Below are positions 1 through 59,698 of a DNA stretch of 59,698 bases, one piece after another (the first letter of the stretch is position 1; each line of letters begins with the position of its first letter). The stretch comes from Anaerolineales bacterium (GTDB lineage: Bacteria > Chloroflexota > Anaerolineae > Anaerolineales > Villigracilaceae). The stretch spans positions 1 to 59,698 of the forward strand of contig JBBSCM010000001.1 in the NCBI GenBank assembly GCA_038250295.1, read 5' to 3'. The translations under genes and the position numbers were made by a program. Below the pieces are notes generated by a model that saw nothing but the letters and a program-made list of their open reading frames with translations, had not been told where the DNA came from and ran no database searches.

Positions 1-115
1 TGCGGTCAGGCGCGAGGATCGTCACTTTACCGAGGTTACGCATTTCCTGCGCCAGGGCCAAAAGTCCGGGCGCAAGTACGCCGTCATCGTTTGTTACTAA
101 AATATTTTTAGTCAT
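1..115 (-). CDS. surE: 5'/3'-nucleotidase SurE, N-terminal part (runs off the window)
   Basis: Manual translation from ATG at 115: MTKNILVTNDDGVLAPGLLALAQEMRNLGKVTILAPDR, carrying the SurE ILVTNDDG and APDR signatures. Confidence 0.9.
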   Translation of the reverse strand, partial: MTKNILVTNDDGVLAPGLLALAQEMRNLGKVTILAPDR

Positions 116-136
116 TTTATTTCCATGTTACTTTAT

Positions 137-286
137 TTATGATTTTTCAAAAGATGAAGTACGATCTTCCAAAGGATCATATCCACTTTCTATGTCATTC
201 CATTTTGCCACAACCATCAACGCCCAGAACAACATGATGGTTGGCACGGCAATGACAAGATATACTGCTATGAAAAATAGAAACAT
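137..286 (-). CDS. 49-aa single-pass membrane protein
   Basis: AGGAGG RBS before ATG at 286; hydrophobic MFLFFIAVYLVIAVPTIMLFWALMVVA followed by an acidic tail; lies between the PHP gene and surE on the same strand. Confidence 0.6.
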   Translation of the reverse strand: MFLFFIAVYLVIAVPTIMLFWALMVVAKWNDIESGYDPLEDRTSSFEKS

Positions 287-300
287 ATTAGCCTCCTGTT

Positions 301-1008
301 TTACTGTGTGGTTATGTCCAATCGTATAAAAACACTGCCAATGTAATTTACCGCCCAGCTCCCCAATATTTTGAACATGCTCCACTCTTTCTGCCTGCGG
401 ACTTTGGTTGTACCGTTCTTCAAAGCGATCAATAGATCTGCTGCATGGCTGCCTTCAAATTCAGTTGCGCCCAGGCCGATTGCATCCACAACGTGCGCGT
501 CACTATTTCCTACCTGGGCAATATCCAATTGATTGGCCAGAATGCGCGCGTAATGATTACTCACCCTATCCAGCGCGGTGGCATTATATGTTTCAATGCC
601 AAGCAATGTTTCAGCTACAAGCGGATCGCGCAGCGCCTTCAAAATAGTGCGCGCGCTCAAGCTCTTCATTCCCATTCCGCCCGCCATCGGATGCGGAGCA
701 ATGCAAACGCCGCCGAGTTCGCGCACTCTCAAAACTGTTTCGATCAACGAAAGGCCAGCATCCACTTTTTCTGTGATGAAGAAGGCCAGCAGGTCACCGT
801 CAGCGGTGGTGATCTCAATTCCGGGGATCACTTCCACCCCGTAGATGGAAGCGATTTCCATTGCTTTCAACGCGCCTGCGATCTCATCGTGATCGGTAAT
901 GGCGATGACATCCAGCCCCAGTTGTTTGGCGCGGCTCAAAACGGCAGGCAGGGAAGCCGTGCCGTCATAGCTATGGATTGTGTGTAAATGTAAATCTGCA
1001 AGTCCCAT
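301..1008 (-). CDS. PHP-domain metal-dependent phosphoesterase
   Basis: DLHLHT, AITDHD, APHP and GNSDAH motifs; AAGGAG RBS. Confidence 0.9.
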   Translation of the reverse strand: MGLADLHLHTIHSYDGTASLPAVLSRAKQLGLDVIAITDHDEIAGALKAMEIASIYGVEVIPGIEITTADGDLLAFFITEKVDAGLSLIETVLRVRELGGVCIAPHPMAGGMGMKSLSARTILKALRDPLVAETLLGIETYNATALDRVSNHYARILANQLDIAQVGNSDAHVVDAIGLGATEFEGSHAADLLIALKNGTTKVRRQKEWSMFKILGSWAVNYIGSVFIRLDITTQ

Positions 1009-1120
1009 AATGTTCTCCTTCCTTGGAGTCTGTTGTTTTTTGTTGTTACTATTTTGACAGGTTGCAATGAAAAAGTTTCAAACTTGTCAACGTCTGTGAA
1101 GTTGGAAGGCTTCTGAGATG

Positions 1121-1186
1121 AGTTTACCCTTCGGCTATTAAGAGGTTGTGAAGATGGTTTTAAGGAATTGTATGGGTTGGGTTAAC
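1121..1186 (-). promoter_or_regulatory. PHO-box-like array (5 hexamers, 11-bp period) with -10 TAAACT
   Basis: Plus-strand hexamers attaag/gtgaag/tttaag/gtatgg/gttaac at 1137, 1148, 1159, 1170, 1181; minus-strand TAAACT at 1121-1126, 10 nt downstream. Confidence 0.7.
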
Positions 1187-1231
1187 AAAAAACTACCCGC
1201 TAATCAGGCGGGTAGCTGCCTCAGGGAGGCA
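1187..1231 (-). terminator. Rho-independent terminator preceded by a second hairpin
   Basis: ctacccgc/gcgggtag stem with T6 on the minus strand; adjacent tgcctc/gaggca hairpin; follows the 35-aa ORF. Confidence 0.75.
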
Positions 1232-1253
1232 AAGAGGAGGAGAAGAAAATGAA

Positions 1254-1361
1254 TTAAGCGCGTTTGTGTTTCTTTAGAAAGTCGCGGCGTTTGCGGGTCG
1301 CGTCCACACCGAAGATAACAACCATAGATACAAAAATCACTGAAGTTAAAATTGTTTCCAT
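1254..1361 (-). CDS. 35-aa small membrane peptide (not in the ORF track)
   Basis: METILTSVIFVSMVVIFGVDATRKRRDFLKKHKRA; GGAGAG RBS, own upstream repeat array and downstream terminator. Confidence 0.65.
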   Translation of the reverse strand: METILTSVIFVSMVVIFGVDATRKRRDFLKKHKRA

Positions 1362-1394
1362 GCGCTCTCCATTTCTATATTTCCATGATACATC

Positions 1395-1439
1395 AAAGTA
1401 TTTATTTTGGACTTAAGAATCAGTTAACAACTGGTAAAC
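1395..1439 (-). promoter_or_regulatory. PHO-box-like array upstream of the 35-aa ORF
   Basis: cttaag/gttaac/gtaaac at 1412, 1423, 1434 (11-bp period); candidate -10 TACTTT at 1395-1400. Confidence 0.55.
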
Positions 1440-1452
1440 AAATATGCAAGCA

Positions 1453-2481
1453 TTAGAATGCATCTGCTTGTCCTCTTTTAAGCCGTGTGCGGGTTCCCTT
1501 GCGCATGGTCTGTAATAATTCCATGGGGGTAAGCAGGATGCGTTCACAGATCTGTGCAATATGCCCTGCGGAGGTGCCTCCATTTTGAATGGGCATCAAT
1601 CGTTTCAATTCATCAATATTCAGGTTGGTGTGAACTTCCTTCCCCAATGCAATTGCTGTAAATGTGCAGGTGGATTGCTGGGTAATGACCACCTCAGCAT
1701 TCGCGATCATTTGATTAATATCTCCATGGGCATAGACGATGGCAGCGGGCGCATTCTCATGAATCTCCCGCATTGCCCTTTTAGTATTTTCCAATGGATG
1801 CAGTTTGAAGATCAGATTCCTCTCTCCAGCGATTGCACTGCACTTACGAATGAAAGTTCGGCGGTCATCGTGACGGAAGGTTTCGCGCAGGGGAGAGGTT
1901 GCTGCCAGCAGGTAATCGTGGAATGGAAAATTGTTATTTTGCGCGCCTCTCAGGTTGTCGAAGTTTGGAATCCCGGTTACAGCTATTTTTTCCTCACGCA
2001 CGCCCTTGCGGATGAATAAATCTGCATATCCCTCGGATGCCACGCAAAAAACATCGTATTCACTAGATAAACCATTTGTGGAGGTGTTCGCTAGATAGCG
2101 TGGCAGCTTCAGCCATTTGACGAGGTGATACATGATCCCCTCAGGCTCTGTGATCCCTTCCTGTACCAGAACAAGGCGTTTACCGCGGATATTCTTCTGC
2201 ACCAATAAATCACTACAAGTAATGACCAGGTCGTACGACCGGGCTTCTCCTCGAAGGTCAACATTCAGGTGGGTGCGGGAAAGAAATTTATCAGTTTCAC
2301 GTTTGTGGCGTCCGCCCAAAACTGTGAAATCCAGCCAGCCTATTTTGGCTAAAAAGTTTATGATCCCATCCCCATAATAGGGTGTGAAATAACAGTTATG
2401 CTCCTTGATTAAATTAAGAGCGATTGCGTGCATCTGGGTGGTTTGGTTCAGGGACCCGCAAATAAAAAGGATGTTGCCCAT
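1453..2481 (-). CDS. GT-B-fold protein (glycosyltransferase / UDP-GlcNAc 2-epimerase / glycerophosphotransferase-like)
   Basis: VTGIPNFD, FKLHP and 'ITQQST...AIALGKEV' segments typical of GT-B C-terminal domains; exact function unknown. Confidence 0.6.
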   Translation of the reverse strand: MGNILFICGSLNQTTQMHAIALNLIKEHNCYFTPYYGDGIINFLAKIGWLDFTVLGGRHKRETDKFLSRTHLNVDLRGEARSYDLVITCSDLLVQKNIRGKRLVLVQEGITEPEGIMYHLVKWLKLPRYLANTSTNGLSSEYDVFCVASEGYADLFIRKGVREEKIAVTGIPNFDNLRGAQNNNFPFHDYLLAATSPLRETFRHDDRRTFIRKCSAIAGERNLIFKLHPLENTKRAMREIHENAPAAIVYAHGDINQMIANAEVVITQQSTCTFTAIALGKEVHTNLNIDELKRLMPIQNGGTSAGHIAQICERILLTPMELLQTMRKGTRTRLKRGQADAF

Positions 2482-2502
2482 GCGTTACTCCGTTTTTGAT
2501 TG

Positions 2503-2631
2503 AGTTTAATCAGCATGTATTAAGCCGCCCATAACGAGGTATTAAGGTATTGTTTAATTCCAGGTGCCCAGGCATCCTTTACTTATTGTTAACAATACCT
2601 TTTGGGTGCGTTAACTTCGATGGACTATCTT
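2503..2631. promoter_or_regulatory. Divergent PHO-box-like promoters for the GT-B gene (-) and the phoU operon (+)
   Basis: attaag/cataac/attaag at 2519, 2530, 2541 with minus -10 TAAACT at 2503-2508; ctttac/gttaac/cttttg/gttaac at 2577, 2588, 2599, 2610 with -10 TATCTT at 2626-2631. Confidence 0.7.
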
Positions 2632-2662
2632 ATAAAGACGCCATCCCCTCGAAGAGAAAAAA

Positions 2663-3340
2663 ATGCCGCGCACAAACTTTGACTATGAACTCCAGATTAT
2701 TCGCGACGACCTGCTGCTCCTGAGCAGTATGGTGGAAACTGCCCTGGTTGAATCAGTTTCTGCCCTAAAAGACCACGATATGGAGAAATCGCAGGTTGTT
2801 TACGATAACGATAGGCAGGTCAATGCGAAACGATTCGACCTGGAGGGGCAGATCATCGTTACGATTGCCACCCAGGCGCCTGTTTTATTTGACCTGCGCT
2901 TCCTGGCCTCCGCGCTTAATATCTGTACCGAATTGGAGAGGATCGGCGATTATGCCAAAACGATCGCGCGGATTAATTTACAATCCGAAGGCACCAGCGT
3001 TCCGCGCTTTTTAAACGCCACCTACGAGATGGGGATCAAAACATCTGATATGCTCCACCGTGCCATGACAGCTTTTCTCCATATCAATGTGCCCTCCGCC
3101 ATCCGCATTATCTCTGATGATGATATTATTGACTCAATGTACAACAAGCTCTATTCTGAATTGATGGATTATGTGATTCACGGCGCACATCATATGGAAC
3201 GCGTCAACTATCTGCTTTGGGTGGCGCATAATTTGGAGCGTGCCGCTGACCGTGTGACTAATATTTGTGAGCGCACCGTTTATATAGAAACGGGAGAATT
3301 GAACGACACGGCATTTTCCAACCTGCATCACCCACAGTAA
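2663..3340 (+). CDS. phoU: Phosphate signalling protein PhoU
   Basis: Duplicated ELERIGDY / NLERAADRVTNICE motifs. Confidence 0.95.
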   Translation: MPRTNFDYELQIIRDDLLLLSSMVETALVESVSALKDHDMEKSQVVYDNDRQVNAKRFDLEGQIIVTIATQAPVLFDLRFLASALNICTELERIGDYAKTIARINLQSEGTSVPRFLNATYEMGIKTSDMLHRAMTAFLHINVPSAIRIISDDDIIDSMYNKLYSELMDYVIHGAHHMERVNYLLWVAHNLERAADRVTNICERTVYIETGELNDTAFSNLHHPQ

Positions 3341-3350
3341 GAGCAGGACT

Positions 3351-4862
3351 ATGCAAACGATTGCAGCAATTGATGTCGGCTCCAACGCCATGCGTATGAT
3401 GGTCGGACGGATGGTTTTTGATGGGAAAATTGAAGTGGTGGAAAACCTGCGCCTGCCGGTGCGTTTGGGGCAGGATGCCTTTACCACAGGCTTTGTCAGC
3501 GAAGAGACGTCACAACAAGCCGTGGATGCCTTTACCCGCTTTCGCAAGATCATGGATGATCATAAAGTGGAAAAAGTGCGCTCTGTCGCCACGAGCGCGA
3601 TGCGTGAGCTGACCAACAGCGGTCTTTTGATCGACCGAATTGCACGCACCACAGGTATTGAAATCGAGGTGATCAGCGGGGAGGAGGAAGCGCGGTTGAT
3701 CCATCTGGGCGTATCCCATTCTGTGGACTTGAAAAACAAACACGCATTATTGATCGATATCGGGGGCGGCAGCGTGGAAGTAACCCTTTCACTAAACGGA
3801 AACATCATCTCCACCGAAAGTTATAATATGGGGACGGTGCGTTTGCTCAAAAAACTGACCAGTGAAAAGAACTCCGGTCCCGCCTTTCATAAACTGGTGC
3901 GCGCTTATGCGGAAGCCGCGCGTCATCGCATTGACCGTGAGCTTGGCTCCAAAAAAATAAACATTTGCGTCGGGACGGGGGGAAATATCGAGGAGATGGG
4001 TAATTTACGCCAGAAACTTTTCAAACGCGATAGTGACCGTGCCATCACTCTTGAAGAGCTGGATAAACTCGTCGAAACACTGAGCAGGATGAAGGTCGAA
4101 GACAGGATGCGAAAATTCAAGCTAAAACCAGATCGTGCAGACGTCATCCTGCCTGCATGCATCGTCCTGCAAATGATCGCGCATGAAGCCAAGATCAAGG
4201 AAGTGGTCATCCCAAATGTTGGATTGAAGGATGGCGTGCTCTGGGACATGGCTTATCACCTGCAGGAAAGCGCACGTGTTTCGCCGCGTGAACAAGTGTG
4301 GACTTCCGCCCTGCGCCTTGGTGAGAAATATCAATTTGATGCGGAACATGCGAAGTTGGTCGCTCATCACGCAGGAAGATTGTTTGACCAGTCGTGTGCT
4401 TTACACAGCCTGGATGAAGAAAACAAACTGCTGCTGGAAATTGGCGCGTTATTGCATGACATCGGCCATTTTATCAATACAGTGGATCATGACAAACATG
4501 GCTTTTATATTCTGAAAGCCAGCCCGCTGATCGGTTTACCCGAAGCCAAGCAAAACATCATTGCCAATATTATGCTGTATCATCGGAAGTCAACACCATC
4601 CACTGAGGATGAAAGTTTTCGAACGTTGACACCGAAGGAACGCCTGGTGGTCATAAAACTCTCTGCGCTGATGCGCCTTGCAGACGGCCTGGATGTGAGT
4701 CACACGGGACGCGTGAAAGATGTACAGCTCGAGCGGCAGAAAAACATCTGGAAACTAAAACTGCAGGGAGAAGGCGACCTCATGCTGGAGCGATGGACGC
4801 TTGAAAAGCGCCAGAAGCTTTTTCAGGATGTGTTTGGTGTGAAGCTTGAAATCACGGAATAA
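3351..4862 (+). CDS. ppx: Exopolyphosphatase Ppx/GppA family
   Basis: AAIDVGSN, ATSAMRE, ISGEEEA, DIGGGS and C-terminal LLHDIG HD-like domain. Confidence 0.95.
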   Translation: MQTIAAIDVGSNAMRMMVGRMVFDGKIEVVENLRLPVRLGQDAFTTGFVSEETSQQAVDAFTRFRKIMDDHKVEKVRSVATSAMRELTNSGLLIDRIARTTGIEIEVISGEEEARLIHLGVSHSVDLKNKHALLIDIGGGSVEVTLSLNGNIISTESYNMGTVRLLKKLTSEKNSGPAFHKLVRAYAEAARHRIDRELGSKKINICVGTGGNIEEMGNLRQKLFKRDSDRAITLEELDKLVETLSRMKVEDRMRKFKLKPDRADVILPACIVLQMIAHEAKIKEVVIPNVGLKDGVLWDMAYHLQESARVSPREQVWTSALRLGEKYQFDAEHAKLVAHHAGRLFDQSCALHSLDEENKLLLEIGALLHDIGHFINTVDHDKHGFYILKASPLIGLPEAKQNIIANIMLYHRKSTPSTEDESFRTLTPKERLVVIKLSALMRLADGLDVSHTGRVKDVQLERQKNIWKLKLQGEGDLMLERWTLEKRQKLFQDVFGVKLEITE

Positions 4863-4865
4863 TAT

Positions 4866-5714
4866 ATGAATGCACAAACCCTTTTACTGGATTCTCTGAA
4901 CACACGCTGGGCCAGCTATAAGGCCGAACTAAAGACCTGCCGCAGGGAGTTTTCGGAGGAAGCGGTTCATGATTTCCGCGTGGCAGCGCGCCGCTTGCTT
5001 TCTTCCCTCGATCTTTTACGCGTGGTCATACAAGACCCCAAAATTCAAAAAACACGGCGTATTTTGAAGGACCAACTCGATAACCTCGATGACTTGCGTG
5101 ATGCACAGGCATTACTCGCCGACCTGTCGGAAGTAATTCATGAAACTTCCGTGCTTCAACCTTTTCAGGAATATTTACGACATAAGGAAAAGCAATTGCT
5201 GCGCTCGACCCGTAAGGAGATAAAATCTTTAAAAACCGCAAATCTTTCCAGGCGCATTGAGAAATTAAATAAAACAATCGAAGCGTTCAATCAGGCTGAT
5301 CCTGAGATGGTAATATTTTCAGCAGTTGACGAGGCTTATGCAATTGCCAATCAGCGATATACTCTGGTTGACCCGAGTCAACCAGCCACGATCCATCGGC
5401 TCAGAATAGCCTTCAAGAAATTCCGTTACATGCTCGAAGCCATCCACCCGTTATTTGAGAATTTGCCCAATGATTATCTAAAAAAATTGCATGATTATCA
5501 AGCCGCCATGGGCGACATTCAAGACATGGAAGTAGCTTTGCGGCAACTTTCAGATTTTGACGAACTTGCACCTGAATCCTATGCCCCCGAACCTGCCCGC
5601 TCGTATTATAAAGAACGCCACGCCATTGCCTTATCGCGTTATATCGAAGACAAAGGCGAGATCGTTACTTTTTGGCGCGCTGCGCCAGATCAACCTTTTC
5701 CCCAGGAGAAATAA
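4866..5714 (+). CDS. CHAD-domain polyphosphate-binding protein
   Basis: HDFRVAARR, HRLRIAFKKFRY and MGDIQD motifs; polyP gene context. Confidence 0.9.
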   Translation: MNAQTLLLDSLNTRWASYKAELKTCRREFSEEAVHDFRVAARRLLSSLDLLRVVIQDPKIQKTRRILKDQLDNLDDLRDAQALLADLSEVIHETSVLQPFQEYLRHKEKQLLRSTRKEIKSLKTANLSRRIEKLNKTIEAFNQADPEMVIFSAVDEAYAIANQRYTLVDPSQPATIHRLRIAFKKFRYMLEAIHPLFENLPNDYLKKLHDYQAAMGDIQDMEVALRQLSDFDELAPESYAPEPARSYYKERHAIALSRYIEDKGEIVTFWRAAPDQPFPQEK

Positions 5715-5717
5715 AAC

Positions 5718-6224
5718 ATGAACTTATACATTATTCGCCATGCCATTGCAGTGGAGGAAGGCACACCAGAATACGAGGATGACAGCCAGCGTCCGCTCAC
5801 AGATAAAGGCAAAAAGAAAATGAGGCAGATCGCGAAAGGTCTGCGCTCCCTGGGCGTGGGTATTGATTTGATCCTATCCAGCCCCTACGCCCGCGCAAAA
5901 GAAACGGCGGAAATTCTCGCGGATGTTTTCAAAATGAAAAAGAATGTTGAGCTTAGCGAGAACCTCGTTCCAATGGGTGACCCCGACCTGTTGATCGCGG
6001 AAATGAACGAGAAATACAAAGTGGATGGCATTGCATTGGTTGGGCATGAGCCGCAATTAACCCATCTGATCGGCTTGCTTGTTTCTGAAAATGCGGGCGT
6101 GGATATGACCTTGAAAAAAGGCGGCGTTTGCAGTCTCTCCGCCGATGACCTTCATCATGCCCGCAAAGCTACGATAGAATGGCTGCTTACACCGGGCATC
6201 CTGGTTGAGCTTGGTGACAAATAA
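5718..6224 (+). CDS. sixA: Phosphohistidine phosphatase SixA
   Basis: RHAIA, RPLTDKG, SSPYARA and VGHEP motifs. Confidence 0.9.
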   Translation: MNLYIIRHAIAVEEGTPEYEDDSQRPLTDKGKKKMRQIAKGLRSLGVGIDLILSSPYARAKETAEILADVFKMKKNVELSENLVPMGDPDLLIAEMNEKYKVDGIALVGHEPQLTHLIGLLVSENAGVDMTLKKGGVCSLSADDLHHARKATIEWLLTPGILVELGDK

Positions 6225-6228
6225 GCCT

Positions 6229-8316
6229 ATGACCGAAACTATTGACCTTACCTCTCCCTCTCTTTATATTAACCGTGAGTTGAGTCTGCTGGAATTTCAA
6301 CGCCGCGTGCTGGAGGAAGCCTGGGATGAATCCAAACCTTTGCTCGAACGTATTAAGTTCCTTGCCATCTTCGGCTCGAATATGGATGAGTTTTTTATGG
6401 TGCGGGTATCTGGCATTCGCAAGATGGTGGAAGCGCGTATTATGGATGTCTCGCCTGATGGGGCAACTCCGCCGGATCAGCTTGCTGCAATTCGGAAATT
6501 GTCTCAGGAGTTAATGATCGAGGCCCAGAGATTTTATCAACGGAAACTTTTGCCCAAACTGGATAAAACAGGCATCCACATCATTGATTATCATAAATTA
6601 AGCAAATTGCAAAAAGAACGCGCGGACACTTATTTCAAGGAATTGATCTACCCCGTCCTCACGCCGCTTGCGCTTGACCCTGGACATCCGTTCCCGCATA
6701 TTTCAAATTTAAGTTTGAACCTTGCCATTGTGATCCACGACAAAAAAGGAAACGAGAAATTTGCGCGCTTGAAAGTGCCGGACACCCTGCCGCGTCTTCT
6801 GCCTATCAAGCGTTCTTCCGGTGGGGTCCGCAAAGACGGCACCATTCCTTTTCAGCATTATTTTGTATGGTTGGAACAGGTAATTGCCGCCAATCTCGAT
6901 GACCTCTTCCCCGGTATGGAAGTAACCGCTGCGCATCCCTTCCGCATTGTGCGCGATGCCGATATCGAAATTCAGGAACTCGAAGCAGACGATCTGCTCG
7001 AGACCATGCAGCAGAATATCCGCAAACGAAAATTTGGCTCGTTGGTGCAGGTGGCTATTTACGAGTCCATGCCTGAGAATATTCGCGAATTACTGGTGGA
7101 TAATTTGGAAGTATCCCGAAACGATGTCTATGTTTTGGATAGTCCGCTTGGCTTGAGCGGATTATGGCAGCTTTACAGCAATGTGGAACGGCACGATCTA
7201 AAGGATGCAGTTTACAAGCAGCGTACTCCCAAAGCGCTTAGATATGCCACAACCGCAACGGATATCTTCGACGCGATCAGGAACGAAAATATCCTGCTCC
7301 ACCACCCCTATGATTCTTTCAACCCGGTGGTTGATTTCATCAATGCAGCGGCGCGTGATCCGCAGGTACTGGCGATCAAGCAAACGCTGTATCGTGTGGG
7401 CGCAAATGCCCCGGTCGTTGAAGCTCTACTCGATGCGGCGGAGCGCGGCAAACAGGTGGCGGTATTGGTTGAACTCAAAGCGCGTTTCGATGAAGAATCA
7501 AATATAGGCTGGGCACGCGCATTGGAAGAAGTGGGCGTGCACGTGGTCTATGGCCTGGTGGGTTTGAAGACCCATTGCAAAGTGACCATGGTCGTGCGCC
7601 AGGAGGGTGAGGGCATTCGCAGATATTTGCACCTTGCAACGGGAAATTACAACGCGCTCACTTCGCGGATTTACGAGGATATCGGCATGTTCACTTGTGA
7701 TGAAGCCATGGGCGCGGATGCAACCGATCTTTTCAATTATTTAACGGGCTATTCCACAAAACAGGGATACCGTAAATTATTCGTGGCTCCCGTTACCCTG
7801 CGTAAAAAACTGGAGGGACTCATCCTGCGTGAGATCGAACACGCGGGGCAGGGACGCAAGGCGCGCTTGATTTTTAAACTTAACTCGCTGGTCGACCCGC
7901 ACATGATTCAACTTTTATATAAAGCGTCTCAAGCCGGTGTGCAGGTGGATTTGTTGGTGCGCGGTATGTGCTGTTTGCGCCCCGCTATAAAAGGTGTCAG
8001 CGAAAATATCCGCGTCATTAGTATCGTTGGGCGTTATCTTGAACACAGCCGCGTATTCTATTTTCAGAACGACGGCAGGGAGGAGATCTATCTCGGAAGC
8101 GCAGACCTTATGACACGCAATCTTAATCACCGTGTTGAGGTGGTTTTTCCGGTTGAAAACAAGGGCCATATAAAATATTTACGCCAGCACGTTTTGGAAA
8201 CATATTTTAAAGACAATACCCGTGCGCGCATTCTGCAATCAGACGGAACGTACATGCGCCTCACACCTGAGGCAGGCAAAGATGTTATTGATGTGCAGGA
8301 AAAATTTATGAGCTAG
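6229..8316 (+). CDS. ppk1: Polyphosphate kinase 1
   Basis: NRELS, LHHPYDSF, ELKARFDE, KTHCK and RYLEHSR motifs; ATG at 6229 preferred over TTG at 6205. Confidence 0.97.
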   Translation: MTETIDLTSPSLYINRELSLLEFQRRVLEEAWDESKPLLERIKFLAIFGSNMDEFFMVRVSGIRKMVEARIMDVSPDGATPPDQLAAIRKLSQELMIEAQRFYQRKLLPKLDKTGIHIIDYHKLSKLQKERADTYFKELIYPVLTPLALDPGHPFPHISNLSLNLAIVIHDKKGNEKFARLKVPDTLPRLLPIKRSSGGVRKDGTIPFQHYFVWLEQVIAANLDDLFPGMEVTAAHPFRIVRDADIEIQELEADDLLETMQQNIRKRKFGSLVQVAIYESMPENIRELLVDNLEVSRNDVYVLDSPLGLSGLWQLYSNVERHDLKDAVYKQRTPKALRYATTATDIFDAIRNENILLHHPYDSFNPVVDFINAAARDPQVLAIKQTLYRVGANAPVVEALLDAAERGKQVAVLVELKARFDEESNIGWARALEEVGVHVVYGLVGLKTHCKVTMVVRQEGEGIRRYLHLATGNYNALTSRIYEDIGMFTCDEAMGADATDLFNYLTGYSTKQGYRKLFVAPVTLRKKLEGLILREIEHAGQGRKARLIFKLNSLVDPHMIQLLYKASQAGVQVDLLVRGMCCLRPAIKGVSENIRVISIVGRYLEHSRVFYFQNDGREEIYLGSADLMTRNLNHRVEVVFPVENKGHIKYLRQHVLETYFKDNTRARILQSDGTYMRLTPEAGKDVIDVQEKFMS

Positions 8317-9542
8317 GTTGTCAAAAGGGGAATTACAAAATAGAAAACGCTTCCGCGGCCTTCATCGCTTTCCGCCCAGATGCGCCCGCCGTGTGCTTCG
8401 ACAATATGTTTTGAAATGGACAATCCCAGTCCCGTGCCTGAACCTGTGCGGGATTTATCCACGCGATAGAATCTCTCAAAGATACGGGACAGACTCTCCG
8501 CTGGGATTCCGACTCCTGTATCCTGCACAGCGAATCTGATTCCATCCTCACCTGATACTGCTTCGACGTTTACTTCCCCTCCAGGCTTAGTGAATTTAAC
8601 CGCGTTGTGAATAATATTCACCAGCACCTGCTCCAAACGCGATTTATCTGCGTGAATATTTGGCAGGTCGTCTTCGCAATTGACGGATAATTTTAAGCCT
8701 GCGCGTTCGGCTTGCATCTTCATGCGGTCTGCAGCGGAAGTGATCAAACTCTTTGGCGTAAGCGGCGCAAGCATCAATTCCACCTGGCCTGATTCAATGC
8801 GCGAGAGGTCAAGCAGTTCCTGCGCCATTTGTGTGAGCGCATCCACTTCAGTGCTGATCCTGCCCAGGAAACGCGGACCAGCATCCGGGTCGGCGAGAGC
8901 GCCGCTTTGTAACGTCTCGGTTAATGCTTTGAGAGAGGCAAGCGGGGTCCGCAGTTCATGCGAAACGTTTGAGATGAAGTCCCGCCGCACGGTTTCAAGC
9001 CTGCGAACGCGTGTCAGATCCTGCACGAGCAGAAGGCTTCCGCTGGCGTGGGTATCGGGAATGGCAACCAGCTGCAAAAATTGACGACGCGCGGGCAGCT
9101 CAACAGTTTCGCTTTGGATCTCGCGCGTTTGCTGGCAGCGCCGCCAGGCCTCCACGAGCTGATGATTGCGAACCACTTCGGTAACACTATGCCCGATTGC
9201 GTGGGATGTTTCAAAGAGTTTTTTTGCGGCTGGGTTCGCAAATTGGATCAATCCGTTTGCATCTGCGATGATGACGCCGTCGATCATTTGTTCAAGGACA
9301 GTGGAAAGGCGCGCGTTTTCAGAAGCCATTGTTGAAAGCCGCAGATCAAAGGATGACTTCAACGAAGCAATGGCATTGGATAGATTTTCTATTTTTTTTA
9401 TGTCGGTGGGGAGGCTTTCAGGCGAAATGCGCGCAAGGCGGGCATATTCATTCATGCTCTTTTTTAAATCGTAATAGAGCCATGCAAACCACACGGCAAT
9501 GACAAGAAAAATGATCGCGAGGTACAAAGGCAATTCATCCAT
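8313..9542 (-). CDS. phoR: Phosphate sensor histidine kinase (PAS-HisKA-HATPase)
   Basis: RRDFISNVSHELRTPL and FERFYRVDKSR; next to phoB-like and polyP genes. Confidence 0.85.
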   Translation of the reverse strand: MDELPLYLAIIFLVIAVWFAWLYYDLKKSMNEYARLARISPESLPTDIKKIENLSNAIASLKSSFDLRLSTMASENARLSTVLEQMIDGVIIADANGLIQFANPAAKKLFETSHAIGHSVTEVVRNHQLVEAWRRCQQTREIQSETVELPARRQFLQLVAIPDTHASGSLLLVQDLTRVRRLETVRRDFISNVSHELRTPLASLKALTETLQSGALADPDAGPRFLGRISTEVDALTQMAQELLDLSRIESGQVELMLAPLTPKSLITSAADRMKMQAERAGLKLSVNCEDDLPNIHADKSRLEQVLVNIIHNAVKFTKPGGEVNVEAVSGEDGIRFAVQDTGVGIPAESLSRIFERFYRVDKSRTGSGTGLGLSISKHIVEAHGGRIWAESDEGRGSVFYFVIPLLTT

Positions 9543-9547
9543 AGTAG

Positions 9548-9585
9548 TTCGTAATTCGTAAATTACTCATTACGAATTACGCATT
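9548..9585. repeat. Inverted pair of short heptamer tandem arrays
   Basis: ttcgtaa x2 followed by ttactca/ttacgaa/ttacgca between phoB and phoR. Confidence 0.7.
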
Positions 9586-9589
9586 CATC

Positions 9590-10300
9590 CTATCCCTCGA
9601 ACCTGTATCCCCCGCCTCGCACGGTAACGATACGTGTGGGGTTGGAAGAATCCGCCTCGATCTTTTGGCGCAGCCAGCGCACATGCACATCCACGGTGCG
9701 GCTATCTCCGATAAAGTCCCAGCCCCAAACGCGCTCAAGAATGAATTCGCGCGAAAGCATCTGGCGGCGGTGTTCGGCAAGGAAAAGCAGCAGTTCGTAT
9801 TCTTTCGGTTTGATCTGCACCGGTTTGTCGTTGAGCAGAACTTCGCGGCGCGTAAGATCAATGGTGAGATTCTCAAAGGTTAATTTTTCATGCGGGGTGG
9901 CTGCATCCTTGCTCTTGCCCATTTCCTCGCGCAGCAAACGCGCGCGCCTGAGTTGCGACTTCACGCGCGCCATCAACTCGCGCATGGAAAAGGGTTTGGT
10001 CAGGTAATCATCCGCGCCGACTTCGAGACCCACCACACGGTCAATTTCATCATCACGCGCTGTAAGCATAAGAATGGCTGCAGACATTTCCTTGCGGAGA
10101 ATACGCGCCACTTCAAAGCCGTCCATTTCAGGGAGCATGATATCCAACACGATCAGGTCGGGCCGCAGCCTGCGTGCAAATTCAAGCGCGGAACGTCCAT
10201 CCCCAACGGCTTCAACCGTATAACCTTCTTTTTTCAGGTTATAGGCAAGCGTTTCCTGTAAAGAAATTTCATCTTCGACGATCAGAATTGTTTCAGCCAT
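9590..10300 (-). CDS. phoB: OmpR/PhoB-family response regulator
   Basis: Receiver domain ([16 protein letters not shown]) plus winged helix ([23 protein letters not shown]). Confidence 0.85.
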
Positions 10301-10307
10301 TGACGGG

Positions 10308-10350
10308 AATATACCATAAAGGCAAAATTGTCTGTTAATGGCATGTTAAG
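10308..10350 (-). promoter_or_regulatory. Extended -10 (TGGTATATT) with two PHO-like hexamers; probable autoregulated, leaderless phoB promoter
   Basis: TATATT 7 nt before the ATG; gttaat/gttaag at 10334 and 10345. Confidence 0.55.
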
Positions 10351-10434
10351 GGTTGGACGTATCGTCATTCCATTGTAATGCTTTGAATATTATGGTTGAG
10401 TAAAATTATCCTGTTTATGGTTGTCTAACCCAAC

Positions 10435-12234
10435 ATGGCAAAAGAATTTCACTACACATGGACCTGGGATCTTGAATCCTCTCCTGAGGCGCTCTGGCCG
10501 CTGGTATCGGATACGAATCGCTTCAATCACGATAGCGGTTTGCCTCCCATAGAGTTGCTGGGTATCTCAAATGGCGTCAAGTTGGTTAGGTTTAAAATTC
10601 CTTTCTATCGTGTGGAATGGGAGGAAGAACCTTTCGAGTGGACATATCCTTATCGTTTTGGCATCCTGCGCCGATACAGAAAAGGTCCGTTTGCTGAAAT
10701 GCGTGTAGATTGCCGCCTTGAGCGGCTTGAATCTTCGGGCACACGGATCACCTATGAAACCTCGGTGAAATCCGCAAATATTTTAGGAGAGATGGCCATT
10801 CCACTTGGGATTGGCATCTACAGCCCGAAACGATTTGGCGAAATCTTCGATCTTTATGACCGCATCGCTTTGCGCGGCGGCTCGGTGTTGACCGTTGCCA
10901 GGGGGAGGAATCTTTCCTCGGCAGGCCACAACAAGTTCAAGGTGCTGAATGAGCGCTTAAAGGATCAAGGTGTGGATACTGTCATCCTTGATAGTCTTTA
11001 TGATTTTCTGCATCGTGCTGATGATTTTTCCATCCAACGCATGAGGCCGTACGCATTGGCAGACGGATGGGGCCTGCCTCGCCGTTCTGTGCTGGAAGCA
11101 TTTTTGCGCGCCACGCGAGCCGGCATGTTGGATCTCTATTGGGATTTGCTTTGCCCGGAATGCCGCGGTGTTGCCGAGGATCATGAACGTCTGGGGGATG
11201 TCACCTCCTCGGCGCATTGCAAGACTTGTCAGATCGATTTCAATACGAATTTTGACCACAATGTTGAGGTGATCTTCCGGCCCAACCCATCCGTGCGGGC
11301 AGTGGAGACCAATGTGGAGTTTTGTGTGGGCAGTCCGCAACGACAGCCGCATATCACTTTCTCGCTGATCGTTCCGCCGCGCGAGCAATTGCCGCTCACC
11401 ACGATGCTCAATGAAGGCAGATATACTTTGCGCGCTTCGGAAGCGCCAGGTTCACAGATATTACTTGCCACATCGAACGGTCCGCAGAAAATTGACTTTC
11501 GTGCCGGAACCAGAGGCTGGCCATTAGGTGTGACGGAAGTGGGACTGATGCCAACCATTCGCCTGATCAATGAATCGGATCAAGCCCAGACTTTTGAACT
11601 GGAGCGTACAGCCTGGTCAGATCAGGCGGCGACAGCGGCAGACGTGACAACTCTGCAGGTATTCCGCGATCTGTTCTCAAGCGAAGTGCTGCGACCCGGC
11701 GAAGAAATATCCGTGGGATCAACCACCTTGATGTTCACGGACTTGCGTAATTCCACAAGACTTTATCGCGACATTGGCGATGCGCCTGCTTTCGGACGTG
11801 TAAGGGAGCATTTTGAGCTATTGGAAAATGCCGTAGCTGCGGAAGGCGGCTCCCTGGTGAAAACAATGGGTGATGCCGTCATGGCTGCGTTTCGCCATCC
11901 TGTCGATGCCTTGCGCGCGATCTGGGTTGTGCAGAAACAAATTGCAGCCAGAGGCGAGCCGCCTTTATCTCTGAAGGTCGGTATTCATCACGGCCCATGT
12001 ATTGTCGTCAACTTGAATGACCGTCTTGATTATTTTGGTTCCACTGTTAATATCACCGCGCGTTTGCCAAACTTTTCCATGGGCGGCGAAGTGATCCTCT
12101 CCGAGCCGATCCGTAACGATCCGGAAGTGATCGAATTTCTTGAGAAGAACGCCTCACCCAATTCGTTGACTCGGTTTCAGGGTGAAATTCGAGGGTTTGA
12201 CCAGTTCATGGATTTGTGGCGGATCAAGATCTAA
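10435..12234 (+). CDS. Class III adenylate cyclase with N-terminal SRPBCC-like and central Cys-rich (DUF5939-like) domains
   Basis: FTDL, VKTMGDAVMA and DYFGSTVNITARL catalytic motifs; CPEC/CKTC pair; SPEALWPLVSDTNR start. Confidence 0.85.
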   Translation: MAKEFHYTWTWDLESSPEALWPLVSDTNRFNHDSGLPPIELLGISNGVKLVRFKIPFYRVEWEEEPFEWTYPYRFGILRRYRKGPFAEMRVDCRLERLESSGTRITYETSVKSANILGEMAIPLGIGIYSPKRFGEIFDLYDRIALRGGSVLTVARGRNLSSAGHNKFKVLNERLKDQGVDTVILDSLYDFLHRADDFSIQRMRPYALADGWGLPRRSVLEAFLRATRAGMLDLYWDLLCPECRGVAEDHERLGDVTSSAHCKTCQIDFNTNFDHNVEVIFRPNPSVRAVETNVEFCVGSPQRQPHITFSLIVPPREQLPLTTMLNEGRYTLRASEAPGSQILLATSNGPQKIDFRAGTRGWPLGVTEVGLMPTIRLINESDQAQTFELERTAWSDQAATAADVTTLQVFRDLFSSEVLRPGEEISVGSTTLMFTDLRNSTRLYRDIGDAPAFGRVREHFELLENAVAAEGGSLVKTMGDAVMAAFRHPVDALRAIWVVQKQIAARGEPPLSLKVGIHHGPCIVVNLNDRLDYFGSTVNITARLPNFSMGGEVILSEPIRNDPEVIEFLEKNASPNSLTRFQGEIRGFDQFMDLWRIKI

Positions 12235-12237
12235 ACG

Positions 12238-12277
12238 AACGGAGCGGCCTTTTACAAAAGGCCGCTCCGTTTTTTTT
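12238..12277 (+). terminator. Rho-independent terminator
   Basis: aacggagcggccttt / aaaggccgctccgtt stem plus T-run. Confidence 0.9.
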
Positions 12278-12284
12278 CTCTCAT

Positions 12285-12573
12285 TCACCTTACGCAATTC
12301 GGTTTCATCCTACAAAAGTACCGCGACATTTATGTCGCTCTTGAGTGAAAGGCGACATAAATGTCGCTCTTGAGTGAAAGGTGTATTGGTCAGCAATAGG
12401 CTGAACACTTTTGCCCCTGTTTGCCCACTCAATTTGAGCGAGTTTTGTGGGTCGCCGTAGGCAGGCAGGTGTTCATCCTTTATCTGACTAATACGCTCTT
12501 GAGTGAAAGGCGACATAAATGTCGCGGTACAGTAGCGGTACAGTATATGAGCAGGCAAAACTGCGTAAGGTGA
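12285..12573. repeat. ~290-bp nested palindromic element (REPIN/MITE-like)
   Basis: Outer IR tcaccttacgca/tgcgtaaggtga; inner IR gtaccgcgacatttatgtcgc (12318) / gcgacataaatgtcgcggtac (ends 12530); three copies of cgctcttgagtgaaagg. Confidence 0.8.
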
Positions 12574-12596
12574 GTTCTCATTCACCTCATGCGGAA

Positions 12597-12649
12597 CGTC
12601 CCGAAGGTTTTCTTGAAGACCTCGTTCAATCAATCAAACCTTCGGGACG
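12597..12649. repeat. CGTCCCGAAGG-family inverted repeat
   Basis: cgtcccgaaggttt ... aaaccttcgggacg; same core as 24949-25036 and 36382-36491. Confidence 0.8.
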
Positions 12650-12676
12650 ATGTTGACATCAGTTAATCAATCATGG

Positions 12677-13642
12677 TTAAGGCTTTTTTGATTTGCGTGT
12701 GAAGAATTTCAACAAAGCCCAGACGATCAGTACAGGCGGAGCGAAAATTGGAACAAGCACCACAAGTACCCAGATGAGAAAATCTATAATGCCTTGATAC
12801 GCAAAAGTCACCGTCTTTTTGGCATTCTTGAAGGTGTCATCGGGATTCCAGACGTTGGGTGTAGGCGAGGGCGTGGGGGTGGGTGTAAGTTCTTCAGGTA
12901 AAACAGGTTCAAAGTTAATTGTGATCGTGGAGAAGGCGGAACGATCCTGCAGATAGTTCATCTGCCCCTTGATCTGTTCGATCTGAGCTTCCACGTTGGC
13001 AAGTTCCGCATTAATTCGCAGGGCTTCATCAACCGTTTTTGCTTCGTCAAGGAACGATTTGATACGGTCACGCGTGGCTTCGAGGTTGGTGACTTGTGAT
13101 TGCAGGTCGACAAATTGATTGGATACATCTTCGCCAGTGGCAGTTTCGTCGAGTACCTTTACGGCCAGTCCGCGCAGGCGGCTGAGGCTGCGTTCAAATT
13201 GGTCAACGGGTATGCCAACCGTGATGGTGGCATATTTGTAATTCTCACCGTCAGACCAGGGTTGATACCATACGCGGGAACTGATGATATAGCCTCCCAT
13301 GTCTCCAATGACTTGCGTGGCGCGGTCAATGGCGACATCGGTGTCTTCTACCTGAAGTTTGATATCCGCATTTTTGATGATCATGTGAGATGCGGCAAAG
13401 GCGGCGTTGTCAGGTTCGGAGCCTATGTTATAAAGCGGGCCGACGGCCAGGTCAGAAGACGGCGCGGATTCTTCTTTTGCAAAAGCATCCGCTCCCCCGG
13501 CGCTTTGTGCGAGGGGTGCTTCCATCATGGCGGGTTCTTCGATCGCGTAAACTTGTGTGGCGGCTGGGGCGCCTCCGCAGGCGCTGAGAACCATCATTCC
13601 CAAAAGTACAAATACAACGAGTGCAGTGAAACGTGTTTTCAT
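12677..13642 (-). CDS. DUF4349-like lipoprotein with a C-terminal TM helix
   Basis: Lipobox LSAC, GEDVSNQFVDL coiled-coil region, Pro/Thr linker, C-terminal TM. Confidence 0.8.
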   Translation of the reverse strand: MKTRFTALVVFVLLGMMVLSACGGAPAATQVYAIEEPAMMEAPLAQSAGGADAFAKEESAPSSDLAVGPLYNIGSEPDNAAFAASHMIIKNADIKLQVEDTDVAIDRATQVIGDMGGYIISSRVWYQPWSDGENYKYATITVGIPVDQFERSLSRLRGLAVKVLDETATGEDVSNQFVDLQSQVTNLEATRDRIKSFLDEAKTVDEALRINAELANVEAQIEQIKGQMNYLQDRSAFSTITINFEPVLPEELTPTPTPSPTPNVWNPDDTFKNAKKTVTFAYQGIIDFLIWVLVVLVPIFAPPVLIVWALLKFFTRKSKKP

Positions 13643-13743
13643 AATCTTCTCCTTTAGAATTTTATTCGGCGTTACAAGGTTGACGAAGGCGGGAGAGGAA
13701 AGGTTCCTTTTTGATTGCAGGGATCAAATAACCCCGCTCGTTT

Positions 13744-14187
13744 CTATTTCTTTTCGTCGAAAATCGTCACCGGCTGAATAGGCCAGCCTTCTTTTGAATA
13801 TTGGACGACCATTATTGCCAGTTCACGCGGCACAACGTTTTTGTCCTTAACATCTTCCAGCGGCATCCAAAGTGGGAGATATGTGCCGTGCATAGGATCA
13901 AATTCACCGTATTCCTCACCTGTGCCTGTGCCAAATTCTCCGCTGAGTTTTTCAGCTAAAAAATAGCATTGGGTATTCCCATCAAAAAGCACATCCGCCA
14001 CTTTTTGTTTGATCTTTACCTGAATTCCCAGTTCTTCCTCAGCCTCGCGGATGGCGGCTTGCTCCGGAGTTTCGCCTTCGTCAACACCGCCGCCGGGGAA
14101 GGCAAAGTAATGCAGTCCCGCGCGATGACGTTCGATGAGTGCGAGTTTGCTATCTTCGATCAGGATGATGCCGGAGCGAATTCTCAT
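13744..14187 (-). CDS. NUDIX hydrolase
   Basis: Nudix box GGGVDEGETPEQAAIREAEEELG; ATG at 14187 with AAGGA RBS. Confidence 0.9.
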   Translation of the reverse strand: MRIRSGIILIEDSKLALIERHRAGLHYFAFPGGGVDEGETPEQAAIREAEEELGIQVKIKQKVADVLFDGNTQCYFLAEKLSGEFGTGTGEEYGEFDPMHGTYLPLWMPLEDVKDKNVVPRELAIMVVQYSKEGWPIQPVTIFDEKK

Positions 14188-14220
14188 TAGTGTTATTTCC
14201 TTACGCAATTTATTTGTTTG

Positions 14221-14337
14221 CCACAGAGGTCACACACCTGCCCTCCCACTCGCTCCGCTTCGGGGACTATAGTGGCGGGGCGGTGCCAGGGGGGAAATTC
14301 CTGAGAAAAAACTTGTAAATCTCTGCGGACTCTGTGG
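14221..14337. repeat. CACAGAG/CTCTGTG palindromic repeat with nested insert (14234-14291)
   Basis: ccacagag...ctctgtgg ends; insert nearly identical to the reverse complement of 18132-18188. Confidence 0.75.
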
Positions 14338-14359
14338 ATAAACGCGTAAGGTCGCTTAG

Positions 14360-14881
14360 TTAATCCATCACGCTGGGAGATGTTGTTTCTGCTCTTGCGA
14401 GCGTGGCGTTTATTTTTCTTAATCCGCTCCAGCCTTTCCAAAGCAGGTAGAGCACATACAGGTGGATGAGGACCTCGATCCATTCTCCAAGCCACATCAT
14501 GATCAAAGCATCCACGGTATAAGCGATCATGCCGACCACATAAGCCCAGGCATGTCCCTTGCCAGAAAGGTAGCCGAAGCCTGCGAATATGCCCGCGATC
14601 ACGGCGTTGATCGCAAACGCGATGGCATTGATAATAAAACTCGTTATCGTGCCGCCGTTGACTGATTCTGCAATATACAATGCAATACCGCTTATTAGCG
14701 TGGTGATGGCGAGACTTCCAAAAAAGCCGATATTGAGAATGATAAGCAGCGAGTTGAGAAGGGAGATGCCAGCAATGTAGTAAAAGACGCCGGGGCCGTC
14801 TGATGTATGGCGGCTTTTCTGCGGCGGCGGGTTGATCGGCTGGCTTTGCGGGAAGGGGGACGGCTGTTGAGGGCTTTCCAT
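14360..14881 (-). CDS. Hypothetical integral membrane protein
   Basis: AAGGAG RBS; Pro-rich N-terminus and about 5 TM segments. Confidence 0.75.
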   Translation of the reverse strand: MESPQQPSPFPQSQPINPPPQKSRHTSDGPGVFYYIAGISLLNSLLIILNIGFFGSLAITTLISGIALYIAESVNGGTITSFIINAIAFAINAVIAGIFAGFGYLSGKGHAWAYVVGMIAYTVDALIMMWLGEWIEVLIHLYVLYLLWKGWSGLRKINATLARAETTSPSVMD

Positions 14882-14984
14882 GATATTTTCTCCTTATTAA
14901 TGGGACAAGAATTTATTTATCACATCAGTCATATTGTACCGATTAATTTATGGAAAAACTGCCAGAACCGTCATTTTTTTGCGC

Positions 14985-15935
14985 TTAGACAAATATGTTT
15001 TTAACGTTATGGTTATCGTTGCTCAACATTGCTCTTGTTTTACTTACATCCTCGTGTATTTTCTCGATTAACGCTTCCACGGAATCAAACTTCAACTCGT
15101 CGCGGATTCTTGAAACAAATTCGAGCTTCAAGTCTTGCCCATAGATATCGCGGTCAAAATCGAGCAGGTAGGCTTCGAGGCTGGGAACTTGTCTTTCGGG
15201 CGTGAAAGTGGGGTTGAGACCAATGTTGGTGGCGGCCATGAATTTCTCTTCGCCAAGGTGAGCCCAGCAGGCATAGATGCCGTTGAGCGGTGTAACTTTT
15301 TGTTGAGGATGATTTACGTTGGCGGTGGGGAAGCCGATCTTGCGTCCGCGTTCAGCGCCGTGGATGACCTCTCCGCTCATGGTGTAGTTGTATCCCAATA
15401 ATTTTGCGGCTTCGCTTACATTTCCGGTGGCAACGAGTTTGCGAATTTCTGTGGATGAAATCACGCCGCTTTCGTCACTGAGCGCGTTGACCACTTCAAC
15501 AGTGTAATTTAATTCCCCGCCAATTTCGGTCAGGCGCGCGGCGTTGCCTTCCCGTCCTTTGCCGAGGGCGAAGTCATAGCCAATGAGCAGGCGTTTGAGG
15601 TCAAGAGTCTGCTTGAGGCGCGACATATACTCCAAAGCAGTGGCAGTTGACAGGTCACGTGTGAAGCGTTGGGTGATGACGATGTCCACGTCCAGAGTCG
15701 CAAGTATTCCCGCTCGTTCATCTGGTGTGGTCAGACATTTAATATCCCGCCCGGTAAGCACGCTGGCTGGGTGAGGATCGAAGGTTAATAAAACCGCAGG
15801 GGCATTGTCTGCATGTGCGTCTGCTGTAAGCTTGCGAATGATCTCGCGATGCCCGCGATGAACGCCGTCAAAGACGCCAATGGTGAGCCACGCATTTTTC
15901 GTGGAAATTTCTTTAAGGGAATGATAATGCTGCAT
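14985..15935 (-). CDS. ribF: Bifunctional riboflavin kinase/FAD synthetase
   Basis: IGVFDGVHRGH, ISSTEIR, GFPTAN and LEAYLLDF motifs. Confidence 0.95.
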   Translation of the reverse strand: MQHYHSLKEISTKNAWLTIGVFDGVHRGHREIIRKLTADAHADNAPAVLLTFDPHPASVLTGRDIKCLTTPDERAGILATLDVDIVITQRFTRDLSTATALEYMSRLKQTLDLKRLLIGYDFALGKGREGNAARLTEIGGELNYTVEVVNALSDESGVISSTEIRKLVATGNVSEAAKLLGYNYTMSGEVIHGAERGRKIGFPTANVNHPQQKVTPLNGIYACWAHLGEEKFMAATNIGLNPTFTPERQVPSLEAYLLDFDRDIYGQDLKLEFVSRIRDELKFDSVEALIEKIHEDVSKTRAMLSNDNHNVKNIFV

Positions 15936-15940
15936 AGTAT

Positions 15941-15966
15941 AAAAAAAGCCGCCATGACGGCGGCTT
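15941..15966 (-). terminator. Terminator-like hairpin just upstream of the ribF start
   Basis: aagccgcc/ggcggctt stem with T7 on the minus strand. Confidence 0.6.
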
Positions 15967-15968
15967 AT

Positions 15969-16090
15969 CGTCATTGCGAGGAGGGCGCTCTCCCCACCGA
16001 AGCAATCTCCATCTATGATGGAGATTGCTCACCTGCACTGGCGTGCGGCGCAAGTGTCGGGCAAAGTGCAAGTGCGCCCTCGCAATGACG
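15969..16090. repeat. GTCATTGCGAG-family palindromic repeat, copy 1
   Basis: cgtcattgcgag...gaagcaatctc...gagattgct...ctcgcaatgacg. Confidence 0.9.
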
Positions 16091-16101
16091 GGATGGATTA
16101 A

Positions 16102-17025
16102 TTAATCTGAAGTGAAGAAGACTTTCTTTGGCTGCCATTCACGGGAGCCGTCTTCATTTATGGTGATTTCCATGAGGGCGACCAATTCGCCCTGTGTGCT
16201 TACACCGCGAACTTTTGTCTCTGTGGGTTCACCGACAACCTTTACGCGGTGTCCGTGACGAACACCTTCCACTTCATCCGGGTTGAGTTCCACTGCGGGC
16301 CAATCGCCAAGCGCTTCTGCGGCGGGAATCAGGTATTGATACCAATTGCCTGCTGTGAAGGCTTCCTGCAATTTTCGCAGAGGCACCGAATCGCGCAATG
16401 AGAAACGTCCACTTTTTGTGCGGCGCAAGCCGACCAGGTATGCGCCACAGCCGAGCATTACGCCGAGATCATTTGCGAGCGAGCGGACATAGGTGCCAGA
16501 CGAGCAATGCACGTCAATGACCACTTCGGGCGGAGTCCATTCAAGGACTTCAAGGTGATGCACAGTGATCTTGCGCGGAGCAAGGTCCACTGGTTCACCC
16601 TCGCGCGCCATTTCGTAGGCTTTACGTCCCTGCACTTTTACCGCCGAGTAGGGCGGGGGAGTCTGTTCGATCTCGCCGATGAATGTTTTAAGCGCCGCTT
16701 CAAATTCAGCTTCGGTTACATTCACCGGGTCTTTTGTGGGGGTTACCATGCCTTCCGCATCGAAAGTATCCGTGGAGCCGCCCAAACGGATAATAGCCTG
16801 ATACCGTTTATCAGAAGCAGAGACGTATTCACTTAGACGTACGGCGGGGCCAACCAGGATGACGAGTACCCCAGAAGCGCGCGGGTCGAGAGTGCCAGTG
16901 TGACCGGCTCGGCGCAAGCCAGTCCCATTTCGGATGGCCTGTACGACATCGTGGGATGTCATACCTACAGGCTTATCCACGACGAGAGCACCAGATATGG
17001 CGTTCTTTATATCCTGACTATTCAT
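16102..17025 (-). CDS. truB: tRNA pseudouridine(55) synthase
   Basis: GHTGTLDP, PPPYSAVK and CSSGTYVRSL motifs. Confidence 0.97.
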   Translation of the reverse strand: MNSQDIKNAISGALVVDKPVGMTSHDVVQAIRNGTGLRRAGHTGTLDPRASGVLVILVGPAVRLSEYVSASDKRYQAIIRLGGSTDTFDAEGMVTPTKDPVNVTEAEFEAALKTFIGEIEQTPPPYSAVKVQGRKAYEMAREGEPVDLAPRKITVHHLEVLEWTPPEVVIDVHCSSGTYVRSLANDLGVMLGCGAYLVGLRRTKSGRFSLRDSVPLRKLQEAFTAGNWYQYLIPAAEALGDWPAVELNPDEVEGVRHGHRVKVVGEPTETKVRGVSTQGELVALMEITINEDGSREWQPKKVFFTSD

Positions 17026-17119
17026 AATTCATTCCTCCTTAAATTTTTTCCACATTTTAATTATGACATACTTGGCTGAATTTGCAATAGGACTCTGGTT
17101 TTTATTAACTAACTATTAT

Positions 17120-18079
17120 TTACTTTAGATTTAACATTTCGCGTGTTTTTGCGAGAACTTCTTTTTGGACTTCGCTCAGACCGCCCTCGATATCTGCTCC
17201 TGCGGCTGCGGCATGACCTCCGCCTTTGAAGTGTTTTGCTACCTGTGACACATCCACTCCACTCTCAAGTGCGCGCCACGAGATCTTAACATGATTGTCG
17301 CGTTGTTCGACGAAAATCATACCTACCTTATTACCATCAATTGCGGAGATCATGTTGATCAGATCGGCATCGTCGTTGCCGCCATAGCCTGCTGCTTTGC
17401 GATCTGCGACGGTTAAAGTGCCCCACACAATCCCATTCTTACTTTGCAAGCTGGAGAGCCCTGCGCCCCAATAGCGCGCGGCAGGGAAGGTTTTCTTTAC
17501 CAATGCGCGCATGTAAATATCGGGCATATCCACGCCGGTTTCCATCAGCGTTGCAGATTGACGAAGTGCATTTGGCGTTATATTCGATGTGCGGAAGCCG
17601 AGCGTATCCGTGATGATGCCCGTTAATAACGCGGCTGCGATTGGTTTCGTGATCTTTAATCCCCAGGCGGGCAGGTGAGTGGTGAGGATGGCGGCAGTGG
17701 CAACCTCCTCGGCCTCAATCAGATTTAGTTTTCCAAATTTTTCGTTGGTCTTATGATGATCAATATTGATATCGGGCTGGCCAAAATTCTCAAATGCTTT
17801 TCCCACACGTTTGAAATCGGCGCAATCCACGGTGATAAAGGTATCGTGATCTCCGTTGGGTTCCTTTTTGATGAGTTCGCTTCCGTCAAGATGTTTGAAC
17901 GAAGAAGGCACACCGTCCACGAGGATCATTTGCACGGATTTACCTGCATCGCGCAGGGCCAGACCAAGCCCGAGTAGTGATCCGATCGCGTCTCCATCCG
18001 GGCGGACGTGCGAAACGATCACGATTTTATTTGCTGTATCCAATCTGTTCTTTATTTCCCCTATGAGTTGGTTATCCAC
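17120..18079 (-). CDS. nrnA: DHH-family oligoribonuclease/pAp phosphatase
   Basis: HVRPDGDAIGS, IDHH and GGGHAAAAG motifs; position between rbfA and truB. Confidence 0.9.
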   Translation of the reverse strand: MDNQLIGEIKNRLDTANKIVIVSHVRPDGDAIGSLLGLGLALRDAGKSVQMILVDGVPSSFKHLDGSELIKKEPNGDHDTFITVDCADFKRVGKAFENFGQPDINIDHHKTNEKFGKLNLIEAEEVATAAILTTHLPAWGLKITKPIAAALLTGIITDTLGFRTSNITPNALRQSATLMETGVDMPDIYMRALVKKTFPAARYWGAGLSSLQSKNGIVWGTLTVADRKAAGYGGNDDADLINMISAIDGNKVGMIFVEQRDNHVKISWRALESGVDVSQVAKHFKGGGHAAAAGADIEGGLSEVQKEVLAKTREMLNLK

Positions 18080-18105
18080 TTATGGTTATCCTCCGAAATT
18101 ATATA

Positions 18106-18294
18106 TCATTGCGAGAAGCGCTCTTGTTCTTCCCTGGCACCGCCCGCCACTATAATCCCCGAAGCGGAGCGAGTGGGAGGGCAGGTGTGCGACGAAGCAA
18201 TCCTCAATTTATAAGGAGATTGCTTCAGGCGGGTGGTTTCGATACGGGCGAAAAGAGCATTCGCCCTACTCAACCACCAGCCCTCGCAATGACG
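18106..18294. repeat. GTCATTGCGAG-family repeat, copy 2, with two nested inserts
   Basis: Same termini; inserts at 18132-18188 and ~18227-18281 (ggtttcgatacg...ctactcaaccacc). Confidence 0.9.
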
Positions 18295-18298
18295 TAGT

Positions 18299-18649
18299 TT
18301 ATTTCTTTTCTCTTAACCCTGCCAGAACTTTTTCGATGTGGTCTGCATTTTCGGGCGTGGGGTCCCAGTGGAAGCGCAATCTGGGAAAGGCGCGTACTTC
18401 CACTCTTGAAGAGAGTGTCCGCCTGAGGAAACCGGAAGCAGATTCAAGTCCCGCGAGAATCTCGGGCGCACGCCCGGCGCCCTCAATGGCTGAAAAGTAG
18501 ACATCCGCAAAGGCGAGTTCCTTGTCTATCTTTACGTCGGTGATGAAGATGTCTTTTAGGCGCGGATCATTGATCTCGCGGATGAGCATCTCCGAAAGTT
18601 CCTGGCGGACGCGGTCCGCAATGCGTTGTAAACGAACACCTGAAGGCAT
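18299..18649 (-). CDS. rbfA: Ribosome-binding factor A
   Basis: DPRL, ASGFLR and PRLRFHWD motifs; follows infB. Confidence 0.95.
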   Translation of the reverse strand: MPSGVRLQRIADRVRQELSEMLIREINDPRLKDIFITDVKIDKELAFADVYFSAIEGAGRAPEILAGLESASGFLRRTLSSRVEVRAFPRLRFHWDPTPENADHIEKVLAGLREKK

Positions 18650-18666
18650 GGTATTAACTCACTTGC

Positions 18667-18765
18667 CGTCTTTGCGAGGAGGGCGTTCTTTCCGACGAAG
18701 CAATCTCCAATATGTTCAGGGAGATTGCTTCGTCGCCAAGTGCAAGGGCGCTCCTCGCAATGACG
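18667..18765. repeat. GTCATTGCGAG-family repeat, copy 3 (basic ~100-bp form)
   Basis: cgtctttgcgag...gacgaagcaatctc...gagattgcttcgtc...ctcgcaatgacg. Confidence 0.9.
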
Positions 18766-18768
18766 ACA

Positions 18769-20538
18769 CTATTCTACAATATAACAAACCAATTGATCGC
18801 CGGGTTGAATGTCATTAAAGCTTTTGAAGCCAACGCCGCATTCAAAGCCCTGACGAATTTCTTTGACATCTTCTTTTTCATGACGAAGCGATGAGAGGTC
18901 GCCTTCGTAGATCATATCTGTGCCGCGGAGGAGCCGCACGCGCGCACCGCGCCTGAGTTCGCCATCTGTGACTTTGCAGCCTGCAACCTTACCAAACTTG
19001 GAAGCAGTGAACACATCCAACACTTGTGCGCGGCCAAGCACTTTTTCAACAAGCTTGGGTTTAAGCATACCATTGAGAGCCTTCTCAATGTCTTCGGTCA
19101 TGCGATAAATGATTTCGTACAGGCGAATGTCCACGCCTTCTTTTTCAGCGAGGCGGCGGCCGTCCACATCAGCCTGTACGTTAAAGCCGATGATAATCGC
19201 TTTTGACGCGGCTGCAAGCATAACGTCATTGTTGCCGATATTACCCGTTTCTGCATGAAGGATGTGCAGGCCGATCTCGCCTTCACCGAGCTTGTTCAAT
19301 TCGTTAACGATCGGGTCAAGTGAACCTTGTACATCTGCCTTGATGATGAGGTTGAGTCCCTTGGCTTCGCCGGCCTGCACGTTGGCAAACAGATCTTCCA
19401 GAGAAACTTTTTTCTTGGTTTGGGAAAGGGCCTTGGCCGCATCGGTGCGTTCCGATACGATATTGCGCGCTTCTTTTTCAGAGTCTACTACCTGGAAAAT
19501 ATCACCAGCGGAGGGCATGCCGCTTAGTCCCATAACAGCTACGGGCGTGGACGGACCGGCTTTCTTAATCGGCTTGCCTTTGTAATCTGTAATCGCGCGT
19601 AGTTTTCCATAAGCGGTTCCAGCTACAACAATATCGCCTGCTTCGAGAGTTCCATTCTGAACAAGCAAAGTCGCCAGCACGCCTTTGGATTTATCCAACT
19701 CAGCTTCAATGACTGTGCCGATCACTTTTCCGCCAGGGTTGGCCTTGATCTCGTTGCTGTCGGCCACAAGCAAAATACCTTCGAGCAGATCATCGATGCC
19801 CTGCTTTTGTCTTGCAGAGACAGATACAACCATCGTATTGCCGCCCCAATCATCAGGGACGAGTTCAAGCTCGGCAAGCTGCTGTTTCACACGATCTGGG
19901 TTGGCGTTTGCTTTATCGACTTTATTCAATGCCACGATCAGAGGAACGCGCGCAGCTTTGGCGTGCGCAATGGCTTCGCGAGTTTGCGGCATGACGCCGT
20001 CATCTGCAGCGACGACCAGCACAACGATATCTGCGCCTTGCGCTCCGCGTGCGCGCATTTGCGTAAATGCGGCGTGACCGGGTGTATCCAGAAAAGTGAT
20101 GAGGCGTCCCTTCTTTTCAACTTGATAAGCGCCGATGTGCTGCGTAATACCGCCGGCTTCCCCTGCGGCAACTTCCGTCTGACGGATGGCATCCAGCAGG
20201 CTGGTCTTACCGTGATCAACATGCCCCAGAATGGTTACTACCGGAGGGCGTGGTTTTAGGAGTGAATTATTTTCTCCCGCGATCATCTGACGCCAGATGG
20301 GTATTTCCCCGGTTTCTTCTTTTGTAACTTCTTCTGTTGCTTCAAGGACGGCTTCGAATCCATACTCTCCAACCACAATCGCAGCCGTGTCAAAATCAAC
20401 GGTCTGATTGATGGTTGCCATGACACCATTCGTCATCAATTTTTTGATCAGGTCAATCGGGCTTTTTTCGATCTTCAGCGCCAGGTCACGTATCACAATA
20501 CTGGCAGGCAATTCAAGTTTATTACCATTGCTACTCAT
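18769..20538 (-). CDS. infB: Translation initiation factor IF-2
   Basis: [23 protein letters not shown] and NKVD motifs. Confidence 0.98.
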
Positions 20539-20624
20539 AGGCCATCTCCTTCTGGTTTACGGAGATCATCTTTCGAGGTCCGCATCTTTATTAATTCTCC
20601 AACGAGAGGCTTGTGAGCGAGTGG

Positions 20625-20951
20625 CTATTCGTTCACATGGCTTTGCTTGTTGGTCTCTGCTGCATCATGATGCGGCAAAGTAATAATGAATTCTTCCAAT
20701 CGAGCGCGGTCCTCTGCGGTCAATTCAGCTTTGAGCGCATGCGCCAAAGCTCCCCTCAGTCCGTTCACCCAGCATTCACGCTGATCGTGCAAGTACGCGC
20801 CTCGCCCGGCTAGCTTGCCGGTTGGGTCTACTCGTACCCCTTCAGCCGCGCGTACGATCCGCACCATTTGCCTTTTTGGCAAAACTTCGCGGCATCCCAC
20901 GCAGGTCCGTTGGGGTACGTGTTTTACGCGTCGGGCAGGTTTCTTCGTCAC
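20625..20951 (-). CDS. ylxR: YlxR/RnpM family RNA-binding protein
   Basis: HVPQRTCVGCR and GRGAYL motifs; between nusA and infB; GTG start at 20951 inferred. Confidence 0.9.
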   Translation of the reverse strand: MTKKPARRVKHVPQRTCVGCREVLPKRQMVRIVRAAEGVRVDPTGKLAGRGAYLHDQRECWVNGLRGALAHALKAELTAEDRARLEEFIITLPHHDAAETNKQSHVNE

Positions 20952-20976
20952 CTTCAATATACCCAAAGGGAAAGGG

Positions 20977-22842
20977 TTATTCCCAATCACTGCCGGTATC
21001 GTCGGTGCCGCGCTTGTGTTTCTTACGGCCAACAACCGCCCCAAGTTTTTCATCGAATTCCAATTCGACGCCTTTCTTCTTGCCTTTCTTGTCCTTCTTC
21101 TTATCGTCTTCTTCTGTGGTTGCCGCAGTTTGGAATATCTCCGGCTTCATCTTGAATAACTCATCCAGAGAGACTCCATCCTTCGCATGTTCTTCTTCCT
21201 CTTCGATAACCTTCTTCGCATCTTTCTTCGCGTCAGATTGTTTATTCGGAACAGGTATTTCCTCCGCTGTGACAGGTTCCAACACGGCAACAGCCTCGGC
21301 GATAACAGGCTCTTCCATCTTGACAGGTTCAGGCTCTGGCTCAGGGAAGGTAAGTGCGGCAAGGGATTCTTCAATGTTTTGCATGGCCTTCGAGCCAATG
21401 CCTGCAAGCCCAAGGACTTTGTTCGCGTCTGTCTTGACCGCGAACATCAAACTGCCAACGGTCTCAAAACCGGCCTCAGTGAGGATGTTGAAGATGTGCT
21501 CTTTGATACCGGCTTGATCAAGCGGCATTTGGAATGCGAGAGCGGGGATTTCAGCGCGGGCTGCGGTTGTGCGTTCTTCTTCCACGCGCGCAGCTTCTTC
21601 TTTAATTTGAATCGTACGGCGTTCAACACGGTCCACGAATTGACCAAGGGCAGTATACTCTTCCGGCGTAATTGGGCGGCCTTCAGCCTTCTTGGCAAGA
21701 ATTTCCTGCATTTGTGGAATAGCTTCCACGGCGGCAGGCAGTATTGCCATGAGTTCCGCATTGCCCTGTAATTTATTGAGAGTATCGCCAGCAGCTTCAC
21801 TCAGTGACTTGATGTCGATGCGCCAGCCGGTGAGTTTCGCGGCGAGACGGGCATTCTGTCCATCGCGGCCAATGGCGAGGCTGAGTTGATCTTCACCCAC
21901 GACAACCGTTGCCGTGCGTGCGCCTTCGCTATCAGCGAGATAAACGCCGTTGACGCGCGCCGGGCTGATGGCCTTGGAGATGTAAACAATGGGATCCTGG
22001 TCCCATTGGATAATATCGATTTTTTCATCGTGTAGTTCTTTTACAATGGCTTGAATACGGACGCCTTTGATACCCACACATGCGCCTACGGGGTCAATAC
22101 CGGCTTGTGTGGCAGAAACGGCCACCTTCGCGCGTGCGCCCGGCTCGCGTGAAATGGCGCGGATCTCAACAATGCCGTGATAAATTTCAGGGACTTCATT
22201 CTCAAGCAAACGGCGCAGGAAGTTGCGATGCGCGCGCGAAAGCACGATCTGCGGACCGCGTGTGCCATCTTTTACTTCCATCACGACGGCGCGAATGCGG
22301 TCATGTAATTTAAGTCTTTCGCCGGGGATCTTTTGGTTATTGGGCATGACCCCTTCGGCCTTCATATCAAGTCCGATGGTCGTGCCCTGCGCATTGGTGG
22401 CTTGTACCAAACCAGAAACGATCTCGCCGACCTGCCGCTCGAAATATTGCATTTGATTCGAACGCTCGGCCTCACGGATGCGCTGCTGGATTACCTGACG
22501 CGCGGTCTGTGCGGCCACACGGCCAAAGTCTGCCGGGGTGGTTTCCACAACAACCATGTCGCCAAGTTGGGCCTCGGGGTTGACCTTACGCGCTACTTCC
22601 AACAGCACTTCAGTGCGGTCGTCAATAACGCTGTCTTCAACCACTTCCTTCTCAGCGTAGACTGTGACGATGCCTGTTTCTGAGTCGAGTTTTGCCTCCA
22701 CATGCTGTGCTGTAGACGCACTGACAGCGCGGCGATAGGCAGAGACCATCGCGGACTCAATTGCAGAAACAACGATATCCTTGGCAAGTTGTTTCTCTTC
22801 AAGTACTTCATTAAAGGCTAATGCAAATTCATTTTTTGGCAT
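20977..22842 (-). CDS. nusA: Transcription factor NusA with long C-terminal extension
   Basis: [18 protein letters not shown] and [18 protein letters not shown] motifs. Confidence 0.97.
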
Positions 22843-22876
22843 GTCACTTACTCCATTGCTCCTATTATTACAAGCA

Positions 22877-22901
22877 GAAAAGTGGGGGTTACCCACTTTT
22901 C
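22877..22901 (-). promoter_or_regulatory. rimP-leader-like attenuator hairpin
   Basis: gaaaagtggg/cccacttttc stem in the 5' UTR of the nusA operon, matching the AGUGGG/CCCACU shape of the rimP leader. Confidence 0.65.
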
Positions 22902-22982
22902 GGTGTCGTCTCTATGGGGTTTTCCGTCCGCTCAAAATTTTAGCATAGAGGCAGAGAAGGCGCAAGGTATAATCTTTCCCAC

Positions 22983-23717
22983 ATGACTGAAAGAGATATG
23001 CAAAAAGCTGCATTGCGCGGTGAACCGTCTTATGTTTGGCGTGCCGGCCAACAACGCCGCCTGGATATGATCGTACAGGCTGCAGAAAAACGAATTAACG
23101 GTCTTGTGCTTGAAAATGGCTGCGGGGTGGGAATGTATGTTGAGAAGTTGACCAGCCTCGGGTCACATGTGATCGGATTGGAATATGATTTGGAGCGGGC
23201 CGTCGAAGCGAGAGTCAATTCTGATGAGATCATCAATGCCGCAGGTGAATTCATCCCGTTTCCTTCCTCGACCTTTGACCTGATCCTCAGCCACGAGGTG
23301 ATCGAACACGTTCAGGATGACCGCGCCGCCATCTGTGAGATGATCCGTTTATTAAAACGCGGTGGTCGTGTTGTCATCTTTTGCCCGAATCGCGGTTATC
23401 CCTTTGAAACGCACGGAATATTTTGGCAGGGAAAATATTATTTTGGGAATAAATTGTTCGTGAATTATTTGCCACGTCTTCTGAGGAATAAACTTGCCCC
23501 GCATGTACGTGTGTATTCAAAACGAGACTTGCAAAAATTGTTCAATGGTCTGCCCGTGAAGTTCATTGAGCGCACCGTTATCTTCGGCGCATACGATAAC
23601 ATCATTGCGCGTTTTGGCGTGTTCGGAAAATTCCTGCGCGCGATATTGCAATTCCTTGAAACCACACCCCTAAAGAGTTTTGGCCTTTCACATTTCTGGG
23701 TTGTTGAGAAATTGTGA
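22983..23717 (+). CDS. Class I SAM-dependent methyltransferase
   Basis: VLENGCGVG and FDLILSHEVIEHV motifs; TATAAT 9 nt upstream. Confidence 0.9.
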   Translation: MTERDMQKAALRGEPSYVWRAGQQRRLDMIVQAAEKRINGLVLENGCGVGMYVEKLTSLGSHVIGLEYDLERAVEARVNSDEIINAAGEFIPFPSSTFDLILSHEVIEHVQDDRAAICEMIRLLKRGGRVVIFCPNRGYPFETHGIFWQGKYYFGNKLFVNYLPRLLRNKLAPHVRVYSKRDLQKLFNGLPVKFIERTVIFGAYDNIIARFGVFGKFLRAILQFLETTPLKSFGLSHFWVVEKL

Positions 23718-23745
23718 ATACGTCTGAAATGCCTTCTTGAATTTT

Positions 23746-24168
23746 TTACTCATCCTCCCCTGATGATGACCCGGGTTGTTCCACGCGGATGATCTCGCCG
23801 TGATAGTTGATAATTACTTTGAATCCCATCATGCCGAGATAGGCGCGCATGTCTTCCGGGATACCTGTTTGCATGAGCGCGTCGAATTGTTTATCGATGT
23901 TCTTAAGTTGTTGTTCGATGATCGCTTTTGAAAAGGGATCATCCTGTCCCATCATTTTTGCGGCTTGTTCTGAAAGCAGGTCTTCACTGCCTTTCATCAT
24001 TTCAGCCATTTGCGCGAGCACAGCGCGGTCTACTTGTTCAGCGGGGATGTGGCGGCGGAATCCCGAATCATTCACCACGTAACATGGCTCGTTTCCAATG
24101 AATGACGATTCTGCGAGGTTGCCTGATTCGTCTATTACAAGTCCGGCAAAGAGAGGTTGATTGGGCAT
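23746..24168 (-). CDS. Hypothetical protein
   Basis: Clean 140-aa ORF from ATG at 24168; no motif recognised. Confidence 0.7.
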   Translation of the reverse strand: MPNQPLFAGLVIDESGNLAESSFIGNEPCYVVNDSGFRRHIPAEQVDRAVLAQMAEMMKGSEDLLSEQAAKMMGQDDPFSKAIIEQQLKNIDKQFDALMQTGIPEDMRAYLGMMGFKVIINYHGEIIRVEQPGSSSGEDE

Positions 24169-24185
24169 AATTTTTGAAATGTGTA

Positions 24186-24273
24186 GTGCGTCGCACCTGA
24201 CGGGTGGATTTTTTCCATTAATCAAAAAAATCTCAACGATTAGTATTTTCCCGTCGAATCAGGTGCGACGCAC
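24186..24273. repeat. 15-bp perfect inverted repeat pair (REP-like)
   Basis: gtgcgtcgcacctga (24186-24200) / tcaggtgcgacgcac (24259-24273). Confidence 0.8.
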
Positions 24274-24286
24274 CCCGGTTTGAAAA

Positions 24287-24862
24287 TTAACTCTGTCTTC
24301 CTTCAACAGCTGCCAAAAGAATTGCGGCGGCAATCCCTATACGGCGGTCCAGGCGCTGGCTGAGGTCCATGCTGAAATCTGCGGTGAGTTGATAAGCGAA
24401 CGGATTAAATGCCTGTTTGAGATCGGCGACGCGGTCTGTGCCGATGGTGATATCGTAGTTTTGTGGAATAAGCCCGGTAAGGAAGCGGCGCAGCAATGCC
24501 AGCCCCATACTGTCTTCAAATAACTTGCCGATGACATTATCGCCCACATCAAGAATATCCCATTCATCACGCAAAATGGATGCCAGACCCTTGCGGCGAA
24601 GCGCGCCAACTTTTTGGCCGCTGGCGCTGTCCACTACATCGAACGCGGCAGAAAAATCCATGATCTGGCGGGCTTTGATCATCAAGACTTCCTGCGTTTT
24701 GTTTTCATCGGAATAGACACGAATATCTTCGCGCAGCTTAAACATTTTCTGCTGACTGAACAATACAAGTTGTCCGCTTGGAGCATAGAAACGGAATTTA
24801 CCCGCCAATGCAAAGACCTGTCGTTTGAGCAAATATTGATTGTGTTGAAAAGCTGGATTCAT
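24287..24862 (-). CDS. LURP-one/scramblase-like (tubby C-terminal fold) protein
   Basis: QKMFKLREDIRVY, KVGALRRKG and DRRIGIAAAILL patterns; AGGAG RBS. Confidence 0.65.
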   Translation of the reverse strand: MNPAFQHNQYLLKRQVFALAGKFRFYAPSGQLVLFSQQKMFKLREDIRVYSDENKTQEVLMIKARQIMDFSAAFDVVDSASGQKVGALRRKGLASILRDEWDILDVGDNVIGKLFEDSMGLALLRRFLTGLIPQNYDITIGTDRVADLKQAFNPFAYQLTADFSMDLSQRLDRRIGIAAAILLAAVEGRQS

Positions 24863-24917
24863 TTTTTTTCTCTCCTTTTAATATGGATCTTTTGCAAAAG
24901 TCAGAAGATATTACTCG

Positions 24918-25106
24918 CTGGAGTGCAAAAATTCTACTTTTGCGGTTTCAAAAAGAACGTCCCGAAGGTTTTGTCGAGAAAATTTGGTCGTTTGTGCCAA
25001 CCTTCGGGACGGTTTCAACTGAAACGAAACACACCCAAATCATTTCCAAGTCTTATTTTTGCGGTTTCGGAAGTAGAACTTCCGAACTCCGAAACACTTA
25101 CGCAAG
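24918..25106. repeat. Inverted GGAGT-type REP pair enclosing a truncated MITE copy (24949-25036)
   Basis: 24949-25036 equals the reverse complement of 36382-36469 with one mismatch; flanked by ggagtgcaaaaattctacttttgc and inverted ggagttcggaagttctacttccga. Confidence 0.85.
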
Positions 25107-25118
25107 AGGTTTTATGAA

Positions 25119-26150
25119 TTATACAACCTGGACTCTGGTGCCCTGGCCGGGCAGGTGCAGGTAATCCTCATCAGGCGGGACCACGGGACTGGTCCAGAGA
25201 TATATCCATTTTGCATCGGCTGACGAAAGGTTGACGCAGCCGTGACTGCGAGGGCGGCCATAATCGTTATGCCAGTATGCGCCGTGAAAAGCGTGACCCG
25301 ACCCTGTAAAGAACGAGCACCAGGGCACACCGGCCAGACTGTACACATTTTTTATTACGGCGTCGCCCTGGTCATTGGTCATGTGAATGGACGGGCCTTT
25401 ATGATATGTGCTGAAATCGCCTTTTGGTGTATCGGTCCCTTTTTGGCCGCTGGAACAACGCGCTGAAAATACCAGTTGATCCCCTTCAAAGGCTGTCACC
25501 ATTTGCGAGGCAAGGTCCACGTGGATGAGTTTATCAGCGCTGGGAATGTTTGTAGAAAGCGGAGCCAGTTCCTCGGGTGGAACGATGCGCATGTTATACG
25601 TCGGGACGTAAAAAGATTTCTTAAGCACGTTGTCAAATATCTCGTACCAAATACTTTTCTCGTCACGTGTGACAACGACTTTTTTGATCCAATGGGTGCT
25701 TCCGTAATATAAACGATGCGCGTTTTTTGCATATACGTATGGACCCAAATACGTAAGACTCATGGGCACGCTGATCTCGCCGAGCAGACCCGCTTCGGGA
25801 ACGTTGTAAACTGCTTTTTGATAGACCGTTTCAACCGGCTGAAGCCAGCCTGAGTAGACATAACCATTATCCACTTGATACCATTTGTTGTTGAATGGGT
25901 TGCCGTAGCCGAGTTCGCCTTCCACTTCGGCTTTCAGCTCAACAACCTTGTCAATTCCAAATAAATGCAACTCATTTGCCTGGAAGGAAGGCGCATCATA
26001 GAGCGGAATGCCGCTCCAGGTGATGCGTCCCTGGGAGGCGGGGAGCGCGGCCAAAGCACGGTCAATGCCCATTTCGGAGAGGGCAAGCGCGAGCGCGCCG
26101 GAAGCGGAAAGTTTTAAAAAGTCGCGGCGGGAAAGTTGATGATTTATCAT
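25119..26150 (-). CDS. Tat-exported L,D-transpeptidase (YkuD family)
   Basis: SRRDFLK signal; FHGAYWHNDYGRPRSHGCVNL catalytic motif. Confidence 0.92.
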   Translation of the reverse strand: MINHQLSRRDFLKLSASGALALALSEMGIDRALAALPASQGRITWSGIPLYDAPSFQANELHLFGIDKVVELKAEVEGELGYGNPFNNKWYQVDNGYVYSGWLQPVETVYQKAVYNVPEAGLLGEISVPMSLTYLGPYVYAKNAHRLYYGSTHWIKKVVVTRDEKSIWYEIFDNVLKKSFYVPTYNMRIVPPEELAPLSTNIPSADKLIHVDLASQMVTAFEGDQLVFSARCSSGQKGTDTPKGDFSTYHKGPSIHMTNDQGDAVIKNVYSLAGVPWCSFFTGSGHAFHGAYWHNDYGRPRSHGCVNLSSADAKWIYLWTSPVVPPDEDYLHLPGQGTRVQVV

Positions 26151-26187
26151 AGTTGTTTGTAGCGGACGTTCCAGCGCATCTATATTC

Positions 26188-27213
26188 TTACACTACAATT
26201 TCCACACTGGTGCCTATGGCTCCATGAGAAAATTCCTTGTTCATGGCAACCTGGGGAGATGTCCAGCGGTATAACCATTTTGCGGCGGATGATGAAAGGT
26301 TGATGCAGCCGTGTGAGCGCGGGCGTCCGAAGTCATTATGCCAGAAGGTGCCGTGGAATGAAATCCCACTTTCGGTTATGTATTGCACCCACGGCACACC
26401 GGGCAGGTCGAATCCGTTTGAGGCGATATCTCCGGCGGACATGTGGCGCGAGGGGCGTTTGTAATAGGTGGTGAACAAACCCGTTGGCGTGGTGTAGGTC
26501 CCAACCCGTAATATACCGCCCGTTGAAGCGGGAGATACAAAGACGGGCAAATTATTTTCATAAGCAATGACCAATTGCTCGCCCAGCCGCACTTGTATTT
26601 TTTTGGAGCCGTTTGGCACATCCGCGTGGATCGGGGCTAGTTCATCCGCTGAGATGATGCGGATATGCTCTGCGCGCGCGTAATACAACTTGTCCCATTT
26701 ATCATCGCGCACCTCATACCAGACCTGACCATTGGCGGCTGTGGTGACGGATTTGATCCAGTGCGTTGTTTCGTAGTACATGCGATACGCAACTTCGGAT
26801 GTTTTATCGGGCAATTCAAAGGCATCTGTGTAAGGCACGCTTATTTCGGCAAGCAGGCCCTCTTTGGGAATATCCAGGACGGGTTTGGTTAAGATCGTGC
26901 GAACAGGCTGGATACTCCCCGAATATACATAACCAATTTTATCGATCTCGTACCAGACGCGGTTGTGTGAAGTTTCATCGTCGCTGATGGCTGTGTTGGT
27001 AATGTTCAAAAGCATATCGCGGTGGCATATCTTTAAAGGGTTTGCTTTGACGGCTGGGTGATCCAGCATCCAGACCGTGCGCGTGACCACACGCCCCTGT
27101 TGCGCTTCAAAAGGGTCATTAGAAAGAAAATTGAGCGGAGGCGCAAATAAACCAGCCAGCCCCAACCCGCTCAATTTCAAAAAATCTCGTCGTGATAAAT
27201 TATTCGAATTCAT
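26188..27213 (-). CDS. Tat-exported L,D-transpeptidase (YkuD family)
   Basis: SRRDFLK; FHGTFWHNDFGRPRSHGCINL; ATG at 27213. Confidence 0.92.
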   Translation of the reverse strand: MNSNNLSRRDFLKLSGLGLAGLFAPPLNFLSNDPFEAQQGRVVTRTVWMLDHPAVKANPLKICHRDMLLNITNTAISDDETSHNRVWYEIDKIGYVYSGSIQPVRTILTKPVLDIPKEGLLAEISVPYTDAFELPDKTSEVAYRMYYETTHWIKSVTTAANGQVWYEVRDDKWDKLYYARAEHIRIISADELAPIHADVPNGSKKIQVRLGEQLVIAYENNLPVFVSPASTGGILRVGTYTTPTGLFTTYYKRPSRHMSAGDIASNGFDLPGVPWVQYITESGISFHGTFWHNDFGRPRSHGCINLSSSAAKWLYRWTSPQVAMNKEFSHGAIGTSVEIVV

Positions 27214-27219
27214 AGATAA

Positions 27220-27261
27220 GGAGATTGCCACGTCGGGGAGAGCGCCCTCCTCGCAATGACA
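27220..27261. repeat. Right half of the GTCATTGCGAG-family repeat
   Basis: ggagattgccacg...cctcgcaatgaca. Confidence 0.8.
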
Positions 27262-27266
27262 TGAAA

Positions 27267-28439
27267 TTAATAATGCACATTCACCACTGTACCAACCGAA
27301 GAGAAGTTATACAGCCATTCCGCATCCGGGATGGTGAGATTCACGCAGCCATGACTCATCGGTGTTCCAAAATTATTGTGCCAGTATGTGCCATGCAAAC
27401 CGTAATCCTTATAAAAATACATTACATAAGGAACATCGGGCAAATAATACCCGGGACCAGACATCGCCTGGGAACGCACCTTTATCCAGACTTTAAATTT
27501 TCCCGTCACCGTTGGCGTTTGCCATGTGCCGGTTGAAACAACGAATGAATTTACAAGCGTATCGCCTTCATAGGCATACACACGCTGCTGCGACAGATCA
27601 ACGTCGATCCAATGCGCTCCACCGTTTCCTGTCCCTTGCGGATGAACATTAGCCACAGCCGTCGGCGCCACATATTCAGACGTGGGAGTATCCGCAACGA
27701 TCTCCGCAGACACGATGCCGGGTTCACTCGTCACCTCCGGCGCGGCTGGTCCAATAAAGGGTGTGTCAGTTGGTAAAACAACGGCTTCAAGTGTCGGCGG
27801 TGGATTGGTTGGAATCACCACGGCAACTTGCGGTTGTGTTTCTTCAATCACCGCAGGGATTGGGATTGCAGTGAACGTCGCTGTGGGCGGGTTCACCTGT
27901 GCGATTGGCTGCGACAAAGACGGCTTGGCAATATTTACCTGCGCAAAGGAAAGCCTTGGAGCGGATTGGGTTGGCTGAGCAGATGAAAGACTTAAGATCG
28001 ATGCGAGCACAGGCGACGTCACAGCCGACCATGCCGCAAACATAAAGACTCCGCATCCCATTACGATCAATAGGATGGGAAGGAGCTTGCTTTTTGATTT
28101 CGGATTTTTCGCGCTCTCGTTTCGGACTGCGCCTTGAGCCTGCTTCCCGTTCTTCGAGTTGACGTTACCCGGCTGCGTGTCCCCACTCCTCGCTAAAGCC
28201 CATTCCATCGCCTTTTTTGCACGCGAACTATTCGGGTTTAACTCCAAAGCCTTGCGGGCATACTCCACGCTTTCATGCGGGTCGGAAACCGATGTGAGAA
28301 CCAGCCAGGGGTCTTCGCTTTGAGGCATAAGTTTGGCGGCGCGCTCCGCCCACCTGCGGGCTTCCTCTTTTTCCCCATTTTTCAAAGCCTCGCGGGCATA
28401 GGTCAACGCTTCCCGGGATTCAATAAAACGATCATTCAT
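27267..28439 (-). CDS. Membrane-anchored L,D-transpeptidase with cytoplasmic TPR-like N-terminus
   Basis: TPR-like [13 protein letters not shown] helix, Pro/Thr linker, [21 protein letters not shown]. Confidence 0.9.
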
Positions 28440-28509
28440 AAGTCACCTTCGGTAAAGATCATCGTTCTCCCGAAAAAATCGGGACAGTGTGAGCGGAGTA
28501 ACGAGTGTT

Positions 28510-28625
28510 CCCTTCGACACGCTCAGGGCAGGTTTCGAGGAACAATTTGACGTGAAAATAAATTAATTTTAAACCATATCCTTCGACTACGCCACACAAA
28601 AAACGTGCGGCTCCGCTCAGGACGA
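28510..28625. repeat. CTTCGAC...GCTCAGG-family REP-like repeats
   Basis: cccttcgacacgctcaggg and ccttcgactacg...ccgctcagga. Confidence 0.6.
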
Positions 28626-28678
28626 AGAATCTATGCAAGTTAAATTATAAACCTTTGACGCGTAAAAAGATTCGTCTT

Positions 28679-29416
28679 TTACCATCTGATTTCAACTGGT
28701 GTGCCTACGTCGGCCCAGTCATAAAGCACCTGGGCATCGTAGGTATCAAGCACCACGCAGCCATATGAAATTGGGACTCCCAAATAGCCGGCCCATAAGG
28801 TTGCGCCGTTTGGCAGAATGGGCAGGGCGTGGATCCCATTTTCCAAACTTCCAGACCAGTAAATACCGAGCCAGTTTGGCATCCAGATATTCCAGGTCGC
28901 GCCATAGGCGTTGGGAATCTTATCCAGCACGCTGAATGTGCCAACCCTTGTGGCATTGTTCATCCCGGTGGATGAGACAAAGCTATAGACCAGGGCCTCG
29001 CCTTCATATACATACATATGCTGTTCTGAGATGTCAACCAGGATGTATTTGTTCCCGCCATAACCTGGCGCGACAATCTGGGACGTATCAACATTCTGAA
29101 TTGTCGGCGCGACATATTCAGATGTTGAGGGTTCCACGATCTCTGTATATACCAGTGACTCAGGTGTGTTGGCGGGTAATTCAGTTGGAAAAGAAGTTGG
29201 GAATGGAGTTAAAGTAGGTAACGCAGTATAGGTCGGTTTTGCAATATCTGCCATTGCAAAGAATTGCGCGTGAGTTGGAGTGACAGCGTTATTTAAGCTC
29301 AACGCAGGTGACGATGTCGCCGTCCATGCCGTGATGCCGATGACCGCCAGAAGCAAAGTGATGAACAATGCCGGGTAGAGCGGGCCTCGTTTTGCTGGCT
29401 TGGGCAATTTGTTCAT
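28679..29416 (-). CDS. Membrane-anchored L,D-transpeptidase
   Basis: VDISEQHMYVY and GIHALP...ISYGCV; shares IAKP and TSEYVAPT with 27267-28439. Confidence 0.85.
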   Translation of the reverse strand: MNKLPKPAKRGPLYPALFITLLLAVIGITAWTATSSPALSLNNAVTPTHAQFFAMADIAKPTYTALPTLTPFPTSFPTELPANTPESLVYTEIVEPSTSEYVAPTIQNVDTSQIVAPGYGGNKYILVDISEQHMYVYEGEALVYSFVSSTGMNNATRVGTFSVLDKIPNAYGATWNIWMPNWLGIYWSGSLENGIHALPILPNGATLWAGYLGVPISYGCVVLDTYDAQVLYDWADVGTPVEIRW

Positions 29417-30216
29417 GGCGCAAAAGTGGGTATGGGGGTTGGTAAGACACTTTCATTGTTTATGAAACACAGAATTCCTTGCGTTACACCGTCTGCCACG
29501 CGTTCTGTCTGGTTGGTAAGGATGTCACGGTCAAGGTTTAGAAATCCCGTTTCAATGATGGCAGTGATCGTATTGGGATCGATTTCCGAGAAGGCGTGAT
29601 ACTCGGTCATATCCCTCGTAATACTGCTCGCGTGGAAAGTTAATCCTGTCAGGCGTCCGTATCGATCCACGAGGCAGGCGGTCAGGCGCTGCGCGCGGTT
29701 CACATCGCGTGTTTCAAGGGAAGAGGCTACCTTGAAGCCGGTGGCTTCTTCATTAACATATTCACACGAATCGTTGTGAATGGAAACCAGCGCCACGGCA
29801 CGGAAGCCGTTCAAGCGTGTGTCAAACTCGTTGAGCAGGTCCACTTGAAACCCCAGCGCAACCAGGCTTTTCTGCACCATTTCCGCGATCTCAAGATTCA
29901 CATCCGCTTCTGTTAAGTCTGCCTGCCCGTTTTCGTCATAGCAGACCGCGCCCGAATCATTGCCGCTATGTCCCGCGACAATGCCGATGCGCAGCTGCGG
30001 CTGGGGTGTGGTGACCAGCGTATTCGGTCCCGCTTGAGGCGTGAGGATCAAACGAAGTTTTTCCTGCAAGTTGCTTGCGAACAGGCTGTTGGGAGTCCAG
30101 GCGGTAAAGAGCGTCGCAAGCAGAACTGCAACTCCAAGCGTTGTGGTAAAGGCATTCGCGCTGTGCGGCTTTCGCGCGGATCGGGCAACAGGTTTATGTT
30201 GTTTTGTAGATTCCAT
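29413..30216 (-). CDS. N-acetylmuramoyl-L-alanine amidase (Amidase_3)
   Basis: AGH, EADVNL, VSIHND and IIETGFL motifs. Confidence 0.9.
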   Translation of the reverse strand: MESTKQHKPVARSARKPHSANAFTTTLGVAVLLATLFTAWTPNSLFASNLQEKLRLILTPQAGPNTLVTTPQPQLRIGIVAGHSGNDSGAVCYDENGQADLTEADVNLEIAEMVQKSLVALGFQVDLLNEFDTRLNGFRAVALVSIHNDSCEYVNEEATGFKVASSLETRDVNRAQRLTACLVDRYGRLTGLTFHASSITRDMTEYHAFSEIDPNTITAIIETGFLNLDRDILTNQTERVADGVTQGILCFINNESVLPTPIPTFAP

Positions 30217-30331
30217 GTTCTATATTCATAATATTACCTCAAAAAATGAAATTGAGACCCGACAGGTCTCAATTTGAAACAAATCAATTATGAACATGAG
30301 ACTCGGACCGCAAGGCTTACGTGGAGACATG

Positions 30332-31333
30332 TCAGGTCTTACATTCTCGTTGCGCTTCCCATTCACGAACACGCGCGAACAAATCGTGCAGCGGTATCAA
30401 CCCCGAAACAGGCACAGCCAGGTTTTTTGTTTTGGTGTGACTGTATTGAAACACGCGCGAATTTGGCGCGATCATTTTTGCCTTTTTACGAAATTCTCCA
30501 CGAGACATAAAGCCTGCCAGATAAATATCCATGCCATAGACCCAAATATTTCCCCATTCCAGCGGCGAGATAACATGCGCTTCTTTATAAGAGGAGCTAT
30601 GGATTCCCAAACGAGCCGAAGGCATATTTTTGATGTGGACAGCAGATACAGAATAGAATGGATCTTTGACCGTTACACGCGTGCCAGCTGGGAGATTAAC
30701 CAGCCGCGTCAGAAACCCTCGACCTTCATCCTGCCCGCTGACTTCGACCAGCAGTTTCTGCTCTGATTCAGATTTCAAGACCAGCGGCCCCAGCGGATTC
30801 CAATGAGACGGCTTGCGCCACTGATTTGGCATTACGTGGACCAGATAATGCGGCTGATTTGTTTCGATGACTCTCTTGAGATCAGTTTGTGACGCCGCAA
30901 TTAATCCCGATAGAAATACAAATAGATATAGGTCGTTATCAGAATATCCGTCCATGACATGCTGATCAGACGGCACAAGCGCGGGCGCGTTCAACAGCAC
31001 AGACGGATCATTCCGCATCTGTGAGATTTGACTGCGATGTGAAATGAGAAACGATTTGATATCACAACGACGCCCGCCCAAGGAGACATTGTATTTATCG
31101 GGGTCAGTAAATGGCGCTGCACTCATCACATCAAACGAAATATTCTGTTGGGAAAGATAACGGCGAAACGCCAACTCCACAGCCACCTCCGCAACCACAC
31201 GGCGGATTCGGTCATAGGGTTTACTTCCAATGCGGTCGAATGAATAAGGCAGCGAACGAAGCGCATACGCAATGCCACCTTCGTTCAGGTCAGGAGTGTA
31301 GGGGAGGTGGATGAGGTCGGAAGGAGTGAGCAT
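30332..31333 (-). CDS. Hypothetical protein, possible PD-(D/E)XK endonuclease
   Basis: ELAFRRYL...TDPDKY...CDIKS pattern; downstream of a DNA methyltransferase. Confidence 0.5.
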   Translation of the reverse strand: MLTPSDLIHLPYTPDLNEGGIAYALRSLPYSFDRIGSKPYDRIRRVVAEVAVELAFRRYLSQQNISFDVMSAAPFTDPDKYNVSLGGRRCDIKSFLISHRSQISQMRNDPSVLLNAPALVPSDQHVMDGYSDNDLYLFVFLSGLIAASQTDLKRVIETNQPHYLVHVMPNQWRKPSHWNPLGPLVLKSESEQKLLVEVSGQDEGRGFLTRLVNLPAGTRVTVKDPFYSVSAVHIKNMPSARLGIHSSSYKEAHVISPLEWGNIWVYGMDIYLAGFMSRGEFRKKAKMIAPNSRVFQYSHTKTKNLAVPVSGLIPLHDLFARVREWEAQRECKT

Positions 31334-31338
31334 AGGGG

Positions 31339-31528
31339 TCAGTTATCAGTGTTCAGTAATCAGTTGTCAGTTGGTGGTCGAGTAGCTTTTCGCGTTCGTC
31401 GAAAAGCATATCGAGACTACCAGTTAGAATCCAAGTTAAAGTTTTTATATGACCCGTTGGTCTCGATACGGCGGCGGGTTTCGATACGCACAGAACGCTA
31501 CTCAACCACCGCCGCCTACTCGACCAAC
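31339..31528. repeat. Heptamer tandem (tcagtNN x5) plus nested GGTCGAGTAG/CTCGATAC REP pair
   Basis: tcagtta tcagtgt tcagtaa tcagttg tcagttg; ggtcgagtag...atcgagact and ggtctcgatac...ctactcgacc with an internal copy. Confidence 0.8.
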
Positions 31529-31537
31529 AGATTGTTT

Positions 31538-32347
31538 TTATTCATTCCTAAACTGCAAACAATAATGATGAAACGTATTACTCACCCAGGCGCTGCCCAT
31601 TCCGTACGGAGCCAGAGACTGGTTATCCTGTAACCAGATCTTTTCATCTTTCAAAGTATAGGTTTTGCCGAGTTCGCGGGCGATGTCCCACGCCAGCGGA
31701 TAGATCCTGCCGCCTTTTTTTACATTCTTCACAATGATCGTGATATAGGCTTTTTCGCGGAGTAAAGGTTTTAATCCCTTATAAATATTGACCAGCTTTT
31801 CCGCGAACTCATCATAATCGTGGATATTGCCCATATCATTTGGGTCATCAGAATAGACCACGTCCAACTCCTCGTCATCGCGGCGTTTCTTTTGATTTTC
31901 TGCGCCTTTGGCGTGAAGCATGTCCCAGTAGGGAGGCGAGGTTAATACGTAATCTGTAATTGGTAATTTGTAATTGATGGCTTGTGAGGCGTCCCCATGG
32001 ATGATTTGAGATTTGAGATTGGAGATTGAATCTCCCAATACGTTTCGTTCTTCTTCGATGATTTGTTGTGCGATCTCCGCATATTTTTGATTTAACTCAA
32101 TGCCGTAGGAATTTCGTCCTGAGCGTAAAGCGGCGATGAGCGTGGAGCCTGTCCCTGCCATGGGGTCGAGCACGGTCTCGCCTTGTTTAGTGAAGAACTC
32201 AATGAATTCCTGCGCCATCGTTTCAGGATATTTGGCGGGATGCACAAGCGCATCTTTTTTGCGTTTTGGGGGATTGTGAATAAACCATGACTTTTGAAAC
32301 TTCAGCCAGGTCTTTGGGTCGAGGTCATTGAGTTTGTTCTTTGGCAT
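31538..32347 (-). CDS. N4-cytosine/N6-adenine DNA methyltransferase (N6_N4 family, permuted motif order)
   Basis: HPAKYP, VLDPMAGTGST (motif I), then TSPPYW (motif IV). Confidence 0.85.
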   Translation of the reverse strand: MPKNKLNDLDPKTWLKFQKSWFIHNPPKRKKDALVHPAKYPETMAQEFIEFFTKQGETVLDPMAGTGSTLIAALRSGRNSYGIELNQKYAEIAQQIIEEERNVLGDSISNLKSQIIHGDASQAINYKLPITDYVLTSPPYWDMLHAKGAENQKKRRDDEELDVVYSDDPNDMGNIHDYDEFAEKLVNIYKGLKPLLREKAYITIIVKNVKKGGRIYPLAWDIARELGKTYTLKDEKIWLQDNQSLAPYGMGSAWVSNTFHHYCLQFRNE

Positions 32348-32441
32348 GTGTTTTTACCACCAAGGGCACAAAGGAGCACGAAGGATTCTTTATTGAGCTA
32401 ATCGTAAATCAAAAACTTGTACTGAGCAAGCCAAATTTATT

Positions 32442-32537
32442 ATGTCGCTGCGAGGAGGGCTCTCGTTCTTCCTGCCGAAGCAGTCTCCTAATAGCGGGAG
32501 ATTGCTTCGGCGGAAGAACACCGCCTCGCAACGACAT
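32442..32537. repeat. GTCATTGCGAG-family repeat, variant copy
   Basis: atgtcgctgcgagg...gccgaagcagtctcc...ggagattgcttcggc...cctcgcaacgacat. Confidence 0.85.
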
Positions 32538-32545
32538 TATTAAAG

Positions 32546-33445
32546 CTAAGGTATCGGCGTACTTGTCGGTGAGATGTAATCTACTTCTTGAATAACCAGA
32601 TCGGAGAAAGATACGATTGCCGGGGTATCACTGGCCGAGTTGACGAAGACTCCAATGGTCCCGATGGGATAACTTTTATCGGTGATGCTGAATTGATAAC
32701 GTCCGTTTAGGAACAAGCGCATATCTGCGCCGACGGCCCATATCCCAATGCGGACTTCGCCCGGGGCTCCGGGAGGCACGTCACCGCTGGCGAGCGGCTT
32801 TACCATATTTAATTTTGTTCCATTGCTTAATCTGTCCAGGTGCGCTGTGCCGTTACAAGATAATGCAAAGCGATAATACGCGCCTCCATTTGCGCGGACT
32901 AATATCCCATAGCTGTCTTGGCCTCTACATAGGTTTGGACGGGCGGTGATCTCTGCATAATAATCACTGATGATCAGGTCATGCCGCAAGCTGGTCATAT
33001 AAACATCACTTTGTACGGCCAGCGTGAGTTGGTTGCTTTGAATGGCTGCGCTGGCCTGATCGGAAGCCGCAATGTCCCAGAGAGATGGGTCGGAGAAATC
33101 GTCGGTGAGCAGGATCGTGCTTAGGCCGGGACGCATCTCCGGGGTGGGGGCGTAGGTGGAAAATGCCTGAGGGCTGGGAGTTGCCGATGGTGGGAACCAG
33201 ACTATGGTCGCAGTGGGAAGCGGGGTCTCAGTCGAGAAAACGGGAATCGGCGTGGCGTTCAATAAATCTAGTGAGGTGCAGGATGTCAGTATTATCGTCA
33301 TTGCGAGGAGGGCGGCAGCCAGACGACACTTGCGCCGCACGCCAGTGCAGGTGAGCAATCCCCAACACGATGGGGAGATTGCTTCGTCGCTCATTTCATT
33401 CGCTCCTCGCAATGACGGGGTATGTATTTGATAATAAGATTTCAT
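32546..33445 (-). CDS. Lipoprotein with a beta-sandwich (DUF1080/LamG-like) domain; start uncertain (33445 or GTG at 33340)
   Basis: Lipobox LTSC, Pro/Thr linker, LLTDDFSD...YGILVR...LFLNG...GTIGVF. Confidence 0.7.
   Translation of the reverse strand: MKSYYQIHTPSLRGANEMSDEAISPSCWGLLTCTGVRRKCRLAAALLAMTIILTSCTSLDLLNATPIPVFSTETPLPTATIVWFPPSATPSPQAFSTYAPTPEMRPGLSTILLTDDFSDPSLWDIAASDQASAAIQSNQLTLAVQSDVYMTSLRHDLIISDYYAEITARPNLCRGQDSYGILVRANGGAYYRFALSCNGTAHLDRLSNGTKLNMVKPLASGDVPPGAPGEVRIGIWAVGADMRLFLNGRYQFSITDKSYPIGTIGVFVNSASDTPAIVSFSDLVIQEVDYISPTSTPIP
33296..33417. repeat. GTCATTGCGAG-family repeat lying in frame in the 5' end of the lipoprotein gene
   Basis: cgtcattgcgaggag...ctcctcgcaatgacg; closely related to the reverse complement of 15969-16090. 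Confidence 0.9.
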
Positions 33446-33497
33446 GGATTGTGTCGTAAAATAACGTGAACTTCATTCTAGCATATAAGGAGCGAAC

Positions 33498-34511
33498 ATG
33501 AGCGAGAAGCAAGTGCTTGTGACTGGGGCGTGCGGCGAGATCGGGCAGGCGTTGGTGCAGGGGCTGGCAAAGCGAGGCGGGTATCGAATCGTGACCGCGG
33601 ATTTTATGCCGCTGCCTGATTCAATAAAAGAACTTTCGGCGGAACATGTGCAGGGGGACCTGGTTTATAAGATCAAGACTTTTTATGATTATGATTTCGA
33701 TATTATCTTTCACCTCGCGGCCTCGCTTTCCTCAAAGGCTGAGGTGGCAACGGAGGAGGCGCATCGCATCAACGTGGAAGGCACGATGCAATTGTTGATG
33801 CTGGCGGCCTATCGTTCTGAAAAATATCACAAGGCTGTGAAATTTTTATTTCCAAGTTCCATTGCGGCATATGGAATGCCAGATATTGAAGCAAAGAAAA
33901 ATGCGGGTGTGGTCAAGGAAGATGACTGGAACACGCCGCACACCATGTACGGATGCAATAAATTGTATTGCGAAAAACTGGGGATGTATTACGGAAAATA
34001 TTTCGGCCAAAAACATTTGGATGCAAATCCGCCGGTCATGTTGGACTTTCGAGCGATCCGTTTTCCCGGGCTGATCAGCGCTTTTACATTGCCCAGCGGC
34101 GGGACGAGTGACTACGGCCCCGAGATGCTGCACGCGGCGGCGCAGGGCAAATCGTATTCATGTTTCGTGCGCGATGATACGAAAATATCCTTCATGGCCA
34201 TGCCCGATGCAATTAAGTCCTTATTGATGCTGATGGACGTGCCGCGCGAGAAACTGTCCAATAATGTGTATAACATCGCGGCCTTTGCACTGACAGCAGA
34301 AGAATTCCGTCAGCGCGCGTTGAAGGCTTTCCCGGATGCTAAGATAACTTTCGAGTCAAATCCACGCAGACAGGGCATCGTGGATTCATGGCCCGAAGAC
34401 GTGGACGATTCCCTCGCCCGCGCCGAATGGAACTGGAAACCAGAATACGATGTGGATCGCTTCTTCGATGATTATTTTCTGCCAGAGATTCGAAAGAGGT
34501 ATGGGAAGTAA
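33498..34511 (+). CDS. NAD-dependent epimerase/dehydratase, L-threonine 3-dehydrogenase-like SDR
   Basis: VTGACGEIG, PSSIAAYG, YGCNK, GGTSDY and RQGIVDSWP motifs. Confidence 0.85.
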   Translation: MSEKQVLVTGACGEIGQALVQGLAKRGGYRIVTADFMPLPDSIKELSAEHVQGDLVYKIKTFYDYDFDIIFHLAASLSSKAEVATEEAHRINVEGTMQLLMLAAYRSEKYHKAVKFLFPSSIAAYGMPDIEAKKNAGVVKEDDWNTPHTMYGCNKLYCEKLGMYYGKYFGQKHLDANPPVMLDFRAIRFPGLISAFTLPSGGTSDYGPEMLHAAAQGKSYSCFVRDDTKISFMAMPDAIKSLLMLMDVPREKLSNNVYNIAAFALTAEEFRQRALKAFPDAKITFESNPRRQGIVDSWPEDVDDSLARAEWNWKPEYDVDRFFDDYFLPEIRKRYGK

Positions 34512-34594
34512 GGACATAATCTATGAATAGGGCGTTATACAACCAACTTGCGATTGGCGATTGTCAACAAGTCGTGTTAATGAGGAATTGATAA

Positions 34595-35512
34595 ATGGCA
34601 AAAGGACACTATCTTAAAATTTTGGTGCTAGTCCTAATTTTTTTAAGTCTTGCATGTTCTCAGTTGTTGCCGAAATCTTCTCAAACATACCCAACAGGAA
34701 GAATAATTTATCAATCTGATCAGTTTGGGAACCTTGAACTTTTTTCAATTGAGATTCCTAGTAACAGAATATTGCGACTTACTAATAATTCAGCAAACGA
34801 TTTTTCCCCGACATATATTTCAGCCACAAACCAAATCGGTTTTATATCTGACCAAGAAAATGGCTGGAGTCTCTATACTGTGGACATGCTCGGTAATAAC
34901 ATTAGCAAGATACTAAATGAGAAAAATACAGCTGTTGATTACCCTGATTGGTCTCCAGATGGAAATTTTATTGTGGCTTCAGTAGTAGAAAATTGCAAAC
35001 TCCCAGCAATAAATTGTGTCTTTGATATCTACACAATAAATGCTGATGGAACAAATCTTAAAAATCTCACAAAAACATCAGCATCTGAGTGGGTTCCTAC
35101 CTGGTCTCCTGATGGTCAAAAAATCGCATTTGCATCTGACCGTGATAAGGACAGTGAGATTTATGTGATGGATAAAGATGGTTCCAGCCTTGAAAAACTC
35201 ACAGACAATACTGGATATGATGGCAGGCCACGTTGGTCACCAGACGGAGAAAAAATATCGTTCGAAACAGATCGCGATGGGGGTGATTGGGATATTTATG
35301 TTATGAATGTGGATGGAAGTAACCTCAGGCCAATAACCGCTAATACAACAAATGAATTTTCTCAATCATGGTCGCCCGATGGAAATTGGTTTGTTTATGT
35401 GTCAAACATTGATGGCGATAACGAAATATTTGTAATTGACATAAATGGTCAAAATCAATTTCGTTTAACAAATAACACCAACGATGATGTGTCTCCGATT
35501 TGGGTGCCTTAA
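34595..35512 (+). CDS. TolB-like PD40 beta-propeller lipoprotein
   Basis: Lipobox LAC; repeated WSPDG motifs; visibly AT-rich. Confidence 0.9.
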   Translation: MAKGHYLKILVLVLIFLSLACSQLLPKSSQTYPTGRIIYQSDQFGNLELFSIEIPSNRILRLTNNSANDFSPTYISATNQIGFISDQENGWSLYTVDMLGNNISKILNEKNTAVDYPDWSPDGNFIVASVVENCKLPAINCVFDIYTINADGTNLKNLTKTSASEWVPTWSPDGQKIAFASDRDKDSEIYVMDKDGSSLEKLTDNTGYDGRPRWSPDGEKISFETDRDGGDWDIYVMNVDGSNLRPITANTTNEFSQSWSPDGNWFVYVSNIDGDNEIFVIDINGQNQFRLTNNTNDDVSPIWVP

Positions 35513-36050
35513 TAATTTTCAAAAACGTCTTTTTGTTTTAATGATTTTACGATGATAGACTATTGCTAGAACTTTAATAGCACCACAACCACCGACCCTG
35601 ATGAGCAACAGTTGCCAAGGATTGAGAAATATTCTGAATGTTAGGCAATCCTGTTCTCGAAGCGAGTCCATGTCCGCGCTGGTGATGTCACCCACAGGAC
35701 GATGTCGCGATGCAAAGTGTTTGGTAATAAATATCATCTCTTTCCTGGCGAAAACAAAATGGGCGAAGAAATGAGGGGCGATCAAGTTGGCGGGTGGATA
35801 ACCTGACGATAGGACTAGAGTAAGTTCTGCCTATGCACAATTCTGTGAGATATGGGGTTACAGACTTGCATGATCATGGCCGAGAGAATATAAATATCAA
35901 AATCGCAAACCCGCGAACCCGCAAATTGAACTTTTTAAATTCGAGTTATATTACACTTGGGTAAAGCCTCATTTCCATAGAGTCGCCTCACCGTTATCGC
36001 CGCCGCCGAAATTTTTTTTTGGGCGGACGATCCGCCAAAGGAAAGGTAAT

Positions 36051-36302
36051 ATGAACGGATGCACATTTGGTTTTCATAAATGGGTTTATATCCGCGAGGG
36101 GAAGAGTCGTTGGTGCAAAAAATGTCAGAAGAAACAAGAGACGGATATTAAGGGGAAGTGGATCGAAAGCCGCCCGGCAAACCGCTCAGTGGACAGGACG
36201 AAATATTGTGAATGCCCGAGCGACTATACAATACAAATCAAATTGAAGGTGTGTCAACGCTGCGGGCTGCCGCGCAGACCGATCCCTTCGAAGCCCCGCT
36301 AA
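36051..36302 (+). CDS. 83-aa Cys-rich basic protein (putative zinc finger)
   Basis: AAGGAAAGG RBS; C..GFHKW, CKKC, CEC and CQRC motifs. Confidence 0.6.
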   Translation: MNGCTFGFHKWVYIREGKSRWCKKCQKKQETDIKGKWIESRPANRSVDRTKYCECPSDYTIQIKLKVCQRCGLPRRPIPSKPR

Positions 36303-36347
36303 ATTAAGTCTGGGAGAAATCACCCAACGTATTGAAGGAAATGAACC

Positions 36348-36937
36348 ATGAAGAAGAATGTCAGGTTATTTGAAATCAAACGGGTGTGTTTCATTTCAGT
36401 TGAAACCGTCCCGAAGGTTGGCACAAACGACCAAATTTTCTCGACAAAACCTTCGGGACGTTCTTTTTGTTAACTCATTTGAAACACACCCAAATCAAAC
36501 AGCTTACAAAAGAAGACTTGCCGCTGTTCAAGTCGCTCATCAACCTTTTCAATGCAGTATTTGAAGAAGAGCCTGCCATTGGAAATGACTCACACTTATT
36601 AAAATTACTTCATAACAATGGTTTTGTTGCGATCACGGCCATCTCTGAAAACGAAGTAGTTGGCGGATTAACTGCCTACGAACTTCCAATGGTTCATTCG
36701 GATCATTCCGAGATCTTTCTGTACGACATGGCGTTTCATGCTGAGTATCAACGAATGGGGATTGGAAAAAATTTGATCCAGGCTTTGAAAGAATATTGCA
36801 ATAAAAATGGGATCAAAGAATTCTTTGTAATGGCTCATGAAGAAGATGAACACGCCATCGAGTTTTATCGTCCCACAGGCGGGAAAAGCGAAAAAGTAGT
36901 AAATTTTCTCTATCAGACCGAAGAAAAGAAACCGTAA
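36348..36937 (+). pseudogene. AAC(3)-I-like GNAT acetyltransferase interrupted by a MITE
   Basis: VVGGLTAYELP, EIFLYD and YQRMGIG motifs; removing 36382-36500 restores MKKNVRLFEIKQLTKEDL in frame. Confidence 0.85.
36382..36491. mobile_element. 110-bp MITE with 9-bp target-site duplication
   Basis: TIR gggtgtgtttca/tgaaacacaccc; aaatcaaac at 36373-36381 and 36492-36500. Confidence 0.92.
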
Positions 36938-36941
36938 GTCC

Positions 36942-37961
36942 ATGCTTGAAAAACCCGACCTTCAAGACGAAAAGATAATCGCCTGCTTGCAGGATGAATT
37001 CAGTCTGCCTGTTTCCAAATTTGATTTTCTTCCGCTCGGGGCTGATCAGAATACAGCTGTCTATCGCGCTGTCACAGAAAATGGAACTTCTTATTTTGTG
37101 AAATTGCGAATGGGCAATTTTGAAGAAACCGCTCTGACATTGCCGAAATTCCTCTGTGAACAAAATATTCCGAACATCATTCCCCCGTTCGTTACCAAAA
37201 CAGATCGCCTATGGGCGAACCTCGAGACCTTTAAGATAATCCTTTATCCATTTATTGAAGGCCGCAATGGATTTGACATCGACATGTCCAACCGTCATTG
37301 GTTTGAGTTCGGCGCGGCTCTCAAAAGAATTCACACCGCTGAAATCCCATCATCGATAACAAACCAAATCCGAAAAGAAACCTACTCGCCGCAATGGCGC
37401 GAAATGGTAAAAGCATCCCTGAATTTTAGTGATAATGAATCTTTTATTGACTCCGTCGCTGTGGAATTGGCCGCATTTATGAAAACGAAGCGCAGCGAGA
37501 TATTTGATCTCCTCGAACGGACAGAACGGCTCGCGCTTAAGCTGCAAACTGATTCGCCGCCTTTTACAGTCTGCCACTCTGACCTCCACGCCGGCAACAT
37601 CTTGATCAATGGAGATGACAGGCTTTATATTGTCGATTGGGACAATCCCATCCTTGCCCCCAAAGAACGTGACTTGATGTACCCTGGTGGAGCGCAGGGA
37701 TTCACTGGTCATACTCCACAGGAGGAAGAGATATTATTCTATGAAGGCTACGGTCAAACACAGATTAATCAGTCTGCGCTCGCATATTATCGTTATGAGC
37801 GGATCATTGAAGATATTGCGGTCTACTGCGAACAGTTATTGTCAACAGATGAGGGCGGCGAAGACCGCAAAGAATCCCTTGGATATTTGAAATCGAATTT
37901 TATGCCTAACGGCACGATCCAGGTTGCTTATCAGGCAGATAAGACGGGATTATTCACCTAA
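36942..37961 (+). CDS. Aminoglycoside phosphotransferase, APH(9)/spectinomycin kinase-like
   Basis: LGAD, YFVKL, CHSDLHAGN and IVDWDNPILAPKERDLM motifs. Confidence 0.85.
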   Translation: MLEKPDLQDEKIIACLQDEFSLPVSKFDFLPLGADQNTAVYRAVTENGTSYFVKLRMGNFEETALTLPKFLCEQNIPNIIPPFVTKTDRLWANLETFKIILYPFIEGRNGFDIDMSNRHWFEFGAALKRIHTAEIPSSITNQIRKETYSPQWREMVKASLNFSDNESFIDSVAVELAAFMKTKRSEIFDLLERTERLALKLQTDSPPFTVCHSDLHAGNILINGDDRLYIVDWDNPILAPKERDLMYPGGAQGFTGHTPQEEEILFYEGYGQTQINQSALAYYRYERIIEDIAVYCEQLLSTDEGGEDRKESLGYLKSNFMPNGTIQVAYQADKTGLFT

Positions 37962-38013
37962 AATGATACACACGGAATAGCGACCAAGCGTTCTGTATAC
38001 TATAATCCCATTT

Positions 38014-38394
38014 ATGACGGTTGAAATGCACAACATCCAAACTTACGATGAATGTCTTGATGATGTTAAGAAGTACATCCACGAGCACATTAGCGAACCA
38101 CTCAATCGAGAAGTGCTGGCGGATGTGGCTGGTTTCTCCGTTCCCCATTTTCATCGCATTTTCACCAATCAAATTGGCGAGAATATTTCAACATATGTCC
38201 GCCGTGTGCGTCTGGAGCGTGCTGGCCGAAAGCTGCGCATGGGCGCAGTGAACATTACCGAAGTGGCACTCGCTGCAGGCTATGACACTCATGCCGCCTT
38301 CGGCAAGGCGTTCAAACAGCAGTATGGACTCAACCCCAGTGAGTTTCGTCAGCTCGATTGTTGGAAAGCCACCGAACTTTTGAGAAAAGGATAA
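38014..38394 (+). CDS. Short AraC-family regulator (HTH only)
   Basis: LADVAGFSVPHFHRIF and ALAAGY...FGKAFKQQYGLNPSEFR. Confidence 0.9.
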   Translation: MTVEMHNIQTYDECLDDVKKYIHEHISEPLNREVLADVAGFSVPHFHRIFTNQIGENISTYVRRVRLERAGRKLRMGAVNITEVALAAGYDTHAAFGKAFKQQYGLNPSEFRQLDCWKATELLRKG

Positions 38395-38400
38395 ATTCAC

Positions 38401-38799
38401 ATGAAAATCACACTGACCAGCGTGTCCATAGAAGACTATGACAAAGCCTTGAAGTTTTATACAGAGGTTTTGGGTTTTGTGAAAAAGCACGATGTCCCAT
38501 TGGGAGAAGGCGCCCGCTGGATAACCGTGGTCTCACCCGAAGAACAGAACGGCACCGAGTTGCTTCTTGAACCAAACGCCAATTACCCGGCTATGAAAGC
38601 GCTCAAAGAGGCTCTTGTTAAGGACGGGATACCTTTCACAGCATTCCAGGTTGATGATATTCAAAAAGAGTATGACAGGTTAAGAAAACTCAATGTTGAA
38701 TTTACGATGGAACCTACTAACATGGGCACGACGATCATAGCGATATTCGACGATACCTGCGGTAATCTTATACAGATCTACCAGCTTACTGGTGCATAA
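38401..38799 (+). CDS. VOC/glyoxalase family protein
   Basis: ALKFYTEVLGF and FDDTCGNLIQI motifs. Confidence 0.9.
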   Translation: MKITLTSVSIEDYDKALKFYTEVLGFVKKHDVPLGEGARWITVVSPEEQNGTELLLEPNANYPAMKALKEALVKDGIPFTAFQVDDIQKEYDRLRKLNVEFTMEPTNMGTTIIAIFDDTCGNLIQIYQLTGA

Positions 38800-38842
38800 G
38801 AGCAAGTACCTCGAAATTGATCAATGCTGACGTGCCTAAAAT

Positions 38843-38873
38843 AAAAAGAGACTGTTGAAAGACAGCCTCTTTT
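38843..38873. terminator. Probable bidirectional terminator
   Basis: aaaagagactgt/acagcctctttt between convergent genes. Confidence 0.7.
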
Positions 38874-38906
38874 CGTAACTAAGCAACTACCTAACCATCG
38901 AACTAC

Positions 38907-39590
38907 TCAACCATTCAACTTCTTCTCTTTCCTGGCTCTCAGCCAGCCATTCAAACTGTATTTCACCACGCGTTCGTTGCCCTCGAATAATTTCTTGAGA
39001 TTGGGGCGTAATGCCCAGATAAGTAAAATCTCCGCGCCCACGCCGTACCAAACATCCATCCAGGGCATCAGTCCCTGTGAAGCGCGAACGGCAAAGACGA
39101 TAATCGCGAACAAAGCCACAGCCATTGTGGTGATGGACGCAATGCCGATGCTGAAAAAGGTTAACATGCCAAGAGGCAGAATGATCAAGATCGAGGCGGG
39201 CCACAATCCCATGGCGCCGCCGACAGAGGGCGCTCCGCCTGCTCCGCCGCGTAAACGCAACTTCCCATTCTCATCACGTTCCGCAAGAAAAATGGAATGG
39301 TTGTGCCCAAGGATGGCGGCGAGAGGGGCAACTACATGCACCCACTGGCTTTCTGGTGTAAGCCATTGCGCGATCCATACACTTACAGCGCCTTTTAAAA
39401 TATCAAGCATGGCAGTGGCGAAGCCTGCCCAGAAACCCGCGGCGCGCATGGCATTCGTACCGCCTGTGCGTCCGCTTTCCACTTCGCGGATATCTTTTCC
39501 CGTCTTAAGTTTAACGATCAGCAAGCCAAAGGGGACCGAACCAAAAATATACGCGAGCAGAATGATTCCCATGTCGAATGCAATTTGCAT
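38907..39590 (-). CDS. plsY: Glycerol-3-phosphate acyltransferase PlsY
   Basis: YIFGSVPFG, SGRTGGTNAMR, DILKG and AAILGH motifs. Confidence 0.92.
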   Translation of the reverse strand: MQIAFDMGIILLAYIFGSVPFGLLIVKLKTGKDIREVESGRTGGTNAMRAAGFWAGFATAMLDILKGAVSVWIAQWLTPESQWVHVVAPLAAILGHNHSIFLAERDENGKLRLRGGAGGAPSVGGAMGLWPASILIILPLGMLTFFSIGIASITTMAVALFAIIVFAVRASQGLMPWMDVWYGVGAEILLIWALRPNLKKLFEGNERVVKYSLNGWLRARKEKKLNG

Positions 39591-39611
39591 TGAGATTCCT
39601 CCAGTAAATTA

Positions 39612-39763
39612 TGTCACACCTGCGCTTGCATGCGGTGCAATCTCCTGTCTTATGTTGGAGATTGCTCACCTGCACTGCAACACACCTGCCCTGGCGGGCG
39701 GTGCCAGGGAACGCAGTGCGGTGCAAGTGTCGGGTAAAGAACAAGAGCACGCTCGCAATGACG
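39612..39763. repeat. GTCATTGCGAG-family repeat with multiply nested inserts
   Basis: gcaatctcc...ggagattgc...ctcgcaatgacg containing cacctgcact...gcggtgcaagtgt, which itself contains acacctgccctggcgggcggtgccaggg. Confidence 0.85.
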
Positions 39764-39807
39764 AAACGTATTTATCAAAACACGAAAAACGAAATAAGGT
39801 TGCTTGC

Positions 39808-40212
39808 CTATATGATTTGCAAGGTTACTTCATTATAGGTATTATCTTTTATCCAAAAGCCGCGGGCGCGCCACGCGTGCGCGTTATCCGCGCGCGCAAG
39901 TATGACGTATACCACTGCATAGGCGGCCTCGGCTATGTCAGTTGGCGAAACAGTTTCAGGTCCCGTGGGATGCGAGTGGAAGATGCCGAGCAGGTCCAGT
40001 CCGTTCGAGTCGATCCACTCGAAGGCATTCAACTGCTCGATGGGATCCATCACGTATCGAATCGGACTTTGCGCTTGATTCGTCACCTCAAGCACAGACT
40101 CTACTTTTGAGTCTCGCCCTGCCAAAAGCCCGCAGGCTTCAAGCGGCGCATGTGCGTCAACATGTGCGATCATTTTTTGGTATTGTTCTTTTGTGATGGT
40201 GAGGGAACGCAT
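39808..40212 (-). CDS. JAB/Mov34/MPN metalloprotease
   Basis: EACGLL and FHSHP...SPTD motifs; ATG at 40212 overlaps the upstream TAA (TAATG). Confidence 0.9.
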   Translation of the reverse strand: MRSLTITKEQYQKMIAHVDAHAPLEACGLLAGRDSKVESVLEVTNQAQSPIRYVMDPIEQLNAFEWIDSNGLDLLGIFHSHPTGPETVSPTDIAEAAYAVVYVILARADNAHAWRARGFWIKDNTYNEVTLQII

Positions 40213-41027
40213 TAACGTAAAAATATTGCCGAGATCCATGCAACGCCGATGATAATGGCGGGACTCAGCGCGGCTCGGCGTATTGGAATATTTTCTGTAA
40301 GGCTGGCGCATAACATGGTCAGCGCATATAAAGGCCCGGTCAGTGTGAGGCCGAGTTGCAATGGTGTCACGGGCCAGTAATGCAAACCCGCTCCGATCTG
40401 TGCGCAGATGATACCGATCCCGATTGCCCAGGGAAAATCCCAACGGTCTGTGCCGTCAAGATGAAGAATGCGTAAACTAATTAACGCTGCCACGATAAAG
40501 ATCACAGGCACAAATAAAAACATGCGAACCCCGGCATAGCGCAGCGAGGTGGCAAGGATAAGAAAGAGCGCATAAGCAAGTGCGGTGAGACCTGCGCGCG
40601 CGAAGGCATACGCAGGCGCCGACGGTTCTATGGTGATATATTCCGCAAAAAAAACGCCCACCAGCACCATCGCCCCAAATGCAAAACCGACCGACCACGC
40701 TGTGCCATTTGGTAACAAGGTCAATGGCGCGCCAATCACAAAAGTGGTGAGTGTGGGCAGTACCAGATGTTCAATATTGTTTTTTTTGGCAAGCCTGGGA
40801 TGATCGTATATGAGCCACGCCATACCGGTGGCAGACAGCGCAGCGGCGAATATTGTCATGAGGTTGCCGAGGGTGATGGGATAAGCAAAATAGAAACCGG
40901 GCAGGGTGATGGTCAGCGTTAGGTTGGGTGATTGGATGAGCCTGGTTAATGCAAAGGTTAATAATACCGATGCGATTAATACGCCCACCCGGTCTGCCGG
41001 CGGATTATATGAATGGTTCTCTTGCAT
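40212..41027 (-). CDS. Polytopic membrane protein (DUF5656-like)
   Basis: About 9 hydrophobic segments; LHYWP motif. Confidence 0.65.
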   Translation of the reverse strand: MQENHSYNPPADRVGVLIASVLLTFALTRLIQSPNLTLTITLPGFYFAYPITLGNLMTIFAAALSATGMAWLIYDHPRLAKKNNIEHLVLPTLTTFVIGAPLTLLPNGTAWSVGFAFGAMVLVGVFFAEYITIEPSAPAYAFARAGLTALAYALFLILATSLRYAGVRMFLFVPVIFIVAALISLRILHLDGTDRWDFPWAIGIGIICAQIGAGLHYWPVTPLQLGLTLTGPLYALTMLCASLTENIPIRRAALSPAIIIGVAWISAIFLR

Positions 41028-41089
41028 GCAAAGATTGTACCTGTGGGCGCGTGTGAGCGCAAGCAGGGGTATGGTAGAATCATAATGTT

Positions 41090-42082
41090 ATGGAAGTTTC
41101 ACGCATAGAAAACCTGCCTCCACCGCCGGGTGTGATCAGTTCAATCAAAGCCGGCTTTGATACCGTTGCCGCTCATATTACGGCGATCCTTTTGCCGTTG
41201 TCGTTGAATTTGTTCCTTTGGCTGGGGCCGCGTTTGCACATCGACGTTTTATTCAGTTCGATAAAGAATGATGTGATTTTGGCGGCGGGCAGCGTTCCAC
41301 CGGCCAATATTCAACAGTTCATTGAAGAATATAATAGGACGCTCCCAATGGTCAAAATGGTCAACATGTTTTGGCTATTGCGTACGCTTCCCATCGGGAT
41401 CTCAAGCTTGCTCTTTCCAGAAACGGTATCTACGCCTTTGGGTGATTCTGCCATTTTGCAGGTGAATACAGTCAGCTTATTTGGCTGGATGTTCCTGCTG
41501 ACGCTCATTGGATGGATCGGCGGCGGGTTATACTTCCGCAGTGTGGCATGGCTGGCAACCGCGAACAAAGATGATCAGCCCATGAGCGTTTTCCGCGCTA
41601 TCGTTCAAACGATCTTCATTTCCATATTTTGGGGAATTCTTGTCATGGTCATTGCGGTACCAATTTTTCTTGTTTTGGCATTGGTGCTTCAATTCAATCC
41701 ATTTATTGCCAATCTTCTCGTGCTGTTTGTCAGCCTCGCCTCCATGTGGGTGATCGTGCCTTTGTTCTTTTGGCCGCATGGGGTTTTTGTTAAGAGGCAA
41801 AATGTGATTACTTCCATTATCAGCAGTGTGCAGATGGCGCGTTTTACACTGCCCACGAGCAGTATGTTCGTGCTGGCGGTCTTTCTGCTTTCGTTTGGTT
41901 TGAATTTCCTGTGGAGCATTCCCCCCGATGACTCATGGATGACCATTGTGGGTATTTTAGGCCATTCGTTTGTGACTACCGCCTTATTGGCGGGCAGCTT
42001 CATCTATTATCGCGATATGAATATCTGGTTACAGACTGTGATCGAGAAATTACGTCCGAATGTTGTGACGAAACAGGTGTAA
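41090..42082 (+). CDS. Hypothetical polytopic membrane protein
   Basis: 330-aa ORF with multiple TM segments; extended -10 TGGTAGAAT upstream. Confidence 0.75.
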   Translation: MEVSRIENLPPPPGVISSIKAGFDTVAAHITAILLPLSLNLFLWLGPRLHIDVLFSSIKNDVILAAGSVPPANIQQFIEEYNRTLPMVKMVNMFWLLRTLPIGISSLLFPETVSTPLGDSAILQVNTVSLFGWMFLLTLIGWIGGGLYFRSVAWLATANKDDQPMSVFRAIVQTIFISIFWGILVMVIAVPIFLVLALVLQFNPFIANLLVLFVSLASMWVIVPLFFWPHGVFVKRQNVITSIISSVQMARFTLPTSSMFVLAVFLLSFGLNFLWSIPPDDSWMTIVGILGHSFVTTALLAGSFIYYRDMNIWLQTVIEKLRPNVVTKQV

Positions 42083-42125
42083 GTTAAGTATAGAAGTATT
42101 CTCTGCGTATATCTTGCTATTTTTA

Positions 42126-42195
42126 TTGCAAAGAGCGCGAAGAACGCAAAGATTTAAAAAGGTTTTCTTCGCGAACTTTGTGGGCTTCGCGGTAA
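42126..42195. repeat. CGCAAAG/CTTTGCG 9-mer-type palindromic repeat
   Basis: gcaaagagcgcgaagaacgcaaag ... cttcgcgaactttgtgggcttcgc. Confidence 0.65.
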
Positions 42196-42224
42196 AAGTT
42201 TTGGGTTTGTACTATAGAGAATAA

Positions 42225-44180
<1,956 letters not shown>

Positions 44181-44196
44181 TTTGAAGTGTAATTTG

Positions 44197-44233
44197 GAAG
44201 CCCATCAGCTTTATGGCTGGTGGGCTTCTTTTT
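44197..44233 (+). terminator. Rho-independent terminator
   Basis: gaagcccatcagc/gctggtgggcttc stem plus T-run. Confidence 0.85.
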
Positions 44234-44307
44234 ATTTCATATTTTGCTTCTTTGTCATGAAAGTACCATACACTGATGGCAGGGATGTGGAGTAAAATTC
44301 AAACACT

Positions 44308-47300
44308 ATGATGGCTCAAAATGTCCAGCGCAATGTGCAGCTTGGCTTTCAACGCTATAACACTCTGACCAGTCAGATCCTGCAATGGATCGTGTTTGCA
44401 TACGCGTGGCTTGCAGTGGTTGTCTTTTTATCGGGGTTGTTTTTGGCAAATGGCTGGCTGCAACAACCGTTCATCGGGGCTTTCTATGAACATACGATGG
44501 TATTTAATGGAACGGGACCCGGCGAACCTGACCCTGCGTGGGCATTGTATGAAAAGGTCGTGATTGGAGACCAACTGATTGCCATCAACGATGTGCCAGT
44601 GCGCAGTTCAGATGAGGTCAGCGCCATTTTGCGAGGCCATTTTGCCGGCGAAACTGTAACAGCCACTGTGCGCTCAGAGAATGGGGAAGAGCGTGTTTTG
44701 GATATTATTTTATATAATTTTCCATCATCCAGTTTAACAACCTATTTTATTATTCCATCAATATTAAGTTTTGTCTTTCTCGCAGCAAGCCTGTGGATTT
44801 TCGGTCTGCGCCGCAATGAGCCTGCGGGCCGCGCCTTCTCTCTCTTCACCTCCTCCCTTGCCATTATCACAGGCGCATACTTTAACATCAGCACCACCCA
44901 CCAGTTTACAATGGTTTGGGCGCTTGCAAGCGCCCTCTCCGGCGGCGCTTTAGTGGACCTTGCATTTGCGTTTCCGTTGGAACCCCGCCTTGTGATCAAT
45001 CGCCCCTACCTGAGATGGGTTGGTATTTTAGTTGGATTCCTGCTGGCCATTGGGTCTTTTACAAAATTATTTAATTTTGAACAACCGACCGCTTATATTC
45101 GCAGTTGGCAGTATATCTATGGCTTCATTGCTTTAAGCGTACTCTTCTATATCGGTATCAATCTTTATCACGCCATTTATGCCCAATCCCCGGTCATAAA
45201 AATACAGGCACGCGCCATCCTTTATGGCGCAGCTTTTTCATTTGTTCCCATTGCCATCTGGGCAGCCGTCAAAAGTTTTAATACAGATATAAATTTCTCG
45301 CCCTATCTATTTCTGCCGCTTGCTTTATTTCCCCTGGTGATTGGCTATACCATTTTGCGTTTTCGCTTTCTGCGTACAGACGATTTTGTGCGGCGCGGAT
45401 TGATGTATTTTGTGCTGAGTGTAATTCTGGTGGGCGGCTATGCGGTTTTCGTAACAGGCGCAGGCTTGCTTTTTCAGCAAAGTTTACCCACGAATAACAC
45501 CTACCTGGTTGGCGGGTATATTTTTCTGGTTGTCCTTATCCTGGAGCCGATCCGTACACGCGTGCAGCGTCTTTTGGATACTGTGTTTTTCCGCGGCGAA
45601 CGGGCCTTTGCTGAACAGCTTGAGGGCTTCTCCCATAAACTCACCACGGCATTGGACCTCAATTCTATCGGCATGGTCCTGCGCGAACAGATCGCATCAA
45701 CCCTGACCCCGAGCCGGGTTCACATTTACACGTACGATTCACTCAACGACTATTACTCCGCCCTGCCCGGCGATGACCGCCGTCCCACCAGCGATATTCG
45801 TTTTGCGGCCACCAGTCCATTTGCGCGTTATTTTGAGACAGAGCGCCTGCCATTGTATTTGGATAACACGGTCACTTTGCCGCAATCTTTGCAGTCTGAG
45901 CAATCACGCCTTGCATTGCTTGGCGCGCGTTTGTTCATTATGCTACCGGGTAAACAGCGTGAAAATGGCTGGCTTGCTTTGGGGGCGCGTTTATCCGGCC
46001 AACCCTACACGCCTCGTGATTTGAGATTCCTGGAGAATATTTGCGATCAAGCCTCCGTTGCCATTGAACGCGTGCAAACCGTTGCGCATCTTGAGCGCCA
46101 GATCCAGGAAATGAACGCGTTGACGCGTGTTTCCCAGGGCGTGAACGTTACACTGACTTTTGACGATGTGCTTGAATTGATCTATGCCCAGACCGCACAG
46201 ATCATTCCCACCTCGCATTTTCATATTACGCTCTATAACAAGGATAGTGATTACTATTACTACGGCTTCTGCGTGGAGAATAGTGAGCGAATTCCCGATC
46301 GTGAGAATCTGCCATTTTCGATGAATACAGGCCTCGGTCCGGAAGTGATCCGCAAGAGTCGCCCGATCATCACGCAGGATTACATCCGTGAATGCCAGGC
46401 ACGCAGCCATACGCCGGCGCTTGAAAATATCTTTGCCTGGATGGGTGTGCCTCTCAATGCGGGCGCCCAATCGATCGGCGCACTTAGCGTCGGCAGTCGT
46501 GATGGGGGCACGGTTTATACGCGCGGCCAGCTTGAACTTTTGCAGGCTATTGCAGATCAAACCGCAGGGGCTATTGTAAAAGCGCGCCTGCTTGAAGAAA
46601 CACAGCAACGCGCCCGCCAGTTATCCATTTTGAATGAAATCACACGACAGTTGACATCAACGCTTGAGCTGGGCCCCCTGCTTCAAAATATTCTTGAGAA
46701 CGCGGTCAGCATTTTGAATTGCGAAGCCGGCAGTTTGTTTCTCGTGGATGACCAAACGAATGAACTGGTGTTTAGGGTGACAGTAGGTCCTGTGGCTACG
46801 AACCTGGTAGGCCAGCGTTTGCCGCCAGGTACAGGGATTGTTGGACGTGCCGTGCAAACTCGCGGCCCTGTCATCGAAAATGAAGATCAACGCACCGCAT
46901 CAAGATTTAAGGGTGTTGATCAACAAACTGGGTTTGTCAGCCGCTCACTGATGGCTGTGCCTTTGCAGGTTAAGGATCATGTGACCGGCGTGATCGAGGT
47001 CATCAACCGCCGTGATGGTCTCCCATTTGTGGGAGATGATCAAACACTATTGACCGCGTTTGCAGGTCAGGCCGCGATCGCCATTGAAAATGCGCGTCTC
47101 TTCACGCTGACAGACCAGGAACTTGCTGTGCGTGTGGAAGAGCTTTCGGTCATGCAGCGTATCAGCCGCGAATTGAATGCCAGCCTTGAAATGGACCGCG
47201 CCATGCGCATCACATTGGATTGGGCTTTGCGGCAATCCGGCGCGGAAGCCGGCTTGATCGGTATGCTGGATGAAACCAATCTTCATGTCATGTCACAGCA

Positions 47301-48327
47301 GGGTTTTGATGACCGTATGGAAAACCTGCCGGACCAAACCATGAAGGTGGAATTACCCGCCATGCTTGTTACTGTTGAAACTGGACAGCCGCAGCGTTTA
47401 ACGGTTGCAAATTCGCGGGATAAATTAATGATCAGCGCGCATACGCAGATGATCATTCCGATTCGACGTGAAGCAGCGGTGATTGGCTTGCTCCATTTGG
47501 AAAGTACAAGCGATTCCCTGGTGGATATTGATTTTCTTACCCGCCTCACAGACCTTGCCGCTATCGCTATTTCCAATGCGCAATTGTATGCCGAGGTTCA
47601 ACGAGCCAACCTTGCCAAGAGCGATTTCGTTGCGTTTGTGGCGCATGAGTTAAAGAATCCAATGACCTCCATTAAAGGATATACAGAATTACTGGCTGGG
47701 GGAGCCGTTGGACAGATCAACGACATGCAGACCAACTTCCTGAATACGATTAAGTCGAATGTTGAACGTATGTCCACCCTTGTTTCAGATCTCAACGACA
47801 ACGGCAAGATCGAAGTAGGCCGTCTGCGTCTTGAATATAAAGCCACCAACGCGGCCGACCTGGTGGATGAAGTGGTTCGTTCCCTTAAACGTCAGATCGA
47901 AGATAAGAAGCAAAAACTTGAACTTGAACTGCCGGAAAAACTATCTCCCATGTGGGCAGACCGCACCCGCGTTGGACAGGTTCTTACAAATTTAGTCAGT
48001 AACTCCTACAAGTACACACCAGAAAGTGGAATCCTTCAAATAGGCGTGGAGGAAACCGCAAATCATTGGGATCCTGATGGCGCCTCACGAGTTATTCACC
48101 TGTGGGTGAAAGATAACGGTATCGGCCTGACCCCGGAGGATCAGCAAAAGATGTTCCAGAAATTCTTCCGCTCCGATGACCCGAAAGCGCGTGAAGCACC
48201 GGGTACCGGTTTGGGGTTGAACATCACCAAGAGCCTCGTTGAGATGCAGGGCGGCAAGATCTGGTTTGAAAGCGAGTTCCGCAAAGGCACAACCTTCCAC
48301 TTCACCGTTCCGGTTGCGGAAGAGTAA
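44308..48327 (+). CDS. Sensor histidine kinase: PDZ, multi-TM, 4x GAF, HisKA, HATPase
   Basis: GDQLIAIND PDZ motif, four GAF-like repeats, VAHELKNP and GTGLGL. Confidence 0.92.
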   Translation: MMAQNVQRNVQLGFQRYNTLTSQILQWIVFAYAWLAVVVFLSGLFLANGWLQQPFIGAFYEHTMVFNGTGPGEPDPAWALYEKVVIGDQLIAINDVPVRSSDEVSAILRGHFAGETVTATVRSENGEERVLDIILYNFPSSSLTTYFIIPSILSFVFLAASLWIFGLRRNEPAGRAFSLFTSSLAIITGAYFNISTTHQFTMVWALASALSGGALVDLAFAFPLEPRLVINRPYLRWVGILVGFLLAIGSFTKLFNFEQPTAYIRSWQYIYGFIALSVLFYIGINLYHAIYAQSPVIKIQARAILYGAAFSFVPIAIWAAVKSFNTDINFSPYLFLPLALFPLVIGYTILRFRFLRTDDFVRRGLMYFVLSVILVGGYAVFVTGAGLLFQQSLPTNNTYLVGGYIFLVVLILEPIRTRVQRLLDTVFFRGERAFAEQLEGFSHKLTTALDLNSIGMVLREQIASTLTPSRVHIYTYDSLNDYYSALPGDDRRPTSDIRFAATSPFARYFETERLPLYLDNTVTLPQSLQSEQSRLALLGARLFIMLPGKQRENGWLALGARLSGQPYTPRDLRFLENICDQASVAIERVQTVAHLERQIQEMNALTRVSQGVNVTLTFDDVLELIYAQTAQIIPTSHFHITLYNKDSDYYYYGFCVENSERIPDRENLPFSMNTGLGPEVIRKSRPIITQDYIRECQARSHTPALENIFAWMGVPLNAGAQSIGALSVGSRDGGTVYTRGQLELLQAIADQTAGAIVKARLLEETQQRARQLSILNEITRQLTSTLELGPLLQNILENAVSILNCEAGSLFLVDDQTNELVFRVTVGPVATNLVGQRLPPGTGIVGRAVQTRGPVIENEDQRTASRFKGVDQQTGFVSRSLMAVPLQVKDHVTGVIEVINRRDGLPFVGDDQTLLTAFAGQAAIAIENARLFTLTDQELAVRVEELSVMQRISRELNASLEMDRAMRITLDWALRQSGAEAGLIGMLDETNLHVMSQQGFDDRMENLPDQTMKVELPAMLVTVETGQPQRLTVANSRDKLMISAHTQMIIPIRREAAVIGLLHLESTSDSLVDIDFLTRLTDLAAIAISNAQLYAEVQRANLAKSDFVAFVAHELKNPMTSIKGYTELLAGGAVGQINDMQTNFLNTIKSNVERMSTLVSDLNDNGKIEVGRLRLEYKATNAADLVDEVVRSLKRQIEDKKQKLELELPEKLSPMWADRTRVGQVLTNLVSNSYKYTPESGILQIGVEETANHWDPDGASRVIHLWVKDNGIGLTPEDQQKMFQKFFRSDDPKAREAPGTGLGLNITKSLVEMQGGKIWFESEFRKGTTFHFTVPVAEE

Positions 48328-48336
48328 TGAGTTGAT

Positions 48337-49494
48337 ATGACAGTAACTGCATCTGTAGGACATGCGCAGGCGCTTGATGGACGCGAAGCCGGTTTACAGG
48401 CGGCGCATAAGGCTTTAAACCGTATCGGCGTCAATACGCCGGGTCTGGCTGTGGTAATTTCCTCGCATCAATATCAGGCGCGTGAAGTGTTGAATGGTGT
48501 CTCCAGCCTTTTGGGTGATACGCCGATGATTGGTTTTAGCTCGCCGGCCGGTCTTACTCACGAAGGACAACATCCACACTCTGTAGTGGTGGCGCTCATC
48601 AGCGGTGATTTTCAGGCAGAGACCTTATGGCTTCCGGGGTATGCCCAATCCGGACGCGAAACAGCTGCAAAGATCATGCAGCACACCCAGGCCCGCGCGG
48701 AGCATCAATCTGTGCTTTTCTTTGCGGATGGATTCAATGGGGATGCCGAGCAATTTTGCAGTGCAATATTGCCGGGTCTGCATATTACCGGGGCTCTCTC
48801 CAGCGGCGACCTGCACACAGGGAACACCTATCAAATGGCCGGCAGCCAAACCGGTACCGGTGGATTGGTGGCTGCCTTCCTGCGCGGTAACCTAAAGATT
48901 GGCGTGGGACATGATCATGGTTGGGATCCGGTCGGAAGTCAATTCCGTGTTACGCGGTCGCGTGGATTTTGGCTCCGTACTCTGGATGGCCGCCCCGCCT
49001 CTGAAACTTATGCCGGGTTATTTGGTTACCCCGCGCGTGACTGGGCCTTTCCTCCATTAAATTATCTTGCTCGTTTATATCCTCTCGGCATGGAGCAGGG
49101 TGAAGACCTGGTGGTGCGCGCTCCCATCCGCGTGGAAGCAGATGGCAGTTTCCGTATGAACGCCACCATTCGAGATGGGATAGACGCATATTTATTGGTG
49201 GGAAGCCGTGTTGCCTGTGAGCGTGCTGCAAGGCTGGCTGCGCAACAAGCTTTGTTGGAACTTGGTGATGCCAAGCCCGCCTTTGCCCTGGTGCTTGTGG
49301 ATGTTGCCTGGCAAATGTTGCTCAGAGCACAACCTGGTATAGAGATTGCCGCTGTCCAGGAGATTCTGGGAGATAAGATTCCAATTGCAGGCGGTTATAC
49401 GTTAGGTCAGATTGTATCCAATAAAACTGCGGTACCGAAGTTCCTGAACCAACATATCATTGTCATGGTTTTTGGGGAAGCAAACCAGAACTAG
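48337..49494 (+). CDS. FIST-domain signal transduction protein
   Basis: HGWDP, TLDGRPA and PIAGGYTLGQI...FLNQ motifs. Confidence 0.88.
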   Translation: MTVTASVGHAQALDGREAGLQAAHKALNRIGVNTPGLAVVISSHQYQAREVLNGVSSLLGDTPMIGFSSPAGLTHEGQHPHSVVVALISGDFQAETLWLPGYAQSGRETAAKIMQHTQARAEHQSVLFFADGFNGDAEQFCSAILPGLHITGALSSGDLHTGNTYQMAGSQTGTGGLVAAFLRGNLKIGVGHDHGWDPVGSQFRVTRSRGFWLRTLDGRPASETYAGLFGYPARDWAFPPLNYLARLYPLGMEQGEDLVVRAPIRVEADGSFRMNATIRDGIDAYLLVGSRVACERAARLAAQQALLELGDAKPAFALVLVDVAWQMLLRAQPGIEIAAVQEILGDKIPIAGGYTLGQIVSNKTAVPKFLNQHIIVMVFGEANQN

Positions 49495-49511
49495 AATCAC
49501 GTAATAAACCC

Positions 49512-49537
49512 AAGCCCGGCTCACAAGAGCCGGGTTT
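49512..49537 (+). terminator. Terminator hairpin
   Basis: aagcccggctc-acaa-gagccgggttt. Confidence 0.75.
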
Positions 49538-49573
49538 CGTAGTTTTAAGGAGAAAAACCTTTTAATACGGTTT

Positions 49574-49603
49574 TTGCCAAATTCACTGGATTTATTGTAT
49601 ACT
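49574..49603 (+). promoter_or_regulatory. Sigma70-type promoter of the NACHT operon
   Basis: TTGCCA-18 nt-TATACT, 24 nt before ATG 49628. Confidence 0.6.
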
Positions 49604-49627
49604 GACCTTAAGTCAACGAGGCAGTAC

Positions 49628-52261
49628 ATGACCGAAAAGAAGACATCTCCGAAGAAAACAACAAAACAAACGAAGCCGGAACCGGAAATTCAGGCCGGCG
49701 ACCAGAGTATTGCCGTTGGCGGCGCTGTAACGGATAGCGCCATCATCCATGGGCAGACGATTGTCCTTGCAGACCGCTTCTGGCGTGACCTCAAGCCTGC
49801 TCTGCCGGCCGAAAAGATTCGGGAGGCCACTGCGGCTTATCTCGCCTACCTGACAGACCGTCACTATTACCTTAGCCTGAAAGGCATGGGCGTATCAGAT
49901 CGTGTGCCGCTTAGGCTGAAACTTCTTGATCTCTATGTGCCGCTCAAAGCGCGCATGGAATTACCTGAAGGCGACACATGGAATCGCAACCTCAGCCTCG
50001 CCGGCCGTGAAATCACCAACGATGAACAGGAGCTTTTACACTTCGGTGAGCCTGTGCCGCTTTTGCAGGTATTGCAAAAACATTCAGGCATGATCGTGCT
50101 GGGGGATCCCGGCGCTGGCAAGACAACTTTTGTAAAATACGTTGCGTTACGTCTCGCGCGCGGTGAGGGAGTGAAGATCGGGCTGAGTGATTATTTGCCC
50201 ATCCTGCTTCCGTTGGCTGCGTTTGCCAATGCGATCCAAACACATGACATCCGTCTCGACGATTTCATTGCGGAATACTTTGCCGGCATTGGCGCAGATT
50301 TGCCGGTCGGCCCCATGTTGAGCGAAGCGCTCAAGGCAGGCCGTGCCCTCATCTTATTGGATGGCCTCGACGAAGTACGTGATATTAACATGCGTAATAC
50401 GGTTGTGGAACGCGTGGTGGATTTCTTTGCGTTTCATCGCCGGGTGGGAAATAAATTTGTATTAACCAGCCGCGTGGTCGGTTATCGCGCTGTGCGTCCG
50501 TCTGCTGAAGATCTGGTTGAATGTACCATCGTGGATTTTGAAGAAGACGAGATCGAAAAATTCATTACATACTGGACAACCGCCCTCGAAAAACAGGCCC
50601 AGGGCAATACAGCTGTCGCGCGCACTGATGCGGAGACTGACCGCCGCGAACTGCTTGATTCCATTCAACAAAACCCGGGTGTTCGGCAACTGGCTTCCAC
50701 GCCTTTATTGCTTACCATCCTCGCGTTAATGAAGCGACAGGGTATTTCCCTGCCTGAACGCCGTGTGCAGCTTTATGATCAATATGTAAATACTTTGCTC
50801 TCAACATGGAATCGCGCGCGCAGCCTTAGCGGCCGCGCGCCCGGCCGCGACCTGGATGAGATCCAGACGATACGCATTCTCGCGCCGCTGGCATTGTGGA
50901 TGCACGAGGTCAGCCCCGGTGTTGGGCTGGTTGGGCGTGAAGATATGCGCCGCAAACTGGAAGAACTTTTTTTGGAACGAGGCGATTCGTCCCCGCATCA
51001 GGCCGCGCGCCAATTCCTGACCGATGTACGCGAACATGCTGCGCTTTTGCTTGAACGCGGCCCCGGTGAATATGGTTTCATTCACTTAACTTTTGAAGAA
51101 TACCTTGCCGCGGTTGCTCTTGCTTTAGATGGGCAGGGAGATTCTGCCCCGATCATAGAAACATTATCTGCACATGTAGGCGAGCAGGCCTGGCGTGAAG
51201 TGACGTTGCTTACGATTGGTTATCTTGGTATCCGCCAGCAATTGCCAAAGGTTTCCGGTGAGGTTGTTGAAGCGCTTGTTAATAACCAGCCCGGCCCTCC
51301 CGGCGAAGCCGTGATCCTTGCAGGTGATGCCGTGTTGGATACATGGCCGGGCGGAGTGCCAATACAAAGCAAAGAAAATGTAGTACAAGCCCTGATCACA
51401 ACCATGCAGGATGGCGCCATTCGGCCTGAGTTAAGAAGGCACGCCAGTTTGTTGTTGGGACGGCTCGGCTGGCGGCCCGCGGAACTGGACCGGTTTGCAG
51501 AAGTGCCTGCTAGTGTGTATCAGGCTGGGGTTAAGAAAGAAACGAAGGGAATCCCCTATACATATTGGATCTGTAAATATCCCGTTACCAATATCCAATA
51601 TGCGCGTTTTGTTCAGGAGAATGGATATCAAAGCCGTGAATTTTGGAGCGATGATGGCTGGGAATGGCGCACAGGCAAATATGATGACCGCACGCTTGAA
51701 GATGTAAACCGCGACTGGCTTGAACATCGTCCGCTTGCAAAACGAAACATTCCATACTATTGGCACAGTATCGAGTTGAGCAATCCGATCGTGCCGATTG
51801 TGGGCGTGAGCTGGTTTGAAGCTGAAGCCTATTGCAGCTGGCTTGCGAAAAAGATCGTGGCGGTTCCTGATGGATATACCGTTCGCCTGCCGCGCGATGA
51901 CGAGTGGGAACGCGCTTCACGCGGCACCGATGGGCGTGAATACCCGTGGGGTGAAGGCTTCGATAAAACAGCCGCGAACACCTGGGATAGCAACTCGACA
52001 GGGTCGGGCCTCGGCGGGACCACCGCAGTTTGCACTTTTCCGCAGGGAGTAAGCCCAACCGGCGCAATGGATATGAGCGGCAACGTTTGGGAGTGGACGC
52101 GCTCATGGTATGATGAAGAGAAGAAATATCGCATCGTGCGCGGCGGTTCGTGGATCGGTTATCAATGGTTTGCGCGCTCGTCGTTTTGCAACTGGTCGAT
52201 CCCGTTGATGTTCAATGATGACCTCGGTTTTCGCGTGGTCATTGCGCCAAAAGATTCATAG
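49628..52261 (+). CDS. NLR-like protein: short N-terminal motif, NACHT NTPase, FGE-sulfatase (C-type lectin fold) domain
   Basis: Walker A GDPGAGKT, Walker B LLDGLDE, TSR, TPLLL, FIHLTFEEYLAA; then YPVTNIQY, EWERASRG, YPWG, DMSGNVWEW, RGGSW, GFR. Confidence 0.93.
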   Translation: MTEKKTSPKKTTKQTKPEPEIQAGDQSIAVGGAVTDSAIIHGQTIVLADRFWRDLKPALPAEKIREATAAYLAYLTDRHYYLSLKGMGVSDRVPLRLKLLDLYVPLKARMELPEGDTWNRNLSLAGREITNDEQELLHFGEPVPLLQVLQKHSGMIVLGDPGAGKTTFVKYVALRLARGEGVKIGLSDYLPILLPLAAFANAIQTHDIRLDDFIAEYFAGIGADLPVGPMLSEALKAGRALILLDGLDEVRDINMRNTVVERVVDFFAFHRRVGNKFVLTSRVVGYRAVRPSAEDLVECTIVDFEEDEIEKFITYWTTALEKQAQGNTAVARTDAETDRRELLDSIQQNPGVRQLASTPLLLTILALMKRQGISLPERRVQLYDQYVNTLLSTWNRARSLSGRAPGRDLDEIQTIRILAPLALWMHEVSPGVGLVGREDMRRKLEELFLERGDSSPHQAARQFLTDVREHAALLLERGPGEYGFIHLTFEEYLAAVALALDGQGDSAPIIETLSAHVGEQAWREVTLLTIGYLGIRQQLPKVSGEVVEALVNNQPGPPGEAVILAGDAVLDTWPGGVPIQSKENVVQALITTMQDGAIRPELRRHASLLLGRLGWRPAELDRFAEVPASVYQAGVKKETKGIPYTYWICKYPVTNIQYARFVQENGYQSREFWSDDGWEWRTGKYDDRTLEDVNRDWLEHRPLAKRNIPYYWHSIELSNPIVPIVGVSWFEAEAYCSWLAKKIVAVPDGYTVRLPRDDEWERASRGTDGREYPWGEGFDKTAANTWDSNSTGSGLGGTTAVCTFPQGVSPTGAMDMSGNVWEWTRSWYDEEKKYRIVRGGSWIGYQWFARSSFCNWSIPLMFNDDLGFRVVIAPKDS

Positions 52262-52269
52262 GAGGAATC

Positions 52270-52701
52270 ATGGCAGGAAAAAATCGTCGCCCTGAGCGTG
52301 GTGCAAAAAAGAAAAACGGATTGAGCGCAGGCAATGGCAGTATTGTTATCGGTGGAAGCGTGGACCGAAGCAATATTGTTTTGGGAAATAATAATACGGT
52401 TTCAAATCAAAGCATCAATATCGCGCCTCTCTTTGAGACGATCTATCGTTTTGTTGAAAGACATCCGAAACTTCAAGCCGGGAAAAAGCAGGATGCAAAG
52501 GAAGAACTCAAGGAGATTCAGGCTGCGCTCGAAGAGCCAAAGCCTGACGAAAGTTTTATCGTGCGGCGTTTCCGCAACCTCAAGCGCATGGCTCCAGAAA
52601 TCGTGGAGGTCGCATTTGAAACGCTAAAGAATCCAGTGGGCGGCGTGACAGAAGTTATCAAACGGATTTCAAAAAAGATGGCTGAAGACGCCAACAGATA
52701 A
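52270..52701 (+). CDS. 143-aa protein: Gly/Asn/Ser/Ile-rich N-terminal motif plus helical domain
   Basis: AGGAGG RBS overlapping the NACHT stop; motif similar to the NACHT N-terminus. Confidence 0.85.
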   Translation: MAGKNRRPERGAKKKNGLSAGNGSIVIGGSVDRSNIVLGNNNTVSNQSINIAPLFETIYRFVERHPKLQAGKKQDAKEELKEIQAALEEPKPDESFIVRRFRNLKRMAPEIVEVAFETLKNPVGGVTEVIKRISKKMAEDANR

Positions 52702-52711
52702 GAGCAAAATG

Positions 52712-52739
52712 AACTGGCGGAACCCTCTGCCAGTTTTTT
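52712..52739 (+). terminator. Rho-independent terminator closing the NACHT/partner operon
   Basis: aactggcgga/tctgccagtt stem plus T-run. Confidence 0.8.
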
Positions 52740-52755
52740 GTTGAAAGGATAAAAA

Positions 52756-53457
52756 ATGAAACTGGAAACATTTTTCGTTGCGCTGATATTCTTGACTCTT
52801 ATAAGCTGTTCCGCTCCGGTGGATGTGCCTCCGCCTCCCACCGCCCTGCCATCTGCCACGGCCCAATCGACTCTGATCGCAGCCCCAATATTTACTTCCA
52901 TCCCGGCGCTGACACAGCCTCCCACTGCTACACTTGCGCTCCCAGTGGCGACAACTGCGCTCTCATTCTGCGATGATGCACGTGGCCGCGAATTGATCAA
53001 CTCTTTTAGGACAGCCATCACATCCAAAGATGGGCCGCTGCTCTCATCCCTTGTTTCCCCTGCCTCCGGTATGGATGTGCGTTTTTATCGCGACGGCAAC
53101 GTTATTAACTATGATGTGGAACATGCCAAGTTTGTCTTTGAAACCACCTTTCAAGCAGACTGGGGACTTTCCTTTGGAAGCGGTGAACCCACCCTCGGCT
53201 CATTTCAGGAAATTATCCTGCCGTCTTTGCAACAAGTGTTTACCTCAAATGCTGTTGTTGTTTGTAATCAGATCAAAGTCGGCGGCGCAACCTATCAACC
53301 CATTTGGCCCTATGCAGATTTGAATTACTACTCCGTGCATTTCCCCGGCACAGATCAATACGGCGGATTGGATTGGCAGACCTGGGTTGTTGGTATGGAT
53401 AGTGTGGGGGGCAAACCATATCTGGCGGCTCTCATTCACTTCGTATGGGAACCCTAG
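52756..53457 (+). CDS. Hypothetical lipoprotein
   Basis: Lipobox LISC, Pro/Thr linker, globular C-terminal domain. Confidence 0.8.
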   Translation: MKLETFFVALIFLTLISCSAPVDVPPPPTALPSATAQSTLIAAPIFTSIPALTQPPTATLALPVATTALSFCDDARGRELINSFRTAITSKDGPLLSSLVSPASGMDVRFYRDGNVINYDVEHAKFVFETTFQADWGLSFGSGEPTLGSFQEIILPSLQQVFTSNAVVVCNQIKVGGATYQPIWPYADLNYYSVHFPGTDQYGGLDWQTWVVGMDSVGGKPYLAALIHFVWEP

Positions 53458-53483
53458 TGCAGCTGGCGCGAACTATTTGATGC

Positions 53484-53528
53484 ATTCATCCTGCTTCCCT
53501 AATCATAGGGAAGCAGGATGAATTTTTT
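53484..53528 (+). terminator. 18-bp perfect hairpin terminator
   Basis: attcatcctgcttcccta-atca-tagggaagcaggatgaat-ttttt. Confidence 0.85.
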
Positions 53529-53567
53529 AAGGTAAGAAACACACAACTATGCTATTATATATTTATG

Positions 53568-53589
53568 TTATTGCAAAAAGTTGCAATAA
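53568..53589. promoter_or_regulatory. Palindromic operator for the adjacent Fur-family regulator
   Basis: TTATTGCAA-aaag-TTGCAATAA overlapping the RBS of the fur-like gene. Confidence 0.7.
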
Positions 53590-53599
53590 GGAAATTTTA

Positions 53600-54025
53600 A
53601 TGTCCTGCTCAGAAGATTACGCTCCTCAACTCCGCGCCCGTGGTTACCGCATGACTCTCCAACGGATGGCGATCTTGCATGTGCTTCATCATTCAGGCAA
53701 GCATCTCTCTCCCGCGGATGTATACGAGAAGGCGCATAAGGAGTTACCTGGCCTCACTGAGACCACGGTATACCGCACACTGGAATTCCTGGCTGAGAAC
53801 GGGCTGGCTCGCCCCGCGCACATGGGCAATGGTCATCTTGTTTATGAGATCGCGCGGCACGAACATCATCATTTAAAATGCCGCAATTGTGGAGATGAAA
53901 TGGAGGTGGAACACGCCTTACTAAAATCCATGTACCGGAAACTCGAATCTGAAAGCGGCTATCAATTAACTGATAGCCATTTAACGTTTTTTGGCCTTTG
54001 TCCAGGTTGTCAAAAAGGAGATTAA
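53600..54025 (+). CDS. Fur-family metalloregulator (Zur/Nur-like)
   Basis: TTVYRTL, HEHHHLKCRNCG and CPGC motifs. Confidence 0.92.
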   Translation: MSCSEDYAPQLRARGYRMTLQRMAILHVLHHSGKHLSPADVYEKAHKELPGLTETTVYRTLEFLAENGLARPAHMGNGHLVYEIARHEHHHLKCRNCGDEMEVEHALLKSMYRKLESESGYQLTDSHLTFFGLCPGCQKGD

Positions 54026-54026
54026 C

Positions 54027-54962
54027 ATGCACTATTCACCAGTTCTTATGCACATCCCCGACGGTTTTCTTAGTTTGATCGTATCCATTATATGCTGGGT
54101 AGCCTCCGCTTCAATTATCGGTCTCGCCATTTCAAAGACAAATAAAGCGCTTGGCGAAAAACAAATTCCTTTAATGGGCGTGATGGCGGCATTTATTTTC
54201 GCCGCGCAGATGATCAACTTCCCTGTGGCAGGCGGCACATCCGGTCATTTGCTTGGCGGCGCGCTGGCAGCCATCACACTTGGTCCTTGGGCCGGTATGC
54301 TTGTGATGACCTCAGTAATTGCGTTACAGGCTTTGCTCTTTCAAGACGGCGGTCTTGTTGTAATGGGTGCAAACATACTTAATATGGGATTGCTCACTGC
54401 TGCTGTTGGTTACGGACTTTATCGTTTTGCTTCAACTCAATCAAACAATGTAAAACTTGGTATCGCTGGTGTGGCCGCGTGGCTTTCTGTAATGACAGGC
54501 GCTTTACTTACATCTCTTGAGCTTTGGTTAAGTGGTACTTCAGATTTGCAAGTTGTCATCCCCTCCATGCTCGGTGTACACGCCTTGATCGGCCTTGGTG
54601 AAGCATTCATCACCGTTTCGGCTTTGGCGTTTATCCTGCGGACACGTCCTGATTTACTTGGTGAAGATTCTGAATCTGCAAAAGCCAGCCGTGGTTGGAT
54701 TTTTGTTGGCGGACTCATTACGCTTGTAGTTGTTTTTCTTTCCCCGCTTGCATCAGCGGACCCTGATGGACTTGAGCGTGTTGCCACAGATATGGGCTTT
54801 ATCAATGCAGGTCAATCGGCCCCGTATTCCATCATCCCCGACTACACTTTGCCATTCCTTGGTGAGACTGCATTTTCCACTATTGCGGCGGGGGTAATTG
54901 GCGTGATCGTTGTCGGCGTGGTCGTTATGCTGGTTGGCCGCGGCATGAAGGCAAAGGCATAA
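54027..54962 (+). CDS. nikMN: ECF Ni/Co transporter S component, NikM/CbiM fused to a PDGLE (NikN) domain
   Basis: MHIPDG, GGTSGHLLGG and PDGLE motifs; start at 54027 or 54048. Confidence 0.88.
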   Translation: MHYSPVLMHIPDGFLSLIVSIICWVASASIIGLAISKTNKALGEKQIPLMGVMAAFIFAAQMINFPVAGGTSGHLLGGALAAITLGPWAGMLVMTSVIALQALLFQDGGLVVMGANILNMGLLTAAVGYGLYRFASTQSNNVKLGIAGVAAWLSVMTGALLTSLELWLSGTSDLQVVIPSMLGVHALIGLGEAFITVSALAFILRTRPDLLGEDSESAKASRGWIFVGGLITLVVVFLSPLASADPDGLERVATDMGFINAGQSAPYSIIPDYTLPFLGETAFSTIAAGVIGVIVVGVVVMLVGRGMKAKA

Positions 54963-54964
54963 CC

Positions 54965-55756
54965 TTGCATTTCGACGCCTTTGATCGTTATCACGAAAAG
55001 GAAAGTTTCATCCACCACCTTGACCCGCGGGTCAAGGTGGTGGTGACGATTGTTTTTATTGTTTCCAACGCGTTGCTTCCTGACGGCGCATGGACGGCCT
55101 TTATATTCGCATGGTTATTTTTACTTCTTGCGAACGCACTCTCACGACTTGGGATCACTTATACGATCAAGCGTTCGCTTATAGCTCTTCCCTTTGCATT
55201 GATCGCGGTTACCATTTTATTTTCCATGCCCGGTGAACCGATTGCATCCTTTAAACTGCTCATGTGGAACCTCACGGTCACCGATACGGGCTTTCTTCGT
55301 TTTGTAAGCATTCTTATCCGCTCGTGGCTTTCGGTGCAACTGGCGATATTGCTTGTGGCTACCACACGTTTCCCGGATCTTATTCATGCTTTCGAACATT
55401 TACGCGTACCCGCAATTCTCACTACGATTATTGCATTTTTATATCGCTACTTATTTGTGCTGACGGATGAAGTCCTTCGTCTGCTTCGGGCGAGGGAATC
55501 CCGTTCGGCGGCCTCGGCAGGTAAACGGTCGGGAGGAGGCGTGTTGTGGAGGGCAAAAGTCGCGGGCAATATGGCAGGTCAACTTTTTCTGCGAAGTTAC
55601 GAACGCAGTGACCGTATCTATAACGCGATGTTGTCACGCGGTTATACCGGTCATCTTTATACATTGAATCCGCATGAGATGAAGTCGCGTGATTATTTTG
55701 TGACCGCATTCGCCATTGCGATCATATTTATTGTTCAGATCATTGGAAGGCTCTAA
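54965..55756 (+). CDS. cbiQ: ECF T component CbiQ/NikQ
   Basis: LDPRVK, YRYLF, ARESR and AMLSRG motifs. Confidence 0.92.
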   Translation: MHFDAFDRYHEKESFIHHLDPRVKVVVTIVFIVSNALLPDGAWTAFIFAWLFLLLANALSRLGITYTIKRSLIALPFALIAVTILFSMPGEPIASFKLLMWNLTVTDTGFLRFVSILIRSWLSVQLAILLVATTRFPDLIHAFEHLRVPAILTTIIAFLYRYLFVLTDEVLRLLRARESRSAASAGKRSGGGVLWRAKVAGNMAGQLFLRSYERSDRIYNAMLSRGYTGHLYTLNPHEMKSRDYFVTAFAIAIIFIVQIIGRL

Positions 55757-56517
55757 TGCCCATTACACATGCTCACACAATTTTTCCCGCTCAAAAAAAT
55801 GATGACGATGCGCTTTGCGTGCAGGTGCGCGACTTGAATTTTTCGTATCCTGATGGACACATGGCGCTCGCAGGTGTTTCCATCAAATTATGCGATGGTG
55901 ATAAGGTTGCGTTGGTTGGACCGAACGGCGCGGGAAAATCCACCTTGATGCTGCACTTGAATGGGATATTAGGCGGGCATGGAGAAGTGGAGATTAAGGG
56001 ACAACGCCTCACTCGTGACAATTTGCCTGCCATCCGCGCAATGGTGGGACTCGTCTTCCAGAACCCGGACGACCAACTTTTCTCGCCGACAGTTTTTGAG
56101 GACGTGGCATTTGGTCCGCTTCATATGGGTTTGCCTGAAGATGAAGTGCGCGCGAGAGTGGATGCTGCGCTCGAAGCGGTGCGTATGTCTTCCTATAAAG
56201 ACCGCCTCTCCCATCACTTAAGTGTAGGGGAGAAGAAACGTATTGCGATTGCCACGGTGTTATCCATGAATCCAAGCATCTTGATCCTGGATGAACCCTC
56301 CGCTGGACTCGATCCGCGCGCACGCAGGACATTGATTAATTTACTGCGCGAGTTGCCGATCACCATGCTGGTCTCCACGCATGATATGACACTGGTGCAG
56401 GAACTCTTCCCACGCACGATCGTGATGGATGAAGGCAGGGTGGTGGCTGATGGTTTGACGAGTGAAATTTTGGAAGATGAAAAACTGTTGACGGCACATG
56501 GGTTGGAAAAGCCGTAG
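55756..56517 (+). CDS. cbiO: ECF ATPase CbiO/NikO
   Basis: GPNGAGKST, FQNPDDQLF and LDEP motifs. Confidence 0.93.
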   Translation: MPITHAHTIFPAQKNDDDALCVQVRDLNFSYPDGHMALAGVSIKLCDGDKVALVGPNGAGKSTLMLHLNGILGGHGEVEIKGQRLTRDNLPAIRAMVGLVFQNPDDQLFSPTVFEDVAFGPLHMGLPEDEVRARVDAALEAVRMSSYKDRLSHHLSVGEKKRIAIATVLSMNPSILILDEPSAGLDPRARRTLINLLRELPITMLVSTHDMTLVQELFPRTIVMDEGRVVADGLTSEILEDEKLLTAHGLEKP

Positions 56518-56523
56518 CACGCC

Positions 56524-56625
56524 ATGAAAAATGGAACCTACTATTGGCGTGTCCGTGCTAAAGATGCGGCCGGGAATTGGGGTGCCTGGTCTGTACCTTC
56601 TACCATCAATATTATAGGCCATTGA
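56524..56625 (+). pseudogene. Fibronectin-III-like C-terminal gene remnant
   Basis: Translates as [23 protein letters not shown]..., with the rest of the domain missing. Confidence 0.7.
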
Positions 56626-56775
56626 TTTGGGTTGGAATCTACCCCGGAACATTTTTTGGAAGACTCGCTCAAAACTCCCGCAGCATCTCTGTGGGAGTCT
56701 TGAGCATCGTGTTTTTGTTTCTTGACTTTACTGGTAATACAATCAATAATGATTTTAGCCATAAATCTTTCATTT

Positions 56776-56871
56776 GTCATGGATGAAGGGCGGGTTGCGG
56801 CCAATGACCTGACGAGTGAAATTTTGGAGGACGAAAAATTGTCGACGGCGCGTGGGTTGGAGCAGCCGTGG
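56776..56871 (+). pseudogene. Diverged duplicate of the last 96 nt of cbiO
   Basis: 77/96 nt identical to 56422-56517 by manual alignment. Confidence 0.85.
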
Positions 56872-57007
56872 CGATGATATACTGCATTCTTGTTCATCAT
56901 GTTTGTAATTGTAGGAAAAATTGGTATTGCCCCATCTTTTCATTTTGAGTACAATTTAGGGGAGTTTTTTCGATAGCGAGTGTGTGCGGAGTCTATGGAT
57001 TGTTCTC

Positions 57008-59698
57008 ATGGAGAAATACGTGTTTCGTAAAACCACTTCCTTTATACTGGCTATTTTTTTATTATTGAGCTTGGCCGCTACCTTTAGCCCTGTAAAAGCT
57101 GCCACGATCCTGCCGCCGGGGTTTGTCAGCGAGGCAGTTGTTACTAATCTTACCGGGCCGACTACCATTGCCTTTGCCCCGGATGGCCGCATGTTTATCG
57201 GTCAGAAAGATGGGCGCGTGCGGGTTTTCCAAAATGGTGCTCTTCTACCAACAGATTTCATTGATCTTTCAGCTGAAGTTAATACTTACTGGGATCGTGG
57301 GTTGATGGGCATTGCTGTTCACCCCGATTTTCCCACCACACCCTATCTTTATTTTTTATACACTTATGATCCGCCGGGCTCAACTGCCAACGGTACTGGT
57401 GCGCGCGTCTCCCGATTAATGCGTGTTACAGCTGATCCCAATAACACAAATGTGGCCTTGCCCGGAAGTGAAGTTGTACTGTTGGGTACCAACAGTACTT
57501 TAGCAAACATCGGCGATCTCATTACTAATGACGGTCCAGCCTCGTGTGAGAGTGGGGGTGTCTACGTTCAAGACTGTATTGCGGCTGATGGCCCTTCGCA
57601 CACAATTGGCACCCTCATATTCGGAACAGATGGATCGTTGTTTGTCAGCAGTGGCGATGCCGCGCATTTCAATTACACTGATTTTCGTGCTTTGCGTGCT
57701 CTTAACGTCGACAGCCTCAATGGCAAAATCCTGCGTATCCATCCTATCACTGGTGAAGGCTATCCCGATAATCCTTTCTATAACGGCAACCCAAACAGCA
57801 ATCGTTCCAAGGTATATAGTCTGGGATTGCGCAATCCATTCCGCGTGACGGTCAACACCTCGAACGGTGAGTTATTTATTGGTGATGTCGGCTGGAATGC
57901 ATGGGAAGAGTTGAATACCGGGCGAGGTAAGAATTTTGGCTGGCCATGTTACGAGGGCGATGATGTTGGGAGTGCCCAGCAGGGAAGCTATAAGAATACA
58001 CCTACAACTTCGGCTACTTGCAGCGCATTATACGCTCAGGGATTGGGCGCAGTACAAGCCCCTATTCATTCCTATCAAAACATTGGAGGAGCCTCGGTGC
58101 AGGCTGGAGGGTTTTATCAGGGTATAAACTACCCGCCTCAATATCAGGGCGCATTGTTCTTTTCCGACTACGACTCCGACTGGATTAATTATCTCACTTT
58201 TGATGGTAATGGTGTGGCCACCAAATTTGACTTTGGCACGGATGTTTCACCCGTTGGTGGCGTTGTGCAATTGCTCATTGGCCCGGATACAAATCTCTAT
58301 TATGTAGCCTATAACGGACCCTCACCGAACACCAGTGAAGTCCGCCGCATTCGCTATACCGCTGGGGGAAACACGCCACCGATTGCCAACGCTAGTGCTG
58401 ACCCTGACTCTGGTTATGTGCCGTTTACAGTGAATTTCTCCAGTGCTGGTTCGTTCGATCCTGATAATCAAGTGTTGACCTATATCTGGGACTTTGGTGA
58501 TGGCAATACCGGTGCCGGCCCAAACCCTTCTCACACGTACGTTACGAATGGGAATTTTACTGCGACACTTACTGTCACTGACTCAGCGGGGGATACAGGC
58601 TCCGATACTGTCGACGTTACCGTTGGCAACCTGCGACCGGTAGCATCCATCATCTCACCAACCGATGGCTTTGCTTACAGCGCGGGTGATACGATTGGCT
58701 ACAACGGTACGGGTATTGATAATGATGATGGCAATCTCGGTGGAGCAAGCCTGCAATGGGATATTCTGCTCCATCATAACCAACATACGCACTTCGACTA
58801 TATCCCAGGTTTGATCGATAATATTGGCAGTTTCCCCGTTCCTGATCATGGCGATAATACCTGGATTGAATTGTGCCTTACCGTTACGGATAGCGGCGGT
58901 CTTAACGATCAGGATTGCGTTAATCTCCAACCTAACATGGTTGCTTTATCATTTGATACTGTTCCTGGTGGATTGAAGCTGGAGTATGACGGTATTACTT
59001 ACACCACACCTTTCGTTGTCACCACCAATGTTAACTCAGTAAGAGATTTGATCGCACCGCTGACACAGGGAGCTTGCAACAACTTTGTCTCGTGGTCAGA
59101 TGGCGGTACTGCCAGCCATCAGATCACCACCGGCGCGACTCCGCAAACCTACACAGCAACGTACACATCTTGTCCGACCATTGGAGCGAATGGGGTCAAT
59201 TCTGTACCCGATACCGGCAACGGCAGTATTAGCGAGAATGAAGGCATTCTTGACACACTTGGTATCACTCAGCTCACAGTCGAGTTCAGCCAGGATGTGC
59301 TAAATGTCCCAAGTACAGATCCTAATTATGGGGATAGTGTCACAAATCCTGCAAACTATATGCTTGTGTTGGGCAGCTCCACCGGAGTGTTCCAAACCGT
59401 CAGTTGTAGTACGGGAGTCGTTGCACCGGATGTGGCCATATCGGTTGACAGCGTAACGTATAGCAGCAACAATGGAGCTGGTCCATTTATTGCAACCCTT
59501 AATATCAATGGCGGTCTCCCGCTTAACGTGGTCGGTTTCTATCGCTTATACGTTTGCGGAACCACATCCATTGTCGATGCAGTGAATACTAACTTGATCC
59601 TGGCTGGAAACGGGTCAACGCCCGGTACGGATTTCCTGCGGAATTTCCGTATCCGAACCCGTGTGACAGGAGGCGGTAATAATGGTAAGGCTGCGCAA
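57008..59698 (+). CDS. Large secreted protein: GSDH/PQQ-type beta-propeller plus PKD domain (runs off the window; absent from the ORF track)
   Basis: Signal peptide ending VKA-A; FAPDGRMF, DRGLMG, LNGKILRI, GLRNPFR, NFGWPCYEG and YIWDFGDG motifs; start may be GTG at 57020. Confidence 0.88.
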   Translation, partial: MEKYVFRKTTSFILAIFLLLSLAATFSPVKAATILPPGFVSEAVVTNLTGPTTIAFAPDGRMFIGQKDGRVRVFQNGALLPTDFIDLSAEVNTYWDRGLMGIAVHPDFPTTPYLYFLYTYDPPGSTANGTGARVSRLMRVTADPNNTNVALPGSEVVLLGTNSTLANIGDLITNDGPASCESGGVYVQDCIAADGPSHTIGTLIFGTDGSLFVSSGDAAHFNYTDFRALRALNVDSLNGKILRIHPITGEGYPDNPFYNGNPNSNRSKVYSLGLRNPFRVTVNTSNGELFIGDVGWNAWEELNTGRGKNFGWPCYEGDDVGSAQQGSYKNTPTTSATCSALYAQGLGAVQAPIHSYQNIGGASVQAGGFYQGINYPPQYQGALFFSDYDSDWINYLTFDGNGVATKFDFGTDVSPVGGVVQLLIGPDTNLYYVAYNGPSPNTSEVRRIRYTAGGNTPPIANASADPDSGYVPFTVNFSSAGSFDPDNQVLTYIWDFGDGNTGAGPNPSHTYVTNGNFTATLTVTDSAGDTGSDTVDVTVGNLRPVASIISPTDGFAYSAGDTIGYNGTGIDNDDGNLGGASLQWDILLHHNQHTHFDYIPGLIDNIGSFPVPDHGDNTWIELCLTVTDSGGLNDQDCVNLQPNMVALSFDTVPGGLKLEYDGITYTTPFVVTTNVNSVRDLIAPLTQGACNNFVSWSDGGTASHQITTGATPQTYTATYTSCPTIGANGVNSVPDTGNGSISENEGILDTLGITQLTVEFSQDVLNVPSTDPNYGDSVTNPANYMLVLGSSTGVFQTVSCSTGVVAPDVAISVDSVTYSSNNGAGPFIATLNINGGLPLNVVGFYRLYVCGTTSIVDAVNTNLILAGNGSTPGTDFLRNFRIRTRVTGGGNNGKAAQ

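What the first reader, a model, noticed from the sequence alone, without database searches (positions are those of the whole stretch)
49574..52739. NLR-like NACHT-FGE receptor and small partner share an N-terminal amyloid-like motif: candidate prion-type immune signalling pair
Seen: a two-gene unit with its own promoter and terminators on both sides. The NACHT protein has no enzymatic N-terminal effector, only a Lys-rich tail and AGDQSIAVGGAVTDSAIIHG (49694-49753). The next gene begins with a Lys/Arg-rich tail and AGNGSIVIGGSVDRSNIVLG (52327-52386), 10/20 identical without gaps, followed by an ~90-aa helical domain. Known: fungal NWD2/HET-S and bacterial BASS/Bell loci pair an NLR with an adjacent effector through a shared short Gly/Asn/beta-branched amyloid motif. 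Inference: this locus uses the same logic in an unusual layout, with an FGE/C-lectin sensor rather than TPR/WD40, the partner downstream, and the motif N-terminal to the putative effector domain. Ligand-driven NLR oligomerisation would template the partner and activate its helical domain, possibly against membranes.
Basis: partly seen in the sequence, partly recalled or inferred. Interest (0 to 1): 0.88.

Follow-up and report, generated by a model that had tools for sequence, protein, structure and literature searches.

The report
Amyloid-motif immune receptor with inverted partner
A receptor gene and its small neighbour in Chloroflexota bacteria share a 20-residue tag that closely resembles a known bacterial amyloid-signalling motif, and related gene pairs change this tag together, so the receptor likely switches on its partner by prion-like templating, with the partner built the opposite way round from the known examples.

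Summary
An 877-aa NACHT-FGE protein and a co-oriented 143-aa partner share a 20-residue N-terminal motif (10/20 identical). By eye, each motif also matches a published BASS6 member at 10/20 in register.

The partner's helical domain is TCAD2-like (PF19971), not Bell. NACHT-FGE lies directly upstream in 44 of 47 partner loci. All 48 NACHT-bearing genomes of 74 in the genus carry the partner.

The strongest evidence comes from distant TCAD2 proteins. They sit beside other STAND-type NTPases, and the motif differs between loci but matches within each: 31 of 39 STAND-labelled neighbours against 3 of 90 other neighbours. TCAD2 is C-terminal in 146 of 148 homologues. It often follows caspase, TIR or HetE-N domains and several tandem motifs.

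Templated amyloid signalling is therefore likely. Whether TCAD2 kills or only relays or brakes the signal is open.

Atypical for defence: the locus is syntenic among housekeeping genes, and the lectin segment that DGRs usually diversify is the most conserved part tested. Fibril formation, binding and phage defence are untested.

Verdict: new variant of a known kind.

The parts
49512..49537 (.). Hairpin after the upstream FIST gene, terminator-like on both strands
   Evidence: pattern match only
49557..49571 (+). Window's variant of a conserved ACC-N9-GGT upstream element (possible regulator site)
   Evidence: exact pattern in 25 of 153 loci; the window copy deviates from it
49598..49603 (+). 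-10-like hexamer TATACT; the proposed -35 (49574-49579) is not conserved
49628..52261 (+). NACHT-FGE receptor gene, 877 aa, with no enzymatic N-terminal domain
49694..49753 (+). Receptor-side BASS6-like motif (residues 23-42). Residues 21-44: 84% mean pairwise identity and pN/pS 0.13, against 42% and 0.49 for the Lys-rich tail
50090..50575 (+). NACHT NTPase domain; Walker A at residue 159 and Walker B at 241 look intact
51560..52240 (+). FGE-sulfatase (C-type-lectin fold) sensor domain
   Evidence: fold assignment from PMC8195603
52139..52240 (+). Segment equivalent to the DGR variable region, here nearly invariant (94% identity, pN/pS 0.05); no template repeat found in the assembly
52270..52701 (+). 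Partner gene, 143 aa: basic tail, motif, TCAD2-like helical domain
52327..52386 (+). Partner-side BASS6-like motif (residues 20-39); low confidence and no secondary structure in the monomer model
52423..52695 (+). TCAD2-like five-helix domain (residues 52-142); the helix 4-5 region is its most conserved part tested
52711..52741 (+). Terminator-like hairpin and T-run closing the two-gene unit

Best explanation
The two genes encode a NACHT-FGE protein and a small TCAD2-like protein that share a BASS6-like motif; ligand binding likely oligomerises the receptor, whose clustered motifs would template the partner's motif into a cross-beta stack and likely switch on the partner's helical domain as the output, predicted to arrest or kill the cell. 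Shown: the anatomy, linkage, co-occurrence, purifying selection on both motifs, and within-locus motif matching across distant STAND families. Inferred by analogy with NWD2/HET-S, BASS1/3 and Bab/Agp: oligomerisation, amyloid fold and templating. Weakest step: that TCAD2 is itself the effector. It would act as a mirror image of Bell/HeLo, releasing its conserved C-terminal helix 4-5 hairpin, possibly to the membrane. The ligand is unknown; the frozen binding segment points to one conserved target, either a phage structure or a guarded host molecule.
For: Linkage: 44 of 47 loci. Co-occurrence: of 74 genomes, 48 have both genes, 3 the partner only, 0 the NACHT only and 23 neither (counted by hand). 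Motif matching: 37 hand-picked pairs give cognate mean score 55.5 vs non-cognate 32.0, permutation p about 1e-5; for 11 sequence-independent clusters p about 5e-4. Automated neighbour test: 31 of 39 STAND-labelled neighbours vs 3 of 90 others score 40 or more. Natural swap: L088 has a 60%-identical NACHT-FGE with a different motif class, matched 15/20 by its own TCAD2 neighbour. BASS6 kinship. The 35 residues before TCAD2 are rich in G/N/V/I and poor in P/L, like the published BASS bias. For TCAD2 as the output: stand-alone forms are the majority (85 of 144); the receptor has no other effector and no other gene shares the unit; the domain is C-terminal in 146 of 148; helix 4-5 pN/pS is 0.15; 25 of 85 family members have a 19-residue hydropathy of 1.6 or more.
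Against: No fibril, binding or toxicity data. The window's hairpin reaches only 0.64 hydropathy. TCAD2 often rides behind a caspase, TIR, CHAT, AbiTii or HetE-N domain, where a second effector is not needed, and it is internal in L119. Four neighbours lack a matching motif (L051, L091, L117, L125) and several match weakly (L111, L087a, L110, L074, L106). Covariation inside the orthologue set is slight (47.3 vs 46.6, p 0.02, uncorrected for kinship). A fungal motif placed N-terminal to GFP did not form foci (PMC9815663). The locus is syntenic among housekeeping genes, with receptor identity of 79-90%, like its neighbours; a diversifying immune sensor would vary more. The BASS6 comparison is by eye, not by profile score.
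Confidence: 0.5

Rival explanations
1. Amyloid templating is real but the partner is not toxic. It amplifies the seed, or brakes it as a capped decoy, and the killing is done by unlinked motif-bearing enzymes such as the motif-TIR protein on contig C435. TCAD2 would be a threshold-setting cap or an adaptor, comparable to the Imd or RIPK1 layout of motif followed by a helical domain (architectures recalled).
For: TCAD2 follows the motif in caspase, TIR, CHAT and HetE-N proteins. The genome encodes a TIR protein with an N-terminal motif of the same class (profile E 0.0011). NACHT never occurs without the partner (0 of 48), while the partner survives alone in 3 genomes. A globular domain C-terminal to a motif blocked foci in a fungal test.
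Against: The full-length motif-TIR occurs in only 10 of 74 genomes, 8 of them among the 48 with the receptor; other motif-bearing effectors were not surveyed outside the window's genome. The window's genome has one TCAD2 match and the receptor has none, so homotypic TCAD2 recruitment lacks a counterpart here. The 0-versus-3 asymmetry is small and may reflect gene length or assembly breaks.
Confidence: 0.27
2. The motifs pair the two proteins by ordinary beta-strand or beta-helix docking without self-propagating amyloid, and/or the unit is a domesticated, non-immune sensor of a fixed cellular or environmental ligand.
For: Stable synteny with histidine kinase, FIST, Fur and CbiMQO genes (FIST-like ORF in 38 of 47 loci). 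Frozen ligand segment. Conserved upstream element. No convincing PADLOC match for the receptor (best E 0.006).
Against: The motif resembles BASS6, a sister family of experimentally amyloid BASS1/3/11 motifs. Family members are fused to caspase, TIR, CHAT and AbiTii domains. The pair is missing with these queries from 23 of 74 congeneric genomes.
Confidence: 0.2
3. The shared motif is a chance likeness of two Gly-rich low-complexity tails.
For: Gly/Val/Ile-rich motifs are common in this family and a score of 46 is modest; four non-cognate TCAD2 proteins scored higher against the window's receptor.
Against: Only 5 of 1999 adjacent pairs show a motif-only match this good. Both motifs are under purifying selection while the flanking tails are much less so. 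z is 4 or more against composition-preserving shuffles in 31 of 39 related pairs.
Confidence: 0.03

Closest known systems
BASS/Bell-NLR gene pairs, family BASS6 (Dyrka et al., 10.1101/2020.01.06.895854; data set in PMC8086366)
   Same: Adjacent collinear genes; NACHT protein with a short N-terminal motif and no effector; motif shared with a small neighbour; both window motifs match BASS6 member C09_s010 at 10/20 in register; tandem motifs on the partner side in relatives.
   Different: The partner domain is TCAD2-like, not Bell; the motif lies N-terminal to it (central in fusions) instead of at the C-terminus; the sensor is FGE/C-lectin, not TPR/WD40; the lineage is Anaerolineae. That survey started from Bell C-termini, so it was not set up to find this layout.
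Bab/Agp antiphage system of E. coli, BASS11 (10.1101/2024.11.07.622273)
   Same: Two adjacent genes share an amyloid motif; large sensor and small helical partner.
   Different: The sensor there is TPR-GreA/B-PIN, the effector domain is N-terminal with a hydrophobic first helix, and the pair sits in a prophage defence hotspot; function is shown there and not here.
STAND NTPase-FGS conflict systems with EAD adaptors (Kaur et al., PMC8195603, PMC7159879; DGR clade 5 targets, PMC10907252)
   Same: NACHT plus C-terminal FGS/C-lectin sensor coupled to a separately encoded partner through a shared N-terminal module.
   Different: The coupling module is a 20-residue beta-type motif, not a globular EAD; the variable-region segment is frozen and no template repeat was found; TCAD2 is not present on both partners.
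Fungal NWD2/HET-S (described)
   Same: NACHT receptor with a single N-terminal motif; adjacent partner gene.
   Different: No HRAM similarity was tested; HeLo is N-terminal to two pseudo-repeats, whereas here one motif precedes the helical domain.
Pfam TCAD2 (PF19971)
   Same: The partner matches it weakly (17.3 bits) and many homologues match above the cut-off.
   Different: No link to amyloid motifs or STAND pairing was found in the papers searched.

Membership tests
BASS/Bell-NLR amyloid pairs | Motif at the N-terminus of a NACHT/NB-ARC protein | tested here: met
   Residues 23-42, NACHT from 155
BASS/Bell-NLR amyloid pairs | Matching motif in an adjacent, collinear gene | tested here: met
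   10/20 identity, 8-nt gap; 44 of 47 loci
BASS/Bell-NLR amyloid pairs | Motif at the C-terminus of the partner, behind its effector domain | tested here: not met
   The motif precedes the domain; TCAD2 is C-terminal in 146 of 148 homologues
BASS/Bell-NLR amyloid pairs | [quoted passage not shown] | tested here: not met
   The N-terminus is a basic tail; the domain is assigned to TCAD2. Distant fold kinship is not excluded
BASS/Bell-NLR amyloid pairs | TPR/WD40/ANK repeat sensor | tested here: not met
   FGE-sulfatase domain; relatives with TCAD2 partners do use WD40 or TPR
BASS6 motif family | Sequence similarity to BASS6 members | tested here: met
   By eye 10/20 in register for both motifs; all 30 shown hits of three core hexamers lie in C09 entries, and C09 = BASS6 per the README; two partner-type hexamers had no hit
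BASS6 motif family | Score against the BASS6 profile HMM or grammar | not testable with these tools
   The profile is not available in the script box
BASS/Bell-NLR amyloid pairs | Amyloid fibrils and receptor-to-partner seeding | not testable with these tools
   Needs bench work; monomer models leave the motifs unstructured
STAND-FGS/EAD systems | STAND NTPase fused to a C-terminal FGS domain | tested here: met
STAND-FGS/EAD systems | Same globular adaptor domain on receptor and partner, several copies per genome | tested here: not met
   No TCAD2 or EAD on the receptor; one TCAD2 match in the genome
DGR target | Hypervariable C-terminal region with a template repeat | tested here: not met
   94% conserved and no template repeat found, while the same search found the repeat of the DGR on C254; the assembly is 95% complete
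TCAD2 (PF19971) | Pfam gathering score of 27 bits | tested here: inconclusive
   17.3 bits for the window protein; Atlas top clusters are TCAD2 at 0.93; homologues exceed the cut-off
HeLo/MLKL-like pore-forming bundle | Fold similarity | tested here: inconclusive
   Best Z 8.0 (rmsd 4.0, 103 aligned) and 7.8 (rmsd 2.7, 85 aligned), both to unrelated helical proteins

The most novel reading that the evidence does not exclude
TCAD2 defines a mirror-image branch of amyloid immune signalling. It would be a C-terminal death or control domain switched by an N-terminal or central amyloid motif, used across Chloroflexota with several motif classes beyond BASS1-10. The branch includes hub caspases whose tandem motifs each answer to a different neighbouring STAND receptor and, at this locus, a DGR-type lectin receptor frozen on one conserved ligand.
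Probability: 0.35. Interest if true: 0.86.

Novelty: new variant of a known kind. Interest (0 to 1): 0.7.

Why it matters
Published accounts place amyloid signalling motifs at receptor N-termini and effector C-termini. One review suggests that only RHIM may work in a central position and notes that the screens are biased towards the known layout. This family breaks that pattern and gives an uncharacterised Pfam domain a testable role. It also adds motif classes not found in the held part of the BASS data set and shows single caspase proteins wired to two receptors through different motifs. The window's unit is compact (3.1 kb, with its own promoter-like and terminator-like signals) and has a natural motif-swap relative (L088), so specificity and mechanism can be tested directly in E. 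coli as was done for Bab/Agp. The frozen lectin segment makes a ligand hunt tractable.

Tried and rejected
Fold searches gave no clear match: Foldseek PDB, VIA wide on two models, viral library and a profile search of PDB sequences (best E 0.07). HeLo, MLKL and Bab were not among the listed rows, which does not exclude kinship.

AlphaFold monomer models left single and tandem motifs unstructured, so they say nothing for or against a beta-solenoid.

Pattern scans of the metagenome and viral collections with the diverse TCAD2 alignment could not be run (no conserved stretch), so gene context outside Chloroflexota genomes was not examined. One distant homologue (P0261) had no match among plasmid or phage records.

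No RNA run was listed. No Rfam match in the window. No earlier findings were listed. 'TCAD' was not found in the text or held supplements of PMC7159879 or in the text of PMC8195603.

PADLOC PDC-M14B and AbiTi hits of the partner are weak and partial and were not pursued.

Rejected: catalytic formylglycine-generating enzyme (the cysteine pair I recall for that enzyme is not evident; cysteines at 649, 736, 802, 854); ergothioneine or selenoneine synthases (far below cut-off); active DGR target; obligate dependence on the C435-type TIR.
Full report
WHAT IS THERE. A + strand two-gene unit lies between a FIST-domain gene and a putative lipoprotein gene. Gene 1 (49628-52261, 877 aa) has a Lys-rich tail, a 20-residue motif, a NACHT domain with intact-looking Walker motifs, and a C-terminal FGE-sulfatase domain. 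Gene 2 (52270-52701, 143 aa) has a basic tail, a similar motif (10/20 identical) and a five-helix domain (AlphaFold helices 52-142; residues 1-46 mostly under pLDDT 50). That domain matches Pfam TCAD2 below the cut-off; the Atlas's top clusters are TCAD2. Record titles of relatives are nearly all Anaerolineales or Chloroflexota, several Ca. Villigracilis; the window's own genus is not named by the tools.

MORE THAN CHANCE. Of 1999 adjacent co-oriented ORF pairs in the genome, 37 reach the window's score; 32 are whole-gene paralogues and 5 are motif-only, including this pair. Across the window and 38 orthologous pairs the receptor motif is 84% conserved against 42% for its tail. pN/pS is 0.13 for the receptor motif, 0.13 for NACHT and 0.49 for the tail; for the partner it is 0.25 (motif), 0.29 (TCAD2), 0.15 (helix 4-5) and 0.44 (tail) (synonymous sites are near saturation, so ratios are rough).

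LINKAGE. In 47 loci found with the partner, NACHT-FGE lies directly upstream in 44 (whole, frameshifted in L015 and L045, or cut by a contig end). L029 holds a decayed remnant; L002 and L031 have none. In 74 genomes of the genus at least 85% complete, 48 hold both genes, 3 only the partner, none only the receptor, and 23 neither with these queries (counted by hand; kin are not independent). The locus is syntenic with histidine kinase, FIST, Fur and CbiMQO genes, and the receptor diverges no faster than they do.

DO MOTIFS TRAVEL IN PAIRS? Within orthologues there is little variation to test (cognate 47.3 vs 46.6, p 0.02 uncorrected). Distant TCAD2 proteins are informative. I fetched loci for 18 weaker matches, 20 of the 23 matches, and the new matches. 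They sit beside nSTAND1, NB-ARC, NACHT and other NTPases. For 37 hand-picked pairs (38 listed; L102 dropped for too short a leader) the best 20-mer score averages 55.5 for cognate and 32.0 for non-cognate pairs, permutation p about 1e-5; with one pair from each of 11 sequence-independent clusters, p about 5e-4. Misses: L051, L091, L117 and L125 show no motif; L111, L087a, L110, L074 and L106 are weak. An automated version over the immediate neighbours of 76 TCAD2 genes gave 31 of 39 STAND-labelled neighbours against 3 of 90 others at score 40 or more. Eight of the 39 are orthologues of this pair (23 of 31 without them). The STAND label came from phmmer with 14 segments of these proteins, several without a STAND Pfam hit (e.g. 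the L097 neighbour), so a few rows may not be STANDs. L088 is a natural swap: a 60%-identical NACHT-FGE with another motif class, matched 15/20 by its own TCAD2 neighbour. Caspase-motif-TCAD2 proteins carry up to three tandem motifs, and in L067, L120 and L123 the two flanking NTPases begin with different ones.

WHICH MOTIF. In the BASS data set attached to PMC8086366, class C09 is BASS6 (README). Both window motifs match member C09_s010 at 10/20 in register (by eye). All 30 shown hits of three core hexamers are C09 entries, repeated across folds (7 distinct sequences); two partner-type hexamers had no hit. Five of six short strings from the other TCAD2-associated classes had no hit in the held, truncated file; the sixth hit BASS6 entries. 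In the parts of the papers read, amyloid behaviour was shown for BASS1, BASS3 and BASS11, not BASS6.

WHAT TCAD2 IS. A profile search of 1.84 billion representatives gave 664 hits; of the best 150 listed, 149 were new, the domain was located in 148, and it is C-terminal in 146. In 85 of 144 strong hits it stands alone behind the motif. Among the 54 longer proteins scanned, it follows TIR, caspase, CHAT, AbiTii, HetE-N, receiver, phosphatase, Roc-COR or NACHT-LRR domains, and many have no named N-terminal family. The N-terminus of P0319 matches HetE-N clusters that include small RHIM-annotated actinobacterial proteins, which I infer are Bell proteins; TCAD2 is therefore an addition to Bell, not a stand-in for it. 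Its helix 4-5 hairpin is fairly hydrophobic in the family (median 1.44; 25 of 85 at 1.6 or more) but 0.64 in the window. No fold match stood out.

THE SENSOR. The segment that DGRs vary in FGS receptors is the most conserved part tested (94%, pN/pS 0.05) and is nearly unchanged in three relatives at 68-76% overall identity. No template repeat for it was found, although the same search recovered the repeat of a true DGR NACHT-FGE on contig C254. A fixed ligand is inferred.

MECHANISM. Most likely (0.5): the ligand binds the lectin domain, NACHT oligomerises, clustered motifs seed a cross-beta stack that converts the partner, and the converted partner's TCAD2 domain is the output. The pairing is shown; amyloid templating is inferred from BASS precedent (about 0.75-0.8 on its own); the effector role is the weakest step. 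Rival (0.27): the partner relays or brakes, and unlinked motif-bearing enzymes act. The genome has such a TIR protein, but its orthologue is in only 8 of the 48 receptor-bearing genomes. Rival (0.2): non-amyloid docking or a domesticated non-immune sensor. Chance (0.03).

KNOWN AND NEW. It works like a BASS/NLR pair but fails three defining features of Bell pairs (motif position, partner domain, sensor type), so it is filed as a variant. STAND-FGS receptors with separately encoded effectors are known. Six library searches listed no paper linking TCAD2/PF19971 to amyloid motifs; only the top 8-20 rows of each were seen and subscription journals are largely missing. The supplementary gene-pair tables of the Dyrka preprint could not be seen and may list some Chloroflexota pairs.

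PAPERS SEEN. 10.1101/2020.01.06.895854: parts 1-3 and 5 of 10, plus passages. PMC8086366: passages, supplement 1 part 1 of 241 and searches. PMC7159879: outline, section 30, passages, supplement search. PMC8195603: passages. 10.1101/2024.11.07.622273: part 1 of 8 and passages. Passages only: PMC10907252, PMC13581612, PMC12261475, PMC9815663 (supplement list 72), PMC7889193, 10.1101/2022.07.19.500537 (119). The Imd and RIPK1 architectures and the FGE catalytic motif are recalled.

VERDICT. A real, conserved gene pair and a new variant of amyloid-motif STAND signalling; function untested. Interest 0.70.

Noticed in passing
L138:484-4873 (G000 C254): A complete DGR: NACHT-FGE target, reverse transcriptase, bAvd and a template repeat. 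The target's N-terminus carries a half motif resembling the second half of the window partner's motif, so cross-talk is conceivable. Further template-like repeats lie on C195, C88 and C329.
   Followed up: partly
L136:1627-2262 (G000 C435): Stand-alone TIR protein with an N-terminal motif of the window's class, next to an enolase-like gene (name from recall); full-length in 10 of 74 congeneric genomes.
   Followed up: yes
G000 C442:1-1192 (-): A second pair with the same layout: a 127-aa motif-plus-helical-domain gene upstream of a P-loop (nSTAND-like) gene with a 14/20-identical motif of another class; the helical domain is not a TCAD2 match.
   Followed up: partly
L141:2-2755 (G000 C218): A TIR protein with Gly-rich segments and a C-terminal helical domain directly upstream of a NACHT protein whose N-terminus has motif-like segments.
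   Followed up: no
L140:4051-5746 (G000 C7): A TIR gene followed by a protein with an N-terminal motif-like segment, a hydrophobic stretch and a domain without a Pfam family.
   Followed up: no
L067, L120, L123 (Chloroflexales-order genomes): Caspase-motif-TCAD2 genes flanked on both sides by NTPase receptor genes, each starting with a different one of the caspase protein's tandem motifs.
   Followed up: yes
L119:4840-8994: All-in-one protein: caspase, motifs, internal TCAD2-like domain, then NACHT.
   Followed up: no
window 49557-49571 and 25 loci: A conserved ACC-N9-GGT element about 30-40 nt upstream of the -10 hexamer of the receptor gene; possible regulator site.
   Followed up: partly
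L002:5979-6402: Clean loss of the receptor: the partner gene follows the FIST gene directly.
   Followed up: yes
L057-L059: Zinc-ribbon-like proteins with a distant TCAD2-like C-terminus and no motif, upstream of a conserved 690-700 aa gene without a Pfam family.
   Followed up: no
L099:5998-7392 and L107:4090-6428: Matching motifs between a TCAD2 gene and a neighbour not labelled as STAND (zinc-ribbon-like; DUF642), suggesting other receptor types.
   Followed up: no
window 36942-37961 (+): Aminoglycoside phosphotransferase APH(9)-like ORF, well below the NCBIfam cut-off; the named ORFs of 1-43000 are otherwise housekeeping (ppk, phoU, infB, nusA, truB, ribF), followed by gyrB.
   Followed up: no
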